Source: Guillardia theta CCMP2712 (Eukaryota > Protista > Cryptophyta). Taken from it: DNA of 64,000 nucleotides. The notes beneath the pieces are model-generated. The model had not been told where the DNA came from. It saw nothing but the letters and a program-made list of their open reading frames with translations, and ran no database searches. Positions 1-64,000 of this stretch are shown in pieces; positions within the stretch are counted from its first letter, which is position 1; each line of letters begins with the position of its first letter. The stretch is taken from contig NW_005434672.1 of assembly GCF_000315625.1 (NCBI RefSeq), forward strand, positions 1,023,374-1,087,373, given 5' to 3'. The position numbers and the translations under genes are program-made.

Positions 1-540
1 CCGTTCATTTCGTCGTTCTACCATGAAGTCAGCTACATTCCAGTCGTGTCAAAAACATCATTGCTATCAACGAGTGTTCTCGAAGTACACATTGAATCTT
101 CTGCTCTACGGCCAAGTACGAGGTAAATTCTATACTATTCAGTGCCTCGAAAGCTAATACAGCTGCTCACCCATCAAAGGCATTAGGACAGTTTCAACTT
201 GTACTTGCTCGCATGTCTATCTACTGCTCATCTCTCTTGCCCTCCTCCTCCTCCCCTTCCTCCTCCTCCTCCTGCATTGTTGTTTCGGAAAATTGATCCC
301 AGAAGCGACCGCATTTCGTTCTCACACCAACCCTACCCCATAGTGGAATTCATTACCCCCTACCCTCTGAAAACCAACAATCCTTCTAGAAAAGTACCCA
401 ACTTTACTCATGACAAAGTACCCCCACCCCCATTAGCCGTCAAGGCGCAACAGGAGGATTTGGTTCAGGTAGGTTTAGTTTGATTATAGAAGTTAGGTTC
501 AGGACCAGCAGAATGGTGTAGTTTGGTGGGAGGGGAGGTG

Positions 541-603
541 GGAAGGAGGAGGAGGAGGAGGAGGAGGAGGAGGAGGAGGAGGAGAAGGAGGAGGAGGAGG
601 AGG
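541..603. repeat. (GGA)n microsatellite within a purine-rich intergenic tract upstream of NCKAP1
   Basis: Direct run of gga units. The poly-Leu/poly-Pro ORFs here are artefacts of the repeat. Confidence 0.9.
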
Positions 604-1017
604 AAGACTGCTAAAGTTGTTTGTTGAGGGAGTGGGAGAGTGGAGTAGGTAGAAGGAGGAGGGAGTGAAAGGCATGTAGCATGCGAGAGGAGAGGTACAG
701 AATACAGCGCGAGGAGGAAGGGAGGGTGGAATTTAGCATGAAACCAGCCATGATTGACGCTGGGAGTTAGAACGCCATCTGGTGGAGAACACACTTGAGA
801 GTGAATGGACGTTGACGGGGAGGTGAAAGTGGTAGAGGTAACCTAAGAATTGACGAAGCGAAAGAAAAGAAGGAGGACTAGAAAGAAAAGAAGGAGGGCT
901 AGAAAGAAAGAAAGGAGGAGGGCTAGAAAGATAAAAAGGAATAACGGCCAAGGATAGAGAGCCAACTGTGAGTGTGTCTGATTGTCATCATCGCAGCACT
1001 TCATCGAATCCCCGACA

Positions 1018-4000
1018 ATGGAGGGAGGGGGGGATGGGTCAAGGAACCGCAGGCAGGCGGAGAGGCTTGAAATCCTGTTGGAGTCCTCGAGGACGCTGAT
1101 TGCGAGGCTGGCCAGCCTCAAGAACGAATTGAACCATCCTGACGTTCAGAGCCGCCTGCCATGGAACGAGAAGCAGATGAAGTCTGTGGCTCAGCACATG
1201 AAGAGCACGTTCCCTGCATATCCCAAGTGAGTTCTGGTCAAGCATGGAAGGGCTCTGACATTGTCCTCCCAGTCTACAGTCTCTTGATGACTCCAAGGGC
1301 CCTGAGGAGCTCAGGAAGCGCTCCAAGGCATCGATCGTCTGCCAGCTGCTCGAGAGGTACTTCCTCGCCTTCTACGACAGTGTTGATGTCCGAGAAGAGA
1401 CGCGGATGCTCCTGGCTGAGATCGCGTGTGAGGGTCAGGGCATGCTGCTGCAGGAGATGCCGACGCTGGTTGCTGCCTTCATGAACCTGCTGGTTGCGTA
1501 CATGGAGATGATCCTCCTCCTTTCTCTCATCGCAGACAAGGAGCTGATTGTCTGCTTCTACACCTACTGCTTTCAGTACGCCACTGATCTTCCTGTGACT
1601 AAGTACGAACCCGTCGCCAACTTGTTCCATCACGTCTGCCCGAGTTATGATGTCGCATGGCAATCTCTGAGGAGTGAGTTCGAAGAGGTGCCAACCTTCG
1701 CAAACTACGCGACATCGAAGAAGATGTCGGACTTCTTGCAAAGTTTGCTCTTTGAAGACAGGCGGTCAACGGCGTCGCAGTCTGTACTGTCTTACTACCA
1801 GTCGATGCGTGATTTGATCGATGGCGACTCATGCTTTGGAAATTCCTTAATTCATAGTGGGGAGAACCTGCAATATCCGTCAGGATTCAAGACAGTGGGA
1901 GAGCTGACTTACTGGATGGCACCGCAGATGGAAGACATGTTAACTTGGATGACGATGGGGCTGCTGGCATGCCCAACTTTGATCATACTGAATCACACCA
2001 AGGACAACGTGGAATTCATGAAGCACGTTCTAGAGGAGCGATGGGTGATTGAGTGTGCAGGACTGCAGATATGGACACATGTAGAGATGTACAAGATCTT
2101 CCATGACAAGAGCTTCATCTCGGAGTACGAGAAGAGTATGTCGAAGCAAGGTTTCAAGGCTGCCAAGGACCGTTTCAAGAAGTCGATCTCCAACTTCATC
2201 AAGAATGCTCCTAACGAGCACAGAAAGCGCAGGGCACTGCTGCATGTTCGGTGCGAGGGTTTCTTCCATGTGCTCAGCGACTCGCCTGGCCTCCTCGGCC
2301 CTCAGTGGTTCTCCGTACTGTCTCTGCTCTCCTTGGCCAAGTCAGAGACCCTCTGGTTCCTGCAGCATCGTGAGCTCCCGACAAAGAGGATGAAGGAGGG
2401 TGGGAAGGAGGCGGGAAAGACGTACAAGAAGCACGTGTGGCAGGCAGATTCTCCGACAGGGGAGGAACATTTCATCTCCCTCCTTGCATCCCTCCTTCGC
2501 CTCAAGAACCTCTCCCTCAAGTTCCAGCACGTTTCCTCCGACTATTTCTCGTCCTACCTTGAGGGACTGATCGGCTCGTCGCTGGCTCAAGCAGCCCAGG
2601 CAGCGGAGGACGGGAAGGTGTCGCAGTACATGTCGGAACTTGCTGAGGATCTGAGGCAACCCGAGCCGTCCAAGATGAGGAGTGTGCGTGTAGATGTACA
2701 GAGGCTAAACTGTTGGATCCGCAACAAGAACTACAGGAGCAGAGATGGTTTGGAGGCCATCTTCAAGAACTTGCAAAGAGCATATTATTCTGCCCTTGTT
2801 GTCGAGGACAGCGGAGAGACTGTCTTTAGCCATGCCAGTCTCGGAAGCATCTTCCTGTGGAACGACCAGCTTCTCTTTCATGCCATCCAAACCTTCTTCG
2901 AGATCAACCCAGCCAGCTGCTTGATTGCTGTCCAGGTCTATGATGACATGACCAGGTGTGCTCTTGCTCAGGCGTATCCCGAGGATATCGAGAGTCACGG
3001 CAAGCAAGCTGTGACGTTTGCTGAAGATCTGCTCAAAAGGCTGTGCAAGGCCTTCACTGTTATGCTCCGGAAGCTCATTCGTGATCGAGAGCAGACAGAC
3101 GTCATCGGGTCGGCGATGGAAAAATCTCCTCTCGCCTCATCCCTCTCCTCCTTCTGCAGCCAGATCGCGCATGACTGTCTCACCATCAGAGTCTTCAACC
3201 GAGTCTTCAGTCCCCTCCAAGAAGTCGTCCGGGCAGTTCGACAGGATCTCCGCGACTTCCTGTACGAGAAGATGCTCACGGGAGGGATCATACAGCCAAG
3301 GATCACCTACCGCCAACTCCTCTCCTACCTCAACTCACTCTCTTGCCTCGAAGAGTTCGCCTCCATGTCGCTCCCTGACCTGCTGGGCACTGTACTGGAG
3401 GACGTCTTCGAGGACGCAGCGGTGGGGGCAGTGGGGAAGGGTTTCAAGCTTGACTTGACTGGCTCCTCCTTCAAGGACTCGACCTGCCTGTCCTACAGGG
3501 TGGCCGAGTGGTACGCCACCATGGTCGTGAAGCAGGACGTTTTCTTCGTTCCCTCCAAGAAATCTTTCGTTGGCCCCGAGCAATATGTCGAGGACTCCAC
3601 CTCGGTCCCCTCCCTCATGTTCCTCTCCCTCCTCGTTGGGCCCAGAGGGTTGAGGTGCATGGACCGGGTCCTGCTCTCCAAGATCTTCAGGCTCCTCGAG
3701 AAAGTCCAGCTCAGCCTCAGCAGCAACCGGCCGACCCTGGCGAAGATAGCGGAGGACTTCAAGGTGCACGACTACAAGGAACTGGAGGGGCTCGGCCAGC
3801 TGGACCTCGACGACGCCTTCAAGGCCCTCAGCAGCATCGGATCTCTGCTCCAGCTGCGGCAAAACCTCCACCTCGCCCTCAGCCACGCCATGGAGCACTC
3901 CACCTGCCCCAGAGCCCTCCAGCTGTGCGTCAACCACACGGGCTCCTTCCTGCGCCTCCGGGAGACCTCGGAGCTGGACATGATCGCGTACGACATGGGA

Positions 4001-4614
4001 GGTAGCAACCATCTCTTCCCGGTCGACCCCAACTTGCAGCACACGGCTCTCTCCTCCGGCGTCTTCTCCAGGGAGGCCATGGCAAGCGGCCGTTGGAAGA
4101 ACCTCGAGCTCCTCCTCGCAGGCCTCATCAGGTCCCATAACCTGCGCGACGACGTCGTGCTGACAGAGGCCTGTGGCTACGGAGGAGTCCTCAACGGCCC
4201 AGCTGTGGGCATTCTCGCTCTGCTCATCCTCGCCGTCAGCAACGAGCCGGAGGAGCAGCTTCGAGATACTCCGAGTGACCTCCTGCAGGAGCGACGCGTT
4301 TCCCACAGCATCGCCGTCCTCGTGCGCATCATGACATACCTGGCGTCGAAGCCCGCGAGCAAGAAGCAGAAGAAGAAGAGTCAGAGGTAGGGGAGGAAAA
4401 GAGCTTTGCTTGCTTCTGACCACCGCATCTGACCACCTCCTGCAGGGCTGCTTTCATCCTTATTGACAGGTTCATCGAGCATGCGGAGAAGTACTGCCCC
4501 AACGTCCGCAAGCACGCGCCTTCCTTCCTTATGTCTAGCGCCATTCAGAACCTCGTGGTTCCTGACGAGGCTCACAACGAGACAAACTTCACTGAAGAAG
4601 GGATAGTCGAGTAG
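1018..4614 (+). CDS. NCKAP1: Nck-associated protein 1 / NAP1 (Hem family), WAVE/SCAR regulatory complex subunit; 3 exons (about 1018-1226, 1273-4386, 4446-4614)
   Basis: The N-terminus AERLEILLESSRTLIARL...VAQHMKSTFP and the internal HRKRRALL...VLSDSPGLLGPQWFSVLSLLSLAKSETLWFLQH match the Nckap1 family pattern (HRERRKFL...VLSDQPGLLGPK...ARDEIIWLLRH). The last exon reads AAFILIDRFIE...GIVE-stop after a GT-AG intron. Confidence 0.85.
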
Positions 4615-4748
4615 TCTATGGCTCAGTCCCAAGGCCTCCTGTACCAGTAAAGTACCGCTAATTTCAACCGTCGGGCCCGGTAAATGGCCGCAAATCCCTG
4701 AGTGTGACTCGACTCCGAGGCTCAGCTCCGGGCCGATCGGATGATAGT

Positions 4749-4824
4749 ACGGATACTCTGACGGATACTCTGACGGATACTGAGGTAGGGAGAGAGGGAA
4801 GGGAGAAAGGGAGTGAGAGAGAGA

Positions 4825-4886
<62 letters not shown>

Positions 4887-4920
4887 AGGAGGAGGAGGAG
4901 AGAGTGAGAGAGGAGGAGAA
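4749..4920. repeat. Short tandem repeat (acggatactctg, about 3 copies) followed by (GA)n and (GGA)n microsatellites
   Basis: Seen directly in the sequence. Confidence 0.85.
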
Positions 4921-5045
4921 GGAGGTGGAGAAGCCAAGGAGACGACAAGGAGGCAAGAAGAAAACAATATAAAGAAAAGCTCAGGTGACCTCCCCCACAT
5001 CCTGCAGTGGGATCGACAAGAGTGACTCACTGGTATACAGCGAGC

Positions 5046-6120
5046 ATGCCTGATGGCATCAGCCCCAAGAACGAGGCATGGGAGCAGGACTCGTCCAAGA
5101 ACTCAAGGCTCTCCCATGGCGGCAAAGAAAGCATTGTCTTCTTCATCGATATACACAAGGAAGAGTTTCCAGGCGTCGTATGGCCGACCCTCAACGGGTC
5201 CAACGGGTGATGTCATGATGAAATGTGCGCACGTGGGCTCACAGGTAGCAGGAACCTCACGTTGGAGCTGTTCAAGCAGTGTGTCTCCTTGATAGTCCTC
5301 ACTCAAGCGCGAATCAGCAGGAACAATGAGTTCTGCTTGTGCGTGTTGTTGGATGGAGCGATCCTCTGCTCTGAGTTCACCAGCGACATCTCGCAATTAT
5401 TGGATCAAGTGTATGCTCTTGAGGGCCAGGAGCCCTTCAGCGAGCTCGACATGGCGTCTGTATTCAACATCCTCCAGGAGAGGAAGCAAACTGTTGCCGT
5501 TTCACCCAAGAACAGCACAGGAGACAATCTCGTCAGAGGTATCCTCTTCTATGCCCGATCTCATGCCCCGAAGTTTGTTGAGGGCGAGGAGGCCTGGCGT
5601 GAGCTGAGCAGGGACCCGGATGTCGTTCTTGATGCCATCTTCGTTCACTCCACCCACGGCTCTAAGGAGAAGGCGCAGGAAATCTTTGACTTCTTCATTG
5701 ACTTAGACATAGACAACTCAGGGCTGCCCTACACGTTTGAAAGTGTCTTGAACCCCAAGAAGTCAGTCTCTTTTCTCTCTCCTCTCCTCTCCTCTCCTCC
5801 CCTCCCCTCCCCTCCTCTCCTCCCCTCCCCTCCCCTCCCCTCCCCTCCCCTCCCCTCCCCTCCTCTCCTCTTCTCTCCTGCCCCTCTTTCGTGGTGCCTG
5901 TTGTTTCTTCCGCCTCCTCCTTTCTTCTCTCTTCCACTCTGACTATCTCCTTATCAGAGTTTTGCGCTGCGCTGCTCAGCTCGCTGCGAACGGACGGCAG
6001 AGGCCGAAGCAAGGCCTGCTGGTCAACGACCTGACCAAGATCGAGCTGACCGGGCTCACGGACAGCATGGACACGACAGAGGAGGAGGAGGATATTCCCG
6101 TGGGGATTCCTGTACAATAA
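5046..6120 (+). CDS. BABAM1: BRISC/BRCA1-A complex member 1 (MERIT40/NBA1), vWA-like; 3 exons
   Basis: ESIVFFIDIHKE...NEFCLCVLLD...FTSD...LVRGILFYARS...VVLDAIFVH...YTFE, and a last exon VLRCAAQLAANGRQRPKQ, parallel the MERIT40 motifs (EKVIICLD, HEFALVVV, VVRTILVYSR, FFFDVVYIH, CMAKLLAHPLQRP). Introns at about 5207-5250 and 5763-5958. Confidence 0.8.
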
Positions 6121-6339
6121 AGCGTCGAGACTGCTCTTGTGGCCTCGTGTTTGCACTCGCGCCCTTCCTTCCATCTTATGGGCTGTGTTAAACTACATCT
6201 TTCTATGGAGGGTCTCATGGTTGTTGATGCATCCTTGTGGAGCTTTCGAGCTTTCCATTCTGATCCACCTCGATTGTGCTCCTGATCAGTCTCTTGTTCC
6301 TCCTCGTCCTGCCTGGCTTGTCCTAAACCTCATTCCTTC

Positions 6340-6490
6340 TTCCTCCTTTTCATCCCCGTCCTCCTCCTCATCATCGTCCTTCTCTCCCTCGTCCTCGACC
6401 TCGTCCTCGTCCTCGACCTCGTCCTCGTCCTCATCCTCCTCCTCGTCCTCCTCGTCCTCGTCCTCCTCCTCCTCCTCCTCCTCCTCCTCT
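6340..6490. repeat. (TCC/TCG)n low-complexity trinucleotide tract
   Basis: Seen directly. It produces the poly-Ser and poly-Arg pseudo-ORFs. Confidence 0.85.
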
Positions 6491-7292
6491 CTCGTTCATG
6501 ATCTACTCGACTTGCAGCTCTGAGCTCGTCATGAAGATTTCTGTCTCGAGTTGCCTGCCCCTCTACCCCTCCAGCACCCACCACCCACCTCCCTTACCCC
6601 CTTGGTATTCAGTACCCTTTACGATTCTTCACTACCGGTACTTTTGAATACTAATTTGTGGACATTTGTAGGTAGATTACTACTACCCCCACCCATGTAC
6701 ATGAAGGATCCTTGACCCCTGAACCTCAGGGTCCGTAAGAATGGCGCCGCGCATCTGCGATGACAAGAGATCAGGGAGCGAAGCAGGCGAGAAGGAGGAA
6801 GAGGACAGAAGGAGGGGAGGGAGGGAGGGAGGGAGGGAGGGAGGTAGGGAGGGAGATGAGGAAGGTTAAGTTGGGTTAAAGGAGACGGGATGAGGCAGAT
6901 CAGAGATAGACGAACAAGGAAATGAAGAGGGGGAGTGGAAGACATCGTCAGGGACAGGATGAGAGATATGAGAGACGAGCAAAGCTGAATCTTTCATGTA
7001 ACTGAAAAGAACAGAGACAAGAAGGGAGGTCATGGTCTAGATATCGATTAGAGACTGAGGTCAAGACAAAGAGATGAAGTAGATTAAGAGAAAAAATGTA
7101 ATGGCCACGCAAGAGTGGGAGAGTGTAATGGAAATGAGTAAGAGGTCCAATTCTTTCATATCAAAGTGAACGAGTGTCGTCATCGATGATTTCGAGAGCT
7201 CTCAGACTTGAACCGTCCTCTGCCTCCTCCTTCCTTCATCTCTTGCCTCGCCCTCTGTCCTCCTGACGCACTCGGCGATCGCCAGGCTCGCT

Positions 7293-8281
7293 ATGGCCAG
7301 CAAGAAGAAAGTCACCCAGGCAGAACTGGAGTCGGAGTTGGAAGACAGCATCGAATGCCTGCGACAGGTGAGCAGCTCACCCGAGAGTTGGTGCGTCTCC
7401 CTCACCTGCCATCCCCTGTACAGCTGGGTATAGTGCTGGAGAACTACGGGGGACCCCAGCACGAAGCCAACTACTTCGATCGGATCAACGAACTTGTCGA
7501 CCATCTCAAGAAGATTCACTCTATGAAGGACGCGGTGCAGGAGACCGTTCCACTAAGTGTGATAGAAGACTATCTGGACAAGGGCCTGACCCCCGAGCTC
7601 TACACCAAGCACAGGCTCAAGGTGGCGGAGGCGTACAACCAGCAGGCCAAGGGGAGAATTGACTCGCTCAAGCTGCTCCATGACCATGTCAGGAGGTGAC
7701 ATGATGATGATGAGGATGATGATGATGATGATGAGGAGGAGGAGGAGGATGTGGCTATCATCTTGAAGGACGATAACGTCATTTGTTGTGATTGCTCCTT
7801 ATTATGCCCTTCGCTCCTGTTGTTGTTGAACGCTGCTGATTGTTCTCTCAGCGAGGTCAAACGAAGGCTCGGGCCCTCGCCAGAGATCAAGTTCTCTGCT
7901 GCTGGTGGGGGAGGAGATGCACAGGCCGCCTCCAAGGAAGCGGAGGGGAAACAAGGAGGAGGGAATGAGGAGGAATCGAAGATCAACGAGGGGGCTGGAA
8001 GTGGGGAGGGGCATGAGAACGCTGGCGAGGGAAGGGGGAGGACAGATGCAGCGGAGGAGAAGGGAGGAGGAGGAGGAGACCAGGAGAACACATCTCAGCC
8101 CATGCAGGAGGATGTGCAGCAGGAAGCAGGGACGAGCGGGGTGGATGTGAAGAAGGAGGCTGAGGGCGGTGAGGCTCCAGTTGGGGGTGGAGCAGGAGCA
8201 GAACCTGCGGCGCAGGTGAAGGTCAAGGCAGAGCCTGGGACAGAGGAGGCGATGGATGTTGATCCTTCGGGAGATCAGTGA
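7293..8281 (+). CDS. MED10: Mediator complex subunit Med10 (Nut2) with a long acidic Gly/Glu/Ala C-terminal tail; 3 exons
   Basis: ELEDSIECLRQ|LGIVLENY...VPLSVIEDYLDKGLTPELYTK...NQQAKGRIDSLK matches the Med10 consensus (IRQLGIIV...VPLEVFEYIDQGRNPQLYTK...NEQVKGKID). Confidence 0.88.
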
Positions 8282-8415
8282 GGAGGAGGAGGAGAGGGAA
8301 GAGGTCAGGAAGGTGATGAAGGGGTATGAAAAGTTAAGTTGGTAGGGCTTATGTGACTTTGGAGAATGAAAGAAGAATATATTGCTAAGATTGCACAGAG
8401 CAAACTTGATCTAGA

Positions 8416-11400
8416 TTACACGATGTTCAGAATCTGCAGACAGAGTCAAAGGAGATTGACGAAAATGAAAACATCACTCACCGACTTGAGCCCCTCGTAG
8501 ACAGCAAACTGAATGCCTGCACAAACATGTCAGAAATCCCTCTCCTCCTGCTCCTCCTGCTCCTCCTGCTCCTCCTGCTCCATTTCCTCCTCTCTCCCCT
8601 CCCATTCCTTGATATTCCTTCACATGCTGATGCTCACCTGTGTTGGGCACTCCTCGGATACACGTTGCTGTCAGCCCCCGGTACAAGCTTCTTACCCCCT
8701 GGACTTTGTCGTCAGATGCAGAGAAAAGCATGCAGGTGGATCAGGGCAGAAACGATCGTGAGGGATGGTGGGAAGTGTTAGACCATGGTGAGAGGAGAGG
8801 AGGAGAGCATGAAGAGGAGGAGAAGATGAAGAGGAGGACAGCATGAAGAGGAGGACAGTATGACGAGGAGGACAGCATGAAGAGCAGGGAGAGCAGCGTG
8901 AGGGCAAGAGAAAAGTAGGAGGTACCTCCCGCTTGACCATCTGAGCTGCACAGTCAATCGCATTCTTGTACAGGATTTGAGCGCCCGCAGCCCCCTGAAG
9001 AGACGAATGAGAGACGATCTGGACGATCGGGAGAGAGAGGGAAGAACAATGATGGAATGATGAGAAGTGAAAATGATAACGACAAGTGAGAGGAGCAAGA
9101 TTTGAAGGAAAGAATCATCGAGTTATCAAGAGATAATACATCCATTGGAGGGAGGACATGGGATTGTGTGCAAGGGAACAAAAGACATCGGGGAGAGAAA
9201 GAGAGGAGGAGAGGGGAGGGAGAGAAGCAGAGGGAGGGAAAGAAACCTGAAGTTGCATTCGTCTTCTTATCGTATCCATCGGATAAGTTACGATGTGTGC
9301 GACTGTTGCAGCTGAAAGGAAGAGTGAGAACAAGGAAAGGAAGAAGAAGAAAGGGAGAAGAGCGAGACAAGCAGAGGACGAGTAAGGGACGAAGAAGAGG
9401 AGGACAAGGAGTGGAGATGAAACAAGACGAGAAATACCAGAAGCGCCGGCAACCAACTTCCATCCCACGTTCTGCTTTCCGTCTTGATCCTTGTGGAACA
9501 AAGTCAACCGAGGCAGTCTCGTCCTTGCATTCGTTTTACCTTGGGTAGAACCTCTTTGAACTTGGCGTAACTGTAAAACTTGATGCCTGACCAGCATGTA
9601 AACACGTTGCAACCTGATGGATTTGCAGGCATGCTTGTATGATGGTAACAGGATAGAGCGTGTAAGAATGAAAGGTGCGTATGTTGCAACTGGCTGTAAA
9701 CATTCTGCTGTTGGCATGAAGTCACCTTCGTAGGGAAAGGCTCCGATAAGAGTCGGTGAAACCCCACGGTACAATCCCATCAGTCCCTGAGGCGTTGGGA
9801 ATCGAGACGAAAGACAATTGAAAACGATGCAGGTCGAGAGGATAAGGAATTGAAGAGGTAAAGAGAGAAGAGAAGAGAAAAGGAAGAAGAGGAGAGAAGA
9901 AAAGAGGAGAGGTGAGGTGAAGAGAGGAGAGAGGAGAAGTGAGGAGAAGTGAGAAGACAAAGGAAGAGGAGAGCGTCAGTTTGACGACTGAACATTCATC
10001 TGATGAACACCTCTTTCTCCACCACTCCGACTGCTGTCTGCCACCTGAAAAACATCATCAACTCCGTCTTCATCACGAATAAATACATTCACGCTTTGCC
10101 GATCAAATAGAACATCTCACAAGAGTTCACATTGAATCTCATCGATCAATTCGTATCACACAACCAAACTTCCTCAAAGTTAACAGCTTCAGATTGCAAG
10201 ACAACATTCCATCCAAATGTTCTCTTCACCACATCTTCGTGAACTTCATGACATCTCACCAGGTATTCCCTGCTACTCCAGTCTTGATCGCTCCCTCAGT
10301 CATCAGCCTTCCCGCCATTCGTCTGTCACTCCTGTGAGAACACCACAGAGACAAGGAGAGGACACCAACGTGCGGATAAGGTCGAGGGGATACGTGGCAG
10401 CCACCGACGTCATGCCTGGTCAAGGTGATGACGTGAAGTCAAGGTAGGTTAAAGGAGACGAACAGGATAAGTAGGAGGGGAAGGAACTGGTGGAGCTGGA
10501 ACAAACCTGAGGAGGAGGAGGACAAGTAGGAGAAGAGAGAGGAAAAGGATGGAGGATGGAGAGGAGGGGAGGAGGGGAGGAGGAGGAGGAGGAGGAGGAG
10601 GAGGAGGAGGAGGAGGAGGAGGAGGAGGAGGAGGAGGAGGAGGAGGAGGAGTCATTCACCAGCGAGACTGCCACTGAGAAAGTGTTGCATTCCCATCCCC
10701 GCAGCTACGCACAAGCTTGTCAATCAAGAATCGCAGCCTCTTGCTGCTCCACCTGCAACGGCTGGAACGTTGGCCGCAATGGAAGCAGCGAGCTCCTGCG
10801 GTACAATGAAGTGAGAGACGCGGAGGAGAAGAAGGAAAAGCACCTTATACAAGTCGTTGGTTGCATGCAGAACTCCCTTGTTTGGCACCATTCGCAAAAC
10901 ATTCACTGTGTTTCCTGTGCAATGTGTTACTTACCCGGTTGTTCCGCGTCTCGACTGCAACAAGAAAAAACAGAACGTTGAGATCAGGACAGACAAGCGA
11001 ACCTCAGTCATGCAATCTGAACCTTCAATGCAACTCTAGACACAACGATGGTACATGAAGATCGAAACAACAATCACCTCGCCAAAGTCCTCGGATTCCC
11101 TCCTGTTCGATGACAGACCTGCGGGTTTCAGGGTCACAGATATTCGCTGAAATGACAAGCTCGCAGACTTGAAAGCAGAAACAATGCCATTTCGGCACTC
11201 TCCTGCCGTTCGTTCGACATCAGCGAACAGATTCAGTGAGCCCTCGACTGTACCGGCTTGTGCGAGCAGCTTCACCCTCTCCAGGGGAGCTACGCAAGTC
11301 TTGGCCGTGGCACCGGCAATCCCACCTGACAGCGAAGAAAGATAATCAACCCAAAGGCGCGATAGTAAGCAGGTTGGTGTCGCTACCTGCTATCAACAGG

Positions 11401-11896
11401 ATGGCTGTCTTCTGGCCGGGAGGCAGCGCACGGATTTTCTCCTTTGCCATGGCAGCAAAGGGGTCGGAAAGCTTCTCCGACTGGACCACTTGCGACTCGA
11501 TAGCCTGACTCCTTCCTCCTCCAGCTGCAGGAGACTTGACTTGCCCAGCTGCATTGATCCCTGAGGCATGCTAGTCAAATTTGGCCATGTCAAAATCGGC
11601 CTCCTCACTTGATGTGAACGTGCTCGTGACCCCTTCGACCCACGCCCAGGCCTTGTCAACAGTTAGAGACTGCAGGCGGACATCGACCTGATAGCTTGCA
11701 GTACCTGATGCCCTTGGACTGCCGCCAAGAAGTCATGACTCTGGGAGAGAAGAAGTCAGGTAAAGAGCGTCACAGCCAGAGTCCTCACCGGACGAATCTT
11801 GATGGAGGGAGCAACAATACCGCCGGAGGAATGAGCTGCTCCAATGCACGCAAGAAACAGGACCAGAAGCACTTCAATTCCAAAACGAGCTGGCAT
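8416..11896 (-). CDS. Mitochondrial carrier family (SLC25) protein, CoA/adenine-nucleotide carrier-like, with N-terminal signal peptide; many exons
   Basis: Three carrier repeats reconstructed across introns: AGGIAGATAKTCVAPLERVKLL, SGSLAGMTSVAATYPLDLIRT and AATVAHIVTYPMDTIRRRMQLQ. Also GLYRGVSPTLIGAFPYEG and SLYRGLTATCIRGVPNTGIQFAVYE. The N-terminus MPARFGIEVLLVLFLACIGAAHS splices in frame. Confidence 0.82.
10578..10650. repeat. (GGA)n microsatellite inside an intron of the carrier gene
   Basis: More than 20 perfect gga units. Confidence 0.92.
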
Positions 11897-13619
11897 TGTT
11901 CTTGTTAAAGGACTTGTTCTTAGCAATCTCTCCTTTTTCTCTTTCTCTGTCCCTCCTTCGCTCTCGCTCTCGCTGTCTCGCCAAGGGGAGGCAGTGTAAG
12001 TGCCAATATCAACCTGCCACAAAACTCGTCAAAGCTCAGTAAATGATCCTTTCGAGAGAAACATCTGATTGCAATGAAGGTTTCATACATTCCAACATTC
12101 GAAGCCAATACTAGAATGCTTGTTGAATTCTAGCCTAGCACATGCTATGCCATGCCTTCGAGCACTCCTACCCATTCTTGTCGACAAGCTCTGATATCTA
12201 CCTAAGATTCTTCCTTTCGCCACCGCCAAATTATCAAAAAGCGTTCACAAGGCTGTTTCTTCTAGAGATTGATCCGTTCTCGTACCATCTTCTGTTACCA
12301 AAGTCTTTAAATCAATCTAAGCCTCCTTCATTTTTTCCCTACACCTCAACTCTCCATGCCTATCGCACCCTTCCTTTCACTGAAACATGCATTCCGCTTC
12401 GTCGAGTGCCATGTTTTTTGGGGTCTCGTGCTATCTCCCATAATCGCTGTCTCCTCGTTCGCTTGCATCTTCATGCTCTCCCGCCTTGCTGCCCTACGAC
12501 GTCGCCATTGCACCCTCCATCAAATGCTGGAGTTTCACCTTTCCCCCTTTCATACTACCCTCTTAAAATACCCTACCCCATTCGTTGATCTACCCCCATC
12601 CATCTCCTAACCCTGTGAATAGATAACCCACCTAACCCTTTGAATCGTCTGATGAATCTATTAGCTATACTACCCTGATCTTCATCTGTAAAAAGTACCC
12701 GTACTCATACAGAATTATTGGATTTACCCCTTTTTAATAACCCCACCACCCAATCATGATTGAAGTGTGATAGCAGTACCGGTTCTTTTGTATACCCACC
12801 CGTACTTTGCACTGTGGCACTAGTACTTGCATCTCCCCCTCACCCCACCCTCTTCGATTCCCACAAACCCTATCTTGGACTACCCCTGGCATCCCTTTAG
12901 TTTCATGACCCCTCAACACCTTCTCCCCATTTTGGAGGGAGCTTTCAAGCACTTCTTCTATACTCATGGTATCTATTTTTACTATTGAAACAATAGGCAA
13001 TACTGATATAGTACTTGGGTGGTCATATCAACAGAGATAAGTCACAATTACCACCCACCTCTCTACCTATTTTTAGGTACACCAGAGTGTGATACCCCTC
13101 AATCTAGGTGGTGGGTCATTTGGACCAAGGACCCCACTTATCTACCCCTGATCTATTGGTTTTGATTTAGTAAAGATGACCCGTACTCCCTACTAACCCC
13201 TTACCTGAAGTTGGATAGGCACTTGCGACTGTACTCTCAGTGACGGAGGCCAGGCCGGCCGGATTCGGCAGAGGCCCGGGAAGTTTGAGGATTCCATGCA
13301 AGCAAACCAGAGGGAGGGGAAGGGGAAGACGGAGAGGGAAGGGGAGGAGAGAGCAAGCGAAGCAAAGAGACGAGAAGTAGAAGCTTGTAGAGAAAGCCTC
13401 AAAAGAGAAAGGGAGAGGGAAAGTAGAGGAGGAGAGAGTAGAGGAGTACAGCAGGCGTGCTGTTAGGAGATAACTGCGCTTGAACCAGAAAAATCTGGTG
13501 TATCTCCTGATCCTCTTCTGTTATAGCCGCTTGTACTCTAAAACGACTATCTCGACTGCAAATGGATAGAATATCGAAGGTTACTACTTGAGCTGTTATC
13601 CATTCAGATCATTTTACTG

Positions 13620-14885
13620 GCCTAGATCGTGGATGAAGGGAGATACTATGAAGCTTTGCAACAGTACAAGTCAACCTATTTTCGTTACAAGCTGAGGAAC
13701 AATCCAGCCACGGTACAATGTCTTCCACCGCATGTTGTTGAGGATCTCTGAATTGCAATGACCAGATCGACTTGTTGCGATCAGGGGCTGTGAAGTTGTT
13801 GGAACACAAGCAGTACGAGGGAGGTTTGGAGCTGGGCTCTCTGCTTGTGGAGCATCTGGTTAGCGCCGATCCAGCGGCAAGCAGTGATTCTCTCGGAGCT
13901 GTAAAGAGCATAGCAGAAGCGTTCTCTGAGTGCAGGTTGGAAGTTTCTTTCGCTCTTTTGGTCTGGTTGAACCTGACATGTTGATGATAGCGGAGCGGAG
14001 GGACACCAAGTTCAGTATCTGACCAGAGCGATCAAATGGAGCAAAGGAACGCGAGAGAGCAAGGTGAGCATGTATGCAGATGCCACTTCATTCGTGAACG
14101 CTGGGCGCCGGTGTTGGTAGAGTGTGGGCGACGCAACTTTGCACCAGTACATTGCGGAGGCCTACCTCGTGAGGTGGTCTAGTACTGCTGATAGCAAGTG
14201 ACCCGTTGCTGGCAGAAACTGAACAACCTGCCCCTTGCGCACATGCACTTTGCATGCGGGAATGATCCCAAACGTTTTGCAACTCTCCTGAGAGCCATGA
14301 GCTCCGAGTGCAGAGGAGAGGAACAGGTAGCTGATTGCCTGCTCCTGTCTGTTTGACCTCCGCTAGGATCTTGTATGGGCCCGTGCTATCCTACAATCCC
14401 TTTGCGCTAAGAACCTTGAACTTGCCGTTGGCTTGCTCGAAGAAAGCATGAAGACGGTGGGTGTTGCTGATGAAACTTTGTGGCGTTGTGAAATGCAGGG
14501 AAATAACATCGAGTTCAGGAAAATTCGTCTCTAAATGTCCGGAGTGTCTGGGAATCAAGAGCTATCGCAACAGCAAACTTTGACTTTCTCCGTTTTCTGG
14601 TTTTGGCATGTCAGAAGAGAAGTTTAAAACTGTTCGACAAGCTGACGGTATTGTAAATGCTGTTCTCATCTGTTAATGATTTTGCGGTTTCTCAGTATGA
14701 ATATGAAGAAAATATTCAAAGGGATCCAATGTTTGCAGATTATGTGGAAAAGATAGGAGAGATTTTCTGCAATCACCCTCCAAGAGTAAAGATGGGTAAA
14801 CAATCTAGATGTGACATTGCGAATTTTTTGACATCTCGTAGGATTTCCGGGGTTTTTGAATTCACTCTTTGGGGGTCTACAGTGA
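13620..14885 (+). CDS. GET4: Golgi-to-ER traffic protein 4 (GET4/TRC35); multi-exon, start codon not resolved
   Basis: Spliced segments VDEGRYYEALQQYK, LLRSGAVKLLEHKQYEGGLELGSLLVE, AIKWSK, LHQYIAEAY, DLVWARAILQSLC, FLRFLVLACQ and IQRDPMFADYVEKIGEIFC follow the GET4 pattern. Confidence 0.8.
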
Positions 14886-14984
14886 TTCAAATCCAATCAA
14901 TGAAGATTTCAACAAAAACATGAACAAGGATTTCACATGTCTTTATTCGTGACGCCGCTGTAGAAATCAATCACCATTACATCA

Positions 14985-16444
14985 TCAAATGACGTAATGG
15001 GGGCCACGTACAAAAGTCTTGACACGAGAGAAGTTCATCATATTTTCCTTGTCAGTTTGATACATCTGCACCTCCTTGTAGTGATACTTGGGCATGTTTG
15101 TCTCCTTGAGTGCTGCGGGCCTTGAGCTCACCGAGTGGCTCGAGACCACCTGTAAAGGAATGCTCCTCGACTCCGTGCTGCTCGACGAGGGCGCGAAATT
15201 TAACCTTGCTGAGCTCGTGTAGGAGGAGAGCTGTCGGTGGTTGTCAACGTTCATGTAGGATATCGGCATGCCCGTCGGGTGAATGATGGGCTGGTTGAAG
15301 CTCTTTGTTCCAGGCTCAGAGATGTCAGAAGCATCTGTGCGACAAGAGGAGTAGGGGCTGATGGAGATGGTTCGTTGACTCGGCTGCTCTGATGCAATCA
15401 AACTGATCACCTTCTTGCTCTCGCTGTGCACAAGGTCTCCAGCGGCGGGCTTCGGGGACGTATGCGGGGAGCCGGGTGAAGTTGAATTGTGCGACGGAGG
15501 TTCTGTGCCTGCTTTCCCTCTCTCATGCTTCTCGTCACAGCTAGCGGAACTTTCAAAGGCAAACCCAGACTTGAGCCTCAGGGGTTCTTCCAATCCACTC
15601 AAGCACGAAGAGGCGCAGGCCTTGTCGAATGAGGTTTCCCTTGCATGGAAATTTTCTTTGTGAAAGCTCTCTGTCTTGGTTTCTTTCATCGAGTGATCTG
15701 CAAAGGACAGTTCCGTCAAGTTACCCACCATTTCCTGCGTTGAGTAGAGTGAAACGGCTTGAAGTGGAGAGTAATTGTTGACAGAGACGTGTACACTTTC
15801 TCCTTCTGAGACCGTATCATTGGGCTGATGAATATCGGATGGTCTTGCCTTGATCAAATCATTTGCCTCTCCTTTCCTGTCTCTGTCTTCATACAGCACC
15901 TTGTCCACGTGCGCTAAAGTAGAATCGATTCGTTCCAGGAGCTTTCGAACAGCACTCGGACTGCACTTTTGTGAGATGAGATCTGCATTCTTGATCTCAT
16001 CTAGTTTTTCAATGTGTGATGACATCAGGGATTGCAGTGATTGAATCAAAGACTCGTGCACGTTCTTGTACATTGACACTCTCTTCAGTTCGTCCTGAAA
16101 ATTCAAATTTTACCATGGAGCATAATCCTCCTCTGTTCATTTGATCTTGGCATTGGGCAAGTGGGTTTAAGTGGTAAACATGCTTGCATCATATGCAAAG
16201 GTTACTGAGATTTGTGATCGACAACTGTTATCAGCACACCAATCAATCTGCCACCGGAACGTGCATATCGAGAACGGGGGTGACCGCTGTCTAGTCTAGT
16301 AAACACTGATTTCTTTGTGGTTCAAGTTTCATCTTCCAATCCAACACGAGTTGTGTACAGCACAACGATCGCACATGCTGCCATGTTTCTTACCTCCAGG
16401 TCTTCGATCTTCTCCTTCGCTCTCCGGAGCTCTGCTTCCGACAT
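14985..16444 (-). CDS. Hypothetical protein with N-terminal coiled coil and long Ser-rich disordered region
   Basis: 373-aa ORF (14985-16106) plus a probable first exon MSEAELRRAKEKIEDLE followed by a gtaag donor. No family recognised. Confidence 0.6.
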
Positions 16445-16559
16445 GGCGCGCAGCTTGAGCGGCGAGGTTCGGGCCAGCAAGGAAGGGCAGATTGAATTTC
16501 AGCCCGCGGGACCTACCGCAAGTCAACGGAAGGGCAGGGGCTGCCGGTAGCCGCTTATT

Positions 16560-17910
16560 AGTGACTAGTGACTCGGCCCGCCGCCGTTTTATGCCCGGGA
16601 CCCGGACTGGAGGCCGTTAGGTGACCCAGTGACTGAAACGCCGGTCGGCGGCGACGGCACGGTACGGTCACCGCGGCCGCGCCGGGCCGTCACACTGACT
16701 CCCGTCCGGCGATCGGCGCCAATTTGCCGGCCCGGGCCGGGGCCACAGCCGCCGGGCAGTCCGGCGCCCCGCCGGGGCCGGCCCGGGGGCCCCCGGGCCC
16801 GACCGTTCGGCGTCGGCGGAACTTCGGAAGTTGATCGGACGGCCCGGTCACTGGCAGTCACTCGGAGGGTGCCGATCGTCACTTCGGGGGCGGCCCGTGG
16901 CACGCCGGGCCCGTGTGCCACGTTGACTGCCGCCCGGTCTGGCGGCCCGGCCCGGCCGGGCCGCCCCGTTCACGGTTTACCGTACCCCGGGCCGGCGCCG
17001 CCGGAGCCTCGGAGTAGCACTGAACACTGAGTGGCGGTGTGGCGACCCGATCCGACGCCGGCGGCGCCGCAGCCCCGGTCCGGCCCGGCGGCCGCCGCCC
17101 GGCGGCGGCCGGCACACCGTGCCTTCCGGCCGCGGGGCCGGCAGATCGTTCGGAGCTTCGGCCCGTCACCCCGCCGCCGGCGCCCCGGGCCGGGCCGGCC
17201 CCGGCGGCCCCCGTGCGGCCGGCCCACACACGGCCGTACAGTCACAAGTTCCAAGTTCGTGGCGGCATTGAGTTGCCCCGGCGTTGGGTGGCACCCGGCG
17301 GGCCCCGGACTCTCACGCCACGGTGGGACCGTCGGCCCCCGGGCGCCCCGGCCCGGGGGGGGGGGGCGGCCCGGTTCCCGGAGTCCTCCGGACTCCGGGA
17401 GTCCGGACTGGACGGTCCGATCCGACTACGGTCCGATCTCACTGAGCCTACAGCGCGGCCGGGGCCAGCACTGCGGCAATGGCACCGTGTGGCACTCAGC
17501 CGCCGGTGACTGCCGCGCAGTCGCGGGCGGGCCCGGAGCCTGTGTGACCGGGCCGCGGCCCGCCAGCCTCGGCTCCCGGACTCGTCCCGGCGGCGTACCA
17601 CAGCGGCGGCCCGGCCTGCGGACCGGCGTCCCGGCGGCGTACCACAGCCGGGCGGCCCGGCCGCCGCCGCGGTCACTCAGTGACGGTCGGACCGTTACGC
17701 CCCCCGGCCGCCCGCCCGCTCAGTGCGGCCGCCGCGAGCGCCCGGCCGCCGGTCGCGAGCCCGAGCCGGGGACCGTACTCGGGATGCGGCTCGGCCCGGA
17801 CTCAGCATGTACGGTGACCGTACGGTACTTATTACTTACTTACCAGTACTAGCTGAGTAAAAGGAAGCCGGTACTCCGACGGCAAAGCCCGTGCCCGTGC
17901 CCGTGCCGTT
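16560..17910. promoter_or_regulatory. Very GC-rich CCGG/GTCAC/TCAGT-motif island between divergently transcribed genes
   Basis: Abrupt compositional change with recurring cggccgg, ccggg, gtcact/agtgac, cggtacgg and gatcgg words. It lies between the 5' ends of the genes at 16444(-) and 18083(+). A regulatory role is inferred from position only. Confidence 0.45.
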
Positions 17911-18082
17911 TTACCGTGCCAGCCTGTGATCGGACAGAAGTAACCGAGTCAACTTATAACCGTGAACAATTTCCCACAACGCTTGACGCTGAAAAGCCGG
18001 AGCCTTGGATGTAGTAAAATTTAAAACTCGTTTCCGTTGAACTTCAAGGTCAGCGCAGATCACGCCACCGCGTTCTGAGGTC

Positions 18083-18994
18083 ATGGACAATCGCAGCCAA
18101 ATCCGACCTATTTTAAAGAAGTCAAGGCCGACCTCTTGCTCCAAGTTCACACAAGACTCCATGATGCAGCACAACGATGATGATTCTGATTGTGAGTGGC
18201 TCCCCTCTCCCCTCGATGCCCTCTACTTCCTCCCCTCCCATCCCGCTATCCCTGATCCCCTCCCCTCCCCTGACCCCTGGAGCTCTCCCGACGACCTCTG
18301 GTCCCCTTTCGACCAGCCAGCCTTCGACCAGCCAGCCTCGCAAGACTCCGAGCCTCTCCAGCTCATCCTCCACGACCCAAGCGAGGAGACGCCCGACCCA
18401 GAGCCAGTCTTCCCTGCCCCAGTGCTGACCCGGCCTTGCCTCCCGCTACCCCGGCCTTGTCTTCCCCCGTCCCCGGCGGCTCCTGCTCGGGCCATCATGC
18501 TCCTCGAGCCTCTGCCTGATCGCCGGAGCTCCTCCTCCCCCGCCTTCCTCCCCTCCAAGCTCACCCTCGGCCAGAAGCTCGACATCGTCCGCCGCAGCGA
18601 GGCCCCCAAGCACGACCTCGACTACCGCTCCCCGTCAGAGCTGGCGCGCATGTACGGCAAGAGCCGGTCGTCCATCTCCAAGATCCTCAGGCCCTCCTAC
18701 GTCGGGAGGCTCAAGCAGCTTGCGGCCAGCGGCGTGTCGACGGACATCAGGCGGAGCACGAGCACGCTGCACCCGGAGCTGGAGCGGCGGATCCACGAGT
18801 ACGTGGTGAGGACGGCGAGGGGAGCGAACTGGCGGCAGGAGGTGTGCAGGTACGCGGAGAGGGTAGCGGAGGAGCTAGGGGTGGAGGGCTTCAAGGCGAG
18901 CTTGAACTGGTATCATCGCTTCATCGCGAGGCACTCGCTGAGGAGCGAGCCAGCGGCGGCGGCAAGGAAGAGGAGGGGAGCATGGAGCTACTGA
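18083..18994 (+). CDS. CENP-B/pogo-type double helix-turn-helix DNA-binding protein without DDE domain, copy 1
   Basis: KLTLGQKLDIVRR...SELARMYGKSRSSISKIL (psq/CENP-B N-terminal HTH) and HPELERRIHEYV...AERVAEELGVEGFKASLNWYHRFIARHSL (Tc5/CENP-B HTH). Acidic Pro-rich N-terminus. Intronless. Confidence 0.82.
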   Translation: MDNRSQIRPILKKSRPTSCSKFTQDSMMQHNDDDSDCEWLPSPLDALYFLPSHPAIPDPLPSPDPWSSPDDLWSPFDQPAFDQPASQDSEPLQLILHDPSEETPDPEPVFPAPVLTRPCLPLPRPCLPPSPAAPARAIMLLEPLPDRRSSSSPAFLPSKLTLGQKLDIVRRSEAPKHDLDYRSPSELARMYGKSRSSISKILRPSYVGRLKQLAASGVSTDIRRSTSTLHPELERRIHEYVVRTARGANWRQEVCRYAERVAEELGVEGFKASLNWYHRFIARHSLRSEPAAAARKRRGAWSY

Positions 18995-19565
18995 ATGGAT
19001 CAAGGAGAAGGCATTCGTTCAAGGAGTTGCCGTTTGAGCCATGTTGTTTTTTCCATTGCAAAAAGCCAAGGTGTATTATAGGTGTCTGAGAGATAGATAT
19101 TCTTTATTAAAGAGGGAACAGGGAAGGACACAGAGATTAAATATTTGTGAACTCTCAGCACGTGTTATGATCTGTGCTCGATACTGATACATTCCTGCAT
19201 ATCAGGGACAATATGTGAACTAACTGATGGCGTCTGTATAGCTCGTTGAGATGAACCGTAGCTTGATAGGAATGGAATGAAATAATTGAAAAATCCATGA
19301 AGACTGCAATGATAGATAAAAATAGAGACTTTCGACAAGCAGCTTGCAGAGAAATGCATTTAGTAAAAAAGAGGAAAAAAAAAGGAAAAAAGGAAAAAAA
19401 GAATTGAAGATTGCTGACGGTCGATGACTGCATGTTTTACTACAGGTGACAACGGTGACTTTTTAGATAGTAATATGGTCATTGCAAGGTCATATCCATT
19501 CACCGCCAACCACGCACGAGTATATACATCCGCTGTCCTCGAGCTAACAGCACCTCATCCACAAG

Positions 19566-20399
19566 ATGCAGCACAACGATGATGGTTCTGATTGTGAGTG
19601 GCTCCCCTCTCCCCTCGATGCCCTCTACTTCCTCCCCTCCCATCCCGCTATCCCTGATCCCCTCCCCTCCCCTGACCCCTGGAGCTCTCCCGACGACCTC
19701 TGGTCCCCTTTCGACCAGCCAGCCTTCGACCAGCCAGCCTCGCAAGACTCCGAGCCTCTCCAGCTCATCCTCCACGACCCAAGCGAGGAGACGCCCGACC
19801 CAGAGCCAGTCTTCCCTGCCCCAGTGCTGACCCGGCCTTGCTTCCCGCTACCCCGGCCTTGTCTTCCTGTCCAGTCCCCGGCGGCTCCTGCTCGGGCCAT
19901 CATGCTCCTCGAGCCTCTGCCTGATCGCCGGAGCTCCTCTTCCCCCGCCTTCCTCCCCTCCAAGCTCACCCTCGGCCAGAAGCTCGACATCGTCCGCCGC
20001 AGCGAGGCCCCCAAGCACGACCTCGACTACCGCTCCCCGTCAGAGCTGGCGCACATGTACGGCAAGAGCCGGTCGTCCATCTCCAAGATCCTCAGGCCCT
20101 CCTACGTCGGGAGGCTCAAGCAGCTTGCGGCCAGCGGCGTGTCGACGGACATCAGGCGGAGCACGAGCACGCTGCACCCGGAGCTGGAGCGGCGGATCCA
20201 CGAGTACGTGGTGAGGACGGCGAGGGGGGCGAACTGGCGGCAGGAGGTGTGCAGGTACGCGGAGAGGGTAGCGGAGGAGCTAGGGGTGGAGGGCTTCAAG
20301 GCGAGCTTGAACTGGTATCATCGCTTCATCGCGAGGCACTCGCTGAGGAGCGAGCCAGCGGCGGCGGCAAGGAAGAGGAGGGGAGCATGGAGCTACTGA
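19566..20399 (+). CDS. CENP-B/pogo-type double-HTH protein, copy 2 (tandem duplicate)
   Basis: Near-identical to 18164-18994, with a few substitutions and a one-codon insertion (PVQSP vs PPSP). Confidence 0.82.
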   Translation: MQHNDDGSDCEWLPSPLDALYFLPSHPAIPDPLPSPDPWSSPDDLWSPFDQPAFDQPASQDSEPLQLILHDPSEETPDPEPVFPAPVLTRPCFPLPRPCLPVQSPAAPARAIMLLEPLPDRRSSSSPAFLPSKLTLGQKLDIVRRSEAPKHDLDYRSPSELAHMYGKSRSSISKILRPSYVGRLKQLAASGVSTDIRRSTSTLHPELERRIHEYVVRTARGANWRQEVCRYAERVAEELGVEGFKASLNWYHRFIARHSLRSEPAAAARKRRGAWSY

Positions 20400-20819
20400 A
20401 GGGTTTAAAATGCGATATTTCGACAAAGCCCATGGATATATGTTCGTGGTGTACCAACGCTGTCTGGATGGAGGAGATGGAGGCAGACAGGAAGGCTTCG
20501 AGCACTACAGACGATTTATGCGTTCTTCGTACTACAAAGCGTTGACATTTTTTCGCAAACTGAGGCTGTATGTCAGTAAAGTTTGAAAGAGATACCTTTC
20601 CTTTGCATTCACTCACAATAATAATGATGTTGATCTTCGAAGATTACATGGATTATCGCAACCAGAGCTTGTATTGTATTGATGCAGGGTGGGGTGGTCT
20701 GTCCGTGACACCCCCACCTCCATTTTTTCTTTGAAAAGCTGGGATGAGGTGGGTGGTTCGATTGATAGGGTGTTACAAAACTAACCTAGCATGATCCCGT
20801 ACAAAAATGATCCTCAAGC

Positions 20820-22177
20820 ACTCTCTCTCCTGCTCGTTTCTTTCCAATTTTCAAAGCTGGATGCGTCATGGTACCTCTAGCAAGCGACTGACTGAAAGGA
20901 TGGGGCAGAGGGGAGGTCTGGGAGGTCTAGCCCCAGCAGCCCATGTGCAGAACTTTCATTACAGTGCATCGAAAATGACAAGATGAATGAACAAATGTGT
21001 CGTATACTTCACAAAGAAATGAAGAAAGAACGCAGAGAGCTACAACAGAGAAATCTCTAGTTTACTTTACGGAACCCACTAACAAACACCGCTCGTGCTG
21101 CGCATAACGTGTCCATTGAGATAGAGTTTATCCGAAAGAAAAAGTATCCTTGACGTCCAGATCTTCATAGATTCAACAAAAAGAATACATTCCATTGTCA
21201 ATCGAACCGCAAAAGCCCAAGTTTCCTGGCTGCTGCCTCATCTCGTCTTTCCCTTTTCTTCTTCATCAACCATGTAAACCTCCCTGCTCCCCTCCTCTTG
21301 CCGCTGCCGCTGGCTCGCTCCTCAGCGTACCTGCACACCTCCTGCCGCCAGTTCGCTCCCCTCGCCGTCCTCACCACGTACTCGTGGATCCGCCGCTCCA
21401 GCTCCGGGTGCAGCGTGCTCGTGCTCCGCCTGATGTCCGTCGACACGCCGCTGGCCGCAAGCTGCTTGAGCACTCTTGCCGTAAATGCGCGCCAGTACGT
21501 TGGGCGTTTCAAGGCAAATCTAGTACTTAGAGATGCGGATTGCTTTTGCGGCTGATCGAGATTAGTTTGCAGTTCAACATCTCTATTATACATTTCTTGT
21601 TATCATACTGTACTCGTACACAGCGCCCTGAAGCAATCATATGGACCTTGCTGTCGTGAGAGATCAGGACGGAACGAGCATATCATCCGAGACTCTTTAA
21701 AGAGGAGGACGGTTGAAGTTTCTTCGGAAATAGATTCACGGATCACGGGCAGTCATGCTGCAAGATTTTGGGTTCAAGGGACTTCGTTGTTTATAACTCG
21801 TCTCACTCCAGTCATCTCCTCTCATCGACTCCTTGGCTGGCCTCCGCAAACCACCCACCCTACTAATTTTGAAACATCAGTCGGAATAAGGGGTACTGCA
21901 GACAAACTGACTGTGGCCACTTGCCCTTCGTTCCCGTATCCTCTCCTCTGATCCCGGGCCACTCTTGATCCAGACAGCTCGCGTCCTCTTTCCCCCTACA
22001 GCACACCTTCTCTCCTCATTGTTCCTTTCCCAATGTCAATGAGCTCACCAACATGGATGCGTCATGGGCCCTCTAGCAAGCGACTGATTGGTCGTTCACA
22101 TACGGCTTGAGTAGGAATGCATACTGATAGGATGGGGCAACGGGAAAGTCAGGGAGGTCTAGCACGAGCAGCTCATG
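20820..22177 (+). repeat. Diverged direct repeat pair (about 20820-20945 and 22010-22177) flanking the truncated HTH copy
   Basis: Shared tggatgcgtcatgg..cctctagcaagcgactga...ggatggggca...gggaggtctagc.c.agcagc.catg. The second copy has an internal insertion. Confidence 0.7.
21282..21471 (-). pseudogene. Truncated inverted fragment of the HTH gene with an internal 83-nt deletion
   Basis: Matches LKQLAASGVSTDIRR...QEVCRYA, then jumps at a cgc microhomology to tgaggagcgagccagc, deleting the equivalent of 18856-18938 and causing a frameshift. Confidence 0.8.
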
Positions 22178-22937
22178 CCGAGGACATGTAATCCTCTTAG
22201 ATCAACGTCGAATGAAAGGAAGGGGGTTGGTTGTAACCGTTCAAGGCAATTACGGGTCCGAATAAGAAATCTCGCTAGGATTATGAGCATGCCATAGATC
22301 AAGGCGATCAACGACTTACCAGTACAAATACAATCACGGGTGTCACAACCACGCAGGTCAATTGGGCAGCCACTTACATACATCCAGCAAATCTTCAGAT
22401 CAACTTTGTTCTTTTTCAACGGCTGCATGAGTATGGGCCGATATAAATGATGTTGCCTGCGACGGAGAGAACAGCTAAAGGAAGTCATCGATTCAAATCA
22501 TCACCTTCCAAACCAATATCTTGTTGGGTAAGGTACCATCGTCAAAAGAAGCTCTCGAAGCTGATGACAGAGCGAGGAAAACAACGTGAGAATTATCGCA
22601 ACACTGACCCTTTTGTCAGGACACAATCATTACAATCATGACAAGGTTGGAGAGTTGACAATTTTTGTTGTTGAATCATGTATTTTAGAGACAAATGTTT
22701 CTTGTAATTCAATGTACTTTAGAGACAAGAAAATTTCAAAGTTGTTGGGGAAAATCCTGGATCGGAACAGTATGAATCGGATCAACTGAGCTGATTAGAT
22801 GCATAACGAAGAATCTTGAACGTTCAGATACGTCCACCAGAAAAAACTCAACGCCCGCAATAAAGGTAAGAAATCAACCCAGAAGGCTATCCGACACTAA
22901 AATCCTGCTCATTGAAGACGAAAATCGGACATTTGAA

Positions 22938-23753
22938 TCAATTTCCTTCGGCCCTTTTCGAAAAAATCGAGATACTCTTGAGAGAATGCCTCGCGATGAA
23001 GCGATGATACCAGTTCAAGCTCGCCTTGAAGCCCTCCACCCCTAGCTCCTCCGCTACCCTCTCCGCGTACCTGCACACCTCCTGCCGCCAGTTCGCCCCC
23101 CTCGCCGTCCTCACCACGTACTCGTGGATCCGCCGCTCCAGCTCCGGGTGCAGCGTGCTCGTGCTCCGCCTGATGTCCGTCGACACGCCGCTGGCCGCAA
23201 GCTGCTTGAGCCTCCCGACGTAGGAGGGCCTGAGGATCTTGGAGATGGACGACCGGCTCTTGCCGTACATGCGCGCCAGCTCTGACGGGGAGCGGTAGTC
23301 GGGGTCGTGCTTGGGGGCCTCGCTGCGGCGGACGATGTCGAGCTTCTGGCCGAGGGTGAGCTTGGAGGGGAGGAAGGCGGGGGAGGAGGAGCTCCGGCGA
23401 TCAGGCAGAGGCTCGAGGAGCATGATGGCCCGAGCAGGAGCCGCCGGGGACGGGGGAAGACAAGGCCGGGGTAGCGGGAAGCAAGGCTGGGTCAGCACTG
23501 GGGCAGGGAAGACTGGCTCCGGGTCGGGCGTCTCCTCGCTTGGGTCGTGGAGGATGAGCTGGAGAGGCTCGGAGTCTTGCGAGGCTGGCTGGTCGAAGGC
23601 TGGCTGGTCGAAAGGGGACCAGAGGTCGTCGGGAGAGCTCCAGGGGTCAGGGGAGGGGAGGGGATCAGGGATAGCGGGATGGGAGGGGAGGAAGTAGAGG
23701 GCATCGAGGGGAGAGGGGAGCCACTCTCCGCTTTGATCAGATGTCTCGTACAT
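22938..23753 (-). CDS. CENP-B/pogo-type double-HTH protein, copy 3 (inverted; distinct N- and C-termini)
   Basis: Core EWLPSPLD...FIARHSL is near-identical to copies 1 and 2. First ATG at 23753 (MYETSDQSG). Unique tail KSISIFSKRAEGN. Confidence 0.8.
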   Translation of the reverse strand: MYETSDQSGEWLPSPLDALYFLPSHPAIPDPLPSPDPWSSPDDLWSPFDQPAFDQPASQDSEPLQLILHDPSEETPDPEPVFPAPVLTQPCFPLPRPCLPPSPAAPARAIMLLEPLPDRRSSSSPAFLPSKLTLGQKLDIVRRSEAPKHDPDYRSPSELARMYGKSRSSISKILRPSYVGRLKQLAASGVSTDIRRSTSTLHPELERRIHEYVVRTARGANWRQEVCRYAERVAEELGVEGFKASLNWYHRFIARHSLKSISIFSKRAEGN

Positions 23754-24414
23754 GTTGATTTGTCGATTTGCTTCAAGTGGAAAACTGAGTTCAAATGGGC
23801 ACGCGGAGATGGTTTTGATAGGACTTCTGGGGAGCTGGTTGGCCAGGAGAGACGGCAAGGATCGTTGCTAGCTGGTCGTTGAATGTTCGAGTAGCGGGAG
23901 CAGGAGGGTCGGTAAAGTGGAAGGGACAAACAGGTAGCAGCAGTGATCCCCTGCCCTTCTGAGGAAAAAATGTTCGGATTACTGTCATCATTCGGGTAGG
24001 TGGTACAGTTGGGAATAGAGGGGTGGGGGTGGCCAAAACTTTCGTAACGAAGTAAACAATTATCTTATCTAACTGAAAGATTTAGTCAATAACGTTGCAG
24101 GGAAAATAAAAACAAAGTGTAAAACCTTTTAGCCTGACTGCCTGCTAACATGCACCTCTTCGTAAAAATGGAATTACATCAGTAATAATGACCGCCTGAA
24201 GCCCGACCACCCCCTTCTCGGATAGCAAACTAGGTGGGTCATAATTTGAAATCAATCCTCTAGATACTAACTTTACTCATACTTAAGTAATAAATTTTAG
24301 TTACGCACGGCCAACGTGTGGCGGCAGCCGGCTGCGACCCGGGGCCCGGCCTGGCTGACTCAGTCGGAGGCAGGCACGGTTTTGGATCATTTTGACTAAA
24401 ACTCCGCATGGTGC

Positions 24415-27209
24415 ATGCGGGGGGCCGGGCATGGCGGAAGGAGCGGAAGGACGTTGGGGAGAACATGGTGGCACCCGCAGCTGACGATCTTGTTCTGCTC
24501 GTCACTGTGCTGTAGAACCATCCCCTTGGGTGGCGTTGAGAGGCAACAGAAACAGATCTGTGCTCGAGATAGGGGTGGAATTGTTACGATGGAGCTACAG
24601 AAAGCAGTAGGAGGCAGCGCGAAGGGAGACAAGAGTGCGGAGGCCTTCTACGCTTACTACAAGAAGGTGACTTACACTCCCATGATCTTTATCTATGTCG
24701 CGTGCTGCTTGTCCTGTCGCTCCTCCCTTCGACCTGGCTCTTGCTGAGATACGTCCATTGGCAGCAACTCGGCCTCTCCGAGGATGACACCAAGTTGCTC
24801 TTCGACAAACTCGCGGTGAGAGAGAATCTGTCATGTCCAGATCATCACGTTACTTGCTGTGTATCTTCCCGTCTCGTGTGGTTGACTTCTCTTCTCCTGC
24901 CGCCTGCCTCCTGCAACTTGATCGAAGTAAATCCCCTGCAGGAACCTCTTCCCATTACATTCCGTCTCGTAGGAGCCCTGTCCGAGGGCGACAGCCCAGA
25001 GAATGCTGAGATTTTCCATCATCAGCTCCTCGATATGATAGCAAAGTGCGATGAAGATGGTGAAGAGGAGAAAGGATCGAAGAGCGCCGAGGTAGCAGCG
25101 GCGCTGAAGCGTTTGGAATGGTATCCCAACACAGCTGCATGGCAGCTCAACATAGATAAGAAGGACATGAGAAAGAACATCAAGACTTTGCAAGATTTCT
25201 TGCTGAGAGAGGTTTCGGTGGGAAACATAGTGAGAATGGAAGCTGTTAGCATGATCCCAGCTATTGTGTTGGGGCCCCGGCCAGGAGAGCTTGTGCTGGA
25301 CATGTGCGCTGCTCCTGGAAGCAAGACAGGACAGCTGCTCGAGATGGTGGTTGCAAGTGGGGAGCACGGGGCTCTGAACAGCGTGCTGCAGCACGGAGGA
25401 GCTGTGCTCGCCAACGATCCCGACATCAAGAGGGCAAGGATGATGATTCACAGGGCAAAGAGTTTGAGCAGCCCGTCGCTAGTGGTCACGGCTCTGCCCG
25501 GGCAGAGCTTCCCGAAGCTTTTATCCGACGACAACACTGAGCTCCTCTTCGACCGCGTCTTGTGCGACGTGCCATGCAGTGGGGACGGGACGATTAGGAA
25601 GTCGCCCTATACCCTCAAGCGATGGCACCCGACCCACGGCATTCAGATCCACCTCCTACAGCTGCAGCTGCTGCGAAGGAGCGTGGAGATAACCAAGGTG
25701 GGGGGCCGTATTGTGTACAGCACGTGCAGCTTGAATCCGCTGGAGAACGAGGCTGTGGTGGCGCAAGTGGTGGCGGACAGCAAAGGAGCTCTCAGGGTCC
25801 TCGACTGTCCTCCTCGGCTCTCGGCGCTGAGGAGGAGGAAGGGATTAACCTCGTGGAGTGTGCCGGACATGAACTCGATAGATCTCCTCTACGACAGTTT
25901 CGATTCGATCCCTGAGGCCCGGAACCACAAGGCGAGGGAGAGGGGAGGGTTCAGCAAGCGGGGGCTCCTGCGCTCCATGTTCCCTCCCTCCTCGGAAGAC
26001 GCCGACAAGATCGGACTGGAAAGATGCATGAGGTTCTACCCGCAAGACGCAGACACTGGCGGATTCTTCGTGACCCTCCTGGAGAAGACGGGAGATGTGG
26101 ACTTCTCAGGAGCTGTCGAGGCTCGAGAGGAAGGGAGCCTGAGGGAGGAGGAGGAGGAGGAGACGCAAGAGAGGAAGAGGAGGAAAGAGGACGCTCTGCC
26201 CAAGGACTACGTCGACAAGTGCACAAAGCAGGCTAAGGTAGAGAAACGAGTCAACCGCATCGAGCCCTACATCCCCTTGCTGGACGTCCAAGGAGGAGGC
26301 GCAATATGGGCCTCCATTGCCGACTTCTTCGGGATCTCTGAAACTTTCCCAGCTCGCCAGCTCCTCGCCAACTCCGTCCGTGTGCGCACTATCACCTTCG
26401 TGACGGCTCCTTCCCGTCGGGCCCTCAACGCCACCATCCCTGCTGGAGGCCCTCAGCCGGAGGAGGAGGAGGCAGAAGAAGGCAAGGCCGAGCACAGGCT
26501 CAACGTCGTCACAGCAGGGACGCGGATGCTCGAGGAGAGCCCCAACGAGGACACGCCATGCAGATACCGGCTGTGCATGGACGGCCTCGTGTTCATCCTG
26601 CCCTTCATCACCAAGTGATTTCCAAACTTTTCCCCTCTCCTTCCGCTCCTCTTCTCCTTTCCCTGCCTTCCCTTCAAACCCATTCTTGTCTCTGCCTTCC
26701 TTTCCCTCCCTTTCCTGTCTTCCTTTGTCTCCACACCCGCTCTCCTCGCTCTCCTGGCAGTGACACAGGGTACTTTGCTACAGGAGGATCGTGGACTTAG
26801 AGCTCGAGCCCTTCATGAAGCTCCTGCAGGATCGTCAGCTCAGCATGGCCGAGTGTCCGAAGCCCTTTGAGGTTTTCAGCTCTCCCCCTCCCCCTCCTCT
26901 TCCCCCTTCCCCTTCACAACTGCCACCACCACCACATCCTCCACCACCTCCTCCTTCTCCCCCTGCTCTTCTCCGCCCCTCCCCGCTTCTGAAACTTGTC
27001 AGGACATGGCCAACGGCAGCGCCATCGCCATCCTCCGCCTCAAGGGCATGGAGTTCCCCGTCCTAGTATGGCGGGGCAGGTCGTCGATCCGCCTCTTCGT
27101 TGCCAGGTTCGGCTGGAGTCTTGCTGGGCTCGGGTTGACCTGACTTGCTAACAGTGAAGAGTCGGAAAGCCTCTTGTCCAAGATCAAGGTCCTTGCCAAG
27201 TCTCAGTGA
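24415..27209 (+). CDS. NOL1/NOP2/Sun-family RNA m5C methyltransferase, NSUN2/Trm4-like; multi-exon
   Basis: AFYAYYKKQ, EPLPITFR, VLDMCAAPGSKT, FDRVLCDVPCSGDGTIRK, GGRIVYSTCSLNPLENEAVV and RCMRFYPQDADTGGFFV. Both catalytic Cys (PC, TC) are present. The start is approximate. Confidence 0.9.
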
Positions 27210-27376
27210 GCAGGGAGATGTTTTGTGTTTTTAATCTTCACAGACAGTTTGCATAGTTGATACACGCTCTAGATCGATCTCCTGCTCTCGATCCTCCTCC
27301 TTCTCCTCCTCATCTTCGGCCTCCTCCTTCTCTTCCCTTCATCATCCTCCCTTCCCTTCATTCTCCGTCCCCCTTC

Positions 27377-30300
27377 TCACTCCAGCGAGCTGATAGTCTT
27401 GTCCAGCTCCTCCCACTCCCCGATGATCCTCCGCGCCTGGTCGAGCTTCGGCTCCTTGGTCATCGGGTTGTTGCAGAGGTCGATGGTCTTGGCCTTCACC
27501 TTGGTCGAGTTCGAGCACCAGGTCTCACACCACAGCCACTCCTGCGGCAGCGAGAAGATCGGCACCGAGTGCTGCGCGTAGTTGGGCAGGTCCTGGTCCA
27601 GGTTAGCCAGGCTGTTGGGGTCCCGGGAGAGCTGGGAGTAGACAACCCTGAGCTCGTCCCCAGCTCCGATGGCTCTGAACCGGTTCAGGTCGACCACGTA
27701 GAGGGCGCTGATGTGGTACTTCATGTCTCCGAGGTGGGTCTGCCAGAAGCCTTGCTTCCAGAAGCGATAGCCTTCGATCTCCCTCTTATCGTCACAGAAG
27801 GGCGTGTAGGCGTACGGCCTCCCGCGCAGATTCATGTCCCAGAGCTGTTTGAGGTCCGACCTGACGACCTGATCAGAGTCGATGTAGATGATCTTGGGGA
27901 CCGAGAGGGGAAAGAGCACGTCGAGCATAAGGATCTTATATCCCCAGATGATGCGCTGCTTCTCCGTCTGCTCGTGCAGCCACGACGGCCACTTATAAGT
28001 CACGAGCTCGTAGTCGAACCCGAAGTTCTTGGCCATGCGGGGGATGAAGGCCTTGAACTGCGGGGACAGGAAGTTCTGCAGCAGCCAGAACTTGACGTGG
28101 GACTTTGTGTTGCGAACCACCGACAGCATCATGATCTTGAGGAAACGCTCGTACAGGTGCCCTGACGCCAGGGAAAAGACATGTATCGTGTCCTCCCCCG
28201 ACTTGTCTGTCACGGCCTGCTCGGCCGTGGCCGAGTCACCTGAAAACCAGTTGCTGAGGGAGGACCACACAGATCCATCCCCGTCTCGTCCTCCCTTGGC
28301 GTCTTGCAGGCTCTTGCTCTCCTGCCCCTTGCGCTTCCTAACGCTCGTCGGAAACGCGTCAGGTTCCCAAGAGAGGACGGAGATCACGCGGGAGGAGCCG
28401 AAGTTTCCCTTGTCTTCTATCTCGTAGATCTCCGATGACTTGCCCTCCGCCATCGTCAGGTTAAAAATTCCCGGCCTGGCCTTGAGCTGGTAGTACCCGA
28501 GGTTGCTCATGACAAGCGTGTCTGACACCAGCTTCGACTTGCCCTTGGCCGCGTGCTCGTCAAGAAGGTTCAAGTTCAGCTGGAGGCCAGCTGGAGGCTC
28601 TCGCCTGTCATCGATACAGTGCCCCGTGACGAGGATGTGGTCGAGGCGGTAGACGGCCGAGAGGACAGTCTCGTGTGCCGACAGCTTCTCGAGCAGGATG
28701 TTGTCGATGTCGTGGACGGCCTGAGAGGCAGAGACGAACCAGGCGTCGGGGGGGTGGATGATCATCGAGAGCAACTTTGACATTGGGAGGTTGGAGAAGG
28801 TCGCGCGGGTGTTGGACACCAGCTTGCCTTCCTCGTCAAACTCCAGCTGAGGCTTCAGCACGTAGCGGTAGTAGCCCTTGATCGGGAGCGAGCCAACCTC
28901 AGCCACGGGGTTGAGGATGACGTGGATGTGGGCCCCGAAGGCATCTGCCAGCGCCATGAGCATGGGCGACAGACGTTGAGCCTCCGCACAGAGCGGGTCG
29001 ATGAAGGCCAGGACTTGGAGGATCGAGTCCTCAGGGCCAACCTTGAACCCTGTCATCCTGCTAGTCCACTGCCTGTTGGCCTCCTGGTCCGTCCGCTGGA
29101 TGTTATCGTTCCTCTCGATGCCGATCATGTTGGACCCCAGCAGGGCGATAGAGCTGATGTACTCGCTCGTCACCTTGTCCGAGGAGATGGAGAAGGAGGC
29201 GACGTCGAGGACGGAGCTGACGTGCTTCGACCTGTCGTTCCACTCCGTGTCCTCCGCCAGCACAAAGTCTCCCATCCGGAAGGCAACGTCCGCCGTCACC
29301 TTAAAGACTCTCCCGGATGTCGACACGGCGCTCTCCCCCGCGGTCAGCTGGAACCAGTCGGAGATCATCCTCTTCATGTCCGCCTTGCTCAACCCGCCCT
29401 CCTTGCTCTTCTCCGCAGCCTCCATCAACGTCTTGACCTCCTCATGAGCCTGAGCGGTCGACCATGCAGACTCGTCCAGCAATTTCACGATCGTCCTGCA
29501 CAGCTCCAGGAACTTGTTCCCCTTATCCTTGTCGTTCTTCATGGACCTGATGGCCTCAACCAGCACTGAGAAGGCTCCTTCGGCTTCCGGTGACCCCTCA
29601 GAGTTGTCCAGGTACGCCAGCCGAACGCGTTTGCACCTGTCGGAGGACGTTTGTGACATCCTCTTGGCAGAGGCGACCAGCAGGTCGCGTCCGATCTTGG
29701 ACGAGAGGTCAAGGGCGACGATGTGGGTGACTCCCCTCATCGACCCGTCGTCCTTGCCGCACAGGAAGAAGGGGATGCGATCAAGATCCTCCATCGTCTT
29801 CGTCGAGACTTCCGCCTTGAGCATCTGCCTCGAGGTCGCAGGCCCCGAGACGATCTGAGCATGAAACCTCCTGTGCGCCTTCCCATTGTGGTTGATGATC
29901 TGGTTGTGAAGATCGCGCCTTTCATCCAGCTGACCGAAGTACGCCATCCTCTGCAGCACCATCATCTGCATCTGCAGCATGTAGTGGAACTGGTTCGGGT
30001 CCAGCGCTTGCCCGGCGAGGACGTTTCCATTGAGGACGCAGACGGGCTCGGTCAAGCTCAACCCACTCCTCTCGACGAACTCCGTGCTCTTCTTGAGAAA
30101 CGCGTCATGAGTGGAGTTGAGGAGGGAAGGCTTGTACTTGGCCCTCATCAGTTTCCCGTCTGCATCTCGGTACTGGGCTCGAAACATCTTGGCGGCCCGC
30201 TTGAACGAGTCCTTTCTCACCTCGCTCTTCGATGCCTTCCCGGCTGTCTGCATTCCTTCGGCGTAAATCGCCAGGAACGACCAGGCAGCCCGACCTCCAT

Positions 30301-32739
30301 GTCCGAGGTGAAGGGCTCTGAACAGTCGGTGCAAGATCACCGCGTCCCCCAGCTCCTCTGCTTCATCCTCGCTCTCGGCGTTGCGCGGCGATGCCTCCCA
30401 TTGCTCGTCGAGGGACTTACTGTACTTGAAAGCGACACCGAAGCGGACGGGAAGCTGCTGCTCCATCTGCAGGACAAGTCACAACAAGACGCAGCCAAAC
30501 AGAGCAACAGGGAGAAGAGTACAAGACAAAGGAAGCAAGTGAGACAGACACAAACACGCGAGCAGACGATAAGGGACCGAAGGAGAAGGAGGACCAGGAA
30601 GAGGACGTGAGGCCCAATTAAGAGAACGAGAAGGAAGACGAGGAAGAGGAAACGGAAAAGGAGGAGGAGGAGGAGGAGGAGGAGGAGGAGGAGGAGGAGG
30701 AGGAGGAGGAGGAGGAGGAGGAGGAGGTTGTGGAGGGGGGGGGGGGGGGGCGAACCTGTTCGAAAGCCCAGGAAAGGAAGGTGAGGGACTGCATGTCCGA
30801 CGGGTCTACAAGGAAAATTGCCGTCCAGATGTTCCTGGCGATGAATCGCAGCTGCCCGGGCCAACCTCGCTGGAGGAGAGTGTCAAGAGAACGAGGCCAC
30901 TGCCTGTACATGTCGTCCTTCTCGAGATCTGAAAATCATCGTTGAATGTCAGCCAACGATCAGGATGACAGGAAGAGCAAGGTCAACACAGACTTTACAG
31001 GTCAAAGTCATGTAGAGCATTGTCCACACCATACCCTCAAGTCACAGGTGCAACACAGGAGACAGGCATCAGCATGCACGACCGTTCATCCACATGACGA
31101 AGTTGTCGTTCTTCACGTCAATCTTGAAGGTGCTTCCTCCTCCCTCCATCTGTTCAGCAGGAGCATACAGAATCTTCTTGGTTGAGCGGGAGTCCATTCC
31201 GAGCTGCATGAACTTTTCGATCACGTTGATCTCATGCCTGTTCACCAACAGCCGGTCATTACAAACTCGAAGACCTCCAGGCACAACGAGTCTCTACGGA
31301 CCTGATGAATCGATAAAGGGAAAAAGGATTCATATCGTCTTTCTGCAGCTGTCGGCCATTCACATGCACCTGTAAAATTTCTCAAGTAAGATTGTGCAAG
31401 CACGAAACTGAACAAAGAATGTACTTTTCTTACCATGTTTGCTCCTGGTTGTATGAAGTTTCTGTTGTTTTCCAACTCCGCCCTCACGGATGCGTTCACG
31501 CGCATTCTTGAGATGGAGGAAACCTGAAAAGGTGAAGCTCATCACTCCTTGAACATCATCATCAACGGGTGATGAAAACGTCTATACCACTGCAGGCAGA
31601 TTGTGACTCAGATCGCGTATCAGCCGCAGAGGCTCATCGGCCTAGACTGACGTCAGATGCCAGTCAACGAAATCTTACGACATCGAACCTGGAGGATTCT
31701 CTGCGAAGCTTGAATTCCCAAGTCTTTCAGAGCCCAGACCTTCATCGCAAGTCATGACAGATCGCCCGGAAAGAAGCGAGACAAGCACCTTGATGTCTGT
31801 GCCTTCGTCACTCTTCGCCTCTGACAGGAGGCGATCGCGAAAGGAGAGGAGCTCAACTTCGAGATTCGGTTTCCTCTGCAGCAGAGTCTTGAAATCGAAT
31901 CCTCCGACTTCATCCTCCAAGTCGTCCTCCAAGCTCGACCCCGCCTCCCCTTCCTTGTGCCGGTCATCCACAGCTTTATACTCCATGTTCTTGATCGCCA
32001 ACTCGACGCCGTAACCCTGCAGCAGCATGTCTTGATGCGCCTTCTCCTCCTCCTCCCTCGCCCCCGGCCAGCTGTGGCGAAAAACGTACTTGACATCGCC
32101 AGCAGCAGCAGCCTGAGACAAATACTTGTGGAAGTTGACAAACGCCTGAGTGCCGATGGTAGCGTACAAGAAAGCAGTGGAGCAATGAGAGGGGCTGGAG
32201 GGGGATGGGTAGATATGATCGAACTCTTGAATGGAAGGAGCTGAAACTCCAGCTTTGGCTGGGTGACAGGACTCGATCGCGTCTCTCAAGAGGCTCGGAT
32301 CGCTGACGCACTTCCCCCCGATAAGAACCACCGCGCCATCCTTGTCCTTGATCGAGCATCCGAAATTCAACGCTGCTTGCCACAGCTGCTTGTATGCTTG
32401 CAGCTTCGGGGAAAAATTCCTGATGGAAAGAGCAAACTTGATGAGACTAAGTTGAACATTAGAGACGATCTTGGAGGCCAGTTCGATCGAAGTGTCGTAG
32501 TGCTGCTTGTCCGTCTTCTCATAGATATCGTTGGGTAAGGACTCAACAAACTCCCAAAACTTCCCTTCATCCGCTTTATCCGCAAAGTATTCACTGGCCT
32601 CAATGATCAACGGAGTCGGCGCCCATGGTGCCACAACCGACACATCGACAAATTTGCTCTTGGAAGGAGAAGAGCACACGCTTTGAACAAGCAGGATGAG
32701 GCAAAGGACTATCGGAATCTTCAGTGCATTCTTGGGCAT
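27377..32739 (-). CDS. UGGT: UDP-glucose:glycoprotein glucosyltransferase; multi-exon
   Basis: Signal peptide MPKNALKIPIVLCLILLVQSVCS, LQGYGVELAIKNMEYKAVDD, and the GT24 domain IHVFSLASGHLYERFLKIMM...YIDSDQVVR...NLDQDLPN...QEWLWCETWC. Confidence 0.95.
30660..30750. repeat. (GGA)n plus poly-G tract in a UGGT intron
   Basis: Seen directly. Confidence 0.9.
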
Positions 32740-33540
32740 GGTCTCGCTCCTTGATTGAACCATGCGAGCTGATCTGAGAAGCAACCACTATGCCATCGAC
32801 TCAGGTATTGCTGGGCAAAACATCAGTCGTGGTCAAGGCAACACAAAAGAGCTCGTCAGATATGATAATGCATCTCCCTGACTACTTGCTTCTTCCTTCA
32901 TGCCGATGACACGCTCAAAAAATCATCTCTTAATCGTCTCCCACAACCCTCTTGTCTGTCCTCTGTCTATCCCATTCCCACCACTGCATGTATCGATCCT
33001 ATCATTCATCTCTCAGGGTAAGCTGTCTTCCTTCCCTCCGCCTGACACCACTCCTGGCCAAGCTTCTTCTCTCCCTCCTCATGTGCATGTTACACTCGCC
33101 TGATAGTCCCCTCATATCTGCCTCCCTTCCATCCCTCGCTCCATTCGAAGTCCTTATCCTCTGCTTCCCTGCCATCGTTGTGTCCCTCACTCTCCCTCTC
33201 CTCCTCCCCCCTCCATCTTCTTCACATCCGCTCCTCCTCTTCTCTCCTCCTCTTCTCTCCTCCTCCTCTCTCCTCTCCTCCTCTCTCCTCCTCTTCTCTC
33301 CTCCTCTTCTCTCCTCCTCTTCTCTCTTCTCTTCTCTTCTCTTCTCCTCCTTCTATCCCCTGCCTCAAATCCTCCCATCTCGCCATATCCGCTGCTGACG
33401 AATTCCAGAAGCCATCACGTGAGCCCTCATCCCCTCCTTGCCCTTTCCACCTCGCCAGCTGTACCTGAGGCGGGCTTGTTCTTCATATGAATTTTACAGG
33501 GTTGGCCCGCCGACTCGTGGGAGGCCGTGGGGGGCGGGTA

Positions 33541-34337
33541 ATGGCGATGCGAGGCAACGATGGGCGCGGATCAGGAACATCCGCAAGGCCCCTCCTCCTC
33601 CTCCTCCTCCTCCTCCTCCTCCTCGCTATCAAGATCGATCATACGATCGCTCTTGTATCCTCCTCAAGCATGCCTGCCAAGAGGAGCTCACTGCTGCCTC
33701 GGGAATGTAGCGCTCTCAGACTGACCGGCGGGCGACCCAAGGATGAGGACAGTGATGAGGAAGAGAGCAGAGAGAAGTCGACGTCATCTGCAAGGTCCGA
33801 AACGGCAGAGTCGCTCAGAGAGTCAGCTAGAAGAAGAGCAGAGCGGGCCAAGAAGGCTGGTGATCCGGGAAGGACCAGTATTTCGAGGACATTGAATCGG
33901 GTTTTCTTCTCTATGACCAACAAGTTGGGTCTGACGGGATCATCCACGACTGTGATAAGTAATATCAATTGCTTCTTTTCATCACATCTTGCATGGAACT
34001 CGTGACATGATCACCCAGCCTCGCTCAATCTGCGTACTGACCGCTTACACAGATGGAAGAGTGGTGGTGCGACGTAACATTATTCAGAAGTTCTTTCACT
34101 TCATCTACTTGTTCTTTCGCGCCTTGTACATGTTCTTCAAGACGCTCTTCATGGTACCGTGTCTATCTGTTGCGTGCTCGCCTGGTACTCACTGCATCGC
34201 CGCAGCCCACTGCAAGTTGGAATCCTCAGAAACCTTCTTCGGGAGGAGGGCGCGGCTCCTTCAGCTCGTTACGCGCCAAGGGGGCCAACCAGATGCGATT
34301 AGCCGATCTGCCGCCGATGCCTGGCGGCTGAGGTTAA
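33541..34337 (+). CDS. SELENOK: Selenoprotein K with Sec encoded by in-frame TGA (34329-34331) and a long N-terminal extension; exons 33541-33958, 34053-34153, 34206-34337
   Basis: The spliced product ...TTVINGRVVVRRNIIQKFFHFIYLFFRALYMFFKTLFM|PTASW...GGGRG...LPPMPGG-U-G-TAA parallels SelK (ISNGQVL...FVVLFFKTLL...PPPMAGG-U-GR). A SECIS-like hairpin lies downstream. Confidence 0.88.
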
Positions 34338-34504
34338 GCCCACAGAGATCGAGAGGTGAGAGATATGCCGGAGTGACGTCAGTCTGAATCTTGACGGCAG
34401 GATGGCGCTAGCGGAAGGTGTTCCGCTGACCCTCCTCCTTCTCTGTGGGCGAAAAACTCGGCTCGTTGCAGAAACGATCCCGCAACGACGACATCGTCTT
34501 GTAG

Positions 34505-34562
34505 TCGCCCGCTGACGCGAGCGGAGGCAACCCATGAAGGATCTCCGCTGCTGAGGGTGCGA
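34505..34562 (+). promoter_or_regulatory. Eukaryotic SECIS element (type II-like) in the SelK 3' UTR
   Basis: Lower stem tcgccc/gggtgcga; core cTGAc...tGAg; upper helix gcgagcggagg/tctccgctgc; AA 12 nt after the core; apical cc...gg mini-stem. Folded by hand. Confidence 0.75.
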
Positions 34563-34700
34563 GGAAAGTCCTGCAGCATCAACTTTGTATGTTTGTCGAT
34601 ACTTTCGTATGTAAAGCAAGTACAGACACACACGTTCAAGATGAAAACTATCTTTAATCAACATATCGTTACGAGGGAAAAACACAGGAGCTAGTATAGT

Positions 34701-36482
34701 TTACTTGCCGAGGCGCTGGAGGGACTCAACAGGGTTGTAGAACTTGGCATCCTTGGGGATGTCGGAGCGAAGGTTCTGCTTAACCAAGCTGCGAACAGTG
34801 TTGAAGAGAAGCTTCAAGTCCTCGACGGGGCCCCCGGAAGTGACCTTCTTGTACAAGTAGGAGTCGAAGGTAACCTTCTGGACGTACTCGCTCTCACACA
34901 TCTCAACAAAAGCCTCACGGGCCGGGTTGGAGCGGTAGAAGACCTGCTGCAACACGTCGAGGACGGCGTAGGTCGGTCCGTAGAGCTGGTCATAGCGTCT
35001 CAAGTAAGTATCCTCAATCTCCTCCTGGGTGGGAAGAACAGTTCCTCCCTGTGTGAGCTTGGTGATGGCCTCAGCAGCCATGCGGCCAGACTTCGCAGCA
35101 AAGTAGATTCCCTCTCCAGAGCACTTGGTGACGTAACCAGCAGCATCTCCAACAAGTGCAGCACGATTGAGAACACGCTTGGGTCTGTAGTGCTCAGGAA
35201 TAGGGTGAGCCTCAACCTTGATAATCTTTCCTCCCTCGATCTTCTTGCCAGCGCGCTCGCGGATAGCGTTCTGGTATTGCTTGATAGCAGGTCTGTTCAC
35301 AACAGTTCCAGTTCCGACACCAACGTGGTCGTACTTGGGGAACACCCAACCGTAGAAGTCAGGTGACACGTCATCGCCGACGTACATCTCAGCGAGCTCC
35401 TCATAGAAGGCCATCTGCTGATCATTGATCCTGATACGCTCCTGGAAGGCAATGGCATAGTTGTACTCGCCAGCATCGATCGCCTTGGCAACGCGAGAGT
35501 TGGCGCCATCAGCTCCAATGATGAGATCGACATCGAGCTCCTCGGGGGTTCCGACCTTCTGTCCGTTGTAGTTGGTGTAGTGAATCTTGTAGGGCTTGGT
35601 CTCGGAGTTGCCCTCGGGAAGGTCGATACCAGTGACAAGGCCATTGATGGGCTTGGCACCGAGCTTGATGGCGCGATCGCGGAGGAAACCATCGAGGATC
35701 TCACGCCTTCAGGTCAAGTTAGATCGAGATCCACAACGACATCCAGTAGCACCTGGTCATGCCGATATACTCGTCGTCTCTGAGAGTCTGACCAATGGGT
35801 GCCTCTTTGCCAGTGGGGGAGATCATAAGCATCTTGCGAACCTTGCGGTCGACCACCTCTTCAGGAATCTGGAACTCCTCGATCATGCACAGAGGGATAG
35901 CTCCACCGCATGGCTTGGCATTGTCCATCTTCCTCTCGAAGATGTAGGTGTCGATGTTGGGCTCCTGAGCGAAGATCTCCGCAGCGCAAGAGCCGGAGGG
36001 ACCACCACCAACAATGGCTACTCTCATCTTGCGATCGCCGTCCCACTTGTGACCCATGGTAGGGGCAATGGAAGCACGTCCACGGCGGCTGACCATGGCA
36101 GCCCTGAACCTCGGTGTCAGAGACCAGTTACTCGATCGTGTAAGTTTGGCACTACCTTCGTGGAGCACCAATGGTAGAGGGAGAGCTCATGAAGGCATCA
36201 GTCTGAAGGATTTCGAGTCAGATTTCAGTCGGTTCACCATTATGCGGAAGAGAATGAATTGCACATCGCATCAAATTTGTAGCAAGTGAGCCAAAAGAAA
36301 AATTGTGACACACATCACAGACGGGGTCTTGGCACGATCCCGTCACAGAAACATGAGAGAAGGAACCCAGGAACAAGCAAGAAGGACTACAACAAGTAGA
36401 TTCGAACAAGGTTGGGCAAGGATCACGACGTCACCTGAGCAGCAAAGCCAAGAGCAAAGGCAAGGGCGGTAGCTCTCAGCAT
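34701..36482 (-). CDS. chlP: Geranylgeranyl reductase (chlorophyll/phytol synthesis), plastid-targeted; multi-exon
   Basis: MRVAIVGGGPSGSCAAE, NAKPCGGAIPLCM, DVSPDFYGWVFPKYDHV and LVGDAAGYVTKCSGEGIYFAAKSGRM. Presequence MLRATALAFALGFAAQ|TDA-F. Confidence 0.95.
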
Positions 36483-37936
36483 GGCTGTGCGTCCTCGTCA
36501 GAGCAGCCGGCCCCCCGGACGCGTTTTCTAACAACCCAACCCCGACCCTACCCCACCCTGATACCCATCACTACCCACCCTTTGGGTATGATCTCAAACC
36601 AAGATCCAAGACCACCCTGGAATGCCTACCCCTACCCCCATACCTAGCATGTCGCATGCAACCACCCTAATGGAGATATCACCCCATCATCCTAAAGCTT
36701 ACAGCGGCACCCCTGTAGCCCCCACCCCCCCCCTTGTGTGTATGTTGAAGGTGCTATGGGTAATACCGGTGCTACCTACCTACTAGACATGAGCAGCATT
36801 TTCACCCTACCCCAACGTTGAAACGGTACTACCCGACCCCTACCCGCGCAAACGGTTCTTTATGAAAATGACCCTTACCCGGTCGATACCTGAGAAAAAG
36901 ACCGGTACTCAGCGAGCTCGGTGACTTTATGAGTAAACTTTTGAACCGCAAGAATACACACCTAACCCCACCCCCAGGACTTTCTTGTAGTACCCTACGA
37001 CCTATACCGGAATGTATACCCCACCTATTGAGTCCCACCCAACTGCAACCCACCCTACAAAAGGTCCACCCATGTCTTACAAAGGGGGGTAGTTCTACCA
37101 CCTCTGACACTTGTGACGCCTGCTAGTACTTTGGCATGGAGCTGCACGGAATTGCAAGTTTGTGGACGATAGCGGGGTGGGGAGGAATGCCGCCTCACCT
37201 CAGTGTAAGGAATAGAAACAAAATTGGGCAGAAATTCTGATATTCGATTTCCTTGAAAAATCGTTTAGACCATTCTGTGGGCAGCAAACAGCGCCGAAAA
37301 TAACATGTTCGGGGTGCTGCTGGAGATGTACGGGCATGGCCTATCGGGATCGACCATGCATGCAGTGAACGCGGACATCCTTGACCTTTGCTACTCATCC
37401 TCGAAGACAGAAGCAGGAGCAGCAGCGTGCATAGCCAAGGGGCATGGGCTCAAAACCTATCAAGAAAAAAAGCAGTTCTTGCAAGGGCTGTCTGAAGGCC
37501 TGAAGAAGTGTCCTTACGTCACATGCATGATTTCTACTCCTGGAGATCCTGCTGTCAGCCCTGGTATCTCGACTGTATGAGACAAGACATCATCTTGCAC
37601 ATCTTCAGTCTCTTTGCCTTGCTCGCCACCCCAGCTCGCAGGATGGCCTGCTGCCATCAAACTGATCGTTGTACTATGGAGATTGTTGTTGATAATCAAC
37701 ATGTTTTTCTGTGTTAAAGTATCCAGATATACTTAATTGCTCTATCACATTTGCATGAGCAATGTGAGCTCGTTTTTTTGGTTATGCTCTGTGAATAAAA
37801 CGACAGTGAGAAAGGCAACATGAAACAGTTGGTAGTCCGACGCTGCTGATTTGATAGATCCTATAATGCAACGGAAATAAGTAAATCAATCATGAAACAC
37901 CTGATTGTTCTGCGACATCGAAAATTGGAGTTCTGG

Positions 37937-38340
37937 TCAAAAGGAGGGTTCTTTGTTGAACGAGTGATGCATTTCAGCAGGATACCTTGCGGCCAACCAC
38001 AATTTGTCATCCAAGAAGGTCATGACTTGAGATGGCTTTAAGTTTGAGTGTTTCATGGTGGGTTTGCTAACTGCTGGTGCGTAATCACAGTAGCGAATGC
38101 CGCCCGGTATCATCCGATCATCACTACGGCACTCAGAGGCCTCAGTCTTCACTCAAAAGTTGTGTTGATAGTAACCAGTCCGATCAACGAGTCAGCCGTC
38201 AATCAGAACTTCGGCGAGGACAATCAGGAGAGTCGAGGAGGCTTGACCCTGACACTGTCGCACAGGCCATACGGCGAGAAGAGAAAAGACAGCGAGAACC
38301 AACGTCCCTAGGGCGGCTAGGCCCAGTATGGTGACCCTCC
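37937..38340 (-). other. Possible gene fragment with a signal-anchor segment (RVTILGLAALGTLVLAVFSLLAVWP) and a following exon-like ORF
   Basis: A hydrophobic stretch followed by a donor-like site, plus ORF 37937-38152. No start codon or complete gene was resolved. Confidence 0.25.
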
Positions 38341-38715
38341 GCCGGATCACTGATGCCGAAGGCTGCGGCCCCCAACTTGAACTTCGGAACTTAACAGCAG
38401 TGAGACTAGCCTACGGTAGTTCCAGTGCTGCCAAGGACTCTCATCGCCTTTGACTCACGGTCCCGGGGCCGAGAGGCCCGACGGACTCGGCGGTGGGACT
38501 CAGCCGGGGCCGAGCCGACTCACTCCTGCCGCCTACCTGGTGCGGCGGACCCGGGCCGGCCCGATCGGCGGGACTCATGATCCCGGAGTCCCGCGTCCGG
38601 GGCACAGCACCGCCCGGGCCCGGCGGCCCGCCGGCGCCGGGTCGGACTCGGCCCGGAAATTTAACCGTGATTTGTCCACTTCCCCGCTCATACCTTCCTT
38701 TATAAGTGTGAAGGA

Positions 38716-39539
38716 ATGCACGGTCGGTGGGTACTGGTCGCGAGCTTGCTGGGGGTCTCTCAAGCCTTCATGGCGTCACCACTGGTGGAGACAGTCAAGC
38801 CAAGAAGGTCGTCCTGCTTCCTCCAGCCCCATGCCCCTGCTCTGAGAGGTGCTCCGAGGAGAAGCAGCCGCACTATGATGGTGAGCACACATGCTTTCGA
38901 GATTTGAAAGCTGACTGTCTCTGTCTGATGCAGGCACAGGCCGATGCAACTGAAAGCCAAACCTACAAGTTCATTCGAAACTCGGCAGCACGAACCGCTT
39001 TCATCCTTAACAACTGGAAGGCTTACGCTGAGAACTCGAGGGCTCTTGGTTGGACATCGTCGTCGACAGAAGCTATGATTAAACTGCAGAGAGAAAGTGC
39101 GACAGCTGACGTTATGAAAGCTATGGTTCCGATGATCATGCAGAAAGCAGCTGCAGATAAGGCTGCCGAAGAGAATGGATCGATGCCTGCCAGCATCCCG
39201 CAAAACATCGCCAAGTTGAACGTCATCGCTGCCGTGAGCGTGGGGGCAGGTTCTTCGGCAGCCGTCTACACCAAGGGAGAGGGTTTCTACACCGTCGAGT
39301 ACATCGTGGCAAACACGCAGATGACAGGACAGTTCGAGTCGCAGGTTGCACTGCTCAACGAGGTAGCGCGAGAGGCGAAGGAGGAGGGGGTGAAAGAGAT
39401 CAGGTTGGCCTGCAATTCACTTCCTCCATCCTCAGGGAGCCTCACGTCCTTAGATTGCCTATACGGCTCTCTCGATACTTTTGGCTTCAAAGAGTCTGAG
39501 GCTGGAGTCCCATGGTATGTGAGACGTGTGAGCGAATGA
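38716..39539 (+). CDS. Uncharacterised plastid-targeted protein (bipartite presequence), possible degenerate GNAT-like C-terminal fold; intron about 38881-38932
   Basis: MHGRWVLVASLLGVSQA-FMASPL followed by an Arg/Ser-rich transit peptide. The second exon is in ORF 38727-39539. Confidence 0.7.
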
Positions 39540-39640
39540 GAGCGCGACTTTGAGAATGCTTGCAAATCATACATTATTGACAAGGGGCAGAATGAGATCA
39601 AGTTTGTGTGAGAAAGAATAAACAAAGATCACTGAGATCG

Positions 39641-42600
39641 TTATCGGCGCGTATACTTGTCCTTGCCTTTGGGCAACTTCCCGGTGGACTGCATTGGGCA
39701 ATCACGAGAGAAGTGCCCTGATTCACCACATTTGAAACAAGCATTGCCATTCCCTGCTCCTCCCATCCCTCCTGTATTTCTTGGACAATCTTTTGCCATA
39801 TGCCCTACCTCTCCGCACTTGAAGCAGGCCATTCCACTGCCTCCGCCTCCTGCTCCTGAGTTCATGCCAGGAGGCATGCCACCACGATCAGGTCGAGGCT
39901 GAGCCTCATCAACCCACTGAAAGAAATTGCATTTGTCGTCTCCTTCACGAGCACACTTGTAGAATTGACGACCGGAATTTCTATAGTTGAACAAGAAACA
40001 TCAGGAACAGCAAAGTAACACAATCACAGAGTTACGCTTGGGTTCGCGATGTAAGCATCAGACAGGGTTCTTGGTGCCCCGAACAAAGCACGTTTGGATC
40101 AACATTTTGCTGCCGTGGAGGACCTAAGCACGGAAAAATCAAAATTACGACCGGTAGCAACTGAGCTATTGCCTGAATTTTGCTGATTATGTGTGGGAGG
40201 CATTGGATTCGGACTTGGACGTGTCATGACTGTTCCGAGGTTCGGCCGACTTGTCACACTCAGAAACTTGTCAAAGGCTGCAACGTCTGCTTTCGTCCCT
40301 TTCCCTAGATTCCGAGATGAATTTGCTGGTTCACCGCCACCTTTTGAAGTATTTAAAGGTCCATTCGGATCAGGCCAAGAATTTACCATTTAATCTTGCG
40401 CTTCCAAAAGGTATTGCGCCTAGAGATCTTTGCGAAAACTGCCAGATAATCTCAGAAAAACGCAAAAGAACGAGGATTGCAATATATATACTTCACTATC
40501 AAAGGTAGATTGACTATATTCAATCGAGGATGCCGGTGGCAGGTTTCGATGAATCGCAACAGATGGAGGACCTTGCTGCATGAAAATTTGGCCTGCATTT
40601 CTATTGCTCGAAACCAACAGCTCTCGAACAATAGGATCGCAGCCTCCAACGCAGCCAATATGCTGCAAAGAAATTTGGTATTGACTTTCAGAGAATTCAT
40701 TGAATACCGTTAATGGAACTTCAGGAGGCACTGAACCACGTTTGAATTTGAACTCAAGAAGTCTACATCATACTTTAAGCAACAACATGGTGAAAGATGT
40801 GTTTACCTCAAAGGAGAACCGCCTTGACAAACTGAGCAAAAATTTTGAGTTGGCAAAATACTTGCATCGTTTCCCCCAGGTAGCCAAATCGAAGCTTTGC
40901 AAGTTGGATAGCCCTGCATTCAAGACATCAGTGTAAAAGCCCAACAAGCTTTCAAGCAAGCAACAGAGAAGGACACAGAGAGACAGAGAGACAGAGAGAG
41001 CACATATACCTCACAACCCAGATAGTATGATATCTTGCTTTTCTTCAACAACAATTGCTTATTTGCGCACATAAAACATGGTCTGATTGGGACATTGAGC
41101 CCAGGTCTTGAAGTTGCAAGGGAACAACGAGCATCTGAGCATTCGAAGCATCTGTGCGAACAGATTAAATCGCAGAGAAAAGCAGTTGAATGTTTGAAAA
41201 CTTACCTAAAGCCCGATGCAAAAGTAACGCCGTCCCGCATCTGCTCTAACGGAGGCCTCTTGTTGCAATGAGGACAGATTTTGTAAGATTTTCCATTATT
41301 CGTAATTTCAACCACTTGAAAATTGCAAATTGGACAAGTTTTGTCATATCCACTGACAGAGCCTTTTGGCATTGTAAACGGCTCAGAGCAACTTCTGCAA
41401 ACTAATGCTCGTGTTTCTCCATTTCTTTGCTTCTTCAAGTCCATGAGACCCGAACAAACTCCACACTGCGAAACGTTCCTCTGCAGAGTTTGCGACCATG
41501 ATGAAGCATTCAATGGCTGAAAAAACACGGACATTTCCTGTGCCATCTGGGTTTGACCAGCGATACATCTTTGAAAAATTGGTTTCATGATTTCCATCCA
41601 CTCTTCAATCACTACCCTCGCGGAAGTTTGACCGCTAGCAATCTTGGTCATGTCTTGCTCCATTCTTGCTCGAAAATGCGGCCTAGCAAGCTCAAGACCA
41701 ATCGCCTCATAGCTAGTCACTAGCGATTTACCCAACGACGTGGGGCTAAATTGTTGTGAGTCGCTTTTGATTGCATAATCCCTTTGCTGTACCTTGGTGA
41801 TGTGTTCTGCGATCGTCGCATCAGTTCCAATTCCATGACTGTCCATCAGTGAAATCAAATCAGCTTCAGAGAGAAGTGGAGGTGCTTGTGTTCTTCCTTC
41901 AGTCATTGCAAGCTCAGTAGGCTCAAATTGTTCCCCTTCTGTAAAAATCGGAATATCTTTATCTGACCACCTTTCATAAGGATAAACTTTAAGCCAATTC
42001 AATTCCTTAATCATGAGACCTTTCGAAACGAACTGCTCGACACCAATTGATATCTCGACAGTAGTTTCTGCACCTATGGCATTTTTAGAGCAACAGGCCA
42101 AGAAATGTCTTACGACCAATTCGTAAAGTTGTGCCTGCTTTCCGCTCAAAGAATTTGTGAACTGTGTTGGATGTATGGGAGGATGCGCCTGATCATCGTT
42201 CTGACCAGCACGGGGCCATTGAAACGACCCTGCCAGAAGCTCATTCGCATAATTCCCCCAATGTCCACTTTCGCATTGCTTCGAGATTAATTCCTGCAGG
42301 TTGGTCCCCTCTTTGAATTTCTCAGTCTCCGTACGAGGATAGCTGATGAACCCTTTATTGTACAGCTCTTCTGCAATTTGCATGGTCTCCTCGGAACTCA
42401 TGCGGAGTTTGCGGGAAGCGATTGTTTGAAGATTGACAGTTGATAAAGGAAGAGGGCGCCATCGTTCTTTCAACCTCTCGTGAACGCTGTTCACTGTGGC
42501 GATGGGATCTTCCATCAACATTTCATAAATCAGCGTGCATGCCACGCGATCAAAAAGACGACCTCTGCGCCAGTCGAAGTGAGCAGTCTTACCATCACGT

Positions 42601-43381
42601 GACAGGTTGCAACGGAATGACCAAAAGTCCTCGGGCACAAATCGTTCTATCTTCCAAGCCCTGTCCACAATGAAGCCCAACGTTGCAAATTGACATGGTC
42701 CCCAACTTAACAGCTTATCACTGAGTTGTTCGAATCGTTTTCCCAACACCATCGTTTGAAACCTCGTAAAAGCTGCCCCCAATCGCAAATCAATTTCAGA
42801 TCTCGCTTCCACAGCTTCAGACAGACTTTGATTGGGCAGGGTCAATGTCCGCATCGCTCGATGTATATCTCTGGGGATAAGAGCAGAGAAATGGGCTCTT
42901 CGCACACGGATCCGAGGGTTTGCTTTCTGACAAATCTCAATCACTTCGTACGAAATGTTTTCACCCTCTCGATCACAATCGAGAAAGCAAACCAGCTGAC
43001 CGCACCTGCCTCACTGGTAAGATTGGGCCTCCAAGATTAATAGATTCACCTCCTCCCTTCTTCCAGCAGGTTTCTTTCCAGCCCCTTCTTGTCTTGCGGG
43101 ATCATTTTGATGACTTGAATAGAAGGATCCAGTAGTTGGATCGGCTCGCATGTATGCCATTTTCTGTGAGATTCATCGAAATCTCGCTCCATAAGGTGGC
43201 CAGTCACACTGGTGACCACGAGCGTGCAGGGCCTGCCATCGAGCTCGTAGGAGAACTCAAACTTTCGGTTGTACTGCGAGTGAGTGTTGAAGGCCTGCGC
43301 ATGTCCCTGCGACAGGATGGCAGCAAGCTCCTTGGCGACCGAAGGCTTCTCAGCTACGCATAGCACACGGTCCGCGGACAT
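39641..43381 (-). CDS. TOP3A: DNA topoisomerase III alpha with C-terminal zinc ribbons, zf-GRF and two CCHC knuckles; multi-exon
   Basis: VLCVAEKPSVAK, VTSVTGHL, catalytic-Tyr motif GFISYPRTET, DQAHPPIHP, GIGTDATIAEHI, NSGRQFYKC...CNFFQW and two CFKCGE.GH...DC knuckles. Confidence 0.95.
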
Positions 43382-43813
43382 TCAATGCTCGAGCCTGCAG
43401 CAACCCTGTGAAGATATGGAAAGAAATCTTAGAGCATGAGCTATGGCGCGAGACAGTTGAAGAAGCGAGGCTGTGTCGATGCGCAGTGCTTCAAGCCGCC
43501 GCTACATGTCGCCTGCGTGACCAAGTTTGTGGCAACATTCCCGCCATTATCGCCACTGGGGCGGACTGGGTATTGGCCCGGGCGAATCTTCGTGTCACGG
43601 CGACAGCGGCCTCGGAGACCGGGCGGCCCGGGGAGTCCGAGGGAGGCAGTCACTGAGCCTGCCGGTCTTGACTCTGACTAGCCTGTATGACCGACTCTAG
43701 CCTCATGCCGCGGCTACACGTCGAAAATTCGTTTTTTCGAATACGGTGTTTTTAAAATGAAAAGATGATACTGTTCGAGTACAGTACTGAATTTTCCCGC
43801 GCAAATCTCCTCT

Positions 43814-45144
43814 ATGGCGAGTGAACCTGCTTCAGCGATGATTGAGACTGTTTCTGACGAGCACAGACGAATGCACGTCAGAAACTTCATGAAACTTGCT
43901 GACTTGTACGTCACATACAGTCGAGATATTGGAAACGCTATGACACAACTACGTTATAGACTGCAAGGAGATTATTTCAGAAGGTATTATCGAGTTTCTT
44001 GGAATACCTTTCAAGTTATCTTAACGAGAATATCTCCCATGATTGACAAGGCAGATGTTTTTGCCAGTCGTGGATGCATAACCAGCGAGATCAGACTTGC
44101 ATGTGTTCTGCGATGGTTGGCAGGAGGATCACATCTGGATATAACATCGGTTCATGGTATCAGCTCTACTGCATTCTGGGATGCTGTTGACTTGATCCTT
44201 GACTCCATCAACACGGGTTTTGATATAAGTTTTCCATTCAATGACGATCTGGAAATGCAGAAAATTGCACATGGATTTGCCAACTTGCATGCATCACCAC
44301 TATTCCATCACTGTGTAGGTGCTGTAGATGGGATGCTGTTACAGATACAATCTCCCGCCAGCTCTGATACGCAGACACCATCCCGTTTTTGGTGCAGGAA
44401 AGGCTTTTACGCTTTGAATGTACAGGGAGTTTGTGATTCTACTATGCGGTTTGTGTATGTGGGAATCAATGCACCAGGTAGTGTACATGACTGTGCGGCA
44501 TGGGCTCTGGGATCTGTTTCGCAATCCATTGCCAATGGTCTTCTCCCAGAACCATATTACATACTTCGCGATGCGGGCTACAAAGGTTGCGAGAGAGTCT
44601 TGACTCCTTTCGCTCAAGGAACACATTCAGCACACCTTAATGCTGATCAAATTCGGTTCAATTACTTGCATAGTAGTGCCAGGATAAAGATTGAAAGTGC
44701 ATGGGGGTTGTTGGTTAACAGGTGGGAAATCTTGACAAAACTTGTTATTCATGAATTGCTGATATTGATGAACCACTTAGGTTCGGTATTATGTGGCGAC
44801 CGTTGAAATGCTCCATCCAGAGAGATGCAATCATTGTGATGGTATGTGCGAAGCTGCATAATCTTTGTCTTCAACACAATTCCAAAGGCAACTACCTAGG
44901 TTTGGAAGAGGGTCCCGAGAGTGACCTTGATGAATCTGCACATCGGATTCTCAACTCCATGAGACCCGAGATGGTCGTTCCAGACAATGCTAGCTATCCT
45001 ACCATCCAGAGCATTGCACTTGAGCAGTCTCAACAGCAGGAACACCACCCTCCGATTACATGTCAGTGGCAAGCTGACATCGACCAATGCCTTTCGATGA
45101 AGGAAATCAGACAAGTTTTACTGACCAACGTTAATGCAGTGTAA
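43814..45144 (+). mobile_element. PIF/Harbinger-type transposase (HARBI1-like, DDE_Tnp_4); one intron at about 44722-44780
   Basis: N-terminal FRRYYRVS..F and RLACVLRWLAGG. Catalytic region CVGAVDG...RKGFYALNVQGVCD...PGSVHD...ILRDAGY...FNYLHSSARIKIESAWGLL, then after the intron RFGIMWRPL...VCAKLHNLC. No TIRs were identified. Confidence 0.88.
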
Positions 45145-45151
45145 TGGCCAA

Positions 45152-46178
45152 TCAGACATCGTTCAGAAGCCTTACACTGTCTGGAATGCCATCCGATGGT
45201 AGCATAGTTCCAAGTACATCCTGGATTACTCGAGCGAAACGTCCGCAAACTTGCAGTGGCTTGTGCAATTCAGTTGTTACAGCCTGTACTTGATCAGATG
45301 ATGTAGACATGGATGTGGCAGTAGCGTTGGACAACAAACAAGATTGGTCCGATCGAGGCTCCGTCCGCTCAGATTCAGAGTCGGGGCCCGGGGTTCCCGC
45401 GGCGGAACAAACACTGTGCAATCTCTTGATTAAAATACAAACATGACGTGAAACTTGACTGATTGAAATGAAGTCAAGAAACTTTGCGACACACGGTGAG
45501 GCCCACGGATAACGATAGCCCGGCCTCTTAGGTGCTAAAGGCCCCTCCTCCTTCAACACCTCTTCCTCCTGCTTCGACGCTTCTTCCCCCTCCTGCTTTG
45601 ACGCTTCTTGTCCCTCCTGCTTCGACGCTTCTTCCCCCTCCTGCTTCGGTCCCTCCTCCTCCGATCTCGACCCCTCCTGACCAACGGTGCCTTCTCGCTT
45701 GCGATCGCGCTTCCTCTGTGAAGCGCGAGCCGCTGGTCGGATGTGAGACTCGCGGGCGTAGGGCCATCGTGCGATCCCGAGCCGCCTGCATGCTCCTTTG
45801 AAGGCTGTCAGCGATAAGCCCTGCAGACACAACACGTCACGGCTGAGTCAGTTAATGAAAAACTGCTGCTGTAATGGTTCATCCACTCCCTTGTAGCAAT
45901 AGTACCATTGTATGCGGGATTGTTTGATGCTGTTCCATTGTAATATACCCATATTGTCCTTGTAGTAGAATATCCAGCGTTGTAATTCTCAATCAATATA
46001 CTCACAAACGACTTGACGGGCATCACGGTACCAGGGAGGCAGCTGCCCTGGTCTGCGGGAGGTGGAAGAGAGCCTTCATCGTTGCGAGCCGGAGGTTGAC
46101 GCCAGGTCTTCCTTTGTCGGCCACGAAAGATTGCTGGAAGGCTTTTCGCCTTGGGTAGACGCGGACGGAGGTGTTCAT
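45152..46178 (-). CDS. RWP-RK domain transcription factor, rearranged copy (intron insertion, 24-nt repeats, frameshifted extended C-terminus)
   Basis: Exon 1 MNTSVRVYPRRKAFQQ...LFHLPQTRAAASL, exon 2 GLSLTAFKGACRRLGIARWPY. A 31-nt deletion relative to the neighbouring copy removes the WIEWY motif and shifts frame, so the ORF runs on to 45152. Confidence 0.7.
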
Positions 46179-46907
46179 TGGGACGGCGATCGAGGAAGGG
46201 ATGACGAACGGGGTGCATTGCTATCAACGGAAGATGGAGCACCTTTCAATTGCTATCCTGACTGAACCCGACAACCGTGACGTTGCATCTCATAGTATCC
46301 CGCTCGCACGCTCTCACGCTCGCTCGCACGCTCGCACGCACGCTCGCACGCCCGCCCCTCTCTCACATACACACACACACACACTCATCATCTCCTCCCT
46401 CCCCTTCCTCCCTCAGGTCAAGTTGCCCCTGGAGGTAACAGAGGTTTTACCGCACGATCATCGATGCTGATCAAATGCACTGTCAGAGCAATTTGCTGTC
46501 CAATGCACATCACGGCCTGAGGTTCGCCACAATGACCAAAGCAAGTGTGCACAAGAAACAACCCTTGAATGTTACTTCTTCGGATGTGTTTACGCAGGTC
46601 AAGGGAGGAGTGGGGGAGGGGGAAGAGAAACTGCGTCATAGTTGATGCTCTTCTAGAAGCATCATGAGCCATGCAGATTATGATCCAAATGATTTGTTAG
46701 ATCCCTCTATGAGGTTAGCATAGGAATCGCTGACTTCATGTTGATCACACGTCATCGCTCTATCGACTGCTATCGGTCTGCCAGTATGTTGCTTGAGATG
46801 GGCATCATTTCACCAGAACGTTTCAATATTCTTTGAATGTTACAAAACTAAAATGACAAAATCGATGGCAGATTACCCTCCCCTTTTCACCTCTCTACAT
46901 CACAATC

Positions 46908-47347
46908 TCACCATAGCCCGGCCTCTTCGCTCGCACGCATGTACCACTCGATCCACGCAGGTTCTAGAGGCCCCTCCTCCTTCGCCGATGATGTCGATCC
47001 CTCCTCCTCCTCCTCCTCCCGCTTGCGATCGCGCTTCCTCTGTGAAGCGCGAGCCGCTTGTCGGATGTGAGACTCGCGGGCGTAGGGCCATCGTGCGATC
47101 CCGAGCCGCCTGCATGCTCCTTTGAAGGCTGTCAGCGATAAGCCCTGCAGACACAACACGTCACGGCTGAGCACAAACGACTTGACGGGCATCACGGTAC
47201 CAGGGAGGCAGCTGCCCTGGTCTGCGGGAGGTGGAAGAGAGCCTTCATCGTTGCGAGCCGGAGGTTGACGCCAGGTCTTCCTTTGTCGGCCACGAAAGAT
47301 TGCTGAAAGGCTTTTCGCCTTGGGTAGACGCGGACGGAGGTGTTCAT
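46908..47347 (-). CDS. RWP-RK domain transcription factor, intact copy; intron 47145-47200
   Basis: Spliced MNTSVRVYPRRKAF...LATMKALFHLPQTRAAASL|GLSLTAFKGACRRLGIARWPYARE...WIEWYMRASEEAGLW-stop. Confidence 0.85.
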
Positions 47348-48249
47348 TGGGACGGCGATCGAGGAAGGCAGAAGAACCTAGCGAAGCAGAGAGTCAGGGG
47401 GGAGGAATGGGGATGCCAAAGAAAGTGTACTTCAAGACAAGTCGTGGGCTGTGTGGAGTGCACGTGGAAGCGGAGGAACGGGAGAGGAGGAGAAGAGGAA
47501 GTTCTTAGGGGGCAGAGTTATTGGTTGGTGTACCAGAACGTGATACGCTGACCCCACCCCCTCTTCACCGTGCCATAGTCCTCCGCTTCTCCTCCCTTCC
47601 GTCCGCTTTGGCAACCACCCACCCCCTGACATCCACCCCTATCCATACATCAGTGTGTCTCCAAGTGCGAGGAAAGAGACGCCAATGCGTCCGATGGGGG
47701 CAAGACGCGATGAGTATCTGGCTTACGGCTTTCAGCCTAGTCTGCCACTCGAAGAATCGATGCCCTTCACTACCTTCTCCAACAGCTCGAAGTGGGGGTG
47801 CTTAGTTGTATTATGAGACGGTATAATATAGTCACGGCTCCCGAGGGTCTCATAGTAAACAGAGACGAGACGGTCACCTCACAGAACGTGACTAGTCAGT
47901 GTGACTGTAGGCGTACCTGGCAATGGGAAGTAGGGGTAGGGGTTACATGCACCTCCATATGACCGTACCATCGGCGAGGTGACTGACTCGGAAATGTCAC
48001 CGTGACCGGCCCTTTAGTTAAAAGTTAGGGGCCCGCCCGGGGTCGGCTGGGCCGCCCGGAGCGCGGCGCGAGTCTGTTAATGGAACTTGAAAAGGGTTGT
48101 TGCAGTGCCAGGAGGCGCAATATGCAACAAGCGCAACTGGCGAGGGGCGAGAAGGAGAGGCGATGAGGCGGAAGTGAGCAGAAACCTCTCGCAGACGAGA
48201 ACCAGAGATGTGTGAGGGCTGAGACTGCAATCACATTCACAGTAGAGCA

Positions 48250-50396
48250 ATGACGCGAGCTGCGCGTAGCAGTACACTGTGTGCGCTTGCCTTGCAGACA
48301 TGCTTGACAGCATCGTGGGGATTCTCATTCTCAACTCGCTCTACCTTTCATCCAGTCACTGCGTCTTGTCTGATGAAACAATACTCCGATGTAAGGACTC
48401 GCAGAGCAAACAAGCTGGGAGTAGCCGGCTTGGACGCAAAGGCAAGGGACAGCGTCCCCTACCGACTGCTGAGCTCGCATGTGTCGCTTGCATTGTCCCT
48501 GGCTTTGATGTTCCAGCCCATAATGAGTGCAGCTCATGCGACCACATTGGATTCACGTCTTCACAGTGAACAGAAAACAGCAGAAAAACATCAGCCTGAT
48601 ACCGATGCATTCTTTCTAGTATCCAACAGTGACTTCGACAGATTGACAGCGAAGCTTCGTGACAATTCAGGTCGTCAATCAAGTAGGAAGCCTAGTAAAA
48701 AGCTTAGAGATCAAATGCGGGAAATTAGATTGCCAGAGTACAATCGATATCGGTCACTGAGCGATGAGCTCAGAGATCAGAATCGCCTTCTAGTGCTTGA
48801 AGCTTGGGACATTATTCATAGGGGATCATTCGGATATCCAGGATGGTATGATCCCAATGGAGGCTTGTTTGTGGATCCTGAAACATTCCAGTCAAGAGCG
48901 AGAAAGGAGCTTGTGGAGTCTCTTTCTGTCAAAGACCTTTCTTCCAAGGTTGCAGCTGAAGATGTCATCAGAACCATGGTTGCAGAGCTGCATGATCCCT
49001 ACTCAAAGTTCCTCTCCAGCAGCGAATACCGAAGAGAGGCTGCTCCTCCTTCAGTGCTCTCTAACGTCAATCGGCTGGTCGGTGTTGGCGTTCAGCTTTT
49101 CGATCCCGTGGACGGGGAGGAGGACCTGGTGGTGGTCGCTCCTTCTCCTAACTCACCGGCTGAACGCGCTGGAATTAAACCCCTCGATCGGATCCTGCAG
49201 ATCGACGGGCTAGACGTGGGAGGGGAAGCCGCCCTTACAGCAGGCGAGGCCATGAGCCTCATCCGAGGATGGGAAGGAACAGACGTGAAGTTGCTCGTCA
49301 AGAGGGCAAGGGACCCTTCAGGGACCATCATGTTCGGGGATGATGTTCTCGGCGATCGCATTCCTCGCATCGTCCCGCAGGTAGCTGGAGATGATCTTGG
49401 ATTTGATCTTGCTAGGGATGTACAGCCTGAGCTGATCACACTCCGGAGGCAGCGGCTGAATGTTGCTCCTGCTCAAGCAGGAATTTTGGAAACTGTTGCA
49501 TCAACTGGAGTCCCTCAAAAGATTGGCTACATTAGGATAAATTATTTCAACCTTGAGGGCACAAAGTTCTTGTCAGAAGCTATTCAGAAGATGGAGGATG
49601 ATGGTGTAGGCGGCTACATCATTGACGTGCGAAATTGTTTGGGTGGAATTTTCAAGGAAGCGCTCATGACAGCAAGCATGTTTCAGGGAGGAGATGATAA
49701 CTCCGATTCTGAAAAGGGAGAACCCGATGCCGTGCTGATTAACATACTGGATGCAAGTGGATTCATAAAGCCTGAAAAGCTTTCGAAACAGATTGATTGG
49801 ATCAGGTGGCCGGAGAATGATGGACGGCCCTTGGCAAAACCTGTTCGGTCGGACAAACCGGTTCGGATCCTAACTAACCGAGGATCAGCTTCATCCAGCG
49901 AAGTCTTGGCCTTGTCTCTTGTCGGCAACAACAGAGCAGCGATTGTCGGTGAGAAAACATTTGGCAAAGCGCTGATTCAACACCCGTATTTTCTTGCAGA
50001 TGGCTCCGTGTTGAAACTCACCGTCGCGGAGTATCTGAGCCCAAAGAACCAACATCTCGGCAGCGGCTTATTGCCAAACACTCTCTGTGCCAATGCCCCT
50101 GAGATGGGCCCCGGCGATGATTGTTTGAGGATAGCACAAGAGCAGATCGCGCAAGACACAACATCTGTGGCATCAACCATCACAGACTCAGCAAATGCAA
50201 ACATGATACGAAACCGCCAATTAGAAGAAAGGCTGAGTTTCAAACCCAAATCCGCAGCAGCTATGCAGGTTGAACAAGGTGAGTTTGTAAGATTTGTGCG
50301 AATACTTCTGATCGGATTCATGACATAACATTCCCAGGTTCACAGATCAAATCAGATACATATCCATGGTTTGTTCGCTTTCTCCCATTGAATTAA
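48250..50396 (+). CDS. Carboxyl-terminal processing protease (S41A, CtpA/D1-protease family) with plastid and thylakoid-lumen targeting
   Basis: LHDPYSKFL, PDZ segment GVGVQL...SPAERAGIKPLDRILQIDG, IGYIRINYF, Ser motif SASSSEVLA and Lys motif TFGKALIQ. Presequence ...TASWG-F and a second hydrophobic stretch ending AAHA. Short last exon after an intron at about 50279. Confidence 0.85.
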
Positions 50397-50404
50397 ATGT
50401 TAAA

Positions 50405-51240
50405 TTAGGCAATATACTCGCTATCAAGTAGCAACTCAGAACATTTCCTGAACGATTCTTTTACTTCTTCTTTGTCTTTTTCGGCAGCGACGTGATCATT
50501 CATATTCGCCTTTCTTGAAGTTGTGAAATACTTGCAATGCACTGGGGGAGTCCAAGGCTCCTTGTACTTTGATAGTCTCTCAGCAGATTTCAATAACTCA
50601 AGCTCAGCTTGCTGGAGTGCCTGGGTCCTCATCAGAAAGAAGTTTCAAGAGAAACGAGCATTTGTACTTGTTTTGCCTTCAATGTTGCGTCAGAGAGTCC
50701 TGTAGGACATTCTCAATCATTCAGCGCAAGTGAAGTCGATTCTCCACCTGCAGAATCGATCGGCAGTTTCATCCATTTCTCCCCAATGTGAATATGCTTG
50801 AGCTCTTGCCACTTCAATGGGGTCTGATATCCTTCCTGCCATCAAATGTCACCTCGCAACTCTGTATTGAGGAAGTCAACTCACCTTGCAGTCATGGCCA
50901 TGATCGGGTAGACGCACAATCTTTTCACGCGCTGCTTCCAGCTCTCTCCGCATCATTTCGTTCTCGTGACAAAGGAAAGCAAGGCAGGCGTCGTTCACTT
51001 CCTGGTGCGTTCGAAGAACTTCTTTGATCTTGTCCTTCTCTGCCTCTTCGACTTCCCTGGTCTTCAAGAAAATATTGATCCGATCCGCACAACGTCTCAC
51101 TCTTTCTTCCATGTCTTCATCATCGGCGATGCTCATAGACGTTTCGCTCTTGAAGGGGAGGCATTCGTCAGAAGCAGGCAGTGACTGGTGGATCAGTTGT
51201 TACATGGTCGATGGTCTCAATCCGTACCTTGTCTAAAGAT
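50405..51240 (-). CDS. Hypothetical coiled-coil protein, multi-exon, 5' end unresolved
   Basis: Exon-like ORFs 50876-51136 and 50405-50632 with charged heptad composition and splice-like boundaries. Confidence 0.5.
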
Positions 51241-51719
51241 GGCTCTGCCTGTTTGCAGTGAATGACCACAGAGCAACAAGACTGAGATCAAGAAACTCAC
51301 GTCGATCTCCATCACTTACATACATTCCAGAGGGTCCACGATGAAAACATAGTTGCAGCCGTCAAGGGAGAAAACTAAACATACTTCCCTGGGAGAGAGT
51401 TTAGCCTTGACGCTCAGGAAAGAAACTGATTCGGAAGCTTGTCATGATGGCATCATCTCTTCAACTTCATACATCCCATCAACATTATCACCGGGTCATC
51501 ATATGCTACTTGCTTCTCTAACTTTCAGTCCATGTTCACCTCCTTGTTTCCTTAAGTTCCAGTATAATCCCGATCACTGTCATTCACATCATTTTCTGCA
51601 TCATCAGGCTCCTGCTCTAGTGTAGCTACAGTAGCTACCAGCTTGAAATTTGAAGAGGCGAGGCGATGCGACTTGTACGGGTCCGACACTGATGAGAAAG
51701 AGTTTGGAGCCTGCCTCAG

Positions 51720-52295
51720 AGACCGATCGCACGGTCCGCCGCCCGGCGGCCGGGCCGGCCGGGCCCGGCCACGCGGCGCCCCCAGCCCGCCGGGCCCGTT
51801 CACCGCGGCTCAGTGGAGCCTCGGCCGCCGCCGGGAGGTCCGACCGCTGACAGTGCGGTGCCACCGGGTGACCGGTGAGTCACGGGGCGGCCCCGCGGGG
51901 CAGCCGGGGGGGCCGGTACGGCCCGGTACGGACGGTCCGACCGTCGGACGGCGCCGCCGGACCGTACCGCTCAGTACTGGCCGCGCCGGAGTCACCGGGT
52001 CGTCACCCGGGCCGCCACTGCTGCAGCGGCGCCGCGCGGCGGCCCGGGCGGCCCCGGTTTGCCCGGCCGGGCACGGTTGGCAGTGCGGCCCGACTCGGGC
52101 ACGCCGCGGACCGGGTCGGCGGCCGTGGCCGCTGAGACCGGACGGTACTATGGTACTCAGTGACGGTCCGATCACCGCGACGGCCGGGTCCCGGCCACGG
52201 GCCGCCGGGCGGCACGCCCCGCTCACCGGGCCGAGCCACCCAGTCAAGAACAGCCGGGCGGCCTGTACGGTGGATGACGTGTCCGTGAGCTAGGG
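51720..52295. promoter_or_regulatory. GC-rich CCGG/GTCAC-motif island between divergent genes
   Basis: Same word usage as 16560-17910. It sits upstream of ERp29(+) and of the minus-strand hypothetical gene. Confidence 0.45.
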
Positions 52296-52580
52296 TGGGG
52301 CCCTGATAGGGGGTTAATCAGTGGGGAATGAAGGGTCCATTGCAGCGGGGGTACTAAATCACAGCCCGCCCCGCCTTTGATGAAATGGCCACGGACCCCT
52401 TCGTTCCCCTCTTAGTACCCCCATCTATCTAGCTGTCCAGAACATTCTGCTCAAAATGGTTTGGGCAATGGAAATTTGATTAAGGTGTATCTATAGACTT
52501 CAAATTTCAGAAAGAATGTTGGAAATTATCACATAAAGTGGACCTCTCCCCTGACGGCAGCAATCGGATTAGTGGACGGC

Positions 52581-53399
52581 ATGCAGCGCGTGCTTCAGCT
52601 TGTCGCGCTTGTCGCGTGTTTTGCAGTTGTATCCTCGCTCAGCAATGGCGTCATCAGTCTCGACAAGTACACGTTTGACAAGATCGTCGGCAAGGAGAGA
52701 CCTGTGCTTGTTCGCTTTGATCAGGATTATTCGGTATTCTCCCTCTGTACGTGATATACCCACATGCTCTCTAACATGTCTGCAGTATGGGGATGAGAAT
52801 GATGCATATGAGTATGCAGCCAAGAATGCAACTTCATCTGAAATCCTCGTAGCAAGTGTGGGAATCAGTGAATGGGGAGAAAAGGAGAATCAGGATCTCG
52901 CTGATCGATTTGGTGTGAAGAAGGAGGATTGGCCGAGGTACATTTTCTTCCCCAAGGGATCGAAGGAGGGCGTGACCTTCTCCGGAAACAAGAAGGATAC
53001 TTATGCCATTCTTCAGTTTATCCGCAAGCAGGTGAGATTTGGTTGAGGAGGTTGTTTCCAGCTGGAGGTGACGAAACTCTGCAGGGCGTCTGGGTTGGCC
53101 TTCCTGGCTGCCATGAGAAGTTCGATGAGCTTGCGTCGCAGTTCATGTCCTCCAAGGACAAGCGCGCTGACATCATCAAACAAGCTGAGAAGCTCTTGGC
53201 GGAGATCAAAGATGACAAAGAGAGAACTTCTGCTAAGTTTTACATTGCTGCAATGAGGAAGATCGAAGAGAAGGGAGATTCTTTTGTTGAGAACGAGTCC
53301 CAGCGCCTCAAGTCTATGCTGGACAAAGCTACTCTCAAGAAGAACAAGAAAGATGAGTTCCAGACGCGATTGAACGTGCTGTCATCGTTCAACCTCTAG
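52581..53399 (+). CDS. ERP29: ERp29/Windbeutel-like redox-inactive PDI-family chaperone; 3 exons
   Basis: Signal peptide; GVISLDKYTFDKIV...VLVRFD..YS|YGDEND; LVASVGISEWGEKENQDLADRFGVKKEDWP; D-domain GLPGCHEKFDELASQF...RLNVLSSF. No CxxC. Confidence 0.88.
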
Positions 53400-53559
53400 A
53401 GTTGAAATGGAACTCTTGTCGCTCTTGCTCTGATGGACGAGGCAGAGGTTTGTTCCGAGGTGAATGTGCTTGAGCTATAAATATGAAGTTGTAATATGAG
53501 AATAAAGATACATTCGTTGCCCATTTTTCATCTTGAAATTCAAAGACATTGCTCAAAAC

Positions 53560-55015
53560 TCGTTACGCATCTGCTGTGGTGCCAGTAGTACCTTCCGTGC
53601 CGGGAACATTTGTTTGCAGCTTTCTTAACATTTCCGCTCTTAATCTCAATCTTCCAACCTTGTTGTAGTGTAAGAGGGGGACAGTTTGGATGAACATTAA
53701 GAAATAACCTGCATCTGCAACTCCTTCAACTCTGTGAGAACCAATTCATCGTCGTCGTCATCACTCCTTGACTCCGTCTGAGGAGAATATGTCAATTACA
53801 CAAAAGTCCTCTTCCCACAAACAGAATGAATCTTTCTACCTTGGTGGGAGCAGGACCAACAGGGCTCAAGAAATACTCATCCTTCCGTGCCCAATAATAA
53901 AGTGTCGGCCACAGGAAGACCTGCAAACGTGTCCAAATTGAATCAGAAGACGTAAGGGAACTGAGACAGATAGGGAACTAATGGGAGTTTCATAAGAGAG
54001 CCACGGGGGCGAAACAGGATATGGAGACTCACGTGCATCGTTAGCGTCACAACCCACGTTGGAAACAGAACCCAACGCAGAAAAACCTCATAGACAAGTG
54101 CGCTGTTGAGAATTCGCAAAATCTCAGCCCCCTGATAGATCTGAACGAGTCGCCACAGCGTAAATGGAATAGGAACAAGAGGCCAGACAGGAGATCCACT
54201 GAAAAGATCAAATTGATCATCAAAATGGTTACATTTTCGACTTTTCTCACCTGTACCCAACCAAACGCCAAGAGATGAGCTGCTCAACTATGCCCAGAAA
54301 GTATGGAGCAAACACTGCTAGGACCGTCGCTGATGCCAACCCAAAGAAGGGGCTGATGACGAAAAAGATCATGGGCAGGAGGATTCCCAAGGAGAGCATT
54401 ACACTGATCCAAGTCTCTGCAAAGCAACATTAGAAGGGGACAACGCAACCAGTGGGGTTGCATTCATGATTGAGGATGGAGAAAAGCAACAGCAGATAAG
54501 GACTTGCCAGCAGCTTCAGGCAGCGGGTTTGGTAGTCTCCAGCTCGCATAATTCTTGTAGCGACCACAGAGGCTGATGAAATATGCAGTTGTGATCGCAA
54601 TGAAGATCATCTCATTGCGGAAAATGAAGCCCATGAGCTCTTTCATCTGCAGAGAGAACGAGAGAGAAGCAGGGTTCAATGATAGCGACAGTGCGTATGC
54701 ATTCTGAACAAAGAGCATGCTGAACCCGGTGAAGTAGAGAACGAGGAGATTCGGAAGCTTCAACATTGAGTTGAGAAATCTGACACCAGGGGGTCGTGGT
54801 TGAGTGTTGAGACGAGAGTTTTGTGCTCGGTCACCATGAGCGGTGGTATGGCATACAAGCTGGTGTTTGCGAATGAATTTTCGGTTGAGAGGCTCCAATC
54901 CTGCCAGCTGCCTTTGACCACCAGTCATGCTCGTTATGCATGGATAGCGCGGGACTTGGAATGACCCAGACATGTGAAAGCTCATGCTGAGCAGCAGCAG
55001 TGAGATCTTGGACAT
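53560..55015 (-). CDS. Uncharacterised multi-pass membrane protein with bipartite plastid-type presequence; 3' end approximate
   Basis: MSKISLLLLSMSFHMSGS-FQVP, then several hydrophobic exons (WISVMLSLGILLPMIFF..., SPVWPLVPIPFTLWRLVQI). Confidence 0.6.
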
Positions 55016-55521
55016 GGCAGTGAGATGACTTGTTGGCTCCACAACCTAATCGAGATCACAAGCGCTCAATTCTTCGTTTTAACCGCCATGAGCGCGAAGG
55101 ACCGGCCAGGCACCTGCATGTTCCGTTGAGCGGCCTTCCTCTTTCCCTCTTGGGGGCAGCAACTTTCCTCAATAGACCAACAGGAGATGCCATTGGTCAA
55201 ACGGTATTTATAACGGTCCGTCGTAGCAACGGACCGGACTGATGATGTGGGTCCCGGAGTCCGCCCAGGAACGCTATATGATAACCGTCGGCCCACCCAG
55301 CCGCACTACCCCCCGGTTCTAGACGAGTCGGACCCTACCCGTACTGGCGCCAGCCCCAGACAGGTAGTACCCCTCCTCACCCCCGGGAGTTCAGCGATGA
55401 TTCTTGGCTGAGCGGCTGGGCTAGATGGCAACTAGGCCCGGGTGACCCCACCCCTCGGGAAATGACCCACCCCTTCAATCTCCTTCGCGCAGGTCCTCTA
55501 CCAAGTCCAACGGCCGGCAGC

Positions 55522-57006
55522 ATGACGGGAGGGAGCGGGCATCGCAAGAGCGCTATGGATAGGATCGGGTACTTCGGGGAGGAAGGATACATCTCTGTTG
55601 GCGATCCTTATGATAAGAAAACGAAAGGTGAGATTTCCTGTCAGAAATAGATGACATAGCATGTGCATGTAATTGCTGAATCCGACTTGTGCAAACGTGT
55701 TCACAAGGCAGCATCTTGTTGCTATATTGGTTGCAATACTGCCTGTTCGATGTTCCGCGGCAGAAACTCAAATCTGTCTGAGCACCAACTGATCGCATGC
55801 TCTCTCTCAACAGAAAGCTTGGATCGTGAACGAGGGTTACAGATGACGACGTCACCAATGTACAAAAACAACAAGTATGGCCTGAACAATGGCACCTTCA
55901 ACAAGTTTGAAGGATTGTATAATGTAAGGAAAGTGACAGACCAAAATTTGTGTAACGAGTTGTGCTGCACAGGGCGAGCCGTACATCACATTGGAACAAT
56001 ACAGAAGACAACAAAGAAACAAAGAGAGCTCAAAGAATGTTTCTGACGTTCAGTTTAAACCATCGAATCCTCCCAAGAAGTCGTTAGGGAATCTGGGATC
56101 CTTCTATGGAACAGTTGGTTATGTCGATCGAAAATCACAACCATTTCCCGCCGGAGGTAGCATCACTTACATGCCCCAGGGAGATGGGATGAAGAAAAAG
56201 ATAAAAGGGGAAGTTACACATGAACCTCTAAACATCGTAACCAACCCGACTCGGAAAGGAACTTTTGGGTATCCAAACCTTACCATTGGGGTGCCGGGAG
56301 CAGCGCAGGCGAAGAGAGCATGGAAGGGAGTGGCTGGTGAGTATGCATACACTCCGGATCCATACGATGCGTCAAGATTGCAGAGGAAGGAGGAGAGAGA
56401 AAAGTTCAAACACATGTATGACAACCCATGGAAACCTGCAAACCCAACGAAAAAGGGAGGGCCAGGAATGTGGGGAGGGCATCGGGCGTTATTTGATCAT
56501 CCCAAAGATTGTGGAGGGACAATATCACAATATCATGAGTACATCCCAACGGGAACAGAAACGAAGAAGACTAAGCAAATGATTGAAAAAGAGGTGAGTG
56601 GTTTGAATGTCTTGCATGTTGGCAAGAAGACTAATCTGTGCTTCTCGTTTCATGGTAGAAATGGGCGGATCCTTATGATCGTGCAGCATTTAAGCCCCCT
56701 AGTCGCCTCAAACGGGGAGGACCAGGTTTTTGGGGCTGCGGGAAGAAGAGCGGAGGATCTCTTACCTTCAGTGAGTTTCCCGTCGCCTATCAAGATCCCT
56801 ACGACACCTTAAGGTCAGACTGCACACGTTCGAGCAGACGACTTCGAGCTGAGCTGACACTTGAATGAAGGACCAAGGTGCTGATGGAGAAGAAGGCGAT
56901 GAAGGAGAAACTTGGGCCTCTAGCTGAAAGAGTTGCATTCTTGCCCCCATCAGTAGGCAGATCGAAACGAACACCGAGCATTTTCACCATGAACATCAAA
57001 GTTTGA
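55522..57006 (+). CDS. CFAP96: Cilia- and flagella-associated protein 96 (C4orf47/DUF4586-like); multi-exon
   Basis: MDRIGYFGEEGYISVGDPY, GEPYITLEQYRR, FKPSNPPKK..GSFYGTVG and NIVTNPTRKGTFGYPNLTIG parallel the C4orf47 motifs. Confidence 0.8.
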
Positions 57007-57105
57007 TCTTCATGCCTCCTCCCTGTAATTTTTTTTGGTCTCTCCTAATCACAGCCATCCTAAGAGTTTTATTGAAGCACCATTTTCCAGAAAATTTGCA
57101 AAAGC

Positions 57106-58089
57106 TTAACCAGGTCGGCTCGACTTGGTGTACATCTGACAATAGACTAAATGGCTATAGCATGCGTTCTTGTACTCGAATCTTGCTCCACAGGACTGGC
57201 AGAACCATGGACCTCGATTCTCCTTCGTTCGCAGAGGACATAGATTGCGCATGTGGCGGAGAGCGCGGTCGAGGTCTCGGTAGCTCTTATTGCAGAGAGC
57301 AAACCTGCAATAAAACCTCTTGGTGTCGGGAGCGTTGGGGAAATGGTGGCAAAGATGTTGATTGAGGCGGCTGGCGCTGTTGAATTTTCTGCTGCACTTT
57401 GCAAGAGGACAAGTCCATGTCATCTCCACCTGAACCCTCCTCGTCAACGTCCTCTTCCTTTGCTTTGCAGCCTTCCGGTTCTCGATCAATCGTGCTCGCT
57501 CCTTGTCGAAGTCGATGAACAACTTGTACATCCTCTTCCAGATGTCAGCAGGCATGACGAGGGTGCGGAGAGAGATGGCGGAAAGTCTGTCGTGCCTCAA
57601 GCAGAGATATCTCCAGATTTCACCTGCATCCACGAGATTCCGACAAAACGTTGATGTCAACAATAAGTAACTGATGGACCGCAGGGGAAGAAATTTGACG
57701 ACCAAACCAAGCACACAATCAGGCAACGAGAGGAGAAACAGTCTCCCGTGAGGTCTCCTTGCCATGCGAGCCACTGGACATTTCAAGATCTTGTTTGTCT
57801 TCACCTTTCGGGGTTGTTGCTTTGTAATCCAAGAAGTCTGCTGCAAATCCTTGGCATCAGCATTGTCGCATGATTGTTCCTTACAGCAGCTGCTGTATCT
57901 GTCTTCGTTGCCTGTACTCCCATGCTTTGGGTAAGATTTTGCTCCCTCAATCCTTATCTTGAGCTTTTTTTGCAATTGCACGATTTCCTCGCGCAGTCTC
58001 TCTTTTCTCTTCTGCAATCCAGAATCCATAGTGAGACCGGTATCGAGGTTACCTTGACGTTGAGTCCATGAAATCGTTTGCCATGACAA
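57106..58089 (-). CDS. F-box protein with three C-terminal C2H2/C2HC-type zinc fingers; start uncertain
   Basis: F-box-like LLSLPDCVLGLVVKFLPLRSISYLLLTSTFCRNLV...IWRYLC. Fingers CPLAKC...HLCHH, CRFALC...HMRNLC and CQSC...HLVYC. Confidence 0.75.
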   Translation of the reverse strand: MSWQTISWTQRQGNLDTGLTMDSGLQKRKERLREEIVQLQKKLKIRIEGAKSYPKHGSTGNEDRYSSCCKEQSCDNADAKDLQQTSWITKQQPRKVKTNKILKCPVARMARRPHGRLFLLSLPDCVLGLVVKFLPLRSISYLLLTSTFCRNLVDAGEIWRYLCLRHDRLSAISLRTLVMPADIWKRMYKLFIDFDKERARLIENRKAAKQRKRTLTRRVQVEMTWTCPLAKCSRKFNSASRLNQHLCHHFPNAPDTKRFYCRFALCNKSYRDLDRALRHMRNLCPLRTKENRGPWFCQSCGARFEYKNACYSHLVYCQMYTKSSRPG

Positions 58090-58432
58090 TTCTCATATTC
58101 TAAACCCTACATTACGGAGTCTTTCCTTCATCGTAGATGGCGACAACACTGTTGCGAAATTTGTCAAATTTGTAGGATATAGTAGTAGAATCCCGACGAT
58201 TCTGTAAATATGCACTTTTAGGATCGATGCGAAGGATGTCGTTTTTGAAAACAAACAAGCAGGGGAACGAGTTTGGGCTAAGCAACGACTCGTTGATTGC
58301 TATATCACACATGCACCCCACTCTCCCGCCATTGCGGCATTTTCCACGTGCTACTCGGAGCGGGCCAACCCCTTCAAGTCATGTGTCCAGGCCCTGGTCC
58401 AGGCCCGCGCAGGTTACTTCCTGGTTCGAGCA

Positions 58433-59394
<962 letters not shown>

Positions 59395-59517
59395 TCCATC
59401 ATCTCACACAAGCTCGCGACGCTGCATACGAGAACATGAGCGGGAAAAGATGTTAATTTGATGAGGAATATAAGATGAGTCTGCAAGGATTAAAAACACT
59501 GCAAGGAGGAGAGAAGT

Positions 59518-61340
59518 TCACTGTGGGTCAAGAGTCTGATGTAGTTTGAGCTGTCCTTGAAAGTCCAACTTCCAAACCTTCACCTGCAGCCGGGGTTTAC
59601 TTCATCGATAGAAGCGCACAGAACATGCTTGCCTGCCCATTCTCAGCCGAAGCAGCCAAAGTCGTTCCCGTCAAGTTCCATCCAACTCTCCAGTAGGGCA
59701 TCACAGCTCCGCTGAAGAGACAATCAACAACTACCCTCCAGCTGAGATACACCTGTACCTCGCGTCTTCTTGAGGAGTTGGCAGCACCGAAGGCTTGTCC
59801 AAGTTTTCAATGCGATCTCCTGCTGATGTACATCAAAACTATCAAAGAGGAGGGATATCGAACCTGACGCCGAGCTCCATCCTGTGAACAGCGGAAGCCT
59901 CCACACCTTCAACCATATCAGACACAACAATCGCGCACCAACTAGATTGACCTGAACACTTGAGCCGATGGCTGCGGCTAGCAGATGCATTGGACGTCCC
60001 ATGTTTGGAGCCCAATCAATGTCTCTCACCTACAAATGGGATGAGGAAACTCCTTTCGACCGTAGAGTATGTCATCAATACTTCTCCTCGTTCTCCTTTC
60101 TTGTCGGGCTCAATGTCTAGTTTGGTAATCATCTGCCACCTTTGTTGTTCATTGCAATATCCTATGGGTCATATTCAGTATGGTTTTTGAACAAACCTCC
60201 ATGGATATTTAATACCCCAGACTGAAGCAGATGTGTGCAGCTGACGAGAAGAATCTGATTGATTAGAAGCAGGTCTCCAGCACCCTACAGCTAACATGGG
60301 TTGTTCGACTCTATTCTTATTCCAGCTGTACGTTTGTTATGAGACTACAACTTGACAGGAGAAAGAAATTTGACCTGACACAGGTAATGTATGAAGACAA
60401 ACCAGCTCCATCGACATCGAATTCGCTTGAAAGCGTCCACTGGTTGAGATTTGTTGGGTTTCCTTGGTGTATTCTAACCTATCATCCTGGTCAAACAAAC
60501 CTTTGCATTCACTCGGACTACCTTTCCGTCGTTGCATGCTGAAGCCAGCTGCAGTCCCAAGTGGCTTGGAGCAAACGCAATACTGTTCACTGCCTTCTGA
60601 AAGTCCATAAGTGTGGCTACAGGCTGTGAGAAAGTGTTCATTCCGGTAACTGTCATTCGATTCGCAATTTCAACCTCGAATTTGATCTTGAACTCGGAGT
60701 TCCCAGAGTATCCGAACTGTGAGGTCAATCAGAACATCTTAAAACGAGGAAAGACCAGAGAAGCAAACGCCAACCTCTTTCTCTCGCCAAATGATCACCT
60801 GAACTTGAAATCAGCCTCATACACCAACGCAAGAAAACAATAGCACCGTTCGATCATCCGAGCATGAAGCTAAAACTTGTCCAAACTCAGGATGAGCCCA
60901 ATCCACCTGACCAATCATGTAAGATTCAGGCACAATCCTTGAAATTTCGAGGATTTGGATACGGAATTTCCTACCTTCCATATCGCAGATCTATGACCAG
61001 AACCGGATCCTCCAAACCTTACACGAGCTCATCAAGAAGTTTTCGAGCTAAGTGCAAGACAATCTCACGGAGGTGATATCAATCGCCATTGATCATCATC
61101 ATCCTTGTCAAACACGCGAATGGTCTGCAACATCATTAGAGATAGTACTTGCTCCCGCGGCATCCTCTGTACCTTGTCACTGGAGCAAGTGGCAATGCGT
61201 TTTCCGTAGTAATCATGCGCAATATAGTGGATACATGCTGTATGACCGGTAGAAATCTGATCATCGGTCAGAACGACGCTCTTCACTCATGCTAGAAGTT
61301 GTACCTTATCAACTGGCCTGCGAGCAGTCGCCATCTGCAT
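59518..61340 (-). CDS. SEH1: Nucleoporin SEH1 (WD40; Y-complex/GATOR2); many short exons
   Basis: HDYYGKRIATCSSDK, WAHPEFGQVLASCSDDRT, FAPSHLGLQLASACNDG, VRDIDWAPNMGRPMHLLA and WRVGWNLTGTTLAASAENG. Confidence 0.88.
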
Positions 61341-62024
61341 GGTTGAATTTAGAAGACAGGGATGTTCAAGTGAGCGAAAAATGCCCCAGCCGTGAAACAA
61401 GGGCAGTTTTACTGCGAGGCAACAACACTTTGATATCAAGTAAACTTGAGCGAGTTCAACAGTAAGACATCACATAGCTTTCTTGCTACAATCCCTGGTT
61501 GCTCCTACCAGTCCCACACTCAACTCCATGAAAACGCAGAACTTACACACGTTCTTCGCATATCAAAGATAATACTTGAACAAGCCTCTCTTTCCCTTCT
61601 CCTCTCTGAAGTAACCATCCCTCCTCGCACATCTCCACTGCAAGGTTATCAGCATGCATTCCGCCGCCCACGGGTGGGACGGGAAAAGGGTGGGGATGGT
61701 ACTCCACCCCTGGTCTTCAGCCTCCTTCCGGTTACCAAAATGACCGGTATTTTTCTTTGAAAATTGAAGGGGGTTGGGTGGGGTGGAGTTGTGGGGTTGG
61801 AGGATTTTTGTATGGGCTGGCCTGACACTGCCTTTGAAATGTTGGGGTAGGGTGCTCAATTTTTCTGAAAATACCCCTCATTTCAAAGGTAAAGAGGGGG
61901 TAGGTGAAAAATCGAGAATGATCGTTGAAACGAGGGGTAGGGTGGTAAGGACATTGCAGATCATCTCAAGCCGAGAAGGGGATGAACGAGAGGCGAAAAA
62001 CGACTTTGATGTAACACCTGTATC

Positions 62025-62110
62025 AAGATGTTGATGTAGCCATATGTTGATGTAGCCATGTGTCCATGTAGTCAGATGTTGATGTAGTCAGATGTTGATG
62101 TAGCCAAATG
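62025..62110. repeat. Degenerate tandem repeat of a unit of about 16 nt (gatgttgatgtagc/tca)
   Basis: About 5 imperfect copies seen directly. Confidence 0.75.
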
Positions 62111-62452
62111 TAAATGTATCCTGATGATGTTGTAGCTTCCTGGGATCCTTTGGTTTTGATCAATAACAGAGGTTACGACTCGAATGTTGAGGCTAAATGC
62201 TGTGTCAGGTATGGTCATTACAGTCTTGTTGTATCCGATAAAGTTGTGGCCGAATTCTAGGTGTTAGCAAGCTCAGACACACATGAAACCATTCCGTTGA
62301 AGTTGTATGTGAGAGATAATTTCAGAGCGCTTACAACCTCGAGCCAACCGACCTTGTAGCTGAACCTGCAAGACAGAGAAATGGTTTCACTGAGGTGTAA
62401 TCATCTTCTTTTATCAATATTCGAAAAATGCATCTATAGATTATTCTAGAAT

Positions 62453-63475
62453 TTAATGGTGTTCCTTTGATGGATCGTGGAAGTGGAACTTCGATGCTCC
62501 AAGCAATCCCATGACATAATCGAAGATACCGAATTGTCCAGCTGTGAGGGTGCCGATCATGACACAACGAGCGCCCAAACCCTGAGTGCAGAGCTTGACG
62601 ATTCCAGTTTCCTTTGCGATGTTGACCAAACGAGTCATAGTGCCACCACTGCCTCCGGCTCCAGCCTTGTTGATCTTGGAAAGAAGAGTGTCCGCAGGGT
62701 GAGAAATGATAGCTGCCGCAACACCAGCAATGACACCAGATCCCAAAGAAACAGACACATTTCCAGCCTTCGACATCTGCTCCGGAGAGCTTCCCATTGC
62801 TGCGTAGATCTTCTCTGCAGCTGCACCCTGAACAGCGAACTTCGCCATGGTGTACGGAACCTGCTTGAAGAGGATGGGTCCGAATCCAGCATAAAAACCA
62901 CCAAGAATTCCCTCTTCTTTTCCCATCTTCATCATGGCGCTAGCCATGCTGGGCGCGTATGATGGGTTGGAAACAAGGCGGATACGTGTGGCCTCCAAGG
63001 GGCAAAGGAAGATATCAGCGATGAACTCAGCGAGGGCAGATGCTCCAAGATAAATGCCACTGCGCTGTGCCCAGGCCCTTTCAGGTCCAAGAGCCTCAGC
63101 GGTCTTGATCTTAAACAATTCAACACCACCAAACTTGAACCATCCTTGAATGAAATAACCTGTTGCCGTTGGTCCAAATCCAGTGAGAAGTGCACCAGCA
63201 CCCTCACCTTCAATAACCTGCTTGAAACCAGCAATCATGCCCTTATTGTACTTGGCAGGATCAAGCTGCATGCGGGTCTTCACCACATCAACAGGGGTGA
63301 GAGCACCGTGGGTGATACCGCAACAGATGCCTCCAGACAAAGCACCCTTGATGTAGTACATCAAATTGTACTTATTGCTCTCCGCAGCAGATGGGATCCT
63401 CATGCTGGGTGGGAGGACGCTGCTGTAGACCTCGCGGGGGAGGTTGAGCGCTGCATTCTTGTTGGAGTTCGCCAT
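62453..63475 (-). CDS. Mitochondrial phosphate carrier (SLC25A3/MIR1/PIC2 family), intronless
   Basis: GGICCGITHGALTPVDVVKTRMQ, GYFIQGWFKFGG, AEFIADIFLCPLEATRIRLV, KQVPYTMAKF and AAIISHPADTLLSK. Confidence 0.93.
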   Translation of the reverse strand: MANSNKNAALNLPREVYSSVLPPSMRIPSAAESNKYNLMYYIKGALSGGICCGITHGALTPVDVVKTRMQLDPAKYNKGMIAGFKQVIEGEGAGALLTGFGPTATGYFIQGWFKFGGVELFKIKTAEALGPERAWAQRSGIYLGASALAEFIADIFLCPLEATRIRLVSNPSYAPSMASAMMKMGKEEGILGGFYAGFGPILFKQVPYTMAKFAVQGAAAEKIYAAMGSSPEQMSKAGNVSVSLGSGVIAGVAAAIISHPADTLLSKINKAGAGGSGGTMTRLVNIAKETGIVKLCTQGLGARCVMIGTLTAGQFGIFDYVMGLLGASKFHFHDPSKEHH

Positions 63476-64000
63476 GTTGCTCGTGCTCTCGTACGTGGTA
63501 GGGTGCCCACCTACCACTGAAGAATGCCCCAACAAAGACCCTACCCCAGGACGTACAGTCCTTGTCGTTTTGGGTAGGTAGGGGTGGAATTCAGTCTGAA
63601 AAGAGGAGGTTAGAGTAAGAGTAGTGGCATATTGAATATTGGAATATTAGAGAAAATTCCTTTCTATACCCATATCCTTATGTCTTAGTGTGTGCGGTGA
63701 ACGCCACACCCCCCATGTAAATGTGTCATGGAGTCCCCTACCCACATTCGAGAACCCCCTGCTCTCCACACCCTGGGATGCTATCACCCCACCCGTGCTT
63801 AGACTTGAGACAGACCGCGGCACATACGACCTCTACACCCCCTACCCCACAAAACCCTCTATCTGAAATACCCACCCCTGTCTTTGTATCCACCCCCCTG
63901 CCTATAGTTCACCCTCCAGACACCTCGTTCTGTTGCTTGAAAAGTACTACCCCCTTGGTTGGACATTGACGGCATTGGTGGGTACCCACCCCCTCCGTCC

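Follow-up and report, generated by a model that had tools for sequence, protein, structure and literature searches.

A predicted selenoprotein K gene of Guillardia theta with an in-frame UGA codon, a CUGA-type SECIS hairpin, and a conserved N-terminal extension

INTRODUCTION

Selenoprotein K (SELENOK, or SelK) is in its textbook form a protein of ~90 to 100 amino acids, and the human protein ends PPPMAGGUGR, with selenocysteine (Sec, U) close to the C terminus. Mammalian SELENOK functions in endoplasmic reticulum (ER)-associated degradation (ERAD) and is a cofactor of protein palmitoylation. A further selenoprotein of similar character, SELENOS (VIMP), is a small ER membrane protein whose Gly-rich tail carries Sec as the penultimate residue.

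For the cryptophyte Guillardia theta, 14 selenoproteins in 12 families have been reported, and among algal selenoproteins SELENOK has been counted with those of narrowest distribution (PMC7539508). We found no link between Guillardia and SelK in the literature searched. If the published count omitted SelK, the gene described here may add a family to it.

Here we analyze a locus within a 64,000-nucleotide stretch of G. theta CCMP2712 DNA (the window, to whose first letter all positions refer) that is very probably a functional SelK gene (SELENOK/SelK_SelG), in which Sec would be inserted at an in-frame UGA by means of a SECIS element in the 3′ untranslated region (UTR). With human SELENOK and Chlamydomonas SelK1 the predicted protein shares an N-proximal N-G-x-V motif, a single transmembrane segment with ...FFKTL at its end, and a tail rich in Gly and Pro, as well as the last-but-one Sec in a ...PPM-x-GG-U-G ending and a SECIS in the 3′ UTR. 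Unlike textbook SelK, it has a conserved N-terminal extension of ~135 residues with a signal-like start. Its transmembrane-proximal motifs are those of SelK, and no SelS family sequence match appeared in any scan. The hairpin resembles eukaryotic type 2 SECIS elements in its UGA...GA kink-turn core, helix II of ~10 bp, unpaired AA, location in the 3′ UTR, and covariation, but it differs from them in having a CUGA core, a one-base bulge in helix II, and no Rfam match. Recoding would follow the mechanism that is standard in eukaryotes, and the locus represents an annotation fix, not a new kind of biology.

RESULTS AND DISCUSSION

Gene model

On the forward strand we read a three-exon gene at window positions 33541 to 34337, with both introns of the GT-AG type. 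Its features are as follows.

33541 to 33958, forward strand: exon 1, coding; N-terminal extension and the first SelK-domain residues, ending ...MTNKLGLTGSSTTVI, phase 1
33592 to 33624, forward strand: in-frame (CTC)11 microsatellite; the resulting 11-Leu run is the hydrophobic core of a signal-peptide-like N terminus
33959 to 34052, forward strand: intron 1, 94 nt, GT...AG; junction gap-free against spliced or intron-less orthologues
34053 to 34153, forward strand: exon 2; NGRVVV motif, transmembrane segment, FFKTLF
34154 to 34205, forward strand: intron 2, 52 nt, GT...AG; junction gap-free against orthologues
34206 to 34337, forward strand: exon 3, coding part; Gly-rich tail ...LADLPPMPGG, UGA (predicted Sec), GGT (Gly), TAA
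34329 to 34331, forward strand: in-frame UGA, predicted Sec; residue 91 of a minimal 92-aa protein, residue 215 of the 216-aa protein from 33541
34338 to 34347, forward strand: GCCCACAGAG, directly after the true stop; invariant in five lineages
34338 to 34590, forward strand: 3′ UTR; the 3′ end is an estimate from k-mer shares of RNA-like contigs and the position of the ChlP gene

The open frame of exon 1 is in phase with exon 2, and the spliced product runs from ...MTNKLGLTGSSTTVI through NGRVVVRRNIIQKFFHFIYLFFRALYMFFKTLFM to PTASWNPQKPSSGGGRGSFSSLRAKGANQMRLADLPPMPGG, then UGA, Gly, and stop; at the protein level the exons meet as ...TTVI, NGRVVVRRNIIQKFFHFIYLFFRALYMFFKTLFM, and PTASWNPQ...PPMPGG. 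The N-G-x-V motif and the single transmembrane segment ending in an FFKTL-like sequence are present as ...VINGRVVVRRNIIQKFFHFIYLFFRALYMFFKTLFM... and are kept in all orthologues. We scanned the window exons one by one against family profiles and scored the spliced protein against an HMM of the orthologues. A preliminary description of this DNA had proposed that two GT-AG introns restore a SelK-like core, and this holds for 33959 to 34052 and 34154 to 34205: both are validated by homology, because the HMM of orthologues from five other marine eukaryotes aligns the spliced protein without a gap at either junction. The predicted junctions rest on homology and the estimated 3′ end on k-mer shares. 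The neighboring ChlP gene is convergent and ends at 34701. In a collection of 5.8 billion proteins, searches with words from exon 2 and exon 3 and with the upstream open reading frame (ORF) found no protein model containing these exons.

Orthologues and membership in the SelK family

The closest database protein, retrieved with the ORF in frame with exon 1, is a 204-aa entry from the cryptophyte Hanusia phi, with 71% identity across a gap-free stretch of 108 residues. It ends ...LADLPPMPGG, and exon 3 is 90% identical between the two. The middle of the Hanusia model corresponds to a +1-frame reading of exon 2 together with intron 2, so the entry derives from an unspliced transcript. Ordinary gene callers truncate a protein of this kind or miss the gene altogether, and the Hanusia database entry is both mis-spliced and terminated at the UGA. 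With the Hanusia protein as query, an exhaustive HMMER search recovered relatives from marine eukaryotes (P0002, P0003, P0004/P0011, P0006/P0021, and a partial P0009) that are spliced or intron-less and come each from a different 50% cluster, and all of those that reach the C terminus end ...MADLPPMPGG. Against the orthologue HMM the spliced window protein scores 217 bits over 180 residues, from residue 35 onward and with no frame breaks. In one further group (P0005; contigs L036/L037), exons 1 and 2 are present with no recognizable exon 3. A contig search found no contigs encoding the Hanusia protein or P0007, and no solved structure of a relative was found in the PDB.

Scores against the Pfam SelK model are borderline. 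Exon 2, a short single exon, matches Pfam SelK_SelG (PF10961) at 9.9 bits over profile positions 8 to 41, and exon 3 alone gives no match. The orthologues score 16 to 25 bits (E values from 3e-5 to 2e-2); a single SelK-domain cut exceeds the Pfam gathering threshold of 23.3 bits, and the others fall just below it. Five of the six full-length orthologues are covered over profile positions 6 to 86 of 86, whereas the match to P0003 reaches only 52 to 54. The three nearest ESM Atlas clusters are all SelK, which we treat as a lead only, and a search of the ESM Atlas with exon 2 alone gave no usable match. The SelK identity earlier assigned to the C terminus is supported.

We also ran the orthologue SelK-domain profile over the whole genome, where it picks out this locus alone, with exon 2 at 61.3 bits and exon 3 at 45.8 bits; as far as such profiles can detect, there appears to be only one SelK-type gene. 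A weakly scoring candidate second SelK at C30 was rejected as a spurious low-complexity frame, and PF10961 matches elsewhere in the genome were only low-complexity false positives.

N-terminal extension and predicted location

The conserved N-terminal extension of ~135 residues precedes the SelK domain, and ~100 residues before the SelK core are common to the relatives. It is rich in acidic residues and keeps two motifs, ...RRAEQAxxAG... and ...KTxYRVFFSxTNKLGLTGSST..., across orthologues that are less than 50% identical. The protein therefore departs from the small size (~90 to 100 aa) and short N terminus of a standard SelK, at ~216 aa here and 154 to 197 aa in the orthologues, and the conserved N-terminal domain defines a SelK subgroup. 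In the protein started at 33541, hydropathy peaks at 2.41 at residue 18, within a stretch that is followed by a conserved ...LR(L/M)xGG... motif. Three orthologues (P0002, P0003, and P0021) have N-terminal hydropathy peaks at the same place; the Hanusia phi model begins downstream of this stretch. Which ATG serves as the start is uncertain. ATG 33541, giving a predicted 216 aa, is favored over the in-frame alternatives 33487, 33670, and 33913, and conservation of the upstream ORF at the protein level makes it plausible. A shorter product of 92 aa, initiated at ATG 33913, is not favored.

On the simplest reading, a signal peptide would be cleaved off, the lengthened N-terminal domain would lie in the ER lumen, and the usual SelK orientation would be kept. 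The leader could also be of a bipartite, signal-plus-transit-like kind that directs a Sec-containing SelK to the periplastid compartment or membrane of the complex plastid, where it would serve SELMA, the ERAD-like protein import translocon derived from the symbiont, and not host ERAD. The hydrophobic, signal-like N terminus found here and in three orthologues would suit such a leader, and so would an analogy of function: Derlins and p97 are the ERAD partners of mammalian SELENOK, and components of this kind make up SELMA. We nevertheless consider this destination unlikely. An acidic extension with well-conserved motifs looks like a functional domain and not like a transit peptide, and a long lumenal N-terminal domain itself needs a cleaved signal peptide if the usual SelK topology is to be preserved. 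Moreover, a single SelK-type gene means that there is no host/symbiont pair, and the Hanusia model begins past the hydrophobic stretch. A broader proposal is improbable to a similar degree, namely, that these proteins form an undescribed SelK subfamily of several marine protist lineages, characterized by a signal peptide, a conserved domain of ~100 residues preceding the SelK core, and a lineage-conserved CUGA SECIS, which in cryptophytes may be a selenium-dependent SELMA part at the plastid-surrounding ER or the periplastid membrane.

On the reading that we prefer, the product of the gene would be a single-pass ER-type membrane protein whose Gly/Pro-rich tail, ...PPMPGG-U-G, is probably cytosolic. 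This membrane topology is predicted from the protein model, and by analogy the protein may act as mammalian SELENOK does.

UGA-Gly-stop ending

Positions 34311 to 34337 read CCG CCG ATG CCT GGC GGC TGA GGT TAA, exactly as had been claimed from the sequence alone, with the in-frame TGA at 34329 to 34331, where a mechanical ORF list halts, and the TAA at 34335 to 34337. The locus thus encodes a Gly/Pro-rich C-terminal tail in which the UGA precedes the true stop by one to two residues (...PPMPGG-UGA-GGT-TAA). In four independent orthologue groups, the contigs carry TGA-GGN-TAA/TAG right after PPMPGG, whose last three codons read CCN GGC GGN. The Gly codon after the TGA is GGC, GGC, GGA, and GGC in these four orthologues versus GGT here, and the codons before the TGA vary at third positions in the same manner. 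A fifth group (L038) reads TGA G followed directly by GTAGCC..., and GGC TAA is regained only by removing an intron that ends ...CTGCAG and that we infer from this restored ending. The preliminary description had looked to orthologues for a conserved TGA-GGN-stop ending; it is read directly in four of them and in the fifth only by way of the inferred intron. Because a wobbling Gly codon is followed by a second stop that is always present, the TGA is best explained as a translated codon and not a plain stop. Reading it as Sec restores the presumed catalytic residue.

Immediately downstream of the true stop, GCCCACAGAG could pair with UGA-GG; every one of its positions is invariant, so it offers no covariation.

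Sec decoding elsewhere in the genome

The genome has a tRNA-Sec (72.9 bits; anticodon TCA by ARAGORN), and genome profile searches detected SepSecS at 423 bits and SelD at 290 bits, so that Sec machinery, as the preliminary description required, is present to this extent. The PSTK model gave a single exon-sized match of 29.8 bits, and an eEFSec search with a bacterial SelB model matched only generic GTPases. Two thioredoxin reductase (TXNRD) genes end ...GC-UGA-G-stop (GCUG), each with an AUGA SECIS downstream, and a Sec-containing glutathione peroxidase (Sec-GPx) reads ...NLASK-UGA-GLT.... The TXNRD and SelT-like SECIS elements of this genome are canonical (AUGA, 11-nt spacing, AAA), and all four other SECIS elements in the genome have A before the core UGA. 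Neither our own scanner nor Rfam found a SECIS within 1.3 to 1.5 kb downstream of the Sec-GPx (L023) or within 1.3 to 1.5 kb downstream of a TGA-containing Rdx-family (PF10262) match (L018). Judged by its gene content, the genome clearly decodes Sec.

Geometry of the SECIS hairpin

The candidate SECIS element of the SelK locus lies in the 3′ UTR and consists of the following parts.

34498 to 34568, forward strand: putative SECIS element, type 2-like, from geometry, covariation, and model matches
34505 to 34510 with 34555 to 34562, forward strand: SECIS helix I
34512 to 34516, forward strand: SECIS 5′ core, CUGAC
34517 to 34527 with 34542 to 34551, forward strand: SECIS helix II, 10 bp and one bulge
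34529 to 34530, forward strand: unpaired AA of the SECIS, 12 nt after UGAC; CAA at the 5′ side of the apical region
34552 to 34555, forward strand: SECIS 3′ core, UGAG

A hairpin with SECIS geometry had been described about 170 nt past the stop; it occupies 34505 to 34562, starts 168 nt after the TAA, and folds as described. The tandem G.A core is formed by UGAC (34513 to 34516) opposite UGAG (34552 to 34555), helix II comprises 10 pairs and one bulge, the unpaired AA follows 12 nt after UGAC, and a small extra apical helix is present. Position 34512, just ahead of the core UGA, is C and not the A of an AUGA core. In the SECISearch3 paper, the core is given as UGAN/KGAW, and a preceding A is not required (PMC3753652). 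The 3′ core, UGAG, departs from KGAW at its last base (G, not W), and the SelT-like SECIS of this genome also has UGAG. The SECIS core lies 184 nt downstream of the UGA codon, a distance above the quoted minimum of 51 to 111 nt (PMC3753652). A literature search for CUGA SECIS elements returned nothing relevant.

We gauged how readily such a hairpin arises with our own pattern scan (NUGAN, helix II of at least 8 bp, AA 9 to 14 nt in, and GA), which identified 34505 to 34562 as the only hairpin of SECIS geometry between the stop codon and the neighboring gene. In the 128 kb made up by the two window strands, a relaxed pattern has 25 occurrences and a stricter one has two, one of these being the same hairpin; on pattern counts alone, a chance match in a UTR of ~360 nt is unlikely. 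The folding energy is no better than that of shuffled sequences (z = −0.42), and because it is so unremarkable, the support for the hairpin comes from geometry and conservation and not from stability. Rfam SECIS_1 (RF00031) had no match in the 3′ UTR even at E ≤ 10. The same model scores the four clear SECIS elements of this genome at only 21 to 27 bits against a threshold of 35, and since bona fide elements also fall below threshold, its silence carries little weight.

Conservation of the SECIS hairpin

All five orthologues have a similar hairpin in the 3′ UTR, 250 to 420 nt after the UGA codon. The shared layout runs from CCC-A/G and CUGAC through helix II (~10 bp), C/G-AA, and a small apical helix to the returning 3′ strand of helix II and U/C-GAG-GG; four of the five have C ahead of the core UGA, and one has the canonical A (AUGAC). 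Covariation was assessed on a MAFFT alignment of five sequences that was made without reference to structure. In it, 86% of helix II cells are paired, versus 38 to 54% when the partner is slid by one to three columns, compensatory changes on both sides occur in 7 of the 10 helix II pairs, and the observed pairing values of helix II were reached by none of 500 shuffles.

Covariance models built from these elements recover the hairpin. A model of five elements that included the one in the window (R2) found an unseen sixth, in L038, at 23.2 bits. For a leave-one-out model (R3) we used only the elements of the five other organisms, excluding that of the window; it matches window positions 34498 to 34568 at 38.6 bits (E = 7e-8), with the next window match at 8.3 bits, and it has exactly one match in the 87-Mb genome (87,145,349 bases, 669 contigs), at 34498 to 34568. 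As to the covariance-model match that the preliminary description called for, the Rfam SECIS_1 search produced none, and the R3 search produced one, at 38.6 bits and uniquely in the genome. An earlier model from two sequences (R1) was discarded as overfitted, with 62 bits on its training sequences versus 7 bits on another true SECIS. The conserved CUGA core makes this a natural SECIS missed by the standard covariance model and a useful case for tuning predictors.

Recoding would then proceed along the standard route. An mRNA spliced from three exons would carry the kink-turn SECIS at 34505 to 34562, ~184 nt downstream of the UGA, which would recruit a SECIS-binding protein and also the Sec-specific elongation factor carrying Sec-tRNA(Sec). 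The UGA at 34329 to 34331 would be decoded as selenocysteine and not as a stop, one more Gly would be added, and translation would terminate at the TAA at 34335 to 34337.

It is very unlikely, in our estimation, that the UGA is instead an ordinary stop, with the protein ending ...PPMPGG and the hairpin being an unrelated 3′ UTR element involved in, e.g., stability or localization. That Rfam reports no SECIS match on the hairpin and that its CUGA core is noncanonical would be expected if this were so, but the wobbling Gly codon (GGT/GGC/GGA) with a second stop in every readable orthologue is the signature of translation past the UGA. In the hairpin, moreover, the UGA/GA core and the spacing of the AA are preserved and helix II covaries, one orthologue has a canonical AUGA at the same place, and the genome decodes Sec at other genes.

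Transcript signals

Small, RNA-like contig sets from several studies contain ~0.6 of the sampled words of 33400 to 34700, and we estimate the share expected for a spliced transcript of ~33600 to 34640 at 0.63. Of the sampled 31-mers of 34332 to 34640, these sets contain 0.76 to 0.79. Such shares are compatible with a 3′ end near 34580 to 34600, past the hairpin, although they may also reflect other layouts or a contribution from the convergent ChlP gene. That the locus is a decaying gene or a set of ORFs aligned by chance in GC-rich, repeat-rich DNA is scarcely credible: its surroundings are of low complexity (CTC repeats) and it lacks a gene model in the protein collection, but the protein scores 217 bits over 180 residues with no frame breaks, exon 3 is 90% identical to that of Hanusia, and the ~60% of locus words found in RNA-like contig sets is as expected if the gene is spliced. 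In another species, transcript contigs of 1.3 kb (L026 to L028) unite the coding sequence, a TGA GGC TAA ending, and the SECIS in the same molecule.

Sequence surrounding the SelK stop codon

The ten bases directly 3′ of the true SelK stop codon, GCCCACAGAG (window positions 34338 to 34347), are identical in five lineages, namely Guillardia theta and those represented by four contigs encoding SelK orthologues (L026, L029, L030, and L033), where they lie just past the stop codon. Coding wobble positions vary among the lineages that share this unchanged stretch, which possibly serves as a context element for recoding or termination. In the RNAalifold structure of the stop codon region, UGA-GG is base-paired to CC-CA; because all of these positions are invariant, no covariation was obtainable for this pairing.

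SelK gene models

In one metagenomic orthologue (L038, positions 1139 to 1340), the Gly codon that follows the Sec UGA is apparently split by an intron (TGA G/GTAGCC...CTGCAG/GC TAA, with slashes at the intron boundaries). If this intron is real, the Sec codon would be separated from the stop codon by an exon junction. The public protein model from the nearest relative, Hanusia phi (P0001, EukProt), carries a +1-frame translation of exon 2 plus intron 2 at residues 109 to 163 and ends at the UGA, and it is therefore wrong mid-protein and truncated at its C terminus. Weak SelK matches elsewhere in the G. theta genome were rejected as false; they derive from a repeated element, found at at least two loci (L005 and L006, on contigs C27 and C84 of assembly G000), one frame of which reads ...LVELFTGVFSFLVLFFVTVENS....

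Selenocysteine genes elsewhere in the genome

Other selenocysteine-related loci in the G. theta assembly (G000).
L023 (C23:675850-679173), ~1500-2017, + strand: Sec-containing glutathione peroxidase (GPx), ...NLASK-UGA-GLT...
L015 (C9), - strand: thioredoxin reductase gene, ending ...SGC-UGA-G-stop
L016 (C115), + strand: thioredoxin reductase gene, ending ...AGC-UGA-G-stop
L017, 1501-1563 (C107:204324-204386), + strand: candidate SECIS, canonical-looking, AUGAC...GAAA...UGAA, 21.5 bits
L008 (C65), 1500-1664, - strand: tRNA-Sec gene

Both thioredoxin reductase genes are followed by a canonical AUGA SECIS, scoring 27.2 (L015) and 24.4 (L016) bits, under the Rfam threshold. Neither Rfam nor our own scanner found a SECIS within 1.3 kb downstream of the GPx gene, whose element would be either non-canonical or more distant. 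A tRNA-Ala(AGC) gene lies 5 nt from the tRNA-Sec gene on the same strand.

Neighborhood of the SelK gene

Feature adjoining SelK.
Window 34701-35414, - strand: last exon of geranylgeranyl reductase (ChlP; TIGR02028, 354 bits)

ChlP is convergent with SelK, and since only ~360 nt separate their stop codons, the two 3′ UTRs may overlap. Long CT-rich microsatellites occur just upstream of SelK (window positions 33200 to 33340) and within the gene (33592 to 33624). One CT-rich microsatellite, (CTC)11, is in frame and provides the poly-Leu core of the putative SelK signal peptide, and this repeat may therefore be polymorphic in length.

Follow-up and report, generated by a model that had tools for sequence, protein, structure and literature searches.

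A selenoprotein K-like gene of Guillardia theta with a candidate periplastid-type leader ending in a ubiquitin-tail-like box

Introduction

In animals, SELENOK is an ER membrane selenoprotein associated with Derlin and p97. The import machinery of the periplastid membrane, SELMA, is derived from ERAD, and in cryptophytes the ER membrane is at the same time the outermost membrane of the plastid. A SelK-like gene of the cryptophyte Guillardia theta, whose product carries a long N-terminal extension in front of the SelK core, raises the question of where such a protein is delivered, i.e., whether it stays in the host ER or continues into the periplastid compartment (PPC) or beyond. A first-pass annotation of the locus had described the extension as a signal- or transit-like presequence of about 135 residues and had proposed that this SelK was relocated to the periplastid membrane, citing the non-aromatic residue that follows the signal peptide. 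Here we follow up these proposals in a window of 64,000 nucleotides (the whole stretch of DNA analyzed; contig NW_005434672.1, positions 1,023,374 to 1,087,373), to which the coordinates below refer.

Gene structure and selenocysteine terminus

The SelK-like gene lies on the + strand and comprises three exons. Exon 1 (33541..33958) is a single open frame that begins with ATG 33541 and is bounded by a GT donor at 33959; its 139 complete codons, with the one base that it contributes to a codon split by intron 1, hold the whole N-terminal extension, and homologues cover the exon in frame. Removal of intron 1 (33959..34052, +; GT...AG) restores the sequence SST-TVI-NGRVVV, as in the orthologues, and the motif NG-R-V-V-V begins at the first codon spanning the exon 1/2 junction, which sets the length of the extension at 139 residues from ATG 33541. 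Exon 2 (34053..34153, +) encodes this SelK core, which is matched within its own genome at E values of 1e-10 to 1e-14, together with a weakly hydrophobic transmembrane (TM) helix. Following intron 2 (34154..34205, +; GT...AG), exon 3 (34206..34337, +) encodes a Gly-rich tail that ends in PPMPGG, the Sec codon TGA (34329-34331), a Gly codon (GGT) and the stop codon TAA (34335-34337). The segment PPMPGG-TGA-GGT-TAA thus spans 34311-34337, the spliced product ends in PPMPGG-U-G with Sec as the penultimate residue, and the same TGA-GGN-stop arrangement is found in orthologous loci of two other lineages (L019 and L022).

The G. theta three-exon join was analyzed for hydropathy and charge, and orthologues represented the whole protein in Pfam searches and fold prediction. 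The Kyte-Doolittle profile peaks over residues 149-174, with a 19-residue mean of about 1.3, i.e., the TM helix is marginally hydrophobic; AlphaFold2 predicts a helix at 134-157 of one orthologue (P0002), comparable to the SelK TM helix, in a low-confidence model. Five of the six full-length Sec-tailed orthologues match the Pfam family SelK_SelG (PF10961) over model positions 6-86 of 86, with scores of 15.8-22.8 bits against a cut-off of 23.3 (E values of 1.5e-4 to 2e-2). When the G. theta exons were searched singly against Pfam, PF10961 was not matched; a weak match of a single exon to FAM176 was dismissed.

Similar to SELENOK (PF10961), the G. theta protein has a core starting with NG-x-V, a single weakly hydrophobic TM helix with internal charges, and a Gly/Pro-rich disordered tail with a penultimate Sec in a GG-U-G ending. 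Unlike SELENOK, it adds about 139 N-terminal residues, comprising a cleavable signal peptide, a spacer, the hexapeptide LRLTGG and a new helical domain of about 75 residues; its orthologues fall just under the Pfam cut-off, and its predicted destination is the PPC rather than the host ER (see below). We read the locus as a nuclear gene for a divergent SelK-family selenoprotein.

Directly after the stop codon lies GCCCACAGAG (34338-34347), and the complementary CTCTGTGGGC follows 90-180 bases on, in G. theta at 34441-34450; the two 10-base arms do not differ among three orthologues. The stem formed by the two arms closes a structured element of 100-200 bases, which in G. theta constitutes a candidate SECIS region (34338..34450, +) with a fold z-score of -2.6, and equivalent elements are found in the orthologues (L019, 4473-4585; L022, about 634-845). 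The Rfam SECIS models found no match in the window, in L019 or in L022, a loose search for the pattern ATGA...AA...GA was uninformative, and a custom SECIS motif scan returned one weak candidate only. The element may thus be a non-canonical SECIS.

A second, short SelK serving the host, which the first-pass annotation had suggested looking for, did not turn up: searches of the 87.1-Mb genome (669 contigs) with the core of one orthologue and with a profile built from eight cores both found only this locus, and the gene is therefore single-copy. Genome matches to PF10961 itself (L001-L003) were rejected as SelK, being low-complexity Gly/Pro/Arg stretches, and this model missed the true locus.

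The N-terminal extension is conserved and translated

The extension can be aligned in frame with at least 12 independent homologues, taken from contigs of transcripts and of genomes; they include sequences of Hanusia phi and Baffinella frigidus, so that the conservation in other cryptophytes that the first-pass annotation had proposed to check is indeed found. That both frame and sequence are kept in so many relatives makes the extension more than a chance occurrence. Mean column identity in two alignments of the extension (A1 and A2) is 41-47%, both contain invariant columns, and the closest protein relative comes from Hanusia phi. The orthologue P0002, a spliced contig form with a complete signal peptide, has a genomic counterpart, P0004, in which an intron is read through; P0002 is transcript-level support for the extension, in a relative.

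Translation could instead begin at ATG 33913, which would yield a canonical short SelK and leave the upstream codons as a chance frame through a microsatellite, a start that the first-pass annotation had named as refuting its proposal. The poly-Leu stretch does derive from a simple repeat, and G. theta shares with Hanusia a Met just before the SelK core. However, this Met is Ala or Leu in other lineages, which indicates that a short isoform is not a conserved product, and a chance frame is hard to reconcile with the amino acid conservation and invariant columns of the extension. In addition, contigs from putative RNA sequencing runs contain 0.51-0.61 of the words sampled from 33400-34700, whereas a transcript starting near 33880 could, by calculation, contain at most about 0.40-0.46 of them, a weak indication that the G. 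theta transcript extends upstream of about 33880. We regard the downstream start as highly improbable. In line with the first-pass annotation, hydropathy and in-frame homologues indicate that the extension is coding and begins with a signal peptide; on the strength of these comparisons, we take it that the extension is translated.

The part of the extension that follows the leader (see below) appears in few proteins. Its profile, searched against 1.84 billion representative proteins, retrieved only 28, one of which is an unrelated repeat protein matched by chance; apart from that protein, all those read among the 16 weaker or new matches show the same architecture or are fragments of it. Pfam yielded no match to this domain, and the ESM Atlas no usable look-alike. 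A comparison by eye of its basic helix with the p97-binding motifs VIM, VBM and SHP likewise gave no convincing match. By these searches, the post-leader domain is new and confined to this small SelK family.

Anatomy of the leader and the LRLxGG box

The extension opens with a signal peptide (residues 1-37; 33541..33651, +), which consists of a basic n-region, an L11-AIK h-region and a c-region ending in T-I-A, and whose 19-residue Kyte-Doolittle mean reaches 2.4. The predicted cut fits the (-3,-1) pattern T-x-A, in agreement with hydropathy, and the orthologues have ordinary hydrophobic signal peptides at the equivalent place. The 11 Leu residues are encoded by a (CTC)11 microsatellite (33591..33624, +; Tandem Repeats Finder: period 3, 11.3 copies, 100% matches) and lead into AIKIDHTIA, with LVSSSS next. 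The context of ATG 33541 is strong, with A at -3 and G at +4; that of a further in-frame ATG at 33487 is weaker, and a start there would make the n-region 35 residues long. Next comes a transit-peptide-like spacer (residues 38-58; 33652..33714, +) with Leu at +1, rich in Ser and Arg (33% Ser/Thr; net charge +2) and poorly conserved among orthologues. It leads to the LRLTGG box (residues 59-64; 33715..33732, +), which resembles the last six residues of ubiquitin and is the proposed end of the leader.

Beyond the box lie an acidic linker (residues 65-92; 33733..33816, +; net charge -5), whose length varies among orthologues, and a conserved domain (residues 93-139; 33817..33957, +) in which a basic helix, A-x-RRAE-x-A-x-x-AG, precedes YRVFFS-x-TNKLGLTGSST. 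This domain contains invariant columns of A1 and A2; the AlphaFold2 model of P0002, of low confidence (pLDDT 55), has helices in the post-leader segments and no secondary structure around the box. We infer that the segment YRVFFS-TNKLGLTGSS is an amphipathic part of the mature protein. The features listed in the first-pass annotation, i.e., the poly-Leu run encoded by (CTC)n, the HTIA-L junction, the Ser/Arg-rich segment and the charged linker, are thus real. Its description of some 135 residues as signal- or transit-like holds for a leader of about 64 residues; the remaining 75 or so form a conserved part of the mature protein that runs into the SelK core.

The first-pass annotation missed the box, which in our analysis of these sequences is the decisive feature. 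Among the A1 sequences, all 11 that reach this position have LRLxGG, and three further relatives have LPLRGG, IPLRGG or LRMSGG there; the variants seen in relatives are LRLRGG, LRLTGG, LRLAGG, LRLNGG, LRLSGG, LPLRGG, IPLRGG, LQLRGG and LRMSGG. Every orthologue that reaches the N-terminus shows the same order, with a hydrophobic signal peptide first, then a spacer that varies and finally L-R/P-L/M-x-G-G. Even divergent orthologues retain the box, in contrast to the surrounding spacer, which has diverged. Six G. theta PPC proteins, namely ugg-t, EF-1alpha, 14-3-3, RRM1, CyP and Ubc8, which were localized as GFP fusions in Phaeodactylum (the Gould et al. 2006 set), have leaders that all end in xLRGG, and thus have Arg at -3 (PMC12136025, supplement 19). 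The Ubc8 leader ends in IPLRGG, as does that of one SelK orthologue. Similar to these leaders, that of SelK combines a signal peptide, a non-aromatic +1 residue, a variable spacer and a box with GG that resembles the end of ubiquitin; in contrast to them, its box is LRLTGG rather than xLRGG, its cargo is a membrane selenoprotein, and a long uncharacterized domain follows the box. Two proteins of the Thalassiosira periplastid set, Thaps3a_19991 TrxH and Thaps3a_9466, also carry LRGG behind a signal peptide and a spacer (..VLSLRGG and ..IFDLRGG; PMC12136025, supplement 19), so that the motif may extend beyond cryptophytes. A literature search combining RLRGG, plastid and signal peptide found no paper.

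The box was also followed through the G. theta genome. DNA patterns encoding LRLRGG occur 353 times, against 255 for the reversed control; the degenerate LRLxGG pattern shows no excess in the genome (1370 versus 1521 in the control), and only the strict form is informative. Forty true LRLRGG sites were sampled in listing order, and at 24 of them a Met followed by a hydrophobic run precedes the box in the same open frame within 120 residues, compared with a background of 3.6% for the same criterion in the window. One of the sampled sites (L035) is the EF-1alpha gene, in which the GTP_EFTU domain starts four residues after GG and whose leader is that of the EF-1alpha entry in the published set (PMC12136025, supplement 19). 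Pfam searches with the pieces behind nine other sampled leaders gave no match, these pieces being too short. At two sites (L049, G000:C7:207910-208576; L055, G000:C9:1045241-1045907), the LRLRGG leader is followed directly by TM-like hydrophobic segments, which suggests that membrane proteins use such leaders too; both are candidate periplastid membrane proteins. At another site (L045, G000:C6:516238-516904), the protein after LRLRGG starts with MKLFTHNLLASP, which we take to resemble the N-terminus of Trm112; if Trm112-like, it would add a further protein of cytosolic type to those that bear a signal-peptide leader.

Destination of the SelK preprotein

With the leader delimited in this way, the reading that we favor, and hold to be probable on the sequence evidence, is that the gene encodes a SelK preprotein with a periplastid-type bipartite leader that is targeted to the PPC. 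As sequence and homology indicate, the signal peptide would take the nascent chain into the ER. The basic, Ser-rich stretch from the spacer through LRLTGG (residues 38-64) would then act in the manner of a transit peptide and cross the second membrane via SELMA into the PPC, and the leader would probably be removed at or near GG. The mature protein would consist, in order, of the acidic linker, the basic helix, the amphipathic YRVFFS-TNKLGLTGSS segment, the SelK core, the TM helix and the Gly-rich tail with its penultimate Sec. The membrane in which it resides would face the PPC and would most plausibly be the periplastid membrane, with the redox-active tail placed at the membrane surface, and one may speculate that the protein works with the symbiont Derlin/Cdc48, as animal SelK does with Derlin and p97.

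The dimensions and charge of the leader agree with this route. The distance from the signal-peptide cut to GG is 27 residues, within the range of 15-63 found for the validated leaders, and the positive charge of the spacer agrees with rules published for passage across the periplastid membrane (PMC3017844). The residue at +1, which is Leu in most orthologues, is of less help: ASAFind treats F, Y, W and L at this position as plastid-permissive in diatoms (PMC12136025), so that the argument for the PPC from a non-aromatic +1 is weak. The basis that the first-pass annotation gave for relocation to the periplastid is thereby weakened, whereas the PPC itself remains the best-supported destination by virtue of the LRLxGG box. 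Three features call for caution. G. theta has Thr where all six validated leaders have Arg, and the alternation of R, T, A, N and S at -3 among orthologues argues for tolerance at this position, short of proof. Where validated leaders were checked, GG is followed by the mature protein at once (EF-1alpha) or after some 15 residues (14-3-3), whereas in SelK about 75 further residues separate the box from the known domain. Lastly, the TM helix may act as a stop-transfer segment in the ER and hold the protein in the outermost membrane; its passage is nevertheless plausible, because by hydropathy the helix is only marginally hydrophobic.

If such a stop occurred, the product would be a type I membrane SelK of the host ER or chloroplast ER, in which the signal peptide is needed only for a lumenal N-terminus of about 100 residues, the Sec tail faces the host cytosol as in animals, and LRLxGG has another role or none. 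This reading is unlikely yet deserves serious weight: the genome has no second SelK and a copy would be expected in the host ER, a signal peptide combined with a TM helix gives the canonical SelK topology, the neighboring UGGT is an ER protein, and the box of G. theta departs from Arg at -3. It leaves unexplained, however, why the box is kept while the spacer flanking it diverges and why its position is that at which the six validated PPC leaders all end. Moreover, an acidic N-terminus has been proposed to exclude ER residents from the PPC (PMC3017844), and the first residues behind the signal-peptide cut of SelK are basic, not acidic. The weak hydrophobicity of the helix also counts against a stop in the outermost membrane.

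The protein could conversely travel past the PPC, to the plastid envelope, the stroma or the thylakoid, with Leu at +1 substituting for Phe. The retention of Leu in most orthologues and its acceptance by ASAFind would suit such a route, which the other evidence renders improbable: the stromal protein ChlP, also encoded in the window, carries A|F and lacks an LRGG box; the region that follows the SelK spacer is strongly acidic, unlike a stromal transit peptide; and the xLRGG class is tied to PPC proteins. 

Delivery to the PPC, which we continue to favor, would have several consequences. The protein would be the first of its kind in the PPC, both as a selenoprotein and as a SelK-type ERAD accessory, and a candidate for steps at the periplastid membrane that are unexplained, e.g., redox control or Derlin/Cdc48 coupling; a literature search linking periplastid and selenoprotein found nothing relevant. 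It would also mean that the cryptophyte host ER does without SelK, a situation that would be unusual, although not impossible. What is new here is a ubiquitin-tail-like leader ending on a SelK. The protein is also a membrane-protein test case for such endings, and the natural variation at -3 (R, T, A, N, S) should be useful for learning what the presumed leader-removing enzyme recognizes.

A more far-reaching proposal, which we put forward as a long shot, is that SelK serves as an accessory subunit of periplastid import. Its leader would be cut at LRLxGG after import by a ubiquitin-type protease, the new domain would anchor it in the periplastid membrane beside sDer1/sCdc48, and the Sec tail would take part in the redox control of preprotein translocation, with a thioredoxin domain replacing this tail in some lineages. 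The likeness to SELMA is by analogy only, in that animal SelK belongs to the Derlin/p97 ERAD complex ancestral to SELMA and the predicted compartment is shared; a link between the G. theta protein and SELMA is one that we purely infer. If the proposal were true, cryptophyte plastid protein import would depend on selenium.

Thioredoxin-tailed relatives

The replacement of the tail is seen in a group of SelK relatives (P0042, from L067, with P0045, P0047, P0051 and P0053). Similar to SelK, the P0042 group has a signal peptide, an LRLSGG box, the basic helix, a TNKL-ITGAST block and a SelK-like TM helix; unlike SelK, it has a thioredoxin domain (WCGPC; Pfam E value of 4e-25) in place of the Gly-rich Sec tail. 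A search of the G. theta genome showed this form to be absent from it. As far as these sequences go, the tail swap supports the idea that the N-terminal module would tether a redox-active group to the membrane in a reducing, cytosol-like compartment, and the thioredoxin-tailed relatives in turn support a reading of the SelK tail as a membrane-tethered redox module.

Neighboring genes

Two genes near SelK in the window have leaders of other kinds. The UGGT-like gene is on the minus strand and starts at ATG 32739, 801 bp from the SelK start and divergent from it. Its N-terminus (31678-32739) has a plain signal peptide directly before the first domain, Thioredoxin_12 (E value of 2e-38), with no LRGG box, and its product is presumably a host ER enzyme. 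The first-pass annotation had pointed to the promoter region shared by the two genes. The divergent arrangement is present as described, but the gene upstream of the orthologue from Tara data (L019) is patatin-like and not UGGT; the pairing is thus not conserved, and we gave it no weight. The other gene, also on the minus strand, is ChlP (geranylgeranyl reductase), whose first two exons (36482-36435 and 36202-36156) encode a signal peptide ending in TDA, Phe at +1 and a Ser/Arg-rich transit peptide. By its sequence, this leader is of the classic cryptophyte stromal type and provides an internal contrast to that of SelK. Between UGGT and SelK lies a long CT-rich microsatellite tract (33180-33360).
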